Below, in pieces: positions 1 to 64,000 of a stretch of 64,000 bases of DNA. The stretch spans positions 1 to 64,000 of the forward strand of contig KE561071.1 in the NCBI GenBank assembly GCA_000442015.1. Direction: 5' to 3'. The first letter of the stretch is position 1; every line of letters begins with the position of its first letter. The position numbers were made by a program, and so were the translations under genes. The notes below the pieces were generated by a model. That model saw only the letters and a program-made list of their open reading frames with translations. It was not told the DNA's origin and did no database searches. Origin of the DNA: Rozella allomycis CSF55 (taxonomy: Eukaryota).

Positions 1-607
1 TTGTTTTATACGTCAAACACACCAATCATGTTGCAATCTGCGCTTGTTTCTAACATCTACATGGTTTCACAAACTTTGTATAATAGATTCCCTGAAAACT
101 TTCTTGTGCGTCTTCTTGGAGTTTGGGAGGTAATTTTATATTTCTACTTTAATTAAGCCATATGAAGGGACTAGCCATTTTGTTCCAGTAAGGGGAATCG
201 CTTATTTCATTACTGCTCCACATGACATTTCTAGTGTTCTATCGGATCCATTCCACTTTGTTGTCTATTTGATCTTTATGTTGACTGCTTGTGCTGTTCT
301 TTCAAAGACTTGGATTGAAGTTTCTGGATCATCTCCAAAAGATGTTGCACGTCAATTCAAGGAACAACAATTAGTTATTCGTGGTTATCGTGATACTTCT
401 ACTTACAAAGAATTAAAACGTATTATTCCAACTGCAGCCTTGTTCGGTGGTCTTTGTGTTGGTATTTTAACAATTACTGCTGATCTTCTTGGAGCTATTG
501 GAAGTGGAACTGGTATTTTATTGGCGGTTACAATCATTTATCAATACTTTGAAATGTTTGTTAAAGAACAAGCAGAACAAGGAGGATTAGAAGCTATACT
601 GAACTAA
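1..607 (+). CDS. SEC61: Sec61 alpha subunit, 3' part (5' end outside window)
   Basis: Reads [18 protein letters not shown]...[13 protein letters not shown]...[22 protein letters not shown] 28-nt GT-AG intron at 130-157 restores the frame. Confidence 0.97.
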
Positions 608-653
608 TAAAGTTTTACATGCACAAAGTTTTTTAAATGATTAAACAAATTTA

Positions 654-1727
654 TTATTGTTGCTTACAATCTGGTTGTTGTTGAGGCTTTTTGCCCTTCT
701 TGTTGCCTTTTGGTTTAGCTTCTGGCTCACTTTCTTCTTCAGAGTCTTCCTCGCTTTCCTCTTCACTTTCTTCTTCGCTCTCTTCATCATCCTCTTCTTC
801 AGATCCATAATCTTCTTCTTCATCAAACATATCCTTTGCTTCTCCAGTAAACCACAATAATGCATAAGGAATTATTTCATTCTTGAACACATCAGTTATT
901 TCAAAGTCAAACTCTTCTTCACCTTCTTCTTCTTTCTTATCACTGAAATAATTAAAAAAGGATTGTCTTGGGACTTCACTTTTAACAACACGTGTTATTT
1001 TTGTTCCAGGCTTTCTTTGTTTCTTTGAAACAAGTTCAACAGTCAAATTCTTTCCTTCCTTCCAATCAATTTTGCATCCCTCAGTATAATCATAATCTAA
1101 ATCACTATCCCCCTTCTTCATGTAGACTGTCTTTGTCAAAACTTCATTGGTAAAATATGGATTCTCGCTAAAATAGAATTTCAATTCAAAGGACTATTTT
1201 TATCTTTAATCGTCGAATCTTACTGGTAATTCTTTGCCTTCTAAATAACGGCATTCAATATTTGTTAAATATTGCAATGCTCCACAATCATCTTCAGTTA
1301 ACAATTCAGTGAACATATCGTGGTTCTTCAATGATGACAGCCAGAATTCAGGAACTCCTTTCATCTCTTCTTCCTTCTCCTTTACTTCTCCAACTTTTGC
1401 AAAATCTTCAGAAGCATCCTCAACCTTGCATTCTTCTTCAGTTGGCTCATACGCACCAGTAACAATCTCAGTTCTCTTCTTGTACATTTCAGCGTATCTC
1501 TCAGAGAATTGTTTTTCAAGCTCTGCAACAGCAAGGCGAAATTCGTATTCAATATCTTTATGCTTGTTTTGGAGGTTTCTTAGCGCATTCAAACGCTTTC
1601 TTACTGCAAGTGGAAGTGACTCCAAATATCCAGAGGAACGTCCGTAAAGCTCTCCCAAACGTTGTTGCAAAAGGTTCATAGCATAAGGTGAGTTGGCAAT
1701 AATATTGGCTGCTTCTTGGTTTGACAT
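654..1727 (-). CDS. NAP1: Nucleosome assembly protein 1
   Basis: Motifs GVPEFWL, FSENPYFTNEVLTK, GCKIDWKEGKNLT, SFFNYF; acidic tail; ends CKQQ (CaaX-like). Intron 1194-1223 joins the two ORFs. Confidence 0.95.
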
Positions 1728-1962
1728 TTGAAAAAAGTCTTTAAGCTAAGCCCCTTGTAAAAATCATCATTTTTCTCTCTCGATTCAACAATTCGCTGAA
1801 ATATGCACCAGAGAATAATTTTCTGTTTTTGGCTTATAAAATCTGCTGTTTCAAAATTCCATGTAATTATTGCAAATTTACAAGTTGGTCACTTTGTTTA
1901 TTAATTGTGTTATTTGTTTATTCCGCCCCCGGTCAATTTTGTAATTAAACAAAGCTTAAGAA

Positions 1963-2886
1963 ATGCGAAGTAAGTGTATTGCAATACATATAATTATTAG
2001 ACATCGTAGATATTACGAACACTTCATTAGTCAATAGTTCAGCAAGGCAGCCTTTAATATCTGAAACACTATATGAACAAGTAACTCAATATCTATATTA
2101 CAACAAGTTTCTTCGGCATGGTTTCTCAATAAGGCAAATTGACCGTGATTCAGGTGACCAAGAAGGAACTGAACAAATTTATGAATTTAGATCACCAATT
2201 GTTTACAGAAACCGTCAATTGGCTTCCGTGATTCTACAAGATCGATTAGAGCAACAGTGTCTCTCAAATTCATCTCAGATGAAAGACGTTTCTTCAAGCA
2301 ACCCAGTTTTGGACATGAGGATAACTGAATTCGATGGAGGTGAATATACCCCGCATTATAATTGTCACAACGTATTAAAAGATGACACTACCACTTATTG
2401 TACTGTAAAAAACAAGAATGCCAATATCTTATTCAAACATAATATTTATTGTGAAAATGCTAAAAAGCCTGCATCTTTTGTATTGACAGAAATTGTCATT
2501 AAAGCGCCGGCAATCGGGTACACATGCCCTATAAAAGATGGTCTTATCTTTGTCTCAAACGAACCGATAGACATAGATGCTACATGTGAATTCGATGGAT
2601 TTACAGAAGAAAAATATCGCATGTTTATGAAATCGCAACTAGGAAAAAGGTGGGTTGGTAAGCACACTCCCGCCCTGTATTTTAAAGTCGATCAGAAAGA
2701 ACCAGTATACGTTCGACAGTTGAGGACTCCCCGTTCAGGATCTTATATTCTTGTAAAACTTCTTTCTTCGCACGGCAAAGGCGGCAATATTGATATTCAA
2801 TACATTGGATTCAAAGGTACCATCTTTTTACACAATTTATAGGATATTACGGGAAAAAGTCGTTCGACGCTGGGCAAACACTATAA
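1963..2886 (+). CDS. Uncharacterised protein with a C-terminal galactose-binding-like (discoidin/APC10-like) domain
   Basis: ATG at 1963, two short introns, continuous frame through ORF 2219-2842. The DGGEY...NVLKDD..YCT...NIDIQYIGFKG pattern resembles a fungal beta-sandwich family. Confidence 0.6.
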
Positions 2887-2921
2887 TTTTTGTAATAAAT
2901 CGGTAAATTTTTATTCTTAAC

Positions 2922-3338
2922 CTACGATGTCATTGCCTTATGTTCTAATTGTTCTATCGTCAATTCTACAACTAATTGCCAATCATCATGAAACCCCTCT
3001 GTTAAAAGTAAACATGATAAAGTACCATTGATGCATTTCTTAAATTCTTTCAATGCGGCATTGCTATTACCTAGGTTCAAATGACAATATCCAAGTAAAT
3101 GTCGGCCCATCATTTGGGAACCACTTAAAGTAATGTAATAATTCAAGCAAGTAATACATCTAGAGTATGCGCCAAGCTGATAAAAGTCTTTTGCTACCAG
3201 CTAGTATCTTTACAATAGAAATACCTTGTATACATCATTGGCGTCTGCAGGCCGACCCAATTTTTGCATAAACCATTGTGCCACTTCTTCAATTGATAAT
3301 TCCGGCACTAAGGTTTCGTAATTGTCGTAATCTGTCAT
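2922..3338 (-). CDS. Small TPR-like helical protein
   Basis: Spliced frame MTDYDNYETLVPELSIEEVAQW...FYQLGAYSRCITCL...HLLGYCHLNLGNSNAALKEFKKC with two short introns; TPR-like periodicity. Confidence 0.6.
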
Positions 3339-3568
3339 TTTGTTGTATACGAAATTTCAACGGCCAATTTTGTTAAATCTTAAAAAAATTGTATAATAGT
3401 GCAACTAATTTACTAAATATTAACAAATAATTTTCTCCTCGTCAGGGATCAAATTCATCTATGAAGGGTTCGAAAGATGGCGCCAAGGATTTGGATCTAC
3501 TCTAGTACATATAATTGTAAATTGTTTTATATTCATTTTAAATTTTATGACTTCTATGAATCATGATT

Positions 3569-4670
3569 TTATTTAACCAATTTGTTATCTGAAACAATAG
3601 GAGAATCTCTTAACACTTTTTCACTTTTCGCGCTTTGGATATCAGCAGTTTTGCTCATGGAATCAAGGCTGTATTTTTTAGCCATCGCATCTATGTATAT
3701 ATAGAATTGATTCAAATATGACGACAGAAATGGGACATGGGGTGAGACATCAATAGCACTTCCAAAAATCCCTAGGGCATATAACCCAAGTGAAGAAAGT
3801 AAAAGTGGCAGTGCAGGGAAAACAGAAAACGTGGAATAGCCAGGGGCAAATGTAGCTATAGCGTGATCTACAAACCACGGTATTCCAACAAGAACATTGA
3901 CGACTACAATTACCAAGCATCTAAACATTAACTGTGGTTTTAAAGCACTTTTGGCGCTTGCGGATAAAGATCTCTTTCGTACTTGTATTACAATTTTAAA
4001 TAATGAAATGCAGCAATATAGAGTGCCACTGAAAAAGATAACTTGAAGACTCATCAAAATATATTTGAAGCGATAGTTGTAAAGATCGTAGACACAATGA
4101 TAATGAGATATATAAAAAGGAGTATTCGAGTCATAAATTTTGTTAATAGTTTCGGTCACAATTAGCAATTGCACTGATAACGAAACGAACATCATAAGTA
4201 TTACATTCAACCAGAGTTTCTTTCCGTCAGCCAAGAAGAAGTTTTTTAACGCAACTCGAATTTTTGTATCAGGAATAATATTTTGTGTACTCATCAAGAT
4301 TCAAGTACAGAACTGATGTGTATCCCAGTGCTATCATTGATTGGAAACATGTAATAGAGTAAGATATATTGGACAATATATAGCATTCCAGGTTTGTAAA
4401 GATGTTGAAGTTTCGCGATAGGTCAACAATTAAGCCGGAATCAAAATTTGTCATTACCACGGTTTTAAAAGATGCATAAGTGAAGTAAAAATGAGTGACA
4501 ACAGCAGCGATTCCTCCAAAAAGTAGATGGGGATATATAGGCTTCGTACTTTTCTTAGGATCGGTTATAACGGAATATATAAGCCGAATCACACCTATTA
4601 CATGGAGAATACCTGGAGTAATTGAAAGAAGGTGCGTGAACCCAATAAGGAAAACGTAAACAGAGTTCAT
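3569..4670 (-). pseudogene. 7TM GPCR-like gene, copy 1 (frameshifted)
   Basis: Paralog of the two adjacent copies, split into ORFs 4269-4715 and 3569-4297 by a 7-nt insertion at about 4294-4305. Could be an assembly error. Confidence 0.7.
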
Positions 4671-4771
4671 GGTTACAAGTGAAAGTGTTTGACTATATAN
4701 AGTACGGGGTATCAAAAAATCATACCATGCTTACCATCTCCATCTATATTATAGTATCGGTTTTATGATTA

Positions 4772-4837
4772 TCTATATAAGAAACATGACGAACACAATC
4801 CATTTTTTAATGCGAGCGAAGCGAGTACAACCGCTAG
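4772..4837 (+). mobile_element. Putative miniature non-autonomous Helitron or Helitron remnant
   Basis: A|TCTATAT... 5' end, subterminal GCGAGCGAAGCGAG hairpin and CTAG|T 3' end, sitting between A and T with no TSD. Confidence 0.55.
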
Positions 4838-4915
4838 TACACTTTTATAAATAGAAACATTTGAAACGCTATCGGTTGATGTAATTATCTGTAACATAAT
4901 TGTCATAACTCTTCT

Positions 4916-6004
4916 TTATTGAATCCCTGTTTTTGAAGTATCTAAATTTCCAATGAGCTTAAGGCTTTTGCTTTGTGTTTCTAAAGTTTTAGAGACATTC
5001 GAAGAATGGCTGTATTTCTGCGCCATTGTGTCTATATAAATGTATAGACGGTTCAAATGTGAAGAAAGGAAAGGCACATGCGGACAAACATCATTCGAGC
5101 TACCAAAAATAAGGAAAATAAAAACACCAATGGGAGAAATCAGGATAGGCAATCCGGGAAAAGAAGAAAAAGCCGAGTTTCCTGGTGAATACGTTGCTAT
5201 TGCATGATCAATGATCCAAGGAATACCAGCTAGAGAATTCACTACCACAATAACAACACATCTAAATATTAATTGCGGTTTTAAAGCGCTTTGTGCACCA
5301 GCGGACAAAGATTTTTTACGTGCCTGTAGAACTATTTTTGCTAGAGATATACCACAAAATGTAGCTACACCGAATAGAACTATTTGCAGTATCAACAATA
5401 GATCACGAAAACGATAGTTGTGCAAATCAATAGTGCAATAAAAATTTGATATATAAAAAAGCGGATGTGAATCATCAATTTGATTTGCAGTTTCTCCGAC
5501 CAATAAATATTGAAGGATGACAACTACCACCATTAGGAGCGACGAATTCATCCATGAATATTTTCCTTCAGCCAGAAAGAACTTTGTTAAAAGTGTTCGG
5601 ATTCTGGTTTCCGGTACAATGTTTTGAGTGCACATCAAATACAAAACGGATGTATAACCCAATGACACCATTAACAAATGCGCAGATATAAAATATGATA
5701 TGTTGGCCAATACATAGCATTCAAATTTGGAGAATAGCTCAAAATCATATGAGAAATCAATTATTTTCTCAGACCTAAAATTCGTCAGTACGACTGTCTT
5801 GATTGCGGTGAGTGAAAAGAAGCAGTGAACTGTTACAGCGGAAATCGCACCATGAAAATATTGCGGATACATTGGTTTTGAGCATTTCTTGGGATCAGTA
5901 GCTACAGAATATAATAATCTGAACACGGCCACCAAATGAAGACAGATTGCTGATAGGGATAGCAGATGGGCTAAACAGATGATAAAAACATAGATAGCAT
6001 TCAT
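4916..6004 (-). CDS. 7TM GPCR-like protein (cAMP-receptor/Git3-like), copy 2
   Basis: Intronless ORF with seven hydrophobic segments, Cys at the top of TM3 and in ECL2 (FYCTID), R...P in TM6 and G....FG in TM7. Confidence 0.7.
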   Translation of the reverse strand: MNAIYVFIICLAHLLSLSAICLHLVAVFRLLYSVATDPKKCSKPMYPQYFHGAISAVTVHCFFSLTAIKTVVLTNFRSEKIIDFSYDFELFSKFECYVLANISYFISAHLLMVSLGYTSVLYLMCTQNIVPETRIRTLLTKFFLAEGKYSWMNSSLLMVVVVILQYLLVGETANQIDDSHPLFYISNFYCTIDLHNYRFRDLLLILQIVLFGVATFCGISLAKIVLQARKKSLSAGAQSALKPQLIFRCVVIVVVNSLAGIPWIIDHAIATYSPGNSAFSSFPGLPILISPIGVFIFLIFGSSNDVCPHVPFLSSHLNRLYIYIDTMAQKYSHSSNVSKTLETQSKSLKLIGNLDTSKTGIQ

Positions 6005-6279
6005 GGTTACCGTTGTTGCTACGGTTGAACCCGGAACCCAGAAAATCAACGCGAATATAGTCTAAACTATTTGGATACACGAAGTTATTAACAACGGAGA
6101 TAAAATCTTGCATTTCGACATTTTAAAGGGTGGATAAGATAGAACTCACTCATTTTACTTTTTGTAGAATCGAATTACAACAGGATTGAATTATAAACTA
6201 TTTAAGTTTCAAAACTTCTTCGAAAAAATCTTGACCACACTGAGATGCAACCACATAAAAGGCTATTCCTAACTCTGTT

Positions 6280-7368
6280 TTATTGAATAACAGATTTTGA
6301 AGTACCTGAATTCCCAGTGAGCATGATACTTTTGCTTTGCGTTTCCATTGATTTTGAAAATTTCGAAGAATTGCTGTATTTTTGCGCCATTCTGTCTATG
6401 AAAATGTACAGACGGTTCAAATGTGAAGAAAGAAAGGGCACATGTGGACATACATCATTCGAGCTACCAAAAATAAGGAACACGAAAATTCCAATAGGTG
6501 AAATCAGGATAGGCAATCCGGGAAATGAAGAGAATGGTGAGTTTCCTGGTACATACGTTGCAATTGCATTATCAACGACCCATGGACTCCCGGCCAGGGA
6601 ATTCACTACTACAATAACAACACATCTAAATATCAATTGCGGTTTTAAAGCGCTTTGTGCGCCAGCGGATAAAGACTTTTTGCGCGCCTGTAGAACTATT
6701 TTTGCAAGAGATACACAACAAAATGCAACTACGCTAAATAGAAGTATTTGTAGTATCAACAATAGATCACGAAAACGATAGTTGTGCAAATCAATAGTGC
6801 AATAAAAATTTGAAATATAGAAAGGGGGATGCGGATCTTGAATTTGATTTAGAGTTTCTCCTACTAATACATATTGAAGGATGGCAACCCCAATCATTAA
6901 GACTGAGGAATTTATCCATGAATATTTTCCTTCAGCCAGAAAGAACTTTGTTAAGAGTTTTCGGATTCTGGTTTCTGGTACTATGTTTTGAGTGCACATT
7001 AAATACAAAACGGATGTATAACCCAATGATACCATTAGAATATAGGCAGACATGAAATATGATATGTTGGCCAAGACATAGCATTCAATTCTGGAGAATA
7101 TATCAAAGTTATATGAGAAATCAATTATCTTGTCTGAATTTAGATTTGTCATTGCGACTGTTTTGAGAGCAGTGAATGAGAAGAAGCAATGAACTATGAC
7201 AGCGGAAATCGCACCATGAAAATACTGCGGATACATTGGCTTTGAACATTTCTTGGGATCAATGATCACAGAGTATAGTAATCTGAACACGGCCACCGAT
7301 TGAATACAAATTGCTGATAGAGATAAAAGATGGACTAAGCAGATGATTAAGACATATAAAGCATTCAT
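6280..7368 (-). CDS. 7TM GPCR-like protein, copy 3
   Basis: 362-aa intronless ORF, collinear with and highly similar to copy 2. Confidence 0.7.
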   Translation of the reverse strand: MNALYVLIICLVHLLSLSAICIQSVAVFRLLYSVIIDPKKCSKPMYPQYFHGAISAVIVHCFFSFTALKTVAMTNLNSDKIIDFSYNFDIFSRIECYVLANISYFMSAYILMVSLGYTSVLYLMCTQNIVPETRIRKLLTKFFLAEGKYSWINSSVLMIGVAILQYVLVGETLNQIQDPHPPFYISNFYCTIDLHNYRFRDLLLILQILLFSVVAFCCVSLAKIVLQARKKSLSAGAQSALKPQLIFRCVVIVVVNSLAGSPWVVDNAIATYVPGNSPFSSFPGLPILISPIGIFVFLIFGSSNDVCPHVPFLSSHLNRLYIFIDRMAQKYSNSSKFSKSMETQSKSIMLTGNSGTSKSVIQ

Positions 7369-7768
7369 GGCAAGTTGGTAACCGTCGATATTTGACTGCT
7401 AAACAACCTTTCATCGATAGGAAATTAATTTGAATTTTAAATAAAGATGAATGAATTAATTAAAATAGTTTCAACTTTCAACTTCCTTTAAAAACGCGAC
7501 CAGCTCAGAAAGTCCCCTTTAGCATGCAAGGAATACTACTATAGTCTAATTCTATACCGAATATGAAATATTGAAATATATGAAATTGATCGCACTTCAA
7601 GTCTTCAGTTCCGTTTGACATATGTATTAATGAAAAATAGCCCAGCCGCAGGTACCTTTGGGCTTAAACTCGAAACCTAGAAATGAATTTAAATAGAGCG
7701 ACATTATTGAACTCGTTATTTTAACGCACTGGCAAGTCGTCAAAATGGAATAGCGTAATGAAATACTA

Positions 7769-8521
7769 ATGTTGAAATTTCAAGTTTTGGAGTTGGAAAT
7801 TGATTGCTCTTCAGTTCCCGTTGACATTTCCATTCCATTAAATTTTCCACCACTGGTTTCTTGCTTTGGAATAAGATCCATGTTTGACGAGCCTATTTTA
7901 TCAATTTCGGAGGGTGCCTCGGTAAACTGTAGCAAACTGATGATTACACCTCACGCTCATGGAACCCATACAGAATGCATATCTCATATTTCGAAATGTG
8001 AAACAAATATGTCTACTGTGCAATATGGTGCGCATAGCCTTGCTTTATTGATTAGATGCGAGATTTCAAATCGAAGTGAAACAAATGAGACTTGTCCAAG
8101 AAACTCTAAAGCTATCGATAGGGTTATAACACGCAATTCTATAGAGTATGTTATGCAAAAGTATGAAAATTTAAAAACTCACATAAACGCAATTATGATC
8201 CGCACATATGCGTCCGATTTACAATTTCCTATTGATTTTACAAATACCAATCCAGCATACTTTACAAAAGAAGCAATGTCTTTAATTTCAGAATGGAGTG
8301 ATCATGTGCTTGTTGATCTGCCATCAATTGATCGCGAAGATGACGGCGGGGAATTGCTAGCTCACAAGGCCTTTTTCAACAATAACACCAACAAGCTGGT
8401 AACGGAACTATGTCGATTTCCTGATTCTCTTGATGAAGGACTGTACATGCTAACCATGTCGCTTCCGAGATGGAATACTGATGCTGTTCCCACCCAGCCA
8501 CTAGTATCAAGGGTCAAAAGA
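7769..8521 (+). CDS. Cyclase-family metallohydrolase (kynurenine formamidase KynB-like) domain with no stop before the HIT region
   Basis: Metal motif PHAHGTHTECISH, plus DLPSIDREDDGGELLAH, VTEL and TDAVP; intronless. Confidence 0.85.
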
Positions 8522-9040
8522 ATGTCTAATTGTATATTCTGCAAAATAATCCAAGGTAAAACAAATACTTAAAATATTAAAAGGTAAGATTTAATATTAT
8601 TTTTAAGCAGGAACAATCCCGTCATTTAAAATTTACGAAAACGAGCTAACATATGCGTTTATGGATATCCAACCTTTATCTATGGGTCATATAGTAAATG
8701 AAATTATTAAATTCGAGTAGCTTGTTATCCCAAAAACACATGCACAGTTTTTCCATGAAGTGCCTGATGAAAATTTGCAGGATTTGCTACCTGTAGCTAA
8801 AAAGATTGCTAGTGTGTTTCATAAAAAGGGAGCGTATAACATTTTGCAAAACAATGGACGACTTGCGAACCAGGTAATTGTAGATTAGCTAAGATATAGG
8901 CTGTTGACCATGTGCACTTTCACATAATTCCCAAGAACAGTGAAGAAGACGGATTGGGTGTTAGATGGAATTCGATGAAGCCCAATATGGAAGATTTGAA
9001 AAAGCTGGCTGACGAGATCCAATCGAAAATTCCGGCCTAG
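8522..9040 (+). CDS. HNT1: HIT-family nucleotide hydrolase (Hint/Hnt1)
   Basis: Spliced: MSNCIFCKIIQG|TIPSFKIYENELTYAFMDIQPLSMGHI|LVIPKTHA...YNILQNNGRLANQ|AVDHVHFHIIPK, containing the HxHxH triad. Confidence 0.93.
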
Positions 9041-9149
9041 TGAGATTGGCACCACTAATAAATTATATTTATATGATGTGCTGGAACGTGTTATTTGATG
9101 ATTTTGGATGCCTTTTAGCGTTTGACCCTGGTTGTGTATTTTAGAAAAA

Positions 9150-12130
9150 ATGGACAACGACTTTTATGACGAATTCGGCAACTATATAGGCCCTGAGGAG
9201 GGTTCCGGATCAGATAATGAGAAATCTAGTGAGAGTGAGTATGGCGAGGCTGCAGTTGAGGAAGCAGAGGGCGAGCAGGCTGTGGTTGTTGGGCCGATAG
9301 ATAGTGGTATGATGAATGTATGTGAGGGATGTAGTTGTTGATGGCCGCGTGATATTGCATGAAGATAAAAAGTATTATCCGAGTGCTGAGGAGGTGTATG
9401 GGGAGGAGGTTGAGGCGATGGTGCAGGATGAGGATACGCAAGCGCTGAGTGTTCCGATTATTGCGCCATTGAAGACGAAGCGGTATGTGTTGGAGGAGCG
9501 GGATTTGCCCGAGACGACGTATTCGAAGCAGTTTCTGGTAGAGTTGATGGGGTACCCTGAGAGGATAAGGAATGTGAGTATTGTTGGGCATTTGCATCAT
9601 GGCAAGACTGCGTTGATGGATGTGTTGGTGCGGGAGACGCATGAGGTGCGTGGGGGCAGGAAGGTTGCTGGTCGGTATACGGATGCGAATGTGATTGAGC
9701 GGGAGAGGGGGTGTAGTATAAAGGCGAGTCCGATGAGCTTGGTTATGAGTACTAGTAAGGGGACGTCGTATTTGATGAATGTTGTTGATACGCCTGGTAA
9801 GAGGGATGTGATGAGTGATATAGGACATGTGAATTTTAGTGATGAGGTTAGTGTGAGTATGCGGGTGAGTGATGGTGTAGTGTTGGTTGTTGATGCAGTT
9901 GAGGGAGTGATGATGAATACTGAGAGGGTTGTGAGGATGGCGTTGAGGGAGGGGTTGCCGCTTGTGTTGATGATTAATAAAGTGGATCGGTTGATACTGG
10001 AGTTGCGGTTACCGCCGAATGATGCGTATTTCAAGTTGAAGCATACGATAGAAGAGTTGAATATGATGATTAAGGGGATGGGCTATAAGAACAGATTGTC
10101 ACCAGAGTTGGGGAATGTGTGTTTTGGGTCTAGTTTGATGGGATTTTGTTTTAGTTTAAAGTCGTTTGCCAGGATGTATTCCAAGGAAGTAGATTGTGAA
10201 GAGTTTAGTAAAAGATTGTGGGGAGATTTGTATTTTAATGAGAAGAGTAGAAGATTTACCAGGGAAAGTGAAGGGAATGAAAGAAGTTTTGTGCATTTTG
10301 TGTTGAAGCCAATTTATAAATTGACATCTATTGTGATAGGGGAGGAAACAAAGGAGATTAAAAAGATGATGATTGAAGAGGTTGGAGTTGAATTGACAGA
10401 GAAAGAGTTGAATTTGGATGTTGAAATGTTGATGAGAAGAGTTTATGAGATATTTTTTGGAGATTTTTCTAGTTTGATTGATATGATTGTAGAAAAGTTG
10501 CCAAGTCCAATGGAGATGAAGAGATTAGGTAGAGGGAATGAGAGTGATGGAGAAGTTTGTTTGAATTTGATAAAGAATTATTCGAATGAAGATGGAACAG
10601 AATTTTATAGTTTTGGGAGGGTGTTTAATGGAACGTTGAGGGTTGGAATGAAAGTGAAAGTTTTGGAGAATGAAGATGAAGAAGATTTGAAGATACAAAA
10701 GATTGAAGAGCTTTATGTGTATGAAACCAGGTAAAATTAGTAGATTTAATGATATGAAAGATATAAAATAAAAGTTGATAAAATTCCAGCTGGAAATTTT
10801 GTTTTGATTAAAGGAGTTGAATTTTGTAAAAGTTGTACAGTTTATGAAGAAAGAAAAGAAGAGATTGAAATGTTTAAAGAAATAAAGTTTGATACAAAAT
10901 CTATAGTAAAGTTATCAATTGAACCCAACAATCCATCAGAATTACCAAAAATGTTGGATGGATTAAAGAAAGTATTAAAAACATATCCCTGTTTAGAAAC
11001 TAAAGTTGAAGAATCTGGAGAACATGTAATCTTTGGAACTGGAGAATTCTATTTAGATTGTGTGTTGCATGATTTAAGAAATTATTCTGAAATTGAAATT
11101 AAAGTTTCTGATCCAATTGTAAAGTTTTCTGAAACTGTAATTGACACTTCTTGCATTAAATGTTACGCTGAAACTCCAAACAAAAAGAATAAACTCACAA
11201 TGATTGCTGAACCTTTAGACAAGGGGCTAGACATTGATATTTCATTGGGTCTTTTAAACAACAAACCAAATCAATTCAACATTCTCAAAAATAAATACAA
11301 TTGGGATGTTTTAGCCGCAAATTCCATTTGGGCTTTTGGTCCTTCCAATCTAGATTCAAATATCCTCTTGGATGATTCTCTACTGTCAAACAAATCTCTC
11401 TTAAACTCTACAAAATATTTTATCACTCAAGGGTTTCAATGGTCAGTCAGAGAAGGTCCTCTATGCGATGAACGTAATCTTTCTCTTTATCTCATCATAG
11501 CCATCAGAAACGTTAAATACAAAATACTTGATGCTGTTCTAGCTAATGAATCAATCTACCGCGGTGGTGGTCAAATCATTCCAACAGCTCGTCGTGTTTG
11601 CTATTCATCTTTTCTTATGGCTTCTCCTAGACTCATGGAACCTGTTTATCTAGTAGAAATTCAAACTCCAGCTGATTGTGTTTCTGCCATATATTCGGTT
11701 CTTGCAAATCGTCGGTACATTCATTCCTCTATTCTAATTACAGTGGTCATGTCACTCAAGATATTCCCAAAGCTGGTTCTCCTCTTTACACTCTAAAGGC
11801 TCTCCTTCCTGTAATCGATTCATTCGGCTTTGAAACTGATCTCAGAACGCACACAAACGGTCAAGCATTCTGTCAACAAGTCTTAGATCATTGGCAGGTA
11901 TCACCTTTTCTTTATAATTCTCTTAGATTGTTCCAGGTGATCCTTTAGATAAATCCATTCTACTAAAACCACTAGAACCAGCATCTGGCCATCAACTAGC
12001 TAGAGATTTCATGCTCAAAACTAGAAGAAGAAAAGGTTTGTCAGAAGATGTTGGCGTACAGAAATATTTTGATGATCCCATGCTGCTTGAATTGGCTAGG
12101 TCTAATATTGTCAATCAGCCATTTATTTAA
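9150..12130 (+). CDS. SNU114: U5 snRNP 116 kDa GTPase (Snu114/EFTUD2)
   Basis: [72 protein letters not shown]; six short introns. Confidence 0.97.
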
Positions 12131-12183
12131 TCACAATAAACTAAAATAATTTAATAAAGAAATTTAATGCGATAATTAATGAT

Positions 12184-12957
12184 TTATTTCAACAACTCTG
12201 CTATAAATTTCCTGACTTCTTCATTCGCTTGGCTTCCGTTCATATTTACTACATGCTCATTTAATATATATTGACGCACCGCGGTAGGCCCAAAAAATAT
12301 CTGACCTTCCTTTAATATTTTTTCTTTGTGCTCATAATCTTTGACAAGATGAACTGCGTTTCTCATTTCCTCTCTCAACTGCCTAATTTCTACAATCCTG
12401 TTATTAATGCTTGCTGTCTTTTCTTTTAAAAACTCAATTCGTTCAAGGTAATCATTTAAAGATGGATTGCTATTATCAAGCGTAGGTATGTCATAATTGT
12501 CATTGTTAAAACCCGCTCTTGACATGTATTTCTCAATGTAATATTTTGGAGCGGAATCGAAAACTTTTTGAACATTCTCTTGAACTTGCGACAAAAGGGT
12601 AGAACAAACATATTGTGAACCTGGCACCAAACTCATTAAAAATCCCTGCGCGAAACTTAGTCGATTAGGATCAAAAGGAACTCTAAATTGCACTGCTTCA
12701 ATTTTCTTGGTTTGACTAATGAACATATCCTTTTCAATATTATATTCTTGCCTTGCTTTTGAGTACTCTNCATTAAAGCCAGCTTTAGGGAGTAAACATT
12801 TGATCATGCAAAAATGAGTAATTGGTTCAAGAAGAGTAGGGAAGTCTCTCCTGTTAAATAAACTTCTTGGGATAACAGATAGTGCCATAGAATATGATAA
12901 GAAATCAAAGAAATATACTTGGATATCAAACAATTCTACTAATTTTGAGAGTGACAT
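12184..12957 (-). CDS. Hypothetical protein with a C-terminal coiled coil
   Basis: 257-codon ORF containing one N at 12770; no recognised motif. Confidence 0.5.
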   Translation of the reverse strand: MSLSKLVELFDIQVYFFDFLSYSMALSVIPRSLFNRRDFPTLLEPITHFCMIKCLLPKAGFNXEYSKARQEYNIEKDMFISQTKKIEAVQFRVPFDPNRLSFAQGFLMSLVPGSQYVCSTLLSQVQENVQKVFDSAPKYYIEKYMSRAGFNNDNYDIPTLDNSNPSLNDYLERIEFLKEKTASINNRIVEIRQLREEMRNAVHLVKDYEHKEKILKEGQIFFGPTAVRQYILNEHVVNMNGSQANEEVRKFIAELLK

Positions 12958-12977
12958 TTTGAATACTGCTAATTTAA

Positions 12978-14194
12978 TGGTAGTTCCTGGTAAACAGATA
13001 AAACTTTTACAATTTCAAGATTTAGAAGGAATTCATGAAATAGACAATGATATTTTATGTTTGGATGGATTAATATTTATTTCAGATGCACTATTGCCAT
13101 TTGATTCCGAAAATGAAAAGGATTTTTATCATCGATATATTAGAAACATCCCGACTGTTATTCTTTACAATCAATTTACACGAAATGTAAAGTGCAACTT
13201 TTGTCCAGGTGATTTTCCTCATTTAATACCTGATTTTCCAATCTTGTGTACTAGTTTGAAATCGGACAGCGACAAAACATTCATCGAATTTCAGGGTAAG
13301 CTTCTAGAGAAACTGAGAGACACTGATACCAAAATGAAAACCAAGCAGCGTATATCTTATTACGACCAAGTTTTTCATGAGAATTGGAAATCTAAAATGC
13401 TGCGAAATAAAGTTAATGAAATAGATGAATTAAGCAAATTACTAGAAAATGTTTCTGAATCCAGAGATCAGCGTAGAAACAGTTTCAAAAAACGTTTATT
13501 GCTGATAGAGGAAAATTTTGCCGATGAGTTGACTGAATACACTTTTAAATTGAGATGTATCTATCCTTGGAACTATTATAAGAAATTTGAGATGTGTAAA
13601 TTCAATGATATTAAATTTTCATCCACATGCCATTACGTATAAACTATTTGGGATTAATTAGTTAGATTACTATAGCTATGCATGATTTAAACAAGACTAT
13701 AATAGACTATGAGGTGAAACTGGGAGAAAATAATAAGAAAACAATAAAGAGCAAAGTAGATTTTACTTTGAGTGAATACATGTGGGAGATACAGAAACAG
13801 AATGATGAAAATGAGAATTGCAAGGTAAGAGATGAATTTGAAAGAGTGATTAAAAACTCTTTGTATGCCCCAGTAATTTAATGTGGTAAATTTTAAAGGC
13901 TATTGGATTATTAATAAGTGCATTAGTGACCCCGGCTCTCAACGTAGCTGTAGGTATTTTCAGTGTTACAGGTGAAGATTTAGGGTCATTTGAATAATAG
14001 GATTTATTTATTTGTACTTTGGATGGAAATCTGTTGTTAAAAAGGCTGTACAAAGGAGACGAGAAGGTCAAAAGTTGTTAGTGAGAAGCGTGAATGAAAA
14101 ATATGAAGCGATTCTGAATGAAAAATTTGGGGAATTGGAAAGGAGAATAGATATTTTGATGAAAAGGAAAGATGAACAATTGAAGGCAATTTGA
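12978..14194 (+). CDS. Hypothetical membrane protein (coiled coil, two TM helices, coiled coil; possibly mitochondrial Mmc1/Fzo-like)
   Basis: Successive ORFs 12959-13642, 13678-13881 and 14012-14194 joinable by short introns; hydrophobic hairpin near 13900-14030. Family call is tentative. Confidence 0.45.
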
Positions 14195-14200
14195 TTTATT

Positions 14201-15663
14201 TTACAAGTATAAACCTTCTGGAGTTCCTTCAGATTTTCTGTATAAAACTTTTTCTTTTGCCTTTCTAAAGTCTTCTGCGGTGACTTTCATTCTTCTTTCT
14301 CTGAGCGCAAGTAAACCAGCTTCAGTACAAATTGCCTTTAACGCATGAAACTATGGCTTACCTTGACATCAGCGCCTGAAAGATCATCTTTTGAATTTAT
14401 GAATTCATCAATGTCAACGTCAGGAGAAAGATTCATTCTTCCAGTATGGATTGAGAAAATTCTCTTTTTCGTTTTTAGATCTGGAAGGGGAAATTCAATT
14501 TTCCTATCAATTCTCCCTGGTCTAATCAACGCTGGATCTAACGTATCAATTCTGTTAGTAGCCATTATAACCTTTTCAGAATCTTTGGTCTATTTTACTT
14601 TGACATCTCCACGTGAATCAAATCCATCCAACTGATTCAAAAGCTCCAACATTGTTCGTTGAATTTCACGCTCACCGCCTGAATTAGAATCATAGCGTTT
14701 AGTGCCAACTGCGTCAATCTCATCTATAAACACAATAGATGGCGCATTTTCTTCAGCTACACGAAATATTTCTCTCACTAGCTTTGGCCCTTCTCCAAGA
14801 TACTTTTGTATCAACTCGGACCCCACAACGCGAAGAAATGTAGCCGACGTCTGATTCGCTACAGCCTTGGCCAGTAATGTTTTCCCTTTTACATTAATAC
14901 AAAATACTTTACCTGTTCCAGGAGGACCGTAAAGAATAACACCCTTTGGCGGCTTTATTCCCATTTCTTCATACAACTCTGGTCGCGTCAAAGGCAACTC
15001 CACTGCTTCCTTAATCTCTTGCACTTGTTGATCCAATCCTCCAATATCAGCATAGCTCTCAGTAGGCGCTTTTTCCAACTTCATGACATTCACAGTTGGA
15101 TCTGTATCATCCTCCAATATACCTACAATCGATAATGTGTTATGGTGTAATAGCACTGAACACCCTGGCTCCAATAAATCTTTATCCACTACACTCGTAA
15201 TCAATACGTAATACTCAGGACCACTGGCATTTGATATAATCGCATGGTCATCATCAATGATCTCCTCCAACGTTCCAACTCCCATCGGTGCTCCCCTAAA
15301 ATCATCCAAAGACGTTCTTTCTTCTCGGCTTCTCTCTTCTCTCGGCTTCAGGATTTCTTGATTCTCAACAAACTCTTCCTCAAGCAACAAATAATCCTTT
15401 AGTCGCTCCATTCTCAACAACTTTAGCTTACATCGGGTATTAGGAAGCACTATTTCTTCAAAAATTAAATTGTTTACCTGTAGGCAGCTTGTTCGCAGAG
15501 GATGGCCCTTTTCTCTTTCTTCTGCCTACTCTGGTTGGCTGTGGTGGCTCCCACTTTTTCTTTGGTTTATCCTACTTTTATTTTTCATTTTATCTTTACG
15601 CTATTGCCCTTTGGATTGGATGGTGCTTGTCCCTTTGTTAAAATAACGAGCAATCATTACCAT
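14201..15663 (-). CDS. RPT2: 26S proteasome AAA ATPase Rpt2 (PSMC1)
   Basis: MGQ start, [48 protein letters not shown]-terminal PEGLYL; several short introns. Confidence 0.97.
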
Positions 15664-15872
15664 GATTAACCAGGGTTAAAGCCACGTCCCAGTACTTATT
15701 TTACACTGGATTTTTACTGTCTTTATTACTTTAAATGAAGTTTTAAATTTATTTTATCTATCTCCATTTATAACCAGGTTGAATTAGACTTTGACATCAG
15801 GTACAGGGTTGATATGCATTTAAGGCTTGATTGGCAGCACCACATGGGTTCAGCCTTGTGAATACAAGACCT

Positions 15873-17033
15873 ATGAATTACAAATACGACAGATTTATTC
15901 AGAAACCCTGTATCGTTGAGACTTTTCATCTGCAAGATCCGACTACCATGCATTCCTCACTTCTTCATTCTTGGTGCAAGCAATCAATAACCAATTCTTT
16001 GCATCTTCCTTTGAAATTATCCAAAAAATTTCCACCAAGCGCAAAAAATTCTGGAGAAACTAGATTGGTTAAAGTTCTCGACGCACCAAATTACTCTGAC
16101 GACTTTTACTTGAATTTATTGGATTGGCACAAGGATTTCCTCGCTATTGCATTGCACAACGTTGTCTATTTATATAACACGAAAACTAGTTCTGTAACCC
16201 CTTTGATAAGCAAAGAAAACTGTACATGGACAAGTTTGAAATTTTCTCCTGATGGCACATATTTGGCAATCGCAGATCAGAACGGACAAATCGATATTAT
16301 TCACATTGATTCCTCACAGACTTTTTGTCGTTTTCCTTCTCAGTGTCGTGGTCGAATTCCAGTTATGAAATGGGCTCATGGTAATCGCCTTTTTGCTGGT
16401 CAAAGGGATGGTTCTCTGGTCGCGTATTTGGATGTACTAAGGTCAACTCATAGCGCTCGCTATATATCTTTACACGGTCAAGAAATATGTGGTATCGACT
16501 TGCACTATAATTCCAACTTACTTGCAACTGGTGCAAATGATAACTGTGTGAAATTGTTTGATATGCGGAATAGTCGATCTTTATATACTCTAAGACATAA
16601 TGCCGCCGTAAAAGGTCTGTGTTTTGACAAGCATCGTAGTAACAAGCTATACACAGGTGCAGGTTCCAAGGACCAGAAAATACGGGCATGGAATGTTTCC
16701 ACTGGTGAATTGTGTTTCTCCCAAGAGACTGGATCTCAAATATGCGACTTGATTCAGCTATGCTCGTCTAGAACTTTAGTCACTTCACATGGTTATGCTT
16801 CAAACGACATAAAAATATGGAAAATTGATAGAGATTGCATTCATCTTAGTGAAGTTCTAGCAGGGCACTCAGAAAGGGTGTTGAAAATGTCGTTATCACA
16901 TGATGAAACAATGATAGCTTCTGTTGCGGGAGATGAGTTTTTAAAATTTTGGAAAATAAGGGAAAAGCCAATTGATTCAATAAGAAAGGAAAATCATTCA
17001 CAGTGTGTTGCTCATCCAACCTTGATAAGATGA
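15873..17033 (+). CDS. Cdc20/Fizzy-family APC/C activator (WD40)
   Basis: C-box-like YDRFI, VLDAP..DDFYLNLLDW, H.QEICG, WD40 repeats and C-terminal IR tail; intronless. Confidence 0.9.
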   Translation: MNYKYDRFIQKPCIVETFHLQDPTTMHSSLLHSWCKQSITNSLHLPLKLSKKFPPSAKNSGETRLVKVLDAPNYSDDFYLNLLDWHKDFLAIALHNVVYLYNTKTSSVTPLISKENCTWTSLKFSPDGTYLAIADQNGQIDIIHIDSSQTFCRFPSQCRGRIPVMKWAHGNRLFAGQRDGSLVAYLDVLRSTHSARYISLHGQEICGIDLHYNSNLLATGANDNCVKLFDMRNSRSLYTLRHNAAVKGLCFDKHRSNKLYTGAGSKDQKIRAWNVSTGELCFSQETGSQICDLIQLCSSRTLVTSHGYASNDIKIWKIDRDCIHLSEVLAGHSERVLKMSLSHDETMIASVAGDEFLKFWKIREKPIDSIRKENHSQCVAHPTLIR

Positions 17034-17085
17034 TTTGTAAATAAATTTGGCACTTAACACCGCTTTTAAATATAAAGTATTGTAT

Positions 17086-18027
17086 TCAACTAACTATGCA
17101 CAATTTATTTCCAAATAATTCAATTATGATTTTAAGAGAACTTTCACTCAAGTGCATTAAAGGGCATTCCGAGACATTAAGATAAGACAATAGGGGGAAG
17201 CGTGTGGGGCAAATTACGTCACCAAGCGGTATTGACAATTTACCACATCCACGCAAAGATAAAATTCTTAGATTACAACGCTCAAAATGAAAAAGTCTAT
17301 CGTCAATTTCAAGGCAATAAGAAAGATCGAGTTCCTCGAGATTGGGACAGTTTATAAGAATGGACAGAAAGCCTTCCCATTCGGCCTTGAAACAACCTTC
17401 GCAACTAAGTTTACGTAATCCTTGGCATGTCGAAGATATTCGCTCAAAACATTTTGAAGTCAATCTTCGAAACCCTCTAAGTGCTAATTCCTTTAAATTA
17501 GCATTGCTGGTACATAAAGCGATGATACCATTGTCGGAGACATGAGATGAACATGTAATAATCTTTATGACCTCTAGGTGTTTTAAATTCTTGGACATTA
17601 ATTCGAGAAATCGATCCGTTATATTTGGACAATCAATAAGCACTAATGTAATTAATTTTTTCAAGAAACAAATTTGTTCCAACTCTTGTCTTCCCATAGA
17701 TGCAGCGTTGCATAATATCAATGACTTTAAGTTCATTAATTGATAATGAAATATCGTCTTAAGATCGCCCATGATAAATGAACCAAAATAAACTTCTTCG
17801 ACATTACTATTCACAACCGGCAACACTTCGTTAATAAGAACTTTAACAATGTCGTCCTCCTTGTAATGCAATGAAATTTCTTTCCACAAGAAATTGTCGA
17901 GGCACACTTTTCTCATTTTTTCTGATGTTAGCATTAATCTTATAAGACTTGGCTTTGGTAAAAATGATAGAATATGTAACTGAATGTCCAAAGGAAGATA
18001 ATTCATTTTTTGAATAACGGTACCCAT
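17086..18027 (-). CDS. F-box/LRR protein
   Basis: F-box LPLDIQLHILSFL followed by cysteine-containing LRRs (LEELDLSYC, LRILSLRGC). Confidence 0.88.
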   Translation of the reverse strand: MGTVIQKMNYLPLDIQLHILSFLPKPSLIRLMLTSEKMRKVCLDNFLWKEISLHYKEDDIVKVLINEVLPVVNSNVEEVYFGSFIMGDLKTIFHYQLMNLKSLILCNAASMGRQELEQICFLKKLITLVLIDCPNITDRFLELMSKNLKHLEVIKIITCSSHVSDNGIIALCTSNANLKELALRGFRRLTSKCFERISSTCQGLRKLSCEGCFKAEWEGFLSILINCPNLEELDLSYCLEIDDRLFHFERCNLRILSLRGCGKLSIPLGDVICPTRFPLLSYLNVSECPLMHLSESSLKIIIELFGNKLCIVS

Positions 18028-18143
18028 CGGAACATTATTTTAAATTTTTAAGTTAATTACTATCAAAAGATTCAAAACATCGAATTGCAAATTATTTCGA
18101 AATTATTTGTAAACTTCTAAAAACCCAGAGCCACCTTTCAAAT

Positions 18144-19024
18144 ATGGATTGTGGCTTGATTTGTGCGTCTCAACAAAAAGACGATTTTTTTGTGAACTAC
18201 GTTAAAAAACGTATAGACAGCATAATACAGGGTACTATCAGTAAAAAGGCAGCGTTTCTGTAATTAAAGGTTCAAGAAATTACCTGGTTTGTAGCAAGCA
18301 TGTTGAATATTGGTCTTCTATTATTTACGTGATGTTTACAACATTATCAGGTAATCAATTTTAATGAAAATGACATGACAAACAGACAATCGGGGAAAAT
18401 TTTAGCAGCATAGCGAAGAATAATTGTCACCGTTTGCCTGTACTTGTGTCTATTCCTAATGATATAGAGACGGTTATTCCTCATTCTTGGAGAAAACCTC
18501 ATTCCGTACATGACTGATATTGGTTTTGTCAAATTGAATTTAAAGTGGTTCCATTTTATCGCGAAAATCGTCGCTACAAAGCTTGTACCCTTGAATGTGG
18601 CCATCTTTTTTATTAATGGAAATTATCCGTCAATAACTCGGAGATTGCTGAATATCACATACAATGCAGATTTTAATCCCAGACATCATTCTTACGCCAT
18701 TCTTGGATATATTTTATTAGCGAAAGTTATGTTACAATCGATCTTAGATGCTTCTAGGTATTTCAAGAATAAACAGAATGGTCAGCCAACTATGCTGAGC
18801 GAACGCGCCTATCACGGTATCACTAAATTGAAATGTCCATTGTGTCTAAATACTTTAGTCCATCCAACGGTATCAGATTGCGGTCATTTATTTTGCTGGC
18901 ATTGTATTAATTCATGGGCTCTTACTAAGGTATGCTTTTAATTGATTTTGAAAAGGATGTTTGTCCAATATGTCGTCGAAGCCTGTCCATTCAATCCTTG
19001 TATCCTGTTTTCAATTTAAATTAA
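18144..19024 (+). CDS. PEX10: Peroxisomal RING E3 ligase Pex10
   Basis: N-terminal SQQKDD, YPSITRRLLNITY, and RING CPLC...CGHLFCWHCI...|CPICR; several short introns. Confidence 0.8.
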
Positions 19025-19288
19025 AATATTTTACTAACATTTTATATTCATTTAAATTTTAGCTGGATCAAACAAACAGCTTTATCTTCCGTGAAGTTCT
19101 CTGAAAATCATGTTATTTATTGAACTGAGTGATGAAAATCTATCTATTGGCAATTTTTTTCTTTAACGGCTACAAAAATCATTTGATTTTTTAGTCATAA
19201 AATTCTAAATTAAACAATTATTTGATAATGGGCCTGTCATATAAACTCAGCGAACAAGCCACCAATAAAATTAGGAATTCAAAATTCG

Positions 19289-20574
19289 ATGGGAAACCCA
19301 ACTTACGAGCAAAAGTCTTCCACTATTCTTTACCATTTATACTCCAAATTATTTCATATCATCTATAGTTCACGATGCCCGGAAAATCATGAAAATGTGA
19401 AGACAAATAGTTGGGTAAGGTTGTGGGATACCTCGCCATAGTTTAATATAGAGACAAAAATTTATGAAGTGATAGTTTCAGAAGTAAAAAGGTTTAAGCT
19501 AGAAGATTGGAATAAGAAAATTAAAGATTGTTCAATTAAAGTGATTCTAGATATTTCAGGAGCAAAAGATAATGTCTATCTAAAATCCATGGCTAATGAA
19601 GATTATCGAAAAGTTGAGATTTCAGGCGTTGATTCGATCATTTTAGAAGAATGGAGGATTTGGTTTGATTCATGGGACATTGACAAAATTGACCTTCATC
19701 ATTGGTATAAAGTAATAGTGCTTTTTATGAGAAGCCTTTATACAATCACCAGGGTGCTACCGGCCTTTGGCCTATTCCGAACTTGCGCTTCCAAAAACAT
19801 TGGACTATTGAGACTATCCTTCTTGAATGACGAGTCCATGTCTCATTCAGTTGATAAAAGTATATTTTCTGAAAATGTTGTTGAAACTGCAAAAGAGTAT
19901 TCTTTTGAATCAATTGCTACACCATGCGGAAGGTTAAATGTGTCTGTTATATATAGATCTAACGCTAATTTCTTTTTCCCTGATCCAGCGGCTTTAGAAG
20001 TAATTCTTATAGTAGTTTATTCTAGGTTCCAATGCGGAATTACAGAAAACCTGATTCATGCATCAAATGCGAAGTTCCCTCTAGCTCTTTCCTTCAATAT
20101 GAATCACTGGCAAGTAACAAAAGTTCAGAAAGTTTGAGGCCCCCGTCTTTTCCCCAGTCTTGGAAGTCTGATGTTTCTATAAAGTTTGAGGATCCAAACA
20201 GGAGGAACAATGAGGATAGCCATTTGCAGCATTTGATTTTGATGCTGAATCATCCTCCCTCATTATCTATATTCAAACGACCTGACGACATGATCGGCTC
20301 TTCATCTATTTCTAACATGGAATCATCGATGGTAAAAGGAATTTCTGAATTTGTTTAGATCTTATTTGAAAAGTATAAGCAATTTCGCGGAGAGTTGAAT
20401 TCGAGTAGTTTTATTGGTGCAACCAATGTTGTTTCACCTCAGCCAAACCCTGGAAGTTATAAAGAAGAGCAATTTGAAGAGAAATTTATCAAAGACATTT
20501 CCTCTGTTTGTTTAAATAACCCTTCCAAAGTGACATCATTATTAACAAGAAACTTGATGGCCGGAAATAAATAA
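19289..20574 (+). CDS. ATG13: Autophagy protein Atg13 (HORMA domain plus short disordered tail)
   Basis: YSKLFHIIYSSR, NSW|FNIE, ILEEW, VLFMRSLYTITRVLPA and TPCGRLNVSVIYR match the Atg13 HORMA pattern. Confidence 0.8.
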
Positions 20575-20608
20575 ATTCTTAGCACTAACATTTTCTGAAT
20601 TTTCACTT

Positions 20609-22254
20609 ATGCAAAATTTGAAACAAAAGCTACGTTTCTCACCCGAGTTTTATAAAGATGCGTTTGTTCTATTTCATAAAATTAAGTAAATATAAGATTA
20701 GTATTTTCCTAGTGATTGTGAAACAAAAGACCAAGTCAAGAACTTAAATCAAACGTTCAAGGAGATGTTAAGAAATTACATTAACGTAGTCGAAGAAGGA
20801 GAACATTTAAATAAGATAAAGGTTATTTGGAATCTGGCAGATATCTCAATATTTCATTCTACAAATACCTTTACTGAAGAACTTGTCGATTGGTTTAATG
20901 ATTCTTTTCCAAGTAAGATGAATATTGTATTTGTGACATTGTAAATGAAGACAAAATGGAACAGGAATTACAAAATACAAAGGATGCACATCAAACAGCA
21001 TATTTTTCATCATACATGATAAAATTGGCGCTTAGAGGTCATTTGGATGTTGTTTCATCGTTTTTTCCAGAGATTAAAAGCTTTATCGAGAATTTAGACA
21101 TAGATGACGATGATGTGATGCTGGGGCAACCATCATCAAATAATGAATTGGTTAATACGTTAAAAGATATAATACGAGGTGAAATGGAAGTTATTAAAGA
21201 GAACTCAACGTCTTTATTTGAAGGATTTTGCGCATTTTTATACTATGGGCATCGTGACGTCCAAGTGGAGCATGTGCCAATTCTGATGGATAGATATGGA
21301 TTAGAGGCCACCGCATGCAATTCTTTTGAAACAATAATATACTCTATGCTCGTTAAAGATATTCCTGCATGCATTCAGCTCATTAGCGCAATGGATAGTT
21401 GGTTCATAACTCATATTCTTGAACTGTGGAGAGTTTATGGAGTTTTTGACAATATTTTCGATGGAGATTTAATTTTTGAAATAAGGGAATCATTCTTATT
21501 GGATTTTTCTTTCTCTCTTCTTTGCGAGCCTGAAATTTGGTTTTTGGCCTTTGATTTCGTTATTTATACCGATAAATGGGAATCTAAAGTGGGCAAAGTA
21601 GTTAGTTTTGTATTTGAAAATGTAGATGATACAAAATGTTTATCCAACCGACGACAATATAGAGAAAATAGAACTAATCGCGAAAAATTACAATTTAAAT
21701 AATGAACTGAAACAAATTTACTCTGTAACCAATAATGATTTATACGATAGGTACTTGGAAAAAGAAAGTATGATCAGGGTTCCCTACTATTGGCTTTATC
21801 CTTTTACATTAAATCTGAAGAGTGGCAAAGAGTGGATTCAATTATTGTCCATTTAATTTATTCAAATTCAAAAATAAACAAAATCGAAATTCCTGAGCAA
21901 AATGCAACAGCTTTGGAGCATTCTTCGCACATGAAAATAATCCCACTATATAACTCCCTTGCAGAAGCGATTGAGGATAACAATATCAATAAACAATGCG
22001 GGCTGTTGGTTCAAATTTTAGAAACTGGTCTTATGAAGGATGAACTTTGGCCTAAAATGTTAAAGCTGGCAGGTTTCATTATGCAGAGCGACAACCCTAC
22101 TTTGTTTAATGCTGACCAAATATTTGAAATCATGAGATGTTTTAGTGATATAAACTCTAAAGGCATCATAAACAATCCAGAACAGCTCGATACTTTCGCC
22201 TTGTTGTTGTCTCAAAATTTGGCTCATAATTACCTAATTGATCCCTTTCAATAA
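20609..22254 (+). CDS. NUP85: Nucleoporin Nup85-like
   Basis: Helical protein with WFITHILELW, RESFLLDF and IWFLAFDF resembling Nup85 conserved segments; multi-exon, start approximate. Confidence 0.65.
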
Positions 22255-22264
22255 AGAAATTTTA

Positions 22265-22616
22265 TTAATTATGTCGATAGTATTTTAAACCTAATAATAT
22301 TAGTATACAGTTTAATACCTAACCAATTCCAAAACACAAAAATTAGAAAAACGGGGATGATCATAGGAAGCACGAGACAATAATATTGGTCATATTTAAT
22401 ATAATCAATCCACTTAAGTTTATATCTACAATCCAATACCTTGATTCCACTATCTGGAAGAAATTTACTAGCCAAAATTGAATAACATGAAACAGCGAAA
22501 AATAGAAAAGCAAAAACCAAAAGAATTATTCCCGAAAAGGGTGTTACGTCATATGAATTTGGGTCTACTTGTAGCGTACTTTTTCTGTAATGATCTTTGG
22601 AGTTGAAACGCGGCAT
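22265..22616 (-). CDS. PIG-Y-like GPI-GlcNAc transferase subunit
   Basis: SKFLPDSG, DQYYCLVLP and spliced end WNWLG|LKYYRHN*; two short introns. Confidence 0.75.
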
Positions 22617-22829
22617 TTACAAATTTTTAGAAATAGTCAAAACGATGATATCATGATTCAACAAGAATTATTTTCAATGTTTTGTTAGGTGGGGGAACGA
22701 CAATCTGACCATTGAATCTGCAGTTGCATTTGTCCGCCTGTTATTATCCAGCCGCTTTCTCAACACTTATCAAATTGACATTGACAAACACTGTTATGTG
22801 CAGCCGTGATTGTTCAATTAAATATTCTC

Positions 22830-23035
22830 GCACAAAATATAAAGCCGGTTACATAGGATATTTCTGACTTGTGGGCGTCATAAACGTTACTCAGAATGCC
22901 AGATCGCATTACGTTTTGCATTAAGCTGGTTGAAATTCTTCCACTATTCTTTTTTTCACTTTTGTCAACTAGTTCCGTCGAGACTTCATCATTGAACTTT
23001 TTGACTGGAAAAACTCAGGACGTCATTATTAAATT
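22830..23035 (+). pseudogene. Degenerate duplicate of the upstream region and 5' end of the adjacent ABCG gene
   Basis: Shared blocks CGGTTACAT, GTGGG.GTCAT, GAATGCCAGATC and TTTTGCATTAAGCTGGTT, plus relic TSSLNFLTGKTQDVII versus TSLLNILAGRTQGGII. Confidence 0.75.
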
Positions 23036-23256
23036 AGCAGGTAAAATTTCAAGGCGCTAAAAGAATATATAGCAATAATTTAGTAAAAAATATTTTACAG
23101 CACACCTAGCTTTGTTTTATCGGCGAAACATCCACAAAGTCATCTTCATTATTCAATGCTATTAACAAAAGCATAAAGAAATAGCAGCACAACATATTAT
23201 GTCGGTTACATGACACATTTTTGACTCGTGGGAGTCATTATTTAACCTTTCTGAGA

Positions 23257-25255
23257 ATGCCAGATCCGAGGCAGCAGCATTTTGCATTAAGCTGGTTCAA
23301 CATTTCTTTTACCATTAAAGAAAGGAAAAGATTCTTCAAGGAAGAAAAGAAGCCAATTAAGATTCTTGAAAATGTGAGCGGGACTGTTAAACCAGGCGAA
23401 ATGGTAGCGATATTAGGTGCTAGTGGTAAATTGTATTTACTTTCTAAACCCGGTTCTGGCAAAACTTCTTTGCTGAACATTTTGGCAGGAAGAACACAAG
23501 GTGGTATTATTGAAGGAAAAGTCTTAGTAGTTAAAATTTCATACACTCAAAAGATAAATAATAAACCACGTCAAAAAGATTGGAGAAGGAGAGTTGCGTT
23601 TGTGGAGCAACTTGATCTCTTATACGAACACTTAACTGTTTATGAAACCGTGTTGTATGCTGCATATTTACGACTTTCCGGGAAAACCAATAAAGAAAAA
23701 GAAGCTAAAGTTGTTGAGCTTTTACGAACACTGGGCATTTTACATAGAAAAGACGCATTTGTTGGTGGAAGAAAAAAGTTTATATCAGGAGGAGAGAGAA
23801 AACGAGTCTGCATTGGTAATATCTATAAAATATTTGAAATTAGCAATTGAATTGGTAAATTTAATTGAGCATTAGTCAATTTAGGTAACAGACCCCAAAA
23901 TTCTTTTCCTGGGTAATTCATATTGTTTCTTTTAATTTAGATGAACCAACCAGTGGTTTAGACTCCGCTAATGCTCTTTCATTAATTGAAGTACTTCGGC
24001 AATTATGCCAAACACATGGGTCTAGTGTCTTACTAACGATCCATCAACCCAGATATAACATTTTAAAAATGTTTGACAAAATAATTTTGTTGGGCAAAGG
24101 TAAAGTAGCATATTCAGGATCTATTGATGGTACGATTGTCTTTATCTCTAACTCTAGGGGCACTAAACCATTTTCAAAGTATAAACTATCCCATCCCACC
24201 TATGACAAACCCAGCCGACCATTTCCTTGGTATCTAATATGATTATTGAAAATTAAGATATTACAACGATAGACAGGAGAACTAGAGAATTGGAAATACA
24301 GACTTCTAAAAATATTGACTTTATTCTTTCAAAATGGAATGAGTCAAGAATCGAATATCAACAAATTCTTGACGGTTGTAATAACGATAATGTTTCATAT
24401 GATTGGGCATTGATGTATCCACAAGAAGTGTGGACTCTATTCACTCGATATTGGAAGGAGACAATACGTTACACCTTAAGACTGTTCGCATTTTTCTTCC
24501 AGATTGTATTTCTTACCGTTATTTTAGGGCTGGTGTTTTTACAAATAGGATTTACACAACAAGACATTCAAAATAGGGTTGGTGTATTGTTTTTTATTAT
24601 AATCAATATTGCATTCACGACATTGACGCCGTTAATTAATGAATTTCCACTTGAGAAACCACTGATAGTCAGAGAACGATTTTCTAAATCTTTCAGAATA
24701 TCATCATTATATATAGCTAAAGTCTTAGCTGGACTACCGATTCTTCTTTTAGGAAACTTTATCTACGGATCTGCATTGTATTGGATGATTGGTTTAAAAT
24801 ATGATGCTGGAGCTTTTTTTTCATTTTTAACCTTTCTTGTAGGACTGGTAATATTTTCACAAGCATTCGGTCTATTTATTGGGGCTCTTGCAGATAGCCC
24901 TCAAGTAGGGCAAATTATTGGCCCTACATTTTTGATCATATTTGTCATTTTTGGCGGAAATTTTGCAAACTTGGAGACCATTCCTTCTTGGTTCGCTTGG
25001 CTACTTTGGTTGAGCCCCATAAGATATTCGTATCAGAGTTTATTCGAAAACGAGTTTTCCGGCTTGACATTTACCTGTTCTAGTGGTTCTAATGGATGCA
25101 TAACAAATGGGAATCAAGTCATTGAAAACTTCGGCTTAAACGTCCCCCAAAAGTGGGTTTCATTTTTGATTATTTTAGGATTCGCCATGTTTTTTCATTT
25201 ACTCGCGTATATTGCGTTAAGAATAACCACCAGACCACACAAAGTGAGAAACTGA
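23257..25255 (+). CDS. ABCG (White-family) half transporter
   Basis: Walker A GASG/SGKTS, ISGGERKRV, LFL|DEPTSGLDS, TIHQP and an ABC2 membrane domain; includes 11-nt and 28-nt microexons. Confidence 0.93.
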
Positions 25256-25273
25256 AAATAAAGATCAAATTTA

Positions 25274-26572
25274 TTATCCTAACAAATCATATTCATCATC
25301 ATCAAAGACATTATCTTCAAAGTAAGTTGTTAACAATTGATTCACCTTATCATCAATGTCATGGACAACATCATCACTCTTGTCTTGTTCAACATCTTTT
25401 AACTCTGGAATAACATAATCCTCGACTGTTTCATCGGCGTTCTCGAGTTTATTCATGTCCAAAAACTGAACACTGCTGTCAAAACTACAATCATTTTTCA
25501 TCAATTCTCGTAGTTTTTCAAGGGTAATGTCAGTGTACCACCCTGTTTTTATCTTTGTACTCAATTTTAAGGTATTACATTGCATTTATCATTATGATTA
25601 GATAAATCTAATCCGAGCTTCAAATCAGGTCTGATATCTATTATTTGAACTCCGTCATTTGATGCATCTTCTATATCTTTAACTAATTGGTTATGAAGTT
25701 TTCTAAAGTAAACAACTTGGTAATACCTCATAACGGGGCGCAGGCGAGGATCCAAACCGAATTTCACCCAACAATTTCGCCATGGCCCTGAAGAGCTATA
25801 ATATGCACATAGAGCTAGCGCATTTCTAAAGCTTCGGTAGTCTGCTTTCAAATATGTCTCCAACGATTTGCGAGTCCAGATAGGTCTTAAAGCAAATGCT
25901 TTTTCGAGGCTACCAATCAACTCGGGATTTATTGAAGAACGAATATTCTCAACTTCTATGGTTGGTTTTAAAGGGACATTGTCGATGAAACTTGCTTTTA
26001 CATAATAAAACCTCGCCCCTTTCCTTGGCGTTCTCTAGAATGATTATGAATAATCTTCCTACGTTTACGTTTTCTTTGATTCTAAATTGAGTTAATCAAA
26101 AGAATGTACTTTATAAATGTGGGCTGCTGTATTTGTGACATGGTCAACGGAGGAAACAAAAGTGGTGCATGTGACACGTGTTGCAGAATTTCTTTTACTT
26201 TTAATTCAATATCATTTATATTATGAGTGCTTGACCTGCATATATTAATAATGTCCTTCACTGGGTTTGCAGGAGTTTTATAATAAAAATCGGCTAATCC
26301 TCGGAAAAGACAGGCGGATTGAACACAAATATCTAATACTTTGGCCTCTGAAATACTTTTAGAATCATCGTTCACATCAAATTCTATAAGTCCAAACTCT
26401 TTTTCTACTATATTCCCGGGTATGCTAAAATCCCCTTCCTCAACTTCGATCAAACATGATTTCGTCTGCTTATTAATCTATTCATAAGTATGAAAATATT
26501 TACTTTAAATCTTTGACTGAAATCGCTGCCCTTTTCAACTCTTCCGGGAAATTCCACAAGAAAATAATCCAT
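25274..26572 (-). CDS. TFC1: TFIIIC subunit tau95 (Tfc1/GTF3C5)
   Basis: First exon MDYFLVEFPGRV, then FRGLADF, RPIWTR, SGPWRNCWVKFGLDPR, TGWY and an acidic tail. Confidence 0.85.
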
Positions 26573-26608
26573 TTTTTGGAATTACGAATACGGATCCCTG
26601 TATTAAAC

Positions 26609-27016
26609 ATGAATCGTGCAAACATTTTAATCAAATCATTACTCAAAATAAATACCCAAACCTTCAGAACAAAACAAACCGTTTCCGTCGCATTCACCAA
26701 TTTCGATGTCATTAAGAGGCTCAGAACAGCATTATTCGACAATGTGAATGTGCTTAGCAAAGTTGAAATCAGTGAAAAAGAAAGAGAAAACAGAGAATTT
26801 ATTTGTGAACAATGGAATCTGTATGTCTCATTGAAGGACGAATTCGAGCGGTACAAGGAGGCACGGTTTTTGATCTCAAAACAGAACGCGATGGAAACAT
26901 TAGAGAAATTATGCCCTAAACTAGCTCAAATTGCAAAGGAAGGTGATAATGAAAAATGTCCGGTGAATAGACAATGGCCTACAATCACACCACCAAAGAA
27001 GCCATATATTGAATGA
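26609..27016 (+). CDS. Mitochondrial ribosomal protein mL40-like
   Basis: Basic presequence-like N-terminus; W.LY, A.ETLEKLCPKL and PTITPP pattern of mL40. Confidence 0.7.
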   Translation: MNRANILIKSLLKINTQTFRTKQTVSVAFTNFDVIKRLRTALFDNVNVLSKVEISEKERENREFICEQWNLYVSLKDEFERYKEARFLISKQNAMETLEKLCPKLAQIAKEGDNEKCPVNRQWPTITPPKKPYIE

Positions 27017-27138
27017 CTGTATCAGTTAAACGAATGAAATAAAGTAAATAGTTGAAGAATTAAACAATATTTTTGTGCTTTTGCTTTTTACTCAAAGAAA
27101 TCATTATTTTTCAAACATCTAACCCTGATATTTCCAAA

Positions 27139-28366
27139 ATGGATTCACTTCCTTGGTACAGCAAATTAAATTCAAATATAGGGTGGAAAAGTATCGACCA
27201 GCTGATTTATCAGAACTAGCGTCTCACAAGGATATTATTTCAACGAGTAAAATCGTTTTAAAATCGATTTCTAGTCTCAAGATTTATTGATGAAAACAGA
27301 TTACCTCATATGTTATTTTATGGGCCACCGGGTAGCTTTAAGTATATTATATCATAGGAACTGGGAAAACAACAACAATTTTAGCATGCGCAAAAAAGAT
27401 ATATGGACCCAAATTCAAGTCTATGATATTAGAAGTATTTATATATTTTAGCATATAATATAGTTAAACGCGAGTGACGATCGAGGGATTGATGTTGTTA
27501 GAGATCAAATTAAGTCATTTGCTAGCACGAAACTCATGTTCAATAGGTATTAATTTTAATTGTAGTATATTATAGTTCTGGGATGAAATTAATTGTCCTT
27601 GACGAAGCGGATGCCATGACCAACGCTGCCCAAGCGGCGCTGAGGCGTGGTACGACTAATTTGCTGGTTTCATTTAGTGATTGAAAAGTATGCGAGAAAT
27701 GTCCGTTTTTGCCTCATTTGCAATTATGCTTCTAAGATAATCCCTGCTATTCAATCTCGCTGCACGAAATTTCGGTTCTCACCATTACCGATCGATACAA
27801 TGACTGACCGCTTGAATTTCATTGTTGATCAAGAAAACATAAACATCACTCCCCAGGGCAAAAATGCACTTTTGAAACTTTCAGGGGGAGACATGAGAAG
27901 ACTTGTTAATATTCTTCAAGTAAAGTTTTGGATTAAAAGATACAGGCTACTCATACTGCATTTGATGTTATAACGGATGACTCTATTTATCTTTCAACTG
28001 GAAAGCCTAATCCTTCAGATGTTGAAGCCATCATACATTGGCTAATGAATGATTCATTCAAATCATGTTACGATTGTAAACATTTTTGATGTTCTCAGAG
28101 TAGCAATTTATAATCTGCAAAAGGAAAGAGGGTTAGCTCTCGTTGACATTATTCATGAAGTAGCTGAGCATTTAATTTTTCTTGAGCTTCCTTCTGCAGT
28201 TCGATTGGTTTTATTAGAAAAAATATCTGACGTAGAGTAAGTACTAAATTTTTCTCAATAACATAGGCGAAACCTTAGTACTGGAAGCCATGAAAAGATT
28301 CAACTGGCTGCATTTATATCTTCTTTTACCATATCTAGGAATTTAACAAATACACAAATAAATTAG
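27139..28366 (+). CDS. RFC3: Replication factor C small subunit (yeast Rfc3/human RFC5)
   Basis: [66 protein letters not shown]; many short introns. Confidence 0.93.
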
Positions 28367-28469
28367 AGAACTAGTCATGAACTAAGCCACAATTGTCCCT
28401 ATAAGAATTTTTTTCGACTTAGATACCCCGGTCGGAGAATTGTAAGTATTTTTTTCATTTCGTATTTTC

Positions 28470-28548
28470 TATATGATGACAAACAGGCATTTGTCTTAGA
28501 GTTTTCCTTGACGAAAAACCCGAGCTACCTAATTTTATCATCTGACAC
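28470..28548 (+). ncRNA. Box C/D snoRNA, U15(SNORD15)/snR13-like, intronic
   Basis: Box C ATGATGA 28473-28479, guide AGGCATTTG followed by D' CTTA, C' TTGACGA, box D CTGA 28542-28545. The guide is complementary to LSU rRNA CAAATGCCT. Lies within a GTAAGT...CTAAT...TAG intron (28442-28594). Confidence 0.8.
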
Positions 28549-28672
28549 TTCTGTTTCTATTATTGTATTGTTTTGGGCATTTTCTAATGTGTAGGTCTTC
28601 AGTTGTTATAGAACCATTGTAATTTATTTAATAAACAAGAATTTAAAAACGTTAAACTTTATTTGAATGTAT

Positions 28673-29990
28673 TTTATCTAAGTGTTCATCAACCAGATTA
28701 GCCAAAAAAGTTAGTGTAGGATTTTTGATTTTGCTTAGAGACTAATTTCTTAACTTCGATGATACTTACTATACTTGAACACGCACTCTCCAAAAAATAA
28801 TTGTACTTGGGGTGTTCTTTATGAATTCCTTTCATATTTAAAGCCAAAATCACTATTTTTCTGACATTCTATAACAAACACAATTCGAATTTACTTTGGT
28901 ATCAGGAGAAAATATTTCATTTGAAATATTTGTTGTCTTAATTCTTTTGGGTGGTGTTTCACATTGAATTTTCTTTTCCCTATATTTTTCTAAATAAGTT
29001 TTCATAGAAAGATGTATATCGTTTGAAACAAGATGCCTCTTCCATTTGAAGAAATATTTTAGATATTCGCTTTTGTAGTCCTTTAAAGAGGCAAAAATAC
29101 CATCTAGCTCATACACAAATGAATTTTTTAGATAAATAAACCATCTAGTTTCATGCATTTCAACGTCTTCCATTATCAAAACAATATTCTATTCTATTGA
29201 AGAGAAAATAAAGATACCTCGAGATCTGTCATAATGCTGTCCATGTGGTCAAATAAAACTCTATCAATAGAAAAGTACTATATTACAATTTATAACTTAA
29301 TCCTGACTTTATAAAAGCAGTTGGCACTTCCGGAATTTCTTTCACAATTCGAAGGCGGTATTTTAGGGGTAAACTTTGTTTTGGCGTATCTGAATTGTGA
29401 CACAAAGCCGACGGTATGTTAAACTTTATTCCTTTTATATCATTGTCACAGAAAGCGCTAAATGAAAATACTTCCAATTCACCGGTCCATACCGATCTAG
29501 ACAAAAATTTCGCCATCTATATAGAAGCAAAATGTTACATTACATTGAATATTTCATTTATCTTTTCCATAGACTCCCATTGGATTCTTAAGACATTGGC
29601 CCATTTATGATTCCAGTAATTTGCCGTTATGAAAATCCATCGATAAACAAAATTATTTGTATACGCTAAATGAAACAAATATTCTTCGAATTCTCTGTTG
29701 GCAGCTACTTGTAAAGGCCAAATTTTATTTACAGGAAGCCACGATAAAGCAAAATTTTGTTCCTGTGTCCACGACGATATCAGTAAAGGTTTGAAATATT
29801 TTCTTTATAACTCCTTCTTGGAAAAATAGTTGATCACAAAGTCCCTTTTCTTGATACCAAAGAACATCTGGCATTCTGAATTTTGCCTAGAAAAAACTGA
29901 ACTTTAAAAATTGTGACAAAAAAAATATTAGTTACACTTAGGGCAAAAAGTTTTGGTGTTGTGCTTTATGACATCAATGAAGTACTGGCA
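28673..29990 (-). CDS. Hypothetical multi-exon protein
   Basis: Minus-strand ORFs 28853-29179 and 29283-29516 plus flanking open frames separated by intron-like gaps; boundaries approximate. Confidence 0.4.
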
Positions 29991-30140
29991 GCTAGTTTTT
30001 ATCAAACAGTAACCTTATTCTATTGCTGTAATGCAAAAATCATTAGAAAAAAACCTTGAAAATAGATAGTATGATTAGTATCATTATAGTATTACGAATG
30101 CACGATATTTATTAAATGAAAAACAATCCCAAGTGCTTTT

Positions 30141-30664
30141 TCATTTGCTCTCTGGCGTCTTTTGTACAACTTCATTTTCCAAGACGATCAGATCTCCATT
30201 TTGTATTTTTTTAACAAAATTAACAAATTTGGAGTTCTTGATTTTACTATCTTGAGCATCTAAGATGGACAACAAGCTCCCAGCAGCAACTGCTGTCTGA
30301 GCCGAATCTGACCTCAAATCATCTGATTTTTGTGTGTAGTAACTGAACTCCTTTGTCCATTCTGAAGATTCTTTATAGAATTGTTGGTGTCTATCCCAAA
30401 TCGCCTCAAACTTTATGTCTTCATTTAACTCTTGCTTAAATAAATCATTTTTCGCATTTTCATATGCCGCATTGAAATTTACCGATTCAAGTTCATTGGG
30501 AATGAATTGATGCGATTCATGGGCGTTTCCGAATTCAGCGGACCACGAACTTGATGCTTTTTTGAATCGGGAAACTTGACTGCTTGATTCCTATCTCATT
30601 GCACAGAATATTGTACCAATAGTCTGTGAGCTATCGTTTTGGAAGAGAAAGAATTGCAGTCCAT
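30141..30664 (-). CDS. PTS2 co-receptor, Pex20/Pex18/Pex21-like
   Basis: Spliced protein starts MDC (N-terminal Cys), has WSAEF and WTKEF (WxxxF) motifs and ends with Pex7-binding-like KIKNSKFVNFVKKIQNGDLIV; no TPR domain; absent from the ORF track. Confidence 0.75.
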
Positions 30665-30731
30665 TATAGAAATTTCAAATGTAAATTTGTTAAAAGAAAA
30701 AATGAAAAAAATTGATTTTCATGTGGATTTA

Positions 30732-32333
30732 TTAATAAGATATGGAAAGTTTTTCTTGAGAGTTGGATTCTAATACGTTAGTTTGAACGTCGAGCATTTC
30801 TTGAGCCTTTGATAGCAAGAATGAACCATTTAAAGGAGAACATGCAAGTTTATATAGTTTGTAATCCAATAAAACATTATCATCTTTCATTAACATCAAA
30901 ATATCAAAATATTTTTGTATTGACATTGGAAGCATTGAATCTATGCCATCTGCATACTTTGTATTTGCATTAACGATTTCAATGTTAAATTTAGGATTAT
31001 TGCAAAATGAAGTTAGAAGATCAAAATAAAAGCGGTAGCCTCTCTTGTAGTTGAGCCCTTTTACAAGTTCATAAATTTCAAAGCAAGAATCCAGATCTTT
31101 TAATTCTGAAAATGCCTTCAAAAACAATTTAATGCACGCACCTCCTTTATGCAATTCAGATGAGTTCTTCATGTCATTGTAAATTTGGCGAATCATCGGC
31201 TCATTTTCAAGTGGCTGTTTCGTTAAAACCGAAAGATATATTGAAACTGATTGATCATCTTTTGTGACTATTTTTTGAAGGAAGTGCATGACTTTATCGT
31301 GCCTTTTATGGATTGAGTAGATTTTTATCAAATGGGAATTCAAAATGTCATCAAACTCCAGCTTTTGATTTACAAGCTTTTCAATGAAAGCCTCTATCGT
31401 TGCCAAACCAACTTTAGACTTTTCAAGTAAGCCGAGTACACAAGTCGCCAGTTTCGTGTCGAATGGAATGTTTTTGCCTTTAAATATTTTTATAACTTTA
31501 AAGCAATCATCACGCCTAAGAGATTTATTTAGTTGACTAAGAATTATTGTCGTAAGATGTTGTGCCTGGTTGTGCTTTTGATGAAACTTTATAATAAAGG
31601 ACTCATATACGGCTAATGCATCATTAAATTCATAGTGCTCTAAATATTTAACTATTAAGAGCCAATGAAATTCTGTCTTCTTGGGATACGTTTTAGTCAA
31701 TTTGGAAAAATACAAAGCCACAGAATGAAAACACTTTTTACTAAACAGTATATCAATTAAATATTTAGGTTTAATTGCATCAATATTTTCTTGCTCTGAA
31801 ATCGATTGAGTCAAATAATCCAAATCCTCGGGACTCAACTTCTTTAGCAAACTAACAACGTGCGAATCATTCTCATGCTTTATAACTTGAGAAACATAAA
31901 ATGGAATTATCTCTTTTGTATCATTTTGCTTCATTAACACCTCCATCAATGTTCCTAAATCCATTCCCGTAGAAGTATCTTGCTTCATTAAATGTAGCGC
32001 TTGTATCATCTTTTCAAAGTCTTTATTTAATGCATATATAATTGCCATATTATACACTATCTTCTTTTTGCACTCCATACTTAATTCATTAATACCTTCG
32101 CCCATGCTTTGAAAATAATTTATTGCATGTTGTCGAAGCTGTTCATACACACAGGATTTCTCAAAGAACATTAATGTTGCTTTCTCATCTTTCATTCCAG
32201 TTTGTTTAAACAAGTCAAGCGCTTCCTGGAATTTTTGATTTTGAATCAATGTTGCAAGTTGTGTAACAGAAAGAGATGAATACATTCTCATACATTTAAT
32301 TCCAATTAGATTCTTAACTATTCTACCCTGCAT
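30732..32333 (-). CDS. Mitochondrial PPR/TPR-like helical repeat protein
   Basis: Intronless ORF with a presequence-like start (MQGRIVKNL...RMYSS) and PPR-like repeats such as ILNSHLIKIYS. Confidence 0.65.
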   Translation of the reverse strand: MQGRIVKNLIGIKCMRMYSSLSVTQLATLIQNQKFQEALDLFKQTGMKDEKATLMFFEKSCVYEQLRQHAINYFQSMGEGINELSMECKKKIVYNMAIIYALNKDFEKMIQALHLMKQDTSTGMDLGTLMEVLMKQNDTKEIIPFYVSQVIKHENDSHVVSLLKKLSPEDLDYLTQSISEQENIDAIKPKYLIDILFSKKCFHSVALYFSKLTKTYPKKTEFHWLLIVKYLEHYEFNDALAVYESFIIKFHQKHNQAQHLTTIILSQLNKSLRRDDCFKVIKIFKGKNIPFDTKLATCVLGLLEKSKVGLATIEAFIEKLVNQKLEFDDILNSHLIKIYSIHKRHDKVMHFLQKIVTKDDQSVSIYLSVLTKQPLENEPMIRQIYNDMKNSSELHKGGACIKLFLKAFSELKDLDSCFEIYELVKGLNYKRGYRFYFDLLTSFCNNPKFNIEIVNANTKYADGIDSMLPMSIQKYFDILMLMKDDNVLLDYKLYKLACSPLNGSFLLSKAQEMLDVQTNVLESNSQEKLSISY

Positions 32334-32369
32334 TGCCAAATTAAGAATAGAGTAGGGTACAAGCCACAA

Positions 32370-33653
32370 ATGGAAAAAAACTACTTGGAATGGTTAAAGG
32401 CTTACGGGGCTACTATTTCAGATAAAATTAAAATATCAAAAAGTGAAGAAGATGGTTTCGGATTGTATTCTGTTGATTCAATACAAGTAGCTTTTGTACT
32501 CGAGTTATAGTAGTTAGAAAGACGAAGTTTTGTTCGAAATCCCAAGATCTTTAATATTAAACGAAAAAAACTCAAAATTTGATGTATCTTGTATTTCTGA
32601 CACTTGGCTGAAACTAATGGCCCTCATAATACTGGAAAAACATTCACTTGATTCTTTCTGGAAACCATATCTAAGTAATATGAGAAAGTCTTTTTAAAGT
32701 GATATGCTTCCTGAATCGTTTAGCACTCCTCGCTTTTGGAGCCCTAAAGAAAAAGAATATCTCAGTGAAACAAATTTGAAGTACCACCTTGAAAATGATT
32801 CCTCTATCGAGCCAAGTTTCAAATCATGCATAAAAGTATATTTTACTATCGTTTTAAGAAAAGAAAAGTTTGAATGAAATGACAGATGAGGAAATTGAAA
32901 AGCAGTTCCATATAGCTGGGTCAATTGTGTCATCTTATTCATTCACCGAAGATGACATTATTCAAATGGTCCCTTTGGCTGATGTTCTCAACCACAAAAC
33001 TGGTTTCAATAATGTACTGGTCTTGTTTCTCTACAATTAGGCTCGACTATTTTATGATAGGGAATGCTTAAGAATGATTGCGATTCAGCCAATACATAAA
33101 AATGACCAAATCGTAATTTTTTACTCTTTTCATTTTCCAGTTTAATACCTACGGTGAGCTCGGAAATTCTCAGCTCTTACTGAGATATGGGTTTATAGAA
33201 AAAGAAAATGCATATAACGATGTGGAAATTATTGCAACAGAAGTGACAGATTCTGTCGAATGTGAGAACAAGGAAGAAAGAATTGACCTCCTACTTGAAG
33301 ATGAAGTTATAGATGAGTAATGAATGTAACATTGATTTTTTAGTTTTTTCGTGATATCTAAAGAAAATAAAGTTCCCAATTCATTGATAGCAACTGTCGC
33401 TATTTTGTTAATGACAAAGGAAGAATTTCGACAATTTGAAAGGACGGTTGACTGGGAAGAGCTGGTCTCAAAGAATAGGCGATCATTGAAAACTTTAAAC
33501 GTTGTGAAGCGCGTATATTCTGATCGCATCAGTAAATTGAAAAAATCAAGGGACGAATTGAGTGGTCATGGGAGCAACAGTATGAAAGAAAACATAGCGC
33601 TGCAACTCATTAACGAAGAAATAGATATTTTAGAAAATGCATTAATTTATTAG
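32370..33653 (+). CDS. SET-domain lysine methyltransferase (SETD6/Rkm4-like)
   Basis: SFWKPYL, MVPLADVLNH, FNTYGELGNSQLLLRYGF; several short introns. Confidence 0.88.
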
Positions 33654-34096
33654 CTCACCAACTAGTTCATATTTTCCTTCAAATAAAGTTTGCCATTCTT
33701 TGGCGGTCTTTTTTTGTGACTCTGACAGTTCTTCGGCTTCATCTTTATTAATCTCAACTTTATTATTGGCAAGTCCATATGTTGCATCTTTTCCCGCAAA
33801 AACACCATAAGGAGCCCCAGGTCCGTAAAATTGACTTCCTGACGTGACGTCAAAAACGAGTCCGTTGACAGCCAAGTAAATTTTGTTCTCCGTCTCTTCA
33901 TTCAACCCATTATATTTTGCAAGAGTTTCTTTTGTGATCTTTTTCATAATTCGATTTTCGTTTGGTTTATCATGTCCTTTCTTCCAGTAGCCAGTCAGCA
34001 GCAAAATTGTTAAAACTATCAAATTTTAAAGAGTTATTTACATGCTAAAAAAATTGAAACTAATATTTCCCCAGTCCAATCGCCAGAATGAAACAT
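33642..34096 (-). CDS. DAP1: Membrane-associated cytochrome b5/progesterone receptor (Dap1/PGRMC-like)
   Basis: N-terminal TM across one intron, then LAKYNG, IYLAVNGLVFDVT..FYGPGAPYGVFAGKDAT and KY..VG. Confidence 0.85.
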
Positions 34097-34152
34097 GCGA
34101 AATTAAAAAATTATGACGACAAATTTCGGAAATCCTCTGTTTACAAAACAAA

Positions 34153-35768
34153 ATGCTTGGAGGGATTTCAAAGACATCGTCAAATCGGCAAAGGACAAGG
34201 GATGAGAGTATAAGAAAGCAGGCGGAATTTTCACTCTCAAAGAAAAAGAATCTCAAAAGTCCATCCAAAATTATCCCCTTAAAGCATTTTCAATTAATAA
34301 TGTCAGATCCTGTTTCTCCTGGATTGACAGTCTCTGATGTGGCCCAAGTTATGACTGCAAGAAGAGTTGATGCGGTGACTGTGATGAACAAAGAAGGCAA
34401 CTTGGTTGGCATTTTAACAGACAATGATTTAACAAGGTAATTTATTCAATTATAAAACCATTTAGACGTGTTATTGCAGAAAAAGGAGACTTATCTGTTT
34501 TAAAGGTTAAGGATGTAATGACAACTTCCCCAATTTTTGTTGATCATGACACACATGTTACTGATGCTCTTAACGAGATGATAACTGGTCAATTTAGGCA
34601 CCTGCCTGTTTTGAAACATGGAAAACCTATAGGGTTTTTAGATATTACGAGGTGCGTTTTGGGAAGCTTAGACAAGCTTGGCGGTTTAATCCAAAGTTCA
34701 ACGCTTGATAGCGTGATAAAGACACCTCCATTGTTTCTGCCTTTAAAAACGACTGTCTACGAAGCTTCGAGGGTAAAATTGTATTTCTTCATTTTTAGGC
34801 AATGAAAAGAGACAACCAAACGTCAGTACTAGCTATTGATGACCAAGGAAACGTGAAAGGAATTTTTACTACTAAAGACATCGTTTTACGTGTTCTTGCC
34901 GCAAAGCTTGATCCTAATACAACTTCTTTAGTCAGAGTTGTGACACCAAACCCACAAACAGTGCCCCAAAACATGACTGTTGTTGATGCACTGCGTTTCA
35001 TGAATGGTAATTATAATACGCCCAAAGTGTAAAGAAAATAACTTTTATCATTTACCTATGGTCAATGATTCAGGAAAGGTTGTTTTTGTCGCCGATATAC
35101 TACAACTTTCATACTACCTCGCCAATCAGGTAATTTTTAGTTTTGAGCTTCATTAGATTCGCTCAACCCAAAATTCTAACGGCTTCTGGAATATTAATGG
35201 AAACGACTCATTTGCAGAAAGTGAATCAAATTATTCGTACCTGGATGAAAATATAATCAAATTAAATGAAGACAGTGATTTTTTCACGTCTCCTATCAAA
35301 AAGCCTGTGGAATCAGATAATGAGACACTAGCTTCAAATTCCTTTATTCAAGATGAATTAGTAAATAGTTTCACATTTCGGCTTGAATCATGCATCGGGG
35401 AATCAATACTTCGCTTTTCAGGGTACAATTTAATTCACGATTTGGATAGAAACAACTTTGACGAGTTCAAAAAACAAATTTATGATGTTTTAAACTTGTC
35501 TCGCCATTCACAAATTCTTATATCTCACTCTAATGGCATGGTAATATTGTCAGACCAAGATCTCGAATTTGCAAAAAGTATTGCGACACAGAAAGGTCAG
35601 CATTCAATTTCACTGAAAATAACTGAATGCAAAAGAAAAAAATCGTCGATTTCATTTGTTACTGCTACTGCCTCAGCGGCGGCCTTTGTTGGAATTGCTG
35701 GTGCGGCACTCATATATCTTATTAAAACAAAACCTGACACATTTTTTGGCCTGTGGAATAAAGATTAG
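34153..35768 (+). CDS. CBS-domain protein with PB1-like domain and C-terminal TM (Mug70-like)
   Basis: Four CBS repeats (GILTDNDL, FRHLPV, GIFTTKDIVLRV, FYHLP), PB1-like ILSDQDL and a hydrophobic C-terminus. Confidence 0.85.
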
Positions 35769-35795
35769 AACCTATTAGAATTTTATTTTATATTT

Positions 35796-37088
35796 TTAAT
35801 TAAATGCGTCGTTAATATCACCAGTTTGGTCGGTTATCGGTTTCGTTAATCTTTGAGGTCGCCCTCTACGCATGTTTGAGGGTATTTCTATAGATCTTAC
35901 CTCACCTTGAAAATCAACTTGTTTTAAGTTTCCTTCCTTTTCATAATTAGACTCGTTATGATGGAGAAGAGTCAGAGGGGAAGTCAGTTCGAAAGACTAT
36001 TTCGGTTTTCTAAAGGAATTACTAAAGGGTTAAGCGAATTTTGAGAATTGTTGAGTTGACATATCACATCATGAACTTGGAAAATATTTGGTCGCAGTAA
36101 CGGATCTTTCAAAAATATCCAATCTTCTCAAGCCATTATCTTGGAATTACCTAAGAGCTGCACATACTCCACAGGATACTCATGCAATTTTTCCCTTGGC
36201 CAATTACTGTTTGCAGCGCCTAGAGTTGTTGAAAAGGGTAATTGGAAAGTTGTGACGTAAAAAATTAAAACACCAAACGCCTTTATAACATTATTTAGAA
36301 CATATTACCCAGATATCTACTTTTTCAGTAATAGGATGTCTTCTGTATAAATCTACTATTTCTGGGGCCCTGTATGCTGGGGTTGTTTGTGTGTTCAATT
36401 GATCTTGTAAGTTTTTAACATTCTGGATATGAATATTCTCAATCCTCTCAGTCAGGCAACTCCCGAAATCACATATTTTTAACTTTCCAGTATGATCTAT
36501 CAATATGTTCTCTGCCTAAAAATTATGAGATCAGAAAGTACTTTTATATCGCAATGTATGATTCTAAACTTCTTGTCGTGCAAACATGAAATACATTCAG
36601 AAATCTGTTTAGATATACGTATGATTGTGTTGAATTCAAATTTTTCATTTATTTTCTCCCGCTGTTGAAGTGTGTCCAAGAGGGAGCCATCTAGGATTAA
36701 GGTGAGAAACTAATTGTTTTACTTGAACAATGCTCCATAAGGATATATGCGTACTTACTCTTTACAGTATCAATTTCAAAGCCCAAAAGATTTACAATTC
36801 TACCAGATGCATTAAGGGCTTCCTAAAGATGTATTTTTTCATTCTATTACCATTATTTGAATTTCTTTCCGTGCTATATCAGATTTTGAGCTGTCATGCA
36901 TTGGTGAAACTTTTAAGACTACTGTATCATTGCTATCATTAAACTTTCCCAAGTATATATGGGAGAAACCACCTAGTGTCAACGAGAAAGGCAATAATAC
37001 CCTGAGCAATATGTTTTACTATTAATAAAGATCTTGATTGAACAACTATGTTTTGTTGAACAGCGAATGGTCCATTGTTTACATTCAT
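35796..37088 (-). CDS. NAK-family Ser/Thr kinase (Ark1/Prk1/AAK1-like)
   Basis: IAQG|GFS, HCDIK|AEN, ICDFGS, TTPAYRAPEIVDLY, KVDIW; tail contains MRRGRP. Confidence 0.85.
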
Positions 37089-37217
37089 TTGTAATTTATA
37101 GAGACCGACAATTTCAGACATGAAATATATTCTCATTAAATGTAGAAATGTTAATTTACAAAGAAAAAATTTATTATGCTGTAATTTCATTTACAGTACG
37201 AGATTGGATAATATCCT

Positions 37218-38827
37218 TTACTGAATTTTCGCATTTTTCTTTTCCGGTGGTATCAATAGACCCTAAAATTAGTATATCCTACAAAAGAATTTTAATAAAA
37301 TAGGGAAGAAAAACGAAGTTGCAAAATTCATACTCTTTACCTGATCAGAAGTTAATTTGGTATCGGCAGGGAGAGGCGGTGCCAACTCACCGTCAACTTT
37401 AGCATCTGCCGCACCTTCAGGTCCATTTAATGACATTTCAGATTTTGTTGCCTGAGACAAATGCGCTTGAATCATGTTAGGATTTTCTTCTCTTAATTTT
37501 TCAAGTTTTTCAGCTTCTTTCAAAATTTCTAACATGGCTTCTGCAGTCTTTGATTTCTTCCCATTTGTTGCATTTGTACAGAATGGAGTGAATTTGTCTT
37601 CAATTATCTGCATCTCTTTAGAAAGTTTGGTTTCGCCTGGTTTATATTGTCGCTTCTTTGCCTTCAATGGGTTGTCTTCCAGAAGAAGTTCTTCTAACTC
37701 ATACGTAGCATCGAAATTGGCCCTTTTTTGCTATAATAAGACAATTATAATTAATACATCAGGAATGAAAGGCGCTGTCAACTCCTTCTTAACGAGCAGG
37801 TCCCAATCAAGATCCTGAAACCAAGGATGGGCTTTGATTTCTTCAAAGCCTGCTCCACGACAACCTAATCTCTCAACAGGATTTCTAATGAGCAACTTTT
37901 TGCTTTAAAATATTATTATTACATTCTTTATAAAATCTATACATTCTCCTGACAAATCAGGTGTTGGCTCTGGAAAATGTGGATTATCTTCACAGATGCT
38001 TTGTATAAGAGCATCATTAGTCTTCCCTCTAAAGGGGCGCTTTCCAAAAACACATTCAAATAGGAGAACCTTTTAAGGATTGTCTGAATGTTTACCCCCA
38101 AGCTCCACCAATCAACTGTTTGTAAATAACCTTTCTTTTCCAAAATTTCAGGAGCCATGTATGCCATGGTTCCAGCGACTGATTTTAACAGTTTATCGTC
38201 AGTTGGAAGATATACAGCAATATTGAAATCGGTTATGTGTACATGTCCTTAAAACAAACCTCTCATTGGATTACCATTTTCATCAAGCAAAAGATTATCT
38301 GGCTTCAAATCACTATGATTCAACATACGTTTTTTTACCGATGTACGACTTTATTGGAATGAAGATACCGGATGGCTTCAGATATTTCGGCTGCATAAAA
38401 TCGCACTTGTTTTTCGGGGAGATTAAATTGACGATCCAGGTGATATCTTAAATCTCCTCCAAGCATGAGGTCAATAACCATGAACATATTTTCATCATCT
38501 TGAAACGCATATCTCATATTCACTATGAAAGGATGCTCCAAGTTTTCAAGCAATATCCTTTCTTGGATAATATTATCAACCGCTTTCATTTTAATGCATT
38601 TTTCTTTATTGATGTATTTTAGGGCATACATCTTCTTATCATCTTTCTTTTGAATAATACGGACCTATTCATATTAGCTATTTATGTATCATACTTTGCC
38701 AAAAGCACCTTTACCAACGGACCTTAATAAATGAAAGTGCATTAAATCCACTAGATTATTTGACTAATCTTAACCTACCATCTCCATCTAAGGATACTTC
38801 CTCTTCTTTACAACAAGATAAACCCAT
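37218..38827 (-). CDS. AGC kinase, YANK/STK32 family
   Basis: MGLSCC start (myristoylation/palmitoylation-like), VGKGAFGK, ALKYINK, LGGDLRYH, TDFNIA, NFDATYELEELLLEDNPL. The 3' end is inferred through a ~78-nt intron. Confidence 0.9.
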
Positions 38828-39041
38828 ATATCCTATAAAATACTTAGTATTTCGTTACGTGAGTATGTATTTTGGTTGAAGAAAGCTCACAACCGGTTGC
38901 CAAGGTGTTTACCTAACAATTAACAAACGAATAATAAAATTCTTCATTTTTTAAATTATGTGATTAAAATAAATTGTTCTTCGGTATATTTTAAAAAATA
39001 TTTTTATGATGAATTGCGAATTTTCCAACTTCCTTTATTAA

Positions 39042-39601
39042 ATGACAAATTTGGTTATCCATCAAGATTTCGCATACGTAAGTTAACTGGGATTAATAAA
39101 TAAGTGTATTTTAGCATCATCGACAATGGCATTACAGGTCTTGTTTGCAGGGATGCCCATTGGGAAGTTACGAAAGCAATTGAAAGTTGATGTAAGAGAC
39201 TTTAAATCTTCATATCAAGTACCCTGATATGGGATCGGGGCGTTATGCTGCAAAACTGAACCACAATGATTGGGAAAAATTCAACAACTATCAAAGAGCA
39301 CATCAAAATTATGTCGAGGTATCGATGAAAGGAAAAAGTAAATACAGGGGATAGCAAGTGCGATCTCGCTTGAATTATTGTCTGGAATCTTCTATCCTCG
39401 TTATTCTGCTTTCTTGGGACTGGCTTACATTATAGGAAGAGAAGTCTATGCTATGGGATATAGAAAAAGAGGTATGAAAGCAAAAGATTCGATAAAGGAC
39501 CCAAAGGAAGGATGGCTGGGGCATTAATTGTTGATGTTAGTTTAGTAATGTTATTTGGAGGTGCCGTTTATGGCTCCTTGAAAAGTCTTGGATTTTTCTG
39601 A
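39042..39601 (+). CDS. MAPEG-family microsomal glutathione S-transferase (MGST3-like)
   Basis: Five exons giving YPDMGSGRY, FNNYQRAHQNYVE and GREVYAMGY..|GPKGR; absent from the ORF track. Confidence 0.9.
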
Positions 39602-39621
39602 AGCCAGTTAATCCGTTTTTA

Positions 39622-40424
39622 TTAAACTCTCCAGGCTATAATTTGTTTTTACATTAATATGACTTCTTTTATCAAATGGCAAGATTAGTTCCTTTGCATG
39701 TAACATCATCCTTTCTCTCTGCCCTCCCCCAGTTTCGTATATATAATCGCCCACTATCATTTAAAACAACATTAATTTACAAATTGGATGACCTAAAGAT
39801 TTCATCGTTAGTCTAAGTTGATGTTGTCTACCAGTTTTCGGGTACAATCTTACAAATGAAACTTCGCGATTATTTCCATCTATGAAGATGTGGCCGTGGT
39901 TAACAAATTCAACTAATGTTTCACAACGCTAAACAATATATTTTGTTATCATGTACCTTTGATTCTGGAGTTTCTTCCTCGACAACTTTCATCGCAATTG
40001 GATGATTTTCATCTCTTGCAATTTTAATGCAAACATGGTTTTCGGTAAAGCCAACATGGCCTACTACGATTGCTTCATAAACTTTCAACACTGATCTCCT
40101 CTCAAACAATTTAGAAGCATATCGAGCAGCCTTTTTATGCAATGCTATGCAAATGGCCCCTGAAGTGGCGTGATCTAGTTGATGAACTAAATACACTTTC
40201 TCATTTATTAGATATGGAAATGCTCTTCGCATAATATCTGCCAAATTCGGGTTGTTTAAGTGATCTGACTCGCTAGCTTTTGAATTTAAGTCTATTTTAA
40301 GATCGTATAGTTTGTCAACTACAATATAATCTTCGTCTTTATATAAAATATCCATCTGTCTCTCTTTATCATCATCTACTTTAATTATAATCCTGTCTTG
40401 TTCTTTTTTCACAGTGTAACACAT
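39622..40424 (-). CDS. RluA/RPUSD-family pseudouridine synthase
   Basis: ILYKDEDYIVVDK, VHQLDHATSG (catalytic Asp), KVYEAIV, PKTGRQHQLR and RMMLHA. Confidence 0.88.
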
Positions 40425-40456
40425 TACGAAAAATCTTAAATTCTTAATCTGAATCA

Positions 40457-41192
40457 ATGGCAGAATCTGATTCATGTAGTCAGCTGAATATGCTTAATGT
40501 ATTAAATATTTCCTGAAAAATTGTTTTAGATTCCAATTCAGTACATTAATCCTCCGAGAGAAGGTATGAAGCTGTTAGTGCTAGATTTGGATTACACTTT
40601 ATACGATTGTAAACACGGTACAGGGGATCCAAAGAATGGCTTAAGACCAGGCGTTCATTTATTTTTGGTAAATTTAGCACTAGAATGTTAAAGAGCAATA
40701 TTTACAGTTGTTACGATATATGCATATGGAGCCAAACTAGGTATTGTATACTTTACGCCAAGCTAAAAGAATTTGGAATTTTACAATCAGATAATTTTAA
40801 AATATTATTTATTTTAAATAAGGAGCATATGCTTGAGAGAACGACCTTTGACGAAAATCAACTGTTAATTAAGTATCAAATAAAACCATTACAGTTAATA
40901 TGGAACAACACTCATTTTTCCAAAGAAAATACTTTGCATGTGGATGATTTACAACGGAATTTTGAATTAAATCCCAATAATGTAATTCACAATTTGGTAT
41001 TTGTTTTTGGGAATAAAAGTTAAACCATACAAGATTACCGCGAATAAAGTAGACGTAGAATTATTATTGCTAGAAATCTATCTAAAAAGAATGGCTAAAT
41101 TATCAAACGTTTCTCTTGAAACCCACCACGTAACTTTATGAATTGCCCAAGTTAAGAACTGGAAAAAAATTGCACGGAATTATATTGAATAA
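40457..41192 (+). CDS. FCP1/NIF-type HAD phosphatase, UBLCP1-like catalytic domain
   Basis: NPPREGMKLLVLDLDYTL, LRPGVHLFL, ICIWSQT, KPLQLIW and HVDDLQRNFELNP. Confidence 0.85.
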
Positions 41193-41214
41193 ATCTATCC
41201 TATTGAATATCTCT

Positions 41215-42525
41215 TTATTTTTTCCTTCCTACGGTTGTCAAAAAAGTAAGTCGGGCTTGGATTGTTTTGAATTCTTCGGAAGTCAAAAACTTTGCCATCG
41301 AGTCGGTCATCATCATGAAGAAAACATGCTTTTGCATGTTATCGAAAATAGACTCATCAACATTTCCAGAATCCAATAATTGCTTGACTCTTCTTTTTTC
41401 ATTATCTTCCACGTTTAATTCATCGTTTTCAAGAAACGTATTCCAAATTTCTCTGGCTTCAGATACTATTTGTGGACTTCCTTTGCTTTTTACAGCAGAA
41501 AATGTGAAATCTTTTACTTTCAAATAGAAATCAAGGTTTTCAGTGCATAATAATTTTTGAAGGCATTTGCTAAATGCTGCTAAAGATTGTTTGTCATCCA
41601 AAATAATTAACAATAGCTGCTTTTTTGTAAATGAATGAGAAACGCTATTTTGTCGAACAGCTTGACTAGATTCAATTTCTCTGTTCTTTTCAATGCTCTG
41701 GGGGTCTGCCGAATCATTTAACGGTTCTGTACCTTCCTCCTGTATCATATCACCAAACATATGCCTTAATCCACTTATTGGTAGACGGTATATATCATTA
41801 TTATTGTCATTAAATCCAGCATTATCATTTAAACTTTTTAGGAAAGCTCTTTGCAGCAAAACTTCAGAAAGAGCTAAAGCTTGATTTCTATTAACACAAG
41901 TCGTGTTATACATAAGCCAATCTACAATATCACACCCACGTGCAGTGCTTGTTACATTTCTCAGCTTGTGTAATCTCTCCTTTACATTTAGGCAAAGACC
42001 GGTATCGAATTGTGCGTTCATGTGTTTTGAGCTGGTTGTTAATGTGATTTCAGGTAACAGAGCAAGGCGATTTATCATTTGTCCATACGTTTCTGCGCAG
42101 AGCGGGTTTGTTTCGTTAAAGTTTTCGACAAGAAGTATGCTAAATTGGGTTTTCAATAAGTCCGTAAAATCTTCTTCATCTACTTCTTTTGGGTTCCCGT
42201 AAATATCCAGAGTTTCAACATCACCTTTGAGTGATTCAACGCCATTTACAAGGATGGTGCACTTAAGAGACAATGAAAATATTGAATCGTCACTTATTTT
42301 TCTACTATTTTTTGCACTAAAAATCCATTTTGCTTCTATCAGAGGCTTCAGATATTGGTCAAGAACCTGTTCGTCTAATGAAAATTTGTTCTTGTAAAAG
42401 GCCTTCAGTTTTTTATATTCAAAAGAAAAATGATACTTTTTAAAGAAACTCTTGATTGTCACAGGTGGGGTTTCCTTTAAGAATAATTGGAAGCAATCAA
42501 ATGTGTTTACGGGATTATTGGTCAT
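41215..42525 (-). CDS. DEP + RGS domain regulator of G-protein signalling (Sst2/FlbA-like)
   Basis: DEP GCDIVDWLM...ALALSEVLLQ..F.DNNNDIY; RGS FSKCLQKLLCTENLDFY...ELNV...MMTDSMAKFLTS. Confidence 0.88.
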   Translation of the reverse strand: MTNNPVNTFDCFQLFLKETPPVTIKSFFKKYHFSFEYKKLKAFYKNKFSLDEQVLDQYLKPLIEAKWIFSAKNSRKISDDSIFSLSLKCTILVNGVESLKGDVETLDIYGNPKEVDEEDFTDLLKTQFSILLVENFNETNPLCAETYGQMINRLALLPEITLTTSSKHMNAQFDTGLCLNVKERLHKLRNVTSTARGCDIVDWLMYNTTCVNRNQALALSEVLLQRAFLKSLNDNAGFNDNNNDIYRLPISGLRHMFGDMIQEEGTEPLNDSADPQSIEKNREIESSQAVRQNSVSHSFTKKQLLLIILDDKQSLAAFSKCLQKLLCTENLDFYLKVKDFTFSAVKSKGSPQIVSEAREIWNTFLENDELNVEDNEKRRVKQLLDSGNVDESIFDNMQKHVFFMMMTDSMAKFLTSEEFKTIQARLTFLTTVGRKK

Positions 42526-42568
42526 TCCTTGGATACCATTGATAAATGATTTTTAAAATGAAATTTTA

Positions 42569-44784
42569 TTATTTGATAGTGCTTTCTTTAGTTTTATTGT
42601 TCAATCTTGAAATTCGTCGATCTTTACCCCGTGGATACACTCTGGCCCTAGCTGATAGGAAAGGGTATTCTTTACATGACACTTGATGCAACACTGACAT
42701 TGTTTACAAACGCTGCAGAAATCGCAACGATAGACTTCACAATGAAGTTTGACAAAAAGAAAGGAGGCATGAAAAACGCAAAGCATCCTAATGCGATAAT
42801 CAAGAACGACATTATATACGACTAAAAATCACTGTAAGACAATAAAATTACTCTGATATTCACATAACTGGATTCGTTAAATGCGTTATTTTGAACAACA
42901 ATATGGCGGCACTTGAAGGAATAGAAAATTGCGGAACACACGACAATAAACTTTAAATTTGATATTTAACTCCTTACATTATAAAAGATTAAACATGCGA
43001 TCACTGGAGTGACAGATGTATTGTATGTACACTTATGCTCCCAATTAGGCCCAGATGAAACAGCTTCAATGGAAGGATTAGATATAGCAGAGAAACATGT
43101 TAGAAATGCCTATGAATCTATAAACAGAAAGTTACTATGTCAACAAAGAGCGCCAGAATAAATGGTTTCACCGCTTCCCTGTTTGTAATCATGCTCTTCT
43201 TTTGCATAGAAGTGTTAGTAAATATTCGATGCATGCGAAGACTTTTTTACTAGTTCTTATATTTTACTTTCGAAGAAGCATTATTGTGAACGTTCCCACG
43301 ACAGCCAATGAAGGTAGCCAATATTTCGCATGACACTTTTGTACATTCACTTTATCAATATCACTATATATCGATATGTAGGCCAATATACAAAATAAAG
43401 TTTCCTTTTTGTTAATATAATTGAAGCATTACTGCAATATTAAACTGCCAGCCAGAGTATCTCATACTTGGGATTGATCTTTTCAGTAATATAAAAAGGC
43501 ACAATAACGTGCTAAATATTATACCGACTGAGGAAAAGGCTATCATGACTTTTGCGGGAGTAGAATCATATGAAATATAGTCAAAAGATATAACTTTCGA
43601 GCAGTCGGAGCCCTCAAACCCATCATAGCATTTACAGGTGCTGAAAAAGCAACTTCCAGAGCCACTGCAACTATTTGGGCAAGCTAATAAATTGAAAGCA
43701 TTCTTTTACTTCTAAACCAAACCCAACTTTGCCAAACATCTGTATTATTTTTCAACCAATCACATGCAACATCATAAGCTTCTTTACCACCAAACACCTT
43801 TTCTGCCATCAAGTTGTTGATATCATCTAAAGTTAACGAAAAGGCTCTGAAAAGCCAATACAATTCTTTGTTATAGTCGTTCAATCCAGCCCAGATTAAT
43901 TTTTGAATAACAACAGTGTTAAAATCACAATTTTGTGTAGCCCCTTCAGGATTACAGTAATCCTTATTATAAACTGGTAAGGCTACTCGCTCCAGTTTCA
44001 AATCAGTGTTGTTTAGATATTTCCACTTTACAAGATTTGGATGTGGAGTCCAAAGACTAATTATCGCAGATGAATTAATTGCAATTAAATCTTGAAGTAC
44101 TTCAAATTGTCTTGTTTCACTTCCCGCACTTTGTCTCTCCACATATAGACCCATTCTTGAGGCGAACGAAGGTATGGGGTCACCACCGTACGAGGGTAGT
44201 ACAACAATCACGAATCCTTTTCCATTAGTTGGCACCCAGTTGGCTACTGGGGCAGATGAAAGAGGTGTACGTATCTGTGCTATTTGCGTGTTAGTGAGAG
44301 ATATTGGAGCCACGAGAGCAGGATCCACAAGTCCGTGATATGAAGCCAATCCGGGATATTCACGAACAGTTTTTTCTGGGATATAGATACCTGCCTGTGA
44401 TATGTAACCTAAAGGACCGGCCACTTCAATTGTTCTGTCTGATATTCCTTTGGCCAGCTTTTGTTTTCTATTATCTGTAGTAACCCAAACCTCTTTAAAA
44501 TTAATTCGAGTATGTATTACCCAGAGAAGCGTGTATGCTTCCGATGAGAGCAAATCCCAGTTGTAAACATCGGTTGAAATTGGCGAGTATTCTACTTTGT
44601 AGCCAAGATGGTCTTCCAACAAGATTCTCACAATTTCATTTTCAATTATTCCGGCATCCCAGTCGTATTGATCGAGAACCACTGGTTTAAATTGGTTTGC
44701 AAATAGGTTTGTCTTTTTAGGTAGACAATTCAATTTGACGACTTGAACAAAGAATACGAATAATATCGTTAAAACCTGGTACAT
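42569..44784 (-). CDS. Class C (GABA-B-like) GPCR with ProX/OpuAC-like periplasmic-binding ectodomain and EGF module
   Basis: Signal peptide; PBP motifs ILLEDHLGYKVE, WTPH and VACDWLKNN..VWQSW; EGF CPNSCSGSGSC...CKCYDGFEGSDCS; spliced 7TM with RMHRIF and AFNES. Confidence 0.82.
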
Positions 44785-44987
44785 GAGAGATTTGATGTTT
44801 TTCTTTCCGTAGCGAAGATGAAACTGATGTCAGTAAATAGATTTAATTTAAGCCGGTTTCTCTGATTACATCTCTAAAGACATATGCATTTATTATATTA
44901 AATATTTCACTCGATTTTAGAGTGTAATCAATCAAATTGAAAGATGTCACATGTGGCTTAATTCTGATTCTATCATCGGACTTTGGA

Positions 44988-46313
44988 ATGTTTTACAAAC
45001 TAAACAAAAAATCAATGCACCATTTCAAAACTTACAAATACCAGTCAGTGGACAAGTCAATTTTATCCAAGTACGTCCTACAACCATATTGGAACAAACT
45101 TGTGAACATTTTCCCATTGACTGTCGCGTAATTAAATTCGTTTAAAGGAACAGTCCCAATACTATAACTTTAATTGGATTCCTCTGTGTTGTTTGGAACA
45201 CCCTATTACTAATTTATTTCTCTGATAATCTAAAGAGGACTTGCCCTTTATGGGTATATATTTCTTTTTCTGTGGGAATTTGGACCTATGCATCATTTGA
45301 TGCCATTGATGGGAAGCAAGCGAGGCGGACAGGAATGTCTGGTCCATTAGGTGAATTATTTGATCATGGTATTAATTATTAATGTTAATTTTGAGGATGT
45401 GATGCTCTGAACACGTCAGTAAATTGTGAGACTCTGTAACAAAGTTAATTGTGTTGCAAACTATATCAGCCCTTTCACTAGTGCCCAGTCACATGTGCAC
45501 TATTCTCCATTTGTCGAGTAAAACATGAATTGATTGAAAATAGCAATGTTTGGATTCTATATGACTACATGGGAGGAATTCCATACGGGGACATTGTATT
45601 TGGGACATATTTCAGGTATTTAACTCTTTTGAAAGTAGCAAGGCCCTGTGGAAGGTCTTACTGTTTTGACTATTATTTATTTAATCAGTGGGATATTTGG
45701 TATTAATTAAATGTTTGCAATAAAGGACCCGAATTTTGGACAGTCGGAAGAATTTGGGGCATTCGAGCTGGGCATGTAGTTCTCGGGATAACCATAGTTA
45801 TGATACTGATGTCATGTATAACAAGGTAAAAATATATGTTGAAATAGAGAGTATTTTGAATGTAAAGTCCTATTACAAAACTGAGCCGCAAAAGTATATA
45901 GAATCCTTGAAGGGATTAATTGGATGTTTAATTTTAATTTCTATTAATTATTTTTCTTTTAGTGTAAGGAATGAATACAGTGTTGAAAACTTTATATGGC
46001 TTCAATTGGCTGTGGGGTTTATTTTCTGTCAATTTGTTGTAAGAGATACTTTAAGGCTTTAAAGGGGCGAATTATTTTATCGCATTGTTTGAAAGAAGAG
46101 TTTCCCATAAAATGGAATGATGGATTGTTGATTGCCTATCTAATTTCAAATGCGATACTTTTAGTCGTTGAAGTGGATGAAAGATTTGGGTATTTTCTAT
46201 TTTTGATTTATGGGGTTGAATATTTTGTGTTTGCAGTGAGCGTGATTAATGAGATTTGCGAATATTTAAAAATTGAGTGTTTTAAAGTGAAACTGAATAA
46301 AGATAAAGAATGA
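44988..46313 (+). CDS. EPT1: Choline/ethanolamine phosphotransferase (CDP-alcohol phosphotransferase)
   Basis: YKYQSVDKS, A|PNTITL, DAIDGKQARRTGMSGPLGELFDHG|CD, TWEEFHTG and GPVEG. Confidence 0.93.
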
Positions 46314-46420
46314 ATAATAAAGATTTATTTAAAGTGAAAATGAATAATAAATTTCAATTTCTATATAAAGAATAAAGATTTATTTTAAATAATGAAGATT
46401 TATTTTAAAGTGATAAAGAT
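46310..46420. repeat. Imperfect tandem AATAAAGATTTATTT repeats between convergent genes
   Basis: Three to four degenerate copies of AATAAAGATTTATTT(T)AAA, plus a duplicated ATGAATAATAA. Confidence 0.6.
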
Positions 46421-49400
46421 CTTTTTCGTTGATCCAAGCAAGGTTCAATTAGAGTCATTCCCAGTTTCTTTCTAGTAAGAGAAGCTCTTTGGTCATTTTC
46501 ATTGATGACTTGAAGGCTAACTTTAACTTTGCCGAATATTTTCAAGCAACGGGGATCATTAATTGAAGAGTCAGAGGGATAAATGCATAAATGTTCAGGA
46601 TCGTATTTAAGATGGTTTGGAAGAGTATTTTTGCCTTGTTCAGAAAGAAAAATCATTCCTTCAATTCCATACTTTGGCACGAGAGCAACAAAACCATTTT
46701 TAACAATTTTGATAATGTAGGCATCTTCAGATTCAAATTCTTTATCTTTTAAATATAACCTTGTGAAAAATTCTATAGAAGCACGTGATGCCATCTGAGC
46801 CATTCTGTGACGATGATTCATAACTATTAACAAGATTAAAAATAATTACCATCGCATTGATCAGAAACTAGATCTTTCTTTAAGAATGCTACATTTGGCG
46901 GCATTGTTTCATAACCAATTGCAACAGCCAATAATCTGTGAACAAGAACATCAGCGTATCTTCTAATAGGAGAAGTGAAATGAGTGTAAATGTCCATCGC
47001 TAACCCATAATGCCAAAAGTCAGATGGCGCTGTAGTTCCTGAACAGAAATAAACAGCCTGCATCATACACCTTGTAGTCATAATTCTAACAATCTTATTA
47101 AAATAAGGATCAGAATCCAACTATTCAAACTAATTCATTCAAATTACATTAATATTGTCAAGTGAATCTGAAAGTGATTTGCTTGTTGAACAATCCAATG
47201 AAAACCCATAAACATTCAACGCTTGTTTCAAAACATCAAAATTCTCATGACTTGGTCTGGGATGTTTTCTAAGAACAGCAACATCTGGAAAACTTTCAAA
47301 TATCTTTTTCGCTACCGAAACATTCGCCAACAACATAAATTCTTCAACAAGCGCATTTGTATCTTTCAATTCTTTCAATTCAACATCAACAGGATCTTGA
47401 CTCTCATTTTCTAATGAAAAACGAACTTCAGGTGATGCAAGAGTCAACGCACCCTGGTCCATTCTTCTTTTACGAATTTTCTTTGCTAATTGATTTAACG
47501 CTCTCATAGAAATTGTGAGAGAATCATTTAAATTCACATCATCAATTCTTTTCTGTGCTTGATCATACGTAAATGATTCTTTTGATCGAATAATGGATTT
47601 CGTAAATTTCGTATTTAATATTTCACCGTTTGGATTCAATTCCCAAATACAACTAAAAGCTAATCTATCAACATTTGAATGAAGCGAACAAAGATCTTTT
47701 AAAATAAACAAATATTAATACTGGTGCCAAGTAGTGATGGAAGCATATCAATTCTTCTATCTACAAGATAAACAGTAGTAGATCTATGTGCAGCTTCTGT
47801 ATCCATTGGTGTGTTTGGTTTAACAAAGTGAGTAACATCAGCAATATCTTTTAAAGCAAAATCAAAAAGTTACGGACACCAACTTGAAAGTTTCCATTCG
47901 GAAGTGGAACACAATGAAGTGCATCATCAATATCTGTACATCCAGGTGGATCTATTGAACACACATCCAAATGTCTCAGATCCATCCTATTGGGAAGATC
48001 TACATCTGTCACTATCCAATCTTTAGATGGAAGACAATCCAACACTGATTGTGTAAACTCATCAAATGGAACATCATTCTCTATCAATATCGCTTCCGTC
48101 TCTGTTTGTCTATCCCCTGCTACTCCCAACTTTCTAAAAAAATGACCACTTGGATATCTAATCTATCAATGTAAAACAAATCTACTTTGAATTTATATCC
48201 CATTTATCTATAGCTACCAATATTCTCTGATTCAAAAGTGATTGCGCTTGTTTAGTCCTGATCCGAATACGTGGAACTCTTTTGTCCATGGGGTTAACCA
48301 TAACGTATAATGAATTCGCATAATTAGGATCTATAGATCCACAATATCTATTTTCCATTTCTATAATATATTACGTTCTCCAGGGTCTTTTTATAATTGC
48401 TACGACTCTGCCACATGGCACTACATTTTCAAGATCTACGGCCATTTCATCTTGTTTATTCTCATCATCTAATTGATCTTCTGTTTCAGCAATAATATCA
48501 TTTAAAGATGAAGACCACATTTCTCTCGGTAATATCTCAACAGCCACACTATCACCCTGGATAGATCTATTCAAATTCTTCAATCCTTTAATAACAACAG
48601 ATGAAAATCCCAATCCTTCTGAATCAACAAAAATCGATCCTTCATGTGGATTGTACATTGAAATACTCAATGTGCCCTGGTAATACCTCTTTGATTGAAT
48701 CCCTTGCATTGCAGCCTCTAATGAAACATGCTACTCTTTCTATAATTTATTTTTTACATTATCAAACTCAAACACCGCCTTATCATCATTCTTTTCAAAA
48801 CTATCTTCATTATAAAGCATATCAGCCAATTCAGGCAAATTCTCAACGGTCTCAACATAATCCCTCACTGATATCGCTATCAGCCCATTCTCCAATGCCT
48901 TTCTTTTATTTTCCGCATCATCAGTCAAAAACACAACTTGAATATTCAATCCCAAATCATTCACATGTTTCTGCATCCAAATAGCTACATTTCTAATAGC
49001 TTTTATATTCATTCATCTATATTTACCTCTATCATTCCTATCGTTAATCGTTTCCCCTTGCTCCTTTTCAACATGCATTCCACGATGATGCTCATTAGCC
49101 AATGTAAAGTATCTCTTGTCACTCATACATTTCAGCATTTTGTTATAAAGAACAAGACTTCGGTGTCTAACTTCATCCATAACCTTTGTGATTCTGTATA
49201 TTTCTCATTACTGTTTGACACACTATTACATCGTTCATAAATGGATGCATTATTATATCATATTGGTGAAGAAATACATTAGTGTCAGGTATTATAATGT
49301 GTGGACCATATATTGTAGATCTTGATGTTTCAGGCGGGTTTAGTGCCTTTTCAGTTGGTGTTGGCGTACATTTTGTACAAGCTAGTAACCCACACGATAA

Positions 49401-49484
49401 ATCATCTCTCAAATAATGCTCTTGCACTATCTTTGTTATCGTGCCTTTCTTTGTCTTTTTTAAAAACTGTTTTTTCTGTAACAT
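46405..49484 (-). CDS. DIS3: Exosome catalytic subunit Dis3/Rrp44
   Basis: [51 protein letters not shown]; many short introns. Confidence 0.97.
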
Positions 49485-49587
49485 TTTCGAAAATTACAAG
49501 GGTTGAATTTGGAATGTTATATAAAGGTAGAATCTCTTGTAAATAAAAGGTAGAATTGTAGATAAATTTATTGTTTTAAAATTTAAT

Positions 49588-51470
49588 TTAAATGCAAAGA
49601 TCAAGTTTCTTTAACACTTTTTGAGCTTCAGGACTTATCATGCTGTGGGGTTTTTGGTATCTTGATTCAGAGAGTCTAGATTCGATCTGACTTAGTTTGA
49701 ATGAAAGATTTCTATTATGTCTATTACAATACTTTAAATTAGTTACTCTGAAAGCTGATAAATTACACGCTGCAAATCATTCTCATTTACATTGGAATCA
49801 TTTATCGTATTAGTAGCTTCGCTCTTGGAATTGGAAAATGTGTTTGTGGCTTCATTCTTTACAGGATTTGGGCTGGTCAACGTACCTGTCTCTTTCAACT
49901 GCCTTGGAATAGGGACTAGAGAAGCTAAAGTTAGTGGCTCATCAAATAAACTGTCGTCATCAGAAACCTGAATGGGATAAAAGTTGGGCGTTCCGTTGTT
50001 TTGCTTTCCAGAAGATTTAAATGATTTTGATTTCTCAAAGAATGAATTGTCCATTTGTGAAGTGGGGCGGGATGATGAAAAAAGAGAAAATTTTAATGGC
50101 GAATTTGAATCCGATGCATTGGATTTCTTTGAAGGTGATGGCGTCCTGTTCTTTGAATTCGCGCTTTTTTTATTAACGCTGTTTTTGGATAATTCTTGTT
50201 TGTTATCTTTGAAAGACTTTATTTCGCTTGAATCCATTTTATAATCTTGAAGAATTTTTGAAAAACTTAATTCTCTTTCTGTTAATTCTTTATGCTTTTC
50301 TTCATAGTAATCTTTAATGGATGCCATTAAGGACTTCAATCGTTCCTCTTGCCTCACGAGGGTAAATTCTCTGGCATCCAATTCTGTTACTTTAATAGAA
50401 GCGTCAGATTTTAATTTAATATTAATTTCAGCTTCTAATTCTTTTATTCTTTTATTTTGCTTGCTGTTCAACTCTTTCATCGCCTTCAATTCAGCATTCT
50501 TTTCATTTCGTAAGTTTTCTAATTCTTCCTGGTGATTATTTTTTGTGTTTTCAATAGTTTCATGGCTATCTTTGTTATTAGACTTCAATATCTCAATTTC
50601 CTCATAGGCTTGATTTAGTTTATCTTTCAAAATTTGGTTCTGGTCATTCAAATCTTTCACCATGGTCTTGTATTCAGATTCAATTCTACTCATATCTTTA
50701 GAAACATTAATTTTAGATTCATTGCATTCCTTTAAATGGTTTTCATAATTTTGTTGAACTTTTTCCACTTGATTCTTTAAATTTACAATTTCAAGGTTCT
50801 TTTCACTAATTAACAGTTCTAATTCTTCAATTGTATCATTTTTATTTGTAATTTTTTTATTCAATTGATTTATTTCGTTTTTCAATGTACCTAAATGTTT
50901 TGTCAATTCCAATTTTTCATCCTTTGATCCTTCAGCCTCCAGTTTTAATATTTCCTCCTTTAAATTTCCAATTTCACGGCTTAAATCCACCTCATGCTTT
51001 AACAATTTGTCATATTTAGATTTTAATAATTCATTCTCTTTGGACAGGCCACGCAATTTAGATTCAACCGCTTCGTCCTCTTTCTTCCTTTGGTGTTCTT
51101 TATTCTCAACCAAATCANTTGGTCTTCTTTATTCTCAACCAAATCAGATTCAAACGAATATCTCCTCTGACCTGGAGTTTTACTTTCAGAAACAGATATT
51201 GGAATGCGGGAATCTTTAGAATAAAATGTATCTGGTGGATATTCCCTTGGAGGGGATACATTTTTCGGGATGCTTTCACGAGATGAACTTGAAGCCTGTA
51301 AAATTGAAGACCTTATTCTTACCGACTTTACTGACCTTATTTCCTCGTAGCTTCCGATATTCACTATATCTTTTTTTGGCTTTTTGTCCTGAAATTTTTT
51401 CAGCTGAATAATATTTTGGAATGCAGTTTACCCTTTTAATAGCAAGATCCCTCGTAGAACTATCAGACAT
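49588..51470 (-). CDS. Long coiled-coil protein with Ser-rich disordered regions
   Basis: ORFs 51023-51364 and 49743-51113 are joined across an assembly duplication at N 51118; heptad-rich. Confidence 0.65.
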
Positions 51471-51654
51471 TTCGACTTGAGAAATCTATCGGAAATTTCC
51501 AACATGCAAGTTATATTGGGAAACAAATTGATCTCTAGACGTTATCATACATTACAAAATAATTCCATCGCTTTTTGATTGCCATTTCAATGTTCCCTTT
51601 TACAAAAACGTTTAATTTTTGAATTCATATAGTCGATAATCATTTAAAACAAGT

Positions 51655-52431
51655 TTATTCCTTTTCAATTTTCTTTAAATTGGACACAATTTGGTTTCTC
51701 GTATCTTTAGACACAACATGTTCATGTAAACCAATATAAATCTCAAGAAATAGTTTCCCAATTGTTTCAGATTGTACACTTCCCTTTAGCTCGCCCTGTA
51801 AAACTAGAAATCAAATGTTACATTCAAATACAAATTCAGAGATTTTTCTTTCCTTTCAATTATTATTTCATCCCCTTCTTTAATAATCGAACTTTTTGGA
51901 ATTTGATCCAAAAAATTGTTCAACCTTTCTTCGATTAGTTTTCCCTCTGTAAGTGACACTAAACGATAAATTCTTGTTTTCCAACCTTCGTTTAAATGGA
52001 TATATTTGGTGTCTCTTTTTGCTTTTATTGTGATTGCAACAGGGATAGATGGTGTATCTATTACAGATTGCAATATAGCTTCCCCATCATAAACATCATC
52101 TTCTGGATTATATTTAATCTCCTTTTTCAACGCATAAGAATCGATTGTGACATCAAAGTCATACACATTGTACTTTAGAAAAGCAAACCCCATAGTTCTT
52201 TGTCCTCCCCCAAGTTTAGTAACTTCTCCATAGTCATTGAACATATCTAATGATATTGTAAATAATTCTGTACTGGAATCACAATACATCATTTTTGATT
52301 GAAGGATATAATAGGCAGTGAATGCACCAACGAATTGATATTTTATATTTGAGCGCTATTTTATGTATTTTAAGCTTTATTACTATCATATTTCTAACTC
52401 GAGCATTAAAAAAGGATCTAAAATGGCTCAT
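51655..52431 (-). CDS. Chalcone-isomerase-like mitochondrial protein (Aim18/Aim46-like)
   Basis: Presequence-like exon, LGGGQRTMGFAFLKYNVY, LYLN|GELKG and FLEIYIG; the start could alternatively be 52479. Confidence 0.65.
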
Positions 52432-52545
52432 GACCAATGAAGATGTAAAACTGAAATTTAGAAAATTGGAAATTCTCATCCATGAATACTAATTAGTCGA
52501 CATGAATTGAGTGACATTCATTAGGAAAAGTTATTAATAACATTT

Positions 52546-53824
52546 ATGAAAAGCGAACACAGAATAACAAAAAATTGAGAAATTTATGGAACTCCTTTTA
52601 CCCATCCCATCTGATATATTACAGAAAGAAGTCGGTAAATATTAAAATCTCTATGCAAAAGATGATTGGAATGTATCCGATACCGCGTGGAATGATATTT
52701 CAGAGGAAGATGATGATGCAGATATTTTGCCAGAGAATATTTTAGTTGATTACAACGGACTTTCACTTGTAATCGCACAAGATTCATGCTTAAATTTGAT
52801 AACACCGAATATACCTCCCATAAAGCGATTTTTGAGCTTTATAATCTCTTGTTCAAAATTAAGTAACGAGTAAAGTTATCACTTAAAATTGATGGTAAGG
52901 CTTTGTTTTTTCGGCTCTGAATTCGGCGACTTTGGAATTATTAGTAATGTAAGAGATAAAAATGTACTCTATAGAATGGGGAATTAAAATGCCTAAAGAG
53001 GATTCACAATGAAAAAGTGCTTGAAATAGAATTATTTGATAACTCCGTAGGTTTAATTTTTGAGGATCAAACGCTTATCATTATTGATTTAAATGATATT
53101 CTTCAAGGAGGCGATCCACAATTTAAAAGGTGGTCCTTAAAAGGGATGAATGTCATGAAGCTTTTAAAGAATAGCACAAAGTTTCCCTTTGATTTCTTTG
53201 AGTACAAGCCTCAATATAGCAAGTTATTGGTATTGGGATGTGGGAATAACAAACCACTTATTTCTATTTATGGTATTTCTGAGGATTCGATTTATTCGAC
53301 TGCAGTAGAAGCAGCGACAAAAATAGCCTCAAGGTTGACATCTGCGGTTTTTGGAATAGCCAAATCGTTTGTAAGTGAATCTAATAATAGCAATGTTGTT
53401 ACGCCACCCCAGCCGCTGCCGTTACTTGAATCCTTATCGTTTGATCCCTCGCAAGAAGGCAACAAAATAGTCAATGGTCCTCAAAATAGTGGACTAGCAC
53501 TCGTTTTTGATTCTTTCGGTAGAATTCTCTTATTAGATATTTATCAATTTGTAGTGCTGAGGGTTCTCAAGGGATACAGAAGTGCCAACGCAGGATTTAT
53601 TAATCATAAAGATAAACTTTACATTGTTTTAGACCACAAAAAGCAGGTAGTTTAGGTATCCTTTTACAAAGTAGATTGAGTTTTGGTCCGTCTTTCCCTG
53701 GCATTATCATTCATGTTTCCGTGTCACAAAAGATTACAATCTTTTATATAATTCCATGATAGGATTAACCTTTTTGTTTTCTTCGTGCGGAGTTTATTCT
53801 TTAAATAAATTAATTGATTTGTAA
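52546..53824 (+). CDS. Rab3GAP regulatory subunit (RAB3GAP2) N-terminal domain protein
   Basis: DSFGRILLLD...LRVLKGYRSA motif, followed by a spliced stop at 53824. Confidence 0.7.
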
Positions 53825-53862
53825 TTTTGGAAATTTCTGTTTTGTTCACACTAAAGTCCAAA

Positions 53863-55833
53863 ATGGCTTCTAGCCCTGATCAAGATAACATAGCACAAGT
53901 GGAACAAAACATTTTGCAAGTTTCAGCTGCAGCTTTATTACAGGAGGAGACTGTTTCTTCGTCTTTGTCATCATCTAATGACATCCCGCTCTCTCCAGTC
54001 ACACCAGCTCAAAATCAAGAAAATAAAGCTTTTGACTGGGGCGATCAACAATATGAAACAACTGAAAAGAAAAAGAATATTTTATCTAGGTATTTATCAT
54101 GTCTCCCGCCTTGGCTGAGGACGATTATCTATATTGTCATAGGATCTGGCTTAATTGTCTTTCCATCTATATTAGTTTATGTTTTTGTTCCATTTACAAC
54201 ATATTCTTTATTTGTCTATCGAGAACCACAAGATACAAACCCGTATATGGAATTCCTTCGTTGGTCTATTTATTTGGCAATTATTTATGCGTCTTTTATA
54301 TTTTCAAGATTCTTCACTAAAAGATTGCCTGTTTTCGCTCTCTGGATGGTTCAAGTGTCTCAAGTGTCCGTGACAGAAACAGTTAAAACAAGGTTGGAAT
54401 ATATCGTCGCGTTACAAATATATATATCCAGATTTTTGTGGACAATTGTAATTTTTGTAGCAACATCTGTGTTTTTCACTTACACAGCAACATCGGTAAC
54501 ACCGCAAACAGCACCTTATCATTGGTTTCTTATAAAATTTGCCATTGTTTTCTTGGTTTGGTCTGGCTTGATCTTATTTGAAAAACTTATTTTGCAGGTC
54601 ATTGCTGTTCAATTCCATAAAGTGGCATATTCAGATCGAATTAAAGTTAACAATTACAATTCTGTAGTGTTAGACAAACTGAACAAGGCGGTTTTATCGC
54701 ATGCTAAGCATAAAGCGAAAAAAGCTAATCATTCTTCAAGCCACGACCATGTAGATAAAAAGAAAAACCTAAAAGATCGTCTGGGGTCCAAAATCCAAAA
54801 CGTTACTGAAATTGCGGGAATTTCAAACCTTTTGCAGTCAACAAGATATGCCTTCACTGCTACGGCAAATGCAGTAGTTGGAAAAGAAAAAGTAGAATTG
54901 AATAGCACAACAGAGGCAAGAAAACTAGCCAGGAAAATATTTGAAAGTATATGTCCAACAGGAAAAGACAGCATCACTGTTGAGGATTTTTATCCTTATT
55001 TCAGGACTGAAGAAGAAGCAAAAGAGGCCTTTCTTCTTTTTGACAAGGATGAAAATGGAGATATATCTAAGCAAGAGATGGCGCTAGAAACGGTCGCAAT
55101 TTATCAAGAAAGAAAAAGATTGGCAAGATCAATGCAAGATTTGGGCCATTGTGTTGGAAAACTAGATAATATTTTACTTTTCATTGTATTTTTCATAATG
55201 GTTGTAGTGACTTTTCCCATATTTGAAGTAAATATCACAGCTGTTCTGGCTTCCTTTGGCACCCTACTTTTAGGTTTAACTTTTGTCTTCGGTGGAACTG
55301 CTCGAAATATATTCGAAAATATAATATTTCTATTCGTGATTCATCCTTACGATGTCGGTGATAGAGTTCACATTGAAGGACAAACGATGGTTGTGAAAGA
55401 AATTGGGATGATGTTAACATCGTTCCAACTTGGCGATGGACAAATAGTTTATATTCCACATACAAAGCTTGTTTCAGTTAACATTCAAAATTATCGCCGA
55501 TCTGGAAATATGTCAGAGTCTGTGGAGTTGTTTGTTAGCTCTTCAATTACCGCAGAAAAAATAGCTGCGATAAAACAATTATGTATCAAATATTTAGAAA
55601 ATTCGGGAAGAGACATTCCAGAGAAGATTTCGGTTTCGGGATTTGATATTGTTGATCCTACAAGGATTAGAATAGTTTTAAGTGTAGTTCATAAATTTAA
55701 CTTTCAAGATATGGGATCTAAAAATGAACGAAAAGAAAAGTTTATGACCTATCTAAGGAAGGGTTTACTGGATTTGGGAATACTCTACGACGCCCCGCCA
55801 ACCAACATCAGTTGCAAATTAATAAAAGACTAA
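53863..55833 (+). CDS. MscS-like mechanosensitive channel with EF-hand (Msy1/Msy2-like)
   Basis: IAVQFHKVAYSDRI, EF-hand DKDENGDISKQE, FLFVIHPYDVGDRV and NYRRS. Confidence 0.92.
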   Translation: MASSPDQDNIAQVEQNILQVSAAALLQEETVSSSLSSSNDIPLSPVTPAQNQENKAFDWGDQQYETTEKKKNILSRYLSCLPPWLRTIIYIVIGSGLIVFPSILVYVFVPFTTYSLFVYREPQDTNPYMEFLRWSIYLAIIYASFIFSRFFTKRLPVFALWMVQVSQVSVTETVKTRLEYIVALQIYISRFLWTIVIFVATSVFFTYTATSVTPQTAPYHWFLIKFAIVFLVWSGLILFEKLILQVIAVQFHKVAYSDRIKVNNYNSVVLDKLNKAVLSHAKHKAKKANHSSSHDHVDKKKNLKDRLGSKIQNVTEIAGISNLLQSTRYAFTATANAVVGKEKVELNSTTEARKLARKIFESICPTGKDSITVEDFYPYFRTEEEAKEAFLLFDKDENGDISKQEMALETVAIYQERKRLARSMQDLGHCVGKLDNILLFIVFFIMVVVTFPIFEVNITAVLASFGTLLLGLTFVFGGTARNIFENIIFLFVIHPYDVGDRVHIEGQTMVVKEIGMMLTSFQLGDGQIVYIPHTKLVSVNIQNYRRSGNMSESVELFVSSSITAEKIAAIKQLCIKYLENSGRDIPEKISVSGFDIVDPTRIRIVLSVVHKFNFQDMGSKNERKEKFMTYLRKGLLDLGILYDAPPTNISCKLIKD

Positions 55834-55878
55834 AATTATATTTTAATTTCTATTTATTTTGTTCATACGTTTTTAGTT

Positions 55879-56940
55879 TTATGGAATATGAAAAAAGTTT
55901 GCGACAATGTCACCGTATATTGAATTAAAGAAGCCGAATTGCATATAAGGACTAAGAAAATACCTTGAAGTAAGCATTAGCGTAAAAATGACATAGAAAA
56001 CGCAGAGTAGATTCCACACTTGATGAGGAACAAATGAAGGTTCGAAAGCCAAAGGGGATAAAGCGTTTTCAATCATGACAATTAACCCATGAATAGCAAA
56101 AAACTTAAAGTTGTCTAAAGATTTGATACCGAAGAACGCCCAAATAAGATATTCATGGAAAAGTGCTGAAACAATAAAGGTTGACAGTGCTGCCAGAATC
56201 TTATTTTTTCTCGACGCCTTTTCTTTCATTAATACAGAAAATGCAATTTTATGGAAAGTATCTTTAAATATCATATTCCATCTGCATGACCAAAACTCTC
56301 TTAGACTCGTTGACTTTAAAATGTTTCGAAACATGGGGCGGTAAGCAATTGTTCCACCTACAAAACAGTATGATGCTACAAACATTATTTGGTGAAGATT
56401 AAATAACTGAATATACAAGATTCCAAACATGGCTAAAGTTTCCAATGTAAATGTAAAGTCAATAAAGGCCCAGCCGGGTATTGGGGAAACCTTGTGATGT
56501 TTGAAAAAATATGTCAAATAGAGAAAGAAAAAACATCGCACGGTAAAGTAAATAATTTCCATCATTAAGCTATTTCTCTCTTTAATCCAATCTTGGTGCC
56601 ACTTTCCCGTAGGTTCCACATTCGAAAGTTGAGCAATGAATGATCTAAATGAATCTATAATTCTCCTCTCTTTTGAAAATATGTTTCTCTTATTCTTATC
56701 TGCATAAATGCAACAACGTCTTAGGTAAACAAATGTTGCAAAAGCTTGTAAACCTATATTGAATAATATTGAAGTTGGCCGCAATAGGGATATGGAAGGA
56801 ATGGTCACCAATGTGTCCAAAACGAAAATAGAACATCCAGATAAATTTGTACGCGTTAAAAATGTGAAGGAAAGCATAGAATGGACAGCAAATATAAGTG
56901 CGAACACAATGTTTGGAACAATGACAAATTGGAATGACAT
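55879..56940 (-). CDS. Wax-synthase-like MBOAT acyltransferase
   Basis: STSLREFWSCRWN and FIVSALFHEY in a multi-TM ORF. Confidence 0.88.
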   Translation of the reverse strand: MSFQFVIVPNIVFALIFAVHSMLSFTFLTRTNLSGCSIFVLDTLVTIPSISLLRPTSILFNIGLQAFATFVYLRRCCIYADKNKRNIFSKERRIIDSFRSFIAQLSNVEPTGKWHQDWIKERNSLMMEIIYFTVRCFFFLYLTYFFKHHKVSPIPGWAFIDFTFTLETLAMFGILYIQLFNLHQIMFVASYCFVGGTIAYRPMFRNILKSTSLREFWSCRWNMIFKDTFHKIAFSVLMKEKASRKNKILAALSTFIVSALFHEYLIWAFFGIKSLDNFKFFAIHGLIVMIENALSPLAFEPSFVPHQVWNLLCVFYVIFTLMLTSRYFLSPYMQFGFFNSIYGDIVANFFHIP

Positions 56941-56988
56941 CACGAGGAAATAAAACGCCACAAATATATGACTTAATGAAGTGGAATT

Positions 56989-57778
56989 TTATTGTTCATA
57001 TTCAACATGTTCTTCCGAAGCATTTCTCCTCAAAAACCATTCTTTCTTCCCTCTATTATCTTCTCTCATTTCAGCATATTGAGTCTTAAACTGGTGGACA
57101 AAACCATCCTCCCAGAGCTCCTTTGCTATCCCAAGATCCTTACAGCATCTCATCAAAGCATTAGATCTTAATGCTTCAACAGCATTAGTCATGTCTTTCA
57201 TTCTCATGTTGACGGTTCCTGTACTAAATTAAAAGAACTCCGGTTACCAGTGGCTTCTGTCGCAAATTTACCATTAATGAAAAGAGCATAGTCGCGCATC
57301 AAAACTCCAGAAACAATTTGTAATGGGCCGCGAGCAATCAAAGACCATCCTCCAGGACCAAAGGCCGCAATAAGGATAGTGCGATACTTGATCTCGGGTA
57401 GGTATATTATCCCATCTCTTCTTATTCTAACATCTTCGTTTCGTACGGGGGCTTGAAGAATAGAAAGAGTTTCAACTGACAAATTAAGGTCAGTAGTGCT
57501 CATATTTTGAGGTAAATCACATGCAGGGTACAGCGTAAGCACGTCATCTTTTTCAAGTTTTTTTAACTCTTTAACAGTAGAGTTCATTTGATAACCGTTA
57601 TCCTTGTTTGCTGCATTTGCTGGAAAAGATCTAGTAACTCGACTAAAAACAATTTTTTATCGCGCTTTTACGATTGTTGGTAAAAATTATTGTAGGTGCC
57701 ATTTTGATAATCTTGCAAAAATCTCGTCGAGGAGAACAAACGGCGTTGAAAAGATCTGGAAGCAATTTTTTGAAACAT
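56989..57778 (-). CDS. MGM101: Mitochondrial genome maintenance protein Mgm101
   Basis: Presequence [19 protein letters not shown], then [20 protein letters not shown] and [17 protein letters not shown]. Confidence 0.93.
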
Positions 57779-58071
57779 AGAAAATTCGAAACAATGATCT
57801 GCCACAGTAAAAATGTTAACAAAATGTAATCGGATATTAAGTAGTCTCGCTTAAACGGCCAATTTCTCGTTATTTCAACTTCGATAAAATCAAACTTATA
57901 ATGCGTATCATGCACCTAACTTCTAAAATTCAAGTTCTATTTTTTCAATGAAGACTTTCAAAAATGAATATAAACATTAACACACTTTCAACAATAGATT
58001 TTATGATCCATTGATGTTAGTTCGTACCCTTTTGTAAATTTCACAATAGTAGGAAGGACATTTGTTTATGA

Positions 58072-58500
58072 ATGGAAAAACAAAGACTACCATCACTTTT
58101 TCCTATATGCAAGACATCTGTATTGGCCCATTTATCTGCGTTGGGATATTGCAATATACCGGAGTCGATTGTGAATGAGTTTGTAAACGAACTTCAAGAA
58201 TATGAAACAGTTTTAACGAATAATTCCACCTGTGAGCCGGAATCCCATGAAAAGGAATATGAAAAAGATACATCCGAACCAGTTGACATAATTATTGAAA
58301 ATAGGGCGCAAACTTGCCACAAAACATCAAGAGATTCGGATAGCCATAAAGCAAATGACTGGGATAATAATTTGGAAAGGCCTAAGACAGCTCCATTGAA
58401 TAGAAAGAAAAAGTTTGCTAGTAGAGATCCTGTAAGGTTGTACCGTGAACACCAAAAAGATTGGAAGAAACAAGCTAATTTGCATAAAATTAATAAATGA
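58072..58500 (+). CDS. HYLS1-like centriolar/ciliogenesis protein
   Basis: N-terminal L.ALGY.NIP...EF and C-terminal DPVRLY....W, resembling HYLS1 boxes. Confidence 0.6.
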   Translation: MEKQRLPSLFPICKTSVLAHLSALGYCNIPESIVNEFVNELQEYETVLTNNSTCEPESHEKEYEKDTSEPVDIIIENRAQTCHKTSRDSDSHKANDWDNNLERPKTAPLNRKKKFASRDPVRLYREHQKDWKKQANLHKINK

Positions 58501-58524
58501 TGAATAAAAAGAATAAAAATGAAT

Positions 58525-58982
58525 TTATTTTTTCAGTGCTTTGAAAAATGCAAGACCAGAAACTACAGCTGCACCAACTCCAGCAACAAGCATCATCCCC
58601 ATTAACCCATCTTTTTGAACTCTATCATTAACAATAGAGAGAAGCTTATTCGATTGCTCTGGATGGGTTTTTTGTAATAACAAGCAATATTTTTTGGCTT
58701 CTTTGTATTCTTGAAGTCGTATGCACACTTTCGCCAGCTGAAAATAAACATCAGATTCAGGCACATACGTTTCCAGCAAAATCTTCAGTCTTGAATAGGA
58801 GTCGAGTTGATCCTGCTTCAACGGGGAATGAATCAAAGTGGAGCAATAAGCAAACTCGAGGTAAGGGGTAAAATTCTGTTGTTGAGATTGAAAAACCTGT
58901 TTCGCTTCCTTTAACAACGATTTTATCAATTTACTGTTATTTGGGATAAAGGAAAGTTGCTATCTACATCGATATCTGTCAT
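58525..58982 (-). CDS. FIS1: Mitochondrial fission protein Fis1
   Basis: TPR-like body, KDGLMGM TM anchor and basic tail; first exon joined by a 26-nt intron. Confidence 0.85.
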
Positions 58983-59009
58983 GGAAATTTAATTTTGCGA
59001 AATATCTTA

Positions 59010-60110
59010 ATGTTAGTTGGACAGAATCCTGCTTGTTTCCGAGACTTGGAATGCCTAAAATGTCATAAAGTAAATCGAGTTTTTGATTTAGAAGCTAAAT
59101 GGAGCGCTTCCATTGAATGCTATTTTTGCAAACAGATATTTAATGACGTAGAAGCCAAGAGAGAACAAGAGACACTGTACAGCATTCTTGGTGTACCAGA
59201 AACAGCCACTAGTGCTGAAATAAAAAAGCAATATAGAATGTACGCCGTCAAGTATCATCCTGACAAAAATCTTGATAACCCCAATGCAGAAGAGCAATTT
59301 AAGAAGATTAATGAAGCATATTTGTTACTTTCTGATGACGAACTTAGGGCAAGATATGATGATAGTTTAAAGAATCCTGATAAACCACAATTTGAGCTAG
59401 ATCGATTCTTTTCTTCAATGTTTGGAGGGGATAACTTTGTTCCTTGGATTGGCACAGTTTCAATTGGAAAAATGCTTGAAAGGACAATGTCGGAAGGGGC
59501 TGTAGAAAGAGACAAGGCTAAAATGAACGAGATCGCAGAAAAAGATGCTGCCGAGCATGAAAAGAGAATCAAGTTGATTAAAGATTCTTTAAAGCGTAAA
59601 ATTGAAAGCTTTGCTGTGGGATCTGAGACTGAAGAACAATTTAAAAAGAAAATCAATGAGGAGGCCACAATATTAAAAGAAGAGCCACGTGGAAAGCAAA
59701 TTCTTAAATGTATTGCTTATGTTTACCGTATTAAAGTTAAACAGGCAATTTCTAAAACATCTCTATTTGGGTCCGTTTCTAATTTTTATCTCAACATCAA
59801 AGAAAAAGGCCATATGGTGTCCGAAGTGGTAGGAACCATCAAAGCGCTTAGGGATGTGTCCAAAATGGCAGAAAAGTTAAGTGCCGAAGCTGAAAATACC
59901 ACCAACATCGAATTGGAAGAGAAGAATGAAAAGTTATTTATGCATGCATGTTGGAAGGCTTGCAAAATGGAGATTGAAGCGGTTGCGAGAGAATCTGCGG
60001 CATCATTTCTGGAAGAAAATAAGGATGCTATTTATGCCAAAGGATTGGATATTATTGCTGAAATTTTTGAATCACATAGCAAAGAAATGGAGTTATTAAT
60101 TGAAAAGTAG
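59010..60110 (+). CDS. DnaJ protein with DnaJ-X domain (Djp1/Caj1-like) and N-terminal CxxC...CxxC
   Basis: J domain with [19 protein letters not shown] and W...KMEIE. Confidence 0.88.
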
Positions 60111-60222
60111 CATAAAATATCCATTTATTTAATAAATTGTGTGAATTATGATATAAATTGGAGTTATATTCTATCTCGTTGTGGCTCCGAGTAAACTAAG
60201 CCACCATATTTACGATTTTTGT

Positions 60223-60870
60223 ATGACTTCCACGGCATCCCAACATCTTGTATTTCTTTTTAAAAACAACTTACTAATAACTTCGGCAATAGGTATTCTT
60301 TTCTTTACAGGGTTGATTGTTATTCCCGCTATTGTCCTCATTAGACACAAAAAGTCCAAGAATATGGCCCTATTGATTCAAAACTCTGAGAAACTTTATT
60401 TAGATGATAGGGCGTCAATATTTAAATCAAGCAACATAGAGTCTCAATCCATAAAAGCTACTAAAAGGGTTGAAAAGTCGGCAGACATACCATACCCAAC
60501 ATTAAATCCTAATGTCCCAATTATGATCAATAACCAATTCGATACGCTACCTGGCTATATTCCATTGAAAGACATGCGAGATATTACTATAACTTCAAAC
60601 AACATTTCCCGTGACAATTTGCTACCAACCTCGTCGTCTTTCACCTCATTAGCTGATGAAACTGATAGTCCAATTAACTTTATGGTGAATTTGAAACAAA
60701 AGCCAGCCAAGTCATTTAAGCCACTTGATAAAGTGTTGGAAGATTTCAAACAAGTGCAAGACTCAAGACCATCAACGTCTACAAGGCCAAATAAAAACGA
60801 AGAAGAAACACATCTGAATAATCTTTTGTTGGAATTAGAAAGTTTGCAGAACAATCTAAAGGCAAAATAG
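60223..60870 (+). CDS. Hypothetical single-pass membrane protein
   Basis: One hydrophobic helix followed by a basic stop-transfer segment and a disordered tail. Confidence 0.5.
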   Translation: MTSTASQHLVFLFKNNLLITSAIGILFFTGLIVIPAIVLIRHKKSKNMALLIQNSEKLYLDDRASIFKSSNIESQSIKATKRVEKSADIPYPTLNPNVPIMINNQFDTLPGYIPLKDMRDITITSNNISRDNLLPTSSSFTSLADETDSPINFMVNLKQKPAKSFKPLDKVLEDFKQVQDSRPSTSTRPNKNEEETHLNNLLLELESLQNNLKAK

Positions 60871-60882
60871 TGGCCAATTTAT

Positions 60883-62873
60883 TCAATAAATATTTAGAAT
60901 TTTTGAAAAATTCTGCTTAAAACATGTCAATAACCTTTCTACAGATTTGATGTATGATGAATTTATTCTGAGAGTGATTATATTACATCTANTCTTCAAA
61001 TCGATTCTGTCTTTGTTGGCCGATCTGGATAGGTCCGCAACATTTAAATCGTTAGAAATTGCATAATCTTTAAACCAATCCGGAAAATATTCACACGGAG
61101 GTGACAAGTAAGGAATTTGCAAATTCTCAAAACATTTGAACAATGGCGGAAATTTTACATTGCTTACATGAATACCCTTAAGCTGATATAAAAGATCTTT
61201 GAGAAACACTCTGACAGTAGTACCGCGCAGACCTTGTATATGACTTGCAACACAGACCGCCCCAACCAAAGATACCTCCAATTCCATTCCGTCATTAGCA
61301 TGTTGATTGGAATTCTTAAAAGATATTGCTCTATTATCATTCATTAATGCCTTCTGTAGGGCATCAATAAACGGGACTGTTCCTTCATGAACAAATGGGC
61401 AGTTTCCATTTCCACCCATAAGACTTAAATACATTAACACGTCTTGCTTAAACGGTCTAAAGGAGGAAACAGGTTTCCATGGTTTGAATGCAGATTCATG
61501 TTTGGTGCAAAGAAATGAATCCTTCAAGTAAATGTCAAAATTCTCATTGTTAACTAAATCGGCAAAATGGCCGTTAATGAGAGGTGAATCATCTTCCACA
61601 AATGAGGCGGATAAAAATAACAGGACCTGGCCGTCATAAAATTGAGGTTGATTTCCTTTTTTCCCTTTAATTTCAATCAGTAAATGAGCACAAAGTTTGT
61701 CAAGACTAGCGCTTGGGTTAGAGTTTATATATTCTACAGCAAGGTGTGCAAAAAGAGGTCGGCTGTTACTAATAAATGCACTGAATGAATTCACTGTTGG
61801 ATGTGCTCCGTGATACTTGGGTAGTCTAGGAAAAACAGTACACCAAAGGTCACATTGTTCAGAACGAGAATGCGATCCACAGTTGACCATGTTCATTGAA
61901 GAGCTACAGGTGGAGCTTATGATGACTTTCACGTCCATTGATATAAACACATTTCTCATGAACCTTAGGTAATTATGATTTCCTTCTTCGTTGTTTCTGC
62001 TACTAACGTATTGAGGGAACTCGTCCAGAAATACGACTGGTTTACGTTTCTTCTTCTTTAATATTTCCAGTAATTCATCTCTCCTAGCTGTCTTTCAACT
62101 TTATCCTTATTAAGTAGCAACGCTCCAATAAAACCATAAACAAAGCCCTCCTTCAAACCTTTCTTCATTCTTTCCGCATCAAAATATGTCATCGTCTTCA
62201 TGTCTGCTTTCAAACAATTTTCAAATACTCCTTGTCGATCGGCAAAAGCTTTGTAGATATCTTGCGAATTGTCACCACTATTAGAACATACAATATAAAG
62301 AACCTGCAGTCCCTTCGCTTGCAGATTAAAAGCCATTTGTGTTTTTCCATGACCGGAAGATGCATTCATAAACACAAAAGGGGTCTTGCCTTCAAGAATG
62401 CTTTCCATTTCAATGACTTTTTCATCTTTGGAGCATAGGAGAGCTCGTTGCCGATATTCCCTTAATGCTGAATTTTCTTTAGGATTTATTGAACATTCAA
62501 AGATATCACTATATTTATCTTGACTTCTTATTTTCGTGACGAGTGAGCTGCTTATGTACCCATATTCTTCACGAATATCTTTTATTATTTGTTCAATGCT
62601 AGAGTTATATGCTTTGCTTTCAGTTGGAGTAGCGACCATAGAATTCTCCATCCTTACTTTCTTCCGCCCAAAATCTTGAGTAGCTGTTGTTTTTGAACTA
62701 CTTTCAGATTCTATTCTTTTTCCTGTCTTTGGAGCTTTATTCTTTTGTCTATTTTTGCTCTTTGGTTTCTTTTCAGTCTTTAACATATTTTCGGTCTTCA
62801 ATTTTTTTAAAATCTTTGTTTTTGTAACATTTTCATTTCGTTCCTGTTGAGAATTCGCCCCGCTACNAAACAA
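60883..62873 (-). pseudogene. Crinkler-type P-loop NTPase/REase effector-like gene, frameshifted and truncated
   Basis: FVFMNASSGHGKT (Walker A), VVFLDEFP (Walker B, shifted frame), LRFMRNVF, SRPLFA and RSANKDRIDL; 1-nt frameshift near 62095; bounded by Ns. Confidence 0.6.
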
Positions 62874-63400
62874 ATTTTAGATTTGAAAGCGTAGGCGGAG
62901 CAGGGCACCTTGAAACAGGCCCTTAGGAGGGTCAAACAAAGGCTTTTTTGTAAAATGCTGTTTGTAGTAGGGCATTTTATTTGGTTCTAAGAGGTCAAAA
63001 CCTCCCGGGAGNATAACTTTCCTTTAGGCTTTAATTTCCTTTTTGATCAACAATTCATGTGGATAGGCCTCCTGATTCAGATTTAGCATCCAACTGGAAA
63101 ATGACGATTACTTTTTATAGATTAATCGATTTTGTACCTTTTGCTTTGTGATACCTTTTTTCAGATGAGAACACTGGTGTTGCTTTGAATAAAGCTCCAG
63201 ATCCAAACAATGACTCGCAGTCGCTCCTATCCATATTCAATCAAATTGGTGGGTATCCGCAATATTGTTAATACTCGTAAACCTTGAAATTATTGAAAGA
63301 TTGTTCAATATGCCTTAGGTTAATAAATCGAGTGTTTTTTTCGAGCTCATAGCGCTCACTTTCCACCACTTCATCGATAGCTTAAATAAGCTTTCTGATT

Positions 63401-64000
63401 ATGCTTTGGAAACACAGAAACGCAATGAACAAGTTGTAAGTATTACGGTTTGTGTATATAGCTTCTTGACCTACTTTCTATTTCAAATCCCATGGATCCT
63501 ACTTGTACAAACACAGGCTCTGTTTCCAACGCATTGGTTCCCAAGTTCGATAAGACTGATGCATGACAGCTATGTAAACAATTCAAGCGATCCATTCCTT
63601 ATGAAAAGTCCAATGTGGTTCCAGTTTTTTGTTTTGACCGAATTGCTGTTTCAAATTCCGTGTCTGGTTGTGTTAAGCAGACTATCAAGGGATGGTAAGA
63701 TTTAATGATTCTGATTAATAAGGAAAGGATTTGAATGTTTGGGGAGTAATGTATGGACCGCACAAGTTGACCACTTTGGTACCTGTTATTGGAGAACTGG
63801 TGACTTATTATCCTAAATTTTTGACTACATCGTCAATTTGCGTATTATTTCTAAACTATGGGCTGCAATGGTTTGTTTCATTACTTGTTCTTTTGGATAG
63901 TTTTGAAAAATCAGGTGCAATGCTTCATTTGAAAAGCGGTAAGAAAAAGTTGGTTGTTATAAATAACCCTGAAATGCGAAAGAAGCAAGTAATTGAAGGA
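63401..64000 (+). CDS. EXPERA/TMEM97-like membrane protein (may continue past the window)
   Basis: DPFL..PMWF.....ELLFQIP and YG....TT; two short introns. Confidence 0.75.

Follow-up and report, generated by a model that had tools for sequence, protein, structure and literature searches.

A bacterial-type cyclase gene predicted to be fused in frame to HNT1 in Rozella allomycis

The locus described here lies in a 64-kb AT-rich stretch of Rozella allomycis CSF55 DNA (64,000 nucleotides, referred to below as the window), where it is flanked by intron-bearing eukaryotic genes, with EFTUD2/Snu114 downstream. The ORF listing gives a single plus-strand frame, 7769-8572, of 267 aa, which contains ...VSRVKRMSNCIFCKIIQGKTNT and then a stop. 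An earlier note on this DNA had described a cyclase ORF without a stop that runs in frame into MSNCIFCKII, the start of an intron-containing HIT gene, and the listing bears this out: ATG 8522 is in frame with ATG 7769, (8522-7769)/3 = 251 codons downstream. The HIT gene proved to have four exons, and its first intron carries the in-frame stop that the note had placed at 8572. The features of the locus are the following.

7369-7629, no strand assigned: AT-rich spacer separating the fusion gene from a divergent upstream ORF (6280-7368, minus strand)
7630-7651, plus strand: alternative first exon, MKNSPAA, of the EPZ33143.1 gene model; reproduces P0209 exactly when spliced
7652-7784, plus strand: predicted intron of the EPZ33143.1 model, 133 nt, GTACCT...TTCAAG
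7769-8521, plus strand: cyclase-family (KynB-like metal hydrolase) coding part, intronless, 251 codons, without a stop codon of its own
8522-8555, plus strand: HIT (HNT1) exon 1, MSNCIFCKIIQ from the ATG and the first base of a Gly codon
8556-8610, plus strand: HIT intron 1, 55 nt, 16% GC, GT..AG, with in-frame TAA 8570-8572
8611-8693, plus strand: HIT exon 2 (..GTIPSFKIYENELTYAFMDIQPLSMGHI), Pfam HIT at 22.0 bits, identical to P0209
8694-8720, plus strand: HIT intron 2, 27 nt, GT..AG
8721-8873, plus strand: HIT exon 3, Pfam HIT at 33.9 bits
8874-8899, plus strand: HIT intron 3, 26 nt, GT..AG
8900-9040, plus strand: HIT exon 4, histidine triad HVHFHII, TAG stop 9038-9040

HIT exon 1 follows immediately upon the last cyclase codon, so that the linker length is zero, and in the alignment this junction is the column at which bacterial cyclase C-termini end. 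The translations of the downstream exons matched PF01230 HIT in Pfam at 22.0, 33.9 and 15.3 bits, the last being below the cut-off. GC and GC3 are 38.6% and 33.5% in the cyclase part, and 36.3% and 33.6% in a neighbouring host ORF. The spacer at 7369-7629 offers the sole non-coding room for a promoter, a role that it presumably fills, and there is none between cyclase and HIT. One metatranscriptome run, with scarcely any sequence in common, placed 0 contigs on 7600-9100 at 90% likeness and is uninformative on expression.

When the exons were spliced in silico, the product was identical, letter for letter, to P0209 (EPZ33143.1, Rozella allomycis CSF55) over 382 residues from VLELEID to the C-terminus. 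Adding exon 7630-7651 and the 133-nt intron extended the match to all 389 residues of EPZ33143.1. A second annotation of Rozella allomycis CSF55, P0001 (RKP17423.1, 387 aa), contains the same fused protein, with 7 substitutions relative to P0209, every one of them in the cyclase half. Its model starts at MLKFQV, that is at ATG 7769, unlike that of EPZ33143.1; bacterial homologues likewise have about 15-20 residues ahead of the DISIPL motif in the alignment. Because the fused protein recurs in the second CSF55 annotation, an error in one assembly does not account for the missing stop. The explanation that we find fairly probable as a whole begins here: the locus is one gene, and gene models predict for it a single two-domain chain of 387-389 aa. 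To the earlier note this two-enzyme fusion was unfamiliar, and among the best-ranked literature matches we too found no paper discussing a cyclase-HNT1 fusion gene, nor does any paper combine Rozella with kynurenine; the databases, however, already model one protein in both public annotations, named just 'HIT-like'. We regard cyclase-HIT as a new domain architecture arising from probable gene transfer and fusion, whose proteins were already public under an uninformative name.

Judged by its sequence, the HIT half is an ordinary HNT1 of fungal type, with three introns and native to the host. The proposed fusion to a eukaryotic HNT1 is upheld by these introns and by 59% identity to fungal HNT1 domains. 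Compared to the Candida albicans HINT structure 6iq1, the HIT domain has 48% identity and a TM score of 0.85, and it belongs to the HINT branch by the PF01230 matches of exons 2-4, its histidine triad and its HINT fold. The HVHFH triad of fungal Hnt1/HINT (Candida albicans 6iq1 and the Aureobasidium, Pseudocercospora and Parasitella proteins) is intact in Rozella too. Ordinary Hnt1 is a free protein of ~135-150 aa, whereas Rozella HNT1 forms the C-terminal domain of the 387-389 aa chain.

The cyclase half matched Pfam PF04199 (Cyclase) over residues 18-189 and profile positions 1-142, at 27.5 bits against a gathering cut-off of 23.1. An AlphaFold2 model of the fusion reached a mean pLDDT of 92.6 and a pTM of 0.80, with a pLDDT of 83 in the junction block. 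In Foldseek, the best structural matches of the cyclase domain were the bacterial KynB enzymes of Bacillus anthracis (4co9, TM 0.85), Pseudomonas aeruginosa (4cob, 0.84) and Burkholderia cenocepacia (4cog, 0.81), which have the same fold at only 17-22% identity. Ten residues (H62, H67, E69, H73, P185, S186, D188, H199, E213 and D238) are invariant across 13 homologues. By alignment to 4co9, H62, H67, E69 and H73 correspond to His50, His54, Asp56 and His60; P185/S186/D188 to Pro148/Ser149/Asp151; H199 to His161; D238 to Asp198; and E213 to Glu173, a pairing that relies on the invariance of E213, the HMMER alignment being shifted by two columns there. According to the KynB study (PMC4243253), the ligands of the binuclear zinc centre are His50, His54, Asp56, His161 and Glu173, and the catalytic residue is His60; all six zinc and catalytic residues and four second-shell residues have Rozella counterparts. 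The alignment thus shows all KynB metal and catalytic residues retained, with Glu in place of Asp56, and the domain is probably an amidohydrolase with a binuclear metal centre. Relative to KynB, the first His motif has one extra residue besides the exchanged Asp56 (HxGTHxD becomes HAHGTHTE), and the Rozella domain has ~40 more residues and an insertion behind the first motif. Against the KynB equivalog TIGR03035 the protein reached 25.7 bits, the cut-off being 223.05, and we call the domain KynB-like without filing it as a KynB orthologue.

What does this domain hydrolyse? In fungi, kynurenine formamidase is normally an unrelated alpha/beta-hydrolase (Bna7). From sequence and model, we put the chances that the Rozella domain would act on N-formylkynurenine at about even. 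Tryptophan dioxygenase and kynureninase occur in all five bacterial genomes examined that carry the subfamily, none of which contains a TIGR03035 match above the cut-off, and in three of the five the subfamily member is the sole PF04199 gene. Kynureninase lies in the flanks of 8 of 160 subfamily loci, in several lineages, and tryptophan dioxygenase (TDO) in 1 of 160. A lesser but real possibility is that the cyclase is an active metal hydrolase working on some other amide, lactam or ester, as isatin hydrolases and cyclase-phosphotriesterases do. The far lower than required TIGR03035 score and the altered HxGTHxD motif would fit such a substrate, as would synteny: the conserved neighbours in Flavobacteriaceae are a HemN-like radical SAM gene, DUF4230, DUF4260 and YjbR, with no kynurenine or tryptophan genes. 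The same subfamily is also fused to a fumarylacetoacetase-family C-terminal domain in P0326 (505 aa). Isatin hydrolase and cyclase-phosphotriesterase match the fold as well, but at TM 0.60-0.71 (isatin hydrolase 0.60), against 0.81-0.85 for KynB. The complete set of KynB ligand and second-shell residues, the kynureninase adjacency and the carriers that have TDO and kynureninase without a canonical KynB likewise speak for N-formylkynurenine.

Two further proteins carry the fusion. P0124 (332 aa), a single ORF without interruption, is made up of the cyclase, a 13-residue linker and a complete HIT domain, and is 37% identical to the Rozella fusion over 364 columns. P0289 (268 aa) extends from the cyclase through the junction into 45 residues of the HIT domain, with 48% identity across the junction, and then enters an apparent intron exactly where Rozella has its intron 2, after GHI. 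The cyclase-HIT fusion is therefore conserved in three lineages, represented by Rozella, P0124 and P0289, and since two divergent proteins keep the junction, it is no chance open frame. A search for the Cyclase+HIT architecture, as had been suggested, thus found both proteins besides Rozella within the sets covered. It is rare there: among 88 HIT proteins of 212-678 aa, P0001 and P0124 alone had a cyclase part; P0289 alone spanned the junction among the best 150 of 15449 representatives; and 5 of 13 Pfam-scanned proteins were HIT-HIT tandems. In 168 loci from bacteria and metagenomes, the 3-6 kb around the cyclase contained no HIT gene, which means that the two did not arrive together as an operon. 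Scanning JGI metagenomes with the eukaryote-like profile yielded 80 loci, all of them only 29-36% identical to Rozella and none with an adjoining HIT gene. The Met at the HIT start is kept in Rozella, P0124 and P0289, as would also be expected if HNT1 were still made from an internal start.

The locus could instead give two proteins: a free cyclase ending at TAA 8570-8572, by retention of intron 1 or early transcript end, and a free HNT1 translated from ATG 8522 of a transcript that begins within the cyclase ORF. An in-frame stop does stand 16 codons beyond the ATG 8522 region, within intron 1; the HNT1 initiator Met persists at the junction of all three fusions; and in compact parasite genomes transcripts can overlap. 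We nevertheless consider this arrangement unlikely. P0124 has neither an intron nor a stop between the domains, and P0289 has neither for 45 HIT residues. Retention of intron 1 cannot yield a free cyclase in either of them, and because they lack a stop there, that route is not conserved. There is also no intergenic room for a separate HNT1 promoter, two independent annotations model one protein, and the junction is ordered in the AlphaFold model.

A homologue search with the cyclase half returned 2482 proteins at E<=0.001. Among the best 120, which were listed, the source names are bacterial or those of a generic enzyme, save Rozella and one Protostelium transcript, in line with the suggestion that the cyclase is of bacterial type. 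The relatives among the matches listed are 28-37% identical and mostly from Bacteroidota, no fungal homologue of the cyclase half is among the 120, and relatives are encoded in the genomes of at least 591 species of prokaryotes. The 'cyclase family protein' subfamily found in Bacteroidota, Ignavibacteriota/Kapaibacteria and Bradymonadales (for example P0016 from Urechidicola croceus, P0017 from Bradymonadaceae and P0003 from Crocinitomicaceae) agrees with Rozella in length and in the motifs PHAHGTHTEC and DLPSxDxExDGGxLxAH. Its bacterial members are free-standing, whereas the Rozella copy lacks a stop and reads on into HNT1.

A phylogenetic tree united Rozella, P0124, P0289 and P0002 in a single clan (SH-aLRT 97). 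When the tree was rooted with three distant PF04199 paralogues, the root fell among Bacteroidota and the eukaryote-like clan (SH-aLRT 92) was nested inside bacteria; this rooting is weak, the paralogues barely matching the subfamily profile. The careful tree was built without P0289 and without 34 of 79 bacterial loci, and the fragmentary L072 was excluded throughout. Branches in the eukaryote-like group are long, with 1.8-8.6 changes per column (8.6 for P0289), the tree program warned that long-branch attraction may be what joins them, and the deeper nodes are weakly supported (29-85). Given this weak support and the long branches, a single origin would be conjecture, as would any particular donor. 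The description 'Bacteroidetes-like' suits most family members, but the Rozella cyclase itself lies nearer a Myxococcota-containing group, with weak support. Nesting within bacteria, if loosely given the nodes of 29-85 and the long branches, goes together with a patchy distribution in eukaryotes and integration in host DNA. It is thus likely, as the earlier note had proposed, that the gene was acquired from bacteria by horizontal transfer, and long ago; the grouping with fungal homologues that would speak against it did not appear, none being among the 120 matches listed.

We consider it very unlikely that the cyclase is an old eukaryotic gene, lost nearly everywhere and kept in a few fast-evolving lineages without any horizontal transfer. 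A tree in which Rozella, P0124, P0002 and the Protostelium transcript were constrained as a clade was hardly worse (lnL difference 1.03, p-AU 0.228), and the long branches make the placement inside bacteria insecure. Against this, only Rozella, P0124, P0289, P0002/P0208 and the Protostelium transcript stand apart among ~2500 homologues. A search with the eukaryote-like profile found no further eukaryote-labelled member among the 120 matches listed, which contrasts with the prokaryotic species that carry the gene. Moreover, the outgroup root lies among Bacteroidota, off the long eukaryote-like branches, and the cyclase ORF is intronless next to a HIT gene with three introns. Bacterial contamination or a chimeric assembly, which the absence of introns and the exclusively bacterial close relatives might suggest, deserves next to no credence, given that the gene is present in two separate assemblies, sits between intron-bearing eukaryotic genes, equals the host in GC and GC3, is only 28-37% identical to any bacterial protein among the matches listed, and has the same junction in P0124 and P0289.

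There is a precedent for such an acquisition. The red alga Galdieria sulphuraria is reported to have acquired a cyclase-type arylformamidase from Actinobacteria (PMC4217691), a bacterial formamidase of this type gained by a eukaryote via horizontal transfer. The case differs from ours in donor group and recipient, and the enzyme is not reported there to be fused to a second one. A C-terminal partner in itself appears to be tolerated by the cyclase subfamily, as the predicted protein P0326 shows; P0326 presumably comes from a bacterium, and its partner has no relationship to HIT.

The best explanation overall, in which we have reasonable confidence, is a one-gene fusion of a transferred bacterial-type cyclase and the native HNT1; the transfer, the mode of insertion and the substrate are its conjectural parts. 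The bacterial ORF would have been inserted downstream of the HNT1 promoter, ahead of the HNT1 start codon, and would then have lost its stop, so that both domains came to be translated as one chain. Insertion before the HNT1 start followed by stop loss would account for the absence of a linker and for the HNT1 initiator Met still present at the junction, and after an old transfer the base composition of the cyclase would by now match that of the host. The HIT domain presumably keeps its usual nucleoside phosphoramidase activity, and a chemical coupling of the two activities is not indicated. It is even conceivable that the same fusion originated or spread repeatedly, because the HIT domain of P0124 looks closer to an ascomycete HNT1 (68% identity) and its cyclase domain is only 30% identical to that of Rozella. 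A HIT tree of 27 rows and 140 columns lacked resolution, and the three fused proteins were neither united nor placed in it. It is tempting to go further and to see an old, selectively maintained bifunctional enzyme of Rozella-like fungi, in which a formamidase gene captured in the HNT1 5' leader supplies a domain acting on a step linked to that of its partner. We think this rather unlikely; if true, the domains would share more than a promoter, for example in handling tryptophan-derived or adenylated host metabolites.

Rozella stands near the root of the fungi, next to the microsporidia, and the transfer of bacterial genes is one way in which such parasites rebuild a reduced metabolism. The locus provides an example of gene capture, in which a bacterial gene is apparently expressed by having landed before a housekeeping gene and fused to it, and the junction can be compared across three divergent versions. 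Should the fusion have arisen more than once, this would imply strong selection for the pairing. The architecture joins a formamidase-like domain to HINT, a protein whose cellular role is poorly understood. Beyond Rozella, the large Bacteroidota subfamily may be the missing formamidase of the kynurenine pathway in those bacteria.

The cyclase-family (KynB-like) ORF of Rozella allomycis starts at ATG 7769, and its first 251 codons, ending in PLVSRVKR, are followed without a stop by ATG 8522 as codon 252 and by SNCIFCKIIQ, the usual N-terminus of HINT proteins. The in-frame run-through claimed in the earlier note was thus borne out. Pfam detected PF04199 (Cyclase) in the ORF with 27.5 bits, above its cut-off of 23.1, while the translated downstream exons matched PF01230 (HIT); the NCBIfam KynB equivalog TIGR03035 matched weakly (25.7 bits, cut-off 223). 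At the sequence level, the predicted fusion protein has two intact catalytic domains in one open frame. The locus, from the ORF listing and from exons read by in silico splicing, is as follows.

6280-7368, - strand: ORF of 362 aa, no Pfam match, many hydrophobic stretches
7769-8572, + strand: cyclase ORF running into HIT intron 1, ATG 7769 to TAA 8570-8572, 267 aa
8522-8555, + strand: HIT exon 1
8556-8610, + strand: HIT intron 1, 55 nt, GT..AG
8611-8693, + strand: HIT exon 2
8694-8720, + strand: HIT intron 2, 27 nt, GT..AG
8721-8873, + strand: HIT exon 3
8874-8899, + strand: HIT intron 3, 26 nt, GT..AG
8900-9040, + strand: HIT exon 4
from about 9150 (9150-10734 and beyond): intron-bearing EFTUD2/Snu114 (U5 snRNP GTPase), directly downstream of the fusion gene

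The HIT introns are very short and strongly AT-rich (GC 16-27%), all beginning with GTAA and ending with AG; an internal GTAAG at 8584 in intron 1 makes two tandem mini-introns a possible reading in principle. The 362-aa ORF is divergent from the fusion gene across a gap of about 260-400 bp, and the bin 8001-10000 is the window maximum for GC (41.7%) and GC skew (0.315).

The spliced model was identical to the public protein EPZ33143.1 of strain CSF55 over 382 residues, from the VLELEID motif to the C-terminus, and adding the annotated upstream exon 7630-7651 extended the match to all 389 of 389 residues. A second annotation of Rozella allomycis, RKP17423.1 (387 aa), has the same fusion with its start at ATG 7769. 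These matches uphold the in-frame continuity of the two genes and identify the window as Rozella allomycis DNA; both annotations already carry the fusion as one protein, named merely "HIT-like". The public models differ at the N-terminus: in EPZ33143.1 an intron of 133 nt follows a first exon of 22 nt (7630-7784), and ATG 7769 agrees better with the starts of the bacterial homologues. RKP17423.1 differs from the window protein by seven substitutions, 7/251 in the cyclase half and 0/136 in HIT, which suggests allelic or strain variation together with looser constraint on the acquired domain. These differences are mostly conservative (D/E, I/V, S/T), and both assemblies are labelled as one strain.

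A search with the C-terminal 188 residues of RKP17423.1 against proteins of 212-678 aa gave 88 matches, among which precomputed domains placed PF04199 in RKP17423.1 alone. A further match, P0124 (332 aa), had a query coverage of 99%. Its BLASTP alignment with the Rozella protein, 364 columns at 37% identity, begins at the PHA.GTH motif and takes in the entire HIT domain, with a 13-residue linker between cyclase and HIT and no stop. An exhaustive HMMER search of 1.84 billion representatives with EPZ33143.1 returned 15449 proteins at E<=0.001, and among the best 150 of these one additional protein, P0289 (268 aa), spanned the junction. Between DLPSID and LSEGHI, a stretch that includes the junction, its identity to the Rozella protein is 48%; 15 divergent residues and a stop then follow, precisely at the start of Rozella intron 2, and this end is probably a prokaryote-style gene call that reads into an intron placed as in Rozella. 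Cyclase and HIT are thus held in one frame in three divergent lineages, and all three proteins keep the Met at the HIT start. The junction conserved in P0124 and P0289 argues that the fusion is more than a chance open frame. Retention of HIT intron 1, the alternative route to a free cyclase in the earlier note, would in Rozella meet the in-frame TAA that ends the 267-aa ORF at 8572; in P0124 and P0289 this route is impossible. Among the matches listed from searches of billions of proteins, the cyclase-HINT architecture was found in these three lineages only; HIT-HIT tandems accounted for 5 of 13 proteins scanned in Pfam, a set including the other two-stretch HMMER matches. The same cyclase subfamily is fused to a fumarylacetoacetase-family C-terminal domain in P0326 (505 aa, presumably bacterial).

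The two halves were next considered separately. With 59% identity to fungal HNT1 domains, 48% to the Candida albicans HINT structure and a four-exon gene, the HIT half was upheld as HNT1; in the HIT tree it lies among fungal sequences, with a branching order that is not settled. For the cyclase half, a search limited by protein size gave 2482 homologues at E<=0.001. In the 120 listed, eukaryote labels were confined to Rozella and to P0089, a transcript of Protostelium nocturnum, the remaining names being bacterial or generic enzyme names, and a profile built from five eukaryote-like cyclases recovered no further eukaryote-labelled member among the matches listed. Relatives are encoded in the genomes of at least 591 prokaryotic species, and in none of 168 loci from bacteria and metagenomes did a HIT gene adjoin the cyclase. 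The composition of the ORF is host-like (GC 38.6%, GC3 33.5%). All cyclase trees have long branches and weak deep support. In a 90-row tree, Rozella, P0124, P0289 and the unfused P0002 formed one clan (SH-aLRT 97), each on a long branch. A careful tree of 55 rows, omitting P0289 and 34 bacterial loci, grouped Rozella, P0124 and P0002 with Bradymonadales-like Myxococcota, a trio of further sequences and Protostelium as a set of 11 rows (support 99/91); a single clade of all four eukaryote-like rows was not rejected (p-AU 0.228). Rooting with three distant paralogues put the root among Bacteroidota and nested the eukaryote-like clan (SH-aLRT 92) within bacteria, through weakly supported nodes (29-85). 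From the homologue distribution and the trees, a bacterial origin of the cyclase half is therefore likely, as had been proposed. The more specific Bacteroidetes-like affinity agrees with the label of 75 of 79 prokaryotic loci placed in the 90-row tree, but in the trees Rozella lies closer, on weak support, to the group with Myxococcota.

P0002 and P0208 (267 and 275 aa, on contigs of 16 and 13 kb), both unfused, are the nearest relatives of the Rozella cyclase by score and in trees, with the motif CHAQATHTEC versus PHAHGTHTEC; if eukaryotic, they may represent the pre-fusion state. P0089 (284 aa), also unfused, is a second eukaryote-labelled subfamily member. Its identity to proteins of bacteria and Bradymonadaceae is 44-46%, and it would reflect either a separate acquisition by an amoebozoan or bacterial sequence carried over into the transcriptome.

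Kynurenine formamidases are the closest solved sequences to the cyclase domain (E 0.007). The zinc ligands described for KynB are His50, His54, Asp56, His161 and Glu173, with catalytic His60 and second-shell Pro148, Ser149, Asp151 and Asp198 (PMC4243253). Each of these has a counterpart in Rozella (respectively H62, H67, E69, H199 and E213; H73; P185, S186, D188 and D238), and all ten are invariant in 13 homologues. An AlphaFold2 model of the whole fusion protein reached pLDDT 92.6 and pTM 0.80 (junction block pLDDT 83), and its cyclase domain best matched KynB structures (TM 0.81-0.85), compared with 0.71 for cyclase-phosphotriesterase and 0.60 for isatin hydrolase. In bacterial carriers, tryptophan dioxygenase and kynureninase were present in 5/5 genomes tested, TIGR03035 exceeded its cut-off in none of the five, and this subfamily was the sole PF04199 gene in three. 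Because of this missing-enzyme pattern, N-formylkynurenine formamidase is the best guess for the cyclase activity, at about an even chance.

Kynureninase occurred in the flanks of 8 of 160 loci and tryptophan dioxygenase in 1; locus L015 has both. In the Myxococcota-labelled L010 (6001-8065; G004:C94), kynureninase immediately follows the cyclase, its open frame overlapping the cyclase gene end in another frame. Nine bacterial loci were annotated (eight Bacteroidota, one Myxococcota), with a HemN-like radical SAM gene upstream of the cyclase in 7/9, YjbR downstream in 8/9, and DUF4230 or DUF4260 in several Bacteroidota loci; in the Myxococcota locus the cyclase adjoins kynureninase. The Flavobacteriales order is HemN-like radical SAM gene, cyclase, DUF4230 and/or DUF4260, YjbR (about 4800-8300 in each of L008, L016, L031, L048, L056, L064, L071 and L073), a gene run that hints at a housekeeping role without obvious tie to tryptophan.

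We propose that a bacterial ORF would have landed downstream of the HNT1 promoter, ahead of the ATG, and then lost its stop, restoring HNT1 translation as a fusion. Such a sequence of events would explain why the linker has zero length in Rozella and is short and variable elsewhere, and why the Met is retained. Rozella and its relatives are well-known recipients of transferred genes. Galdieria is described as a eukaryote that acquired a cyclase-type formamidase (PMC4217691), a precedent that Rozella would resemble, its activity being predicted. No evidence links the cyclase and HIT chemistries. HINT is a dimer. KynB is also described as a dimer (PMC4243253), and since both parent enzymes are dimers the fused chain may oligomerise as well. 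Our literature searches found no paper with both "Rozella" and "kynurenine", and no treatment of the fusion gene among the top-ranked results. Transfer followed by fusion is already known as a process; what is new here is the cyclase-HINT architecture.

Follow-up and report, generated by a model that had tools for sequence, protein, structure and literature searches.

A 55-nt interruption (8556-8610, + strand, GTAAAAC...AAGCAG) separates the CIFCKIIQG and TIPSFK coding blocks of a HIT-family gene in Rozella allomycis. Judging from its sequence, these 55 nt are probably two complete mini-introns of 28 and 27 nt, which lie end to end and would be removed in two steps. We analysed the gene within a 64,000-nt stretch of contig KE561071.1, hereafter called the window, and all positions refer to it. 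The structural reading, in which two complete mini-introns meet at a zero-length exon, is well supported. We observed this anatomy directly, together with the length statistics of the surrounding introns, a positional rule for 3′ splice sites, the scores of the sites involved, and the junction at the protein level. A split of 55 nt into 28 and 27 nt by chance is unlikely.

Removal of the 55 nt is needed to restore KIIQG/TIPSFK, and its position and letters agree with an earlier sequence-only reading of this DNA. The gene is laid out as follows.

7769 to 8555, + strand: exon 1, cyclase-like (PF04199; Pfam Cyclase, E=4e-06), stop-free into the HIT start ...MSNCIFCKIIQ plus the first base of the Gly codon

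8556 to 8583, + strand: first mini-intron unit, 28 nt, GTAAAAC...TTAAAAG, 86% A+T

8582 to 8589, + strand: inner junction AG/GTAAGA, an acceptor followed directly by a donor (zero-length exon)

8584 to 8610, + strand: second mini-intron unit, 27 nt, GTAAGATTT...AAGCAG, 81% A+T

8605 to 8610, + strand: tandem acceptor, AAG then CAG; the AAG (8607) gives a 52-nt removal and one additional Ala

8611 to 8693, + strand: exon 2, ..G TIPSFKIYENELTYAFMDIQPLSMGHI

8694 to 8720, + strand: ordinary 27-nt mini-intron

8721 to 8873, + strand: exon 3, HIT core (PF01230; Pfam HIT, E=5.1e-08), 100% identical to the public protein P0001

8874 to 8899, + strand: ordinary 26-nt mini-intron

8900 to 9040, + strand: exon 4, histidine triad HVHFHIIPK, stop TAG at 9038-9040

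Excision of all 55 nt gives ...CIFCKIIQGTIPSFKIYENE..., and the frame stays open to the stop at 9038-9040. As that reading had proposed, the AAG/GTAAG within the interruption divides it exactly into 8556-8583 (28 nt) and 8584-8610 (27 nt). The sole internal GT of the 55 nt lies at 8584, and the sole AG of the first half lies at 8582-8583. Thus, 28 + 27 nt is the only possible subdivision, and it leaves zero exon bases in between. The two halves are not copies of one another. Removing just one half had been said to leave a premature stop, which is true whichever half is taken: loss of 8556-8583 only gives ...IIQGKI and a stop in frame, and loss of 8584-8610 only causes a frameshift to ...IIQGKTNT and a stop. 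Since either half-spliced RNA carries a stop, the RNA is productive only when doubly spliced.

The encoded protein is an Hnt1-like member of the HIT family (PF01230), having both the HIT domain and the HxHxHxx histidine triad. Its public counterpart, P0001, is a 387-residue 'HIT-like protein [Rozella allomycis CSF55]'. It reads ...CIFCKIIQGTIPSFK..., including KIIQGTIPSFK, so its annotators treated these 55 nt as a single intron. P0001 and the translation of the window differ at a few upstream-domain residues, which marks the window as a different assembly, haplotype, or isolate of that organism or of one very near to it. The exon 1 start at 7769 comes from our own gene finder; P0001 begins MLKFQVLE. 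Aligning P0001 with ten fungal HIT proteins, we find that the pattern C-x-F/L-C-K/R-I-x-x-x-x-I-P is ungapped at the junction in 9/9 homologues, this count taking only those of the ten that cover the junction. The mature product thus keeps no base of the inner site at the protein level (not cDNA), as neither P0001 nor any of the 9/9 homologues has an additional residue. The last six bases, AAGCAG (8605-8610), are a NAGNAG tandem acceptor, that is, two in-frame acceptors 3 nt apart, so the 52-nt and 55-nt removals both keep the frame. By site score alone, our gene finder took the AAG at 8607. The residue that this would add is absent in 9/9 homologues, and homology thus favours the 55-nt removal at the distal CAG over the 52-nt removal at the AAG.

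Some further features of the gene family deserve mention. All ten aligned fungal homologues (10/10) start at or near MSNCIFCK and are without the cyclase-like PF04199 part of the Rozella ORF (7769-8555, + strand), which points either to a Rozella-specific fusion or to two genes that no stop codon separates. In the public P0001, too, the cyclase-like and HIT parts are modelled as a fusion. The Synchytrium endobioticum HIT homologue, P0003, has a 14-residue insert (alignment columns 290-303) exactly at the ordinary 27-nt intron of Rozella (GH/LVIPK). The insert resembles an unspliced intron in the public model, in which case the intron position would be shared. A metagenome scan with P0001 returned L001 and L002 (43-45% identity) with the HIT part unbroken; these are not orthologues.

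We then describe the introns of the window as a whole. The window is gene-dense, has about 35% G+C, and follows the standard genetic code (long ORFs are open under table 1). Counts of GTAA...YAG peak at 26-28 nt (29, 24, and 17 sites) against a background of about 5-20 per length. For gene prediction we used our own Viterbi gene finder, which combines codon log-odds with splice-site weight matrices and sets a penalty of 5 on lengths outside 22-32 nt. The strict run gave 55 introns: one of 23 nt, 18 of 26, 16 of 27, nine of 28, three of 29, three of 30, one of 31, and four outliers of 52, 86, 125, and 128 nt. The 52-nt outlier is the locus at 8556 run to the AAG. The final set (n=61) combines 51 strict-run introns with 10 added by hand, is thus mostly gene-finder output, and was checked against homologues in part; its lengths are 23 nt (1), 26 nt (19), 27 nt (17), 28 nt (15), 29 nt (4), 30 nt (4), and 31 nt (1). 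Within this window, therefore, GT-AG introns form a narrow mini-intron peak, with 51/61 at 26-28 nt. The sequence-only reading had called the interruption about twice the usual intron size and each half a typical intron, and both descriptions hold: 55 nt stands against 23-31 nt in 61/61 introns and one additional intron of 38 nt, and 28 and 27 nt fall inside the peak. A 27-nt stop-free intron at 23527-23553 had been missed by our finder and was exposed by the alignment to a Gonapodya ABCG protein.

The signals of these introns are reduced. The donor is GTA in 49/51 introns with A at +4 in 43/51, the introns end in A/T-A-G, and there is little other signal. No branch-point motif was definable in the window; YTRAY occurs in 22/59 introns at scattered positions, and the most enriched intron 5-mers, TTTGA and TGAAT, are enriched only about 3-fold. 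The 55-nt stretch has no YTRAY in its first half and one in its second half, 16 nt from the end.

The longest supported intron of the window is 38 nt long (20913-20950, + strand), with an alternative placement at 20927-20964 that is also 38 nt. Its flanking exons match Pfam Nup85 (profile 63-118, E=2.6e-05; profile 236-378, E=8.3e-15) in different frames and hence can be joined only by a 38-nt intron. As for earlier records, PMC6349667 touches briefly on short Rozella introns of about 30 nt, and PMC8042348 gives a range of fungal median intron lengths that starts at 29 bp, in a passage that names no species. Babesia microti introns are 20-25 bp (PMC3467087). Our literature search, made in article texts, found no published intron-length distribution for Rozella.

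The 3′ splice site of these introns follows a simple positional rule. Counting from the first intron base, 60/61 introns use the first AG that lies 26 nt or more from the donor; the one that does not is a GTTGAG model of 23 nt, which is doubtful. In 37/61 introns, one or more AGs at 4-25 nt are passed over. The 38-nt intron follows the rule in both of its placements. Because our finder penalised lengths outside 22-32 nt, the rule is partly conditioned on that choice. Applied to the interruption, the rule gives the following result. The donor at 8556 is followed by AGs at 28, 33, 52, and 55 nt, of which the rule picks the first, at 8583. From the donor at 8584, AGs lie at 24 and 27 nt; the rule passes the AAG and picks the CAG, i.e. 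8610, which is the same acceptor that protein homology requires. We found no published description of such a rule for Rozella in the literature search.

Site scores were ranked against 59 introns of the window. Three of the four sites reach the 98th percentile, namely the inner acceptor (7.3 bits), the inner donor (9.3 bits), and the outer donor at 8556 (9.4 bits). In comparison, the outer CAG acceptor at 8610 is weak (2.9 bits, 7th percentile). An acceptor followed at once by a donor inside an annotated intron, AAAAG/GTAAGA at 8583/8584, is the arrangement known from recursive splicing. By sequence, joining CAAG to GTAAGA would regenerate a donor in the same 9-mer context, which again scores 9.3 bits.

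To estimate how often such a split arises by chance, we generated 400,000 random 55-mers that had the base composition of introns and kept GTAA...AG at their ends. An AG/GT with both halves at 23-32 nt appeared in 2.8% of them, an AG/GTA split in 1.0%, and an AG/GTAA with both halves at 26-29 nt in 0.17%. Scanning both strands of the window for abutting GTA...AG/GTA...AG units of 22-32 nt, we obtained 13 combinations at 10 sites. Four of the 10 sites were examined individually (8556, 18904, 21725, and 6275), and among these only 8556 needs both units. At 6275, only the second unit is needed; the first is 24 nt and in frame. At 18904-18955, a RING-finger pattern is restored by removing 18930-18955 alone. 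At 21725-21777, the Pfam Nup85 match begins at residue 1 of an exon that starts with 27 nt of this stretch. The RING-finger ORF (Pex10-like pattern, about 18470-19100, + strand) had not been called by the strict finder, and the exonic sequence directly before its 26-nt intron (18930-18955, + strand) looks like a second intron.

We also asked how far GTAA by itself marks a donor. The predicted coding sequence (37.8 kb) contains 91 GTAA against 123 expected. As a test of donor sufficiency, this depletion is modest and unspecific, and it does not exceed that of the control words TTAC and GTTA. GTAA alone is clearly insufficient as a donor, so that the inner GTAAGA need not be used. The RNA run X1, which bears the same species label, showed nothing from this organism (share 0.00); over 7000-26999 at 80% likeness it gave 27 short pieces, mostly below 90%, and no intron joints.

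Other apparent long introns of the window break up into chains of mini-introns. The 125-nt outlier (23816-23940, + strand) consists of minis of 28, 30, and 28 nt around exons of 11 nt (23844-23854) and 28 nt (23885-23912). The 128-nt outlier (24130-24257, + strand) consists of two 28-nt minis around a 72-nt exon. Both belong to an ABCG transporter gene. With the chain model its protein reads ...GALNHFQSINYPIPPMTNPADHFLD and aligns gap-free to a Gonapodya ABCG protein, with a local score of 1096, where the long-intron model reaches 924. What lies between the ABC signature and Walker B is encoded by the micro-exons. By frame and length only, the 86-nt outlier (26024-26109, - strand) is most simply read as 28 + 28 nt around a 19-nt exon. 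The gene concerned is TFIIIC-subunit-like (its public protein, P0128, matches Pfam PF09734), and its stretch 26035-26109 (- strand) probably contains two 28-nt introns and the 19-nt exon. P0128, the public Rozella model, is without 4, 21, and 29 residues that are present in our mini-intron model, and it skips the 26024-26109 region. These gaps suggest that mini-introns and micro-exons are handled wrongly when this genome is annotated automatically. Given exons of 11, 19, 28, and 72 nt between minis, a zero-length exon can be seen as the end of the series.

Relaxed gene-finder runs yielded 12 more candidates, all 33-200 nt long and thus beyond the 23-32-nt range. Eight of the 12 sit at gene ends of the strict run, and four were examined. 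We took the candidate at 20913 to be a genuine 38-nt intron; the one at 13596 is explained by a 29-nt intron (13637-13665), and those at 24100 and 26035 resolve into mini chains. In the ABCG gene we also noted a 27-nt in-frame stop-free insert (23426-23452, + strand, GTAAAT...CCCG) within the Walker A loop, GASG/KLYLLSKPG/SGKT. It is missing from the Gonapodya homologue; it starts like a mini-intron and ends in CG, and no AG occurs within 45 nt of its start. Its 3′ site may be non-canonical, or the insert may come from a variant, a sequencing error, or damage to this allele.

These observations allow us to outline how the 55 nt could be removed, the use of both inner sites and the order of the steps being the parts that we infer. 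As the rule pairs the donor at 8556 with the first AG at least 26 nt away, ligation is expected at 8583. A spliceosome assembled on the donor at 8556 would then ligate at this AG, joining the exon end ...CAAG to GTAAGA and thereby recreating a top-scoring donor. A second round would remove 8584-8610, in which the AAG at 24 nt would be passed and the CAG at 27 nt used. On paper, the reverse order of the two removals is equally possible and would give the same mRNA. The sequence-only reading had attributed the two steps to a length-constrained spliceosome. Its two complete, abutting mini-introns with a zero-length exon agree with the lengths, the site scores, and the 3′ rule; the idea of a hard upper length limit needs to be relaxed in view of the 38-nt intron (20913-20950). 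As this intron obeys the rule, the constraint looks like a positional choice of the first suitable AG and not like a ceiling.

A simpler account is a single ordinary 55-nt intron, spliced in one step from 8556 to 8610 with its branch point in the second half, in which the inner AG/GTAAGA is a chance or historical feature that is unused or rarely used. We consider this unlikely, although several points speak for it. The public gene model has one intron. One-step removal of 55-nt introns is unproblematic for spliceosomes, those of other fungi included. The 38-nt intron means that there is no hard ceiling at 31 nt, exonic GTAA is mostly ignored and context thus matters, the only YTRAY of the 55 nt sits in the second half, 16 nt from the end, and our own intron set is partly conditioned on a length prior. 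Against these points, one-step splicing must skip the AGs at 28, 33, and 52 nt, whereas 60/61 introns end at the first AG found 26 nt or more from the donor. The argument that skipping a well-placed AG has no precedent is in itself weak, as it is carried by one or two long introns. The inner sites that would be skipped are among the best-scoring of the window and the acceptor that would be used is among the weakest, and the exact split would occur by chance in only 0.17-2.8% of cases.

The single intron might also be shortened by an internal A-U hairpin, which would place the inner AG/GT in the loop and bring the outer sites to mini-intron distance. The predicted minimum-energy fold (-4.9 kcal/mol) indeed pairs intron bases 13-26 with 35-52 around the loop AAGGUAAG, hiding the AAG at 50-52 while keeping the CAG unpaired; its inner stem persists when the flanks are included. 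Its stability is no better than chance, however: 26/200 shuffles fold as well or better (z = -1.14), and 33/200 do so with the flanks included (z = -1.20). The stem is entirely A-U, and the looped-out length leaves no clean 26-28-nt remainder. We regard such a hairpin as highly improbable. An error in the gene model (the CIFCKIIQ exon not being joined to the TIPSFK exon) or in the assembly appears more improbable still. The window is a draft with six single N, it differs from P0001 at several residues of the upstream domain, and the public models of neighbouring genes are demonstrably imperfect. Yet the CxFCKIxxGxIPS block is contiguous in 9/9 homologues and the frame is exactly restored; no N is near the locus, the nearest being at 4700 and 12770. 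A duplication artefact is unlikely, as the halves are not copies of each other.

Two abutting mini-introns have relatives in known systems. The sequence-only reading had described recursive splicing as known mainly from very long animal introns, which is incomplete: zero-length-exon recursion has been shown in Schizosaccharomyces pombe (bioRxiv 10.1101/226894) and in BOT1 of Cryptococcus neoformans (bioRxiv 10.1101/224170). At the ratchet points of Drosophila and vertebrates, zero-nucleotide exons serve the recursive splicing of very long, kilobase introns, as described in bioRxiv 10.1101/006163. Like these, the Rozella sequence has an acceptor adjoining a donor (AG/GTAAG) in one annotated intron, and it would regenerate a donor and keep no base. 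Unlike these, it spans 55 nt and not kilobases, each unit is a standard intron of the genome, and use of the sites is a deduction from sequence. The text of 10.1101/226894 describes two zero-length-exon cases in S. pombe, including SPNCRNA.445 with a 336-nt intron, and that of 10.1101/224170 describes 375 nt of BOT1 that are removed as 210 + 165 nt by zero-length-exon recursion. Spliceosome profiling and RT-PCR are the evidence given there for the S. pombe and C. neoformans cases. Their units measure 165-210 nt and are not bound to any genome-wide length rule, whereas the Rozella units measure 27-28 nt and their evidence is of the sequence kind. In absolute terms, the 55-nt stretch is far shorter than the recursive cases in the literature that we compared.

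Stwintrons differ in their construction. There, an external intron has its donor, branch, or acceptor element broken up by an internal one; in Rozella, both units are complete from GT to AG and simply adjoin, with no overlap. What the two may share is a complex intervening sequence removed by consecutive standard splicing reactions, as stwintrons are characterised in PMC7138796. The same source describes, for Lipomyces, that a long intron can gain inner splice sites ('stwintronisation') and be removed in one or two steps, and a similar origin, i.e. new splice sites inside an older, longer intron, is possible for Rozella. In length peak and reduced signals, the Rozella introns resemble the ultra-short regimes of Paramecium, Stentor, chlorarachniophyte nucleomorphs, myxobolid myxozoans, and Dicyema, for which PMC13644364 reports a narrow peak below about 30 nt and signals of roughly GTA...AG; the lineage is a different one, a fungus-related parasite. 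Our literature search found no description of abutting mini-introns for any ultra-short-intron organism.

Zero-length-exon recursion in fungi is thus already known. What would be new here, going by the sequence, is a 55-nt stretch whose units are the standard introns of the genome. If the two-step removal is real, it places recursive splicing at the opposite size extreme from its discovery, and recursion would then owe its existence to a positional 3′ ruler that is unable to get past a well-placed AG, and not to the demands of huge introns. The locus would then offer a compact natural substrate for spliceosome reassembly on a donor made by the preceding ligation. It would also test the minimum 'exon' between two introns (11 nt, perhaps 0). 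We put forward a broader idea tentatively, as possible though rather doubtful: that the Rozella 3′ site is purely positional (first AG at least 26 nt from the donor), such that longer sequences with such an AG are removed only piecewise, as mini chains with exons down to 11 nt or zero. The 55 nt would then be an obligate recursive intron, the shortest known, and one of perhaps hundreds genome-wide that are hidden as 'long' introns. Gene finders set to the usual lower limits for intron and exon size mis-model this genome. The Rozella lineage is a key sister lineage of microsporidia, and the residues missing from P0128 imply that protein sets of this lineage may carry many internal deletions.
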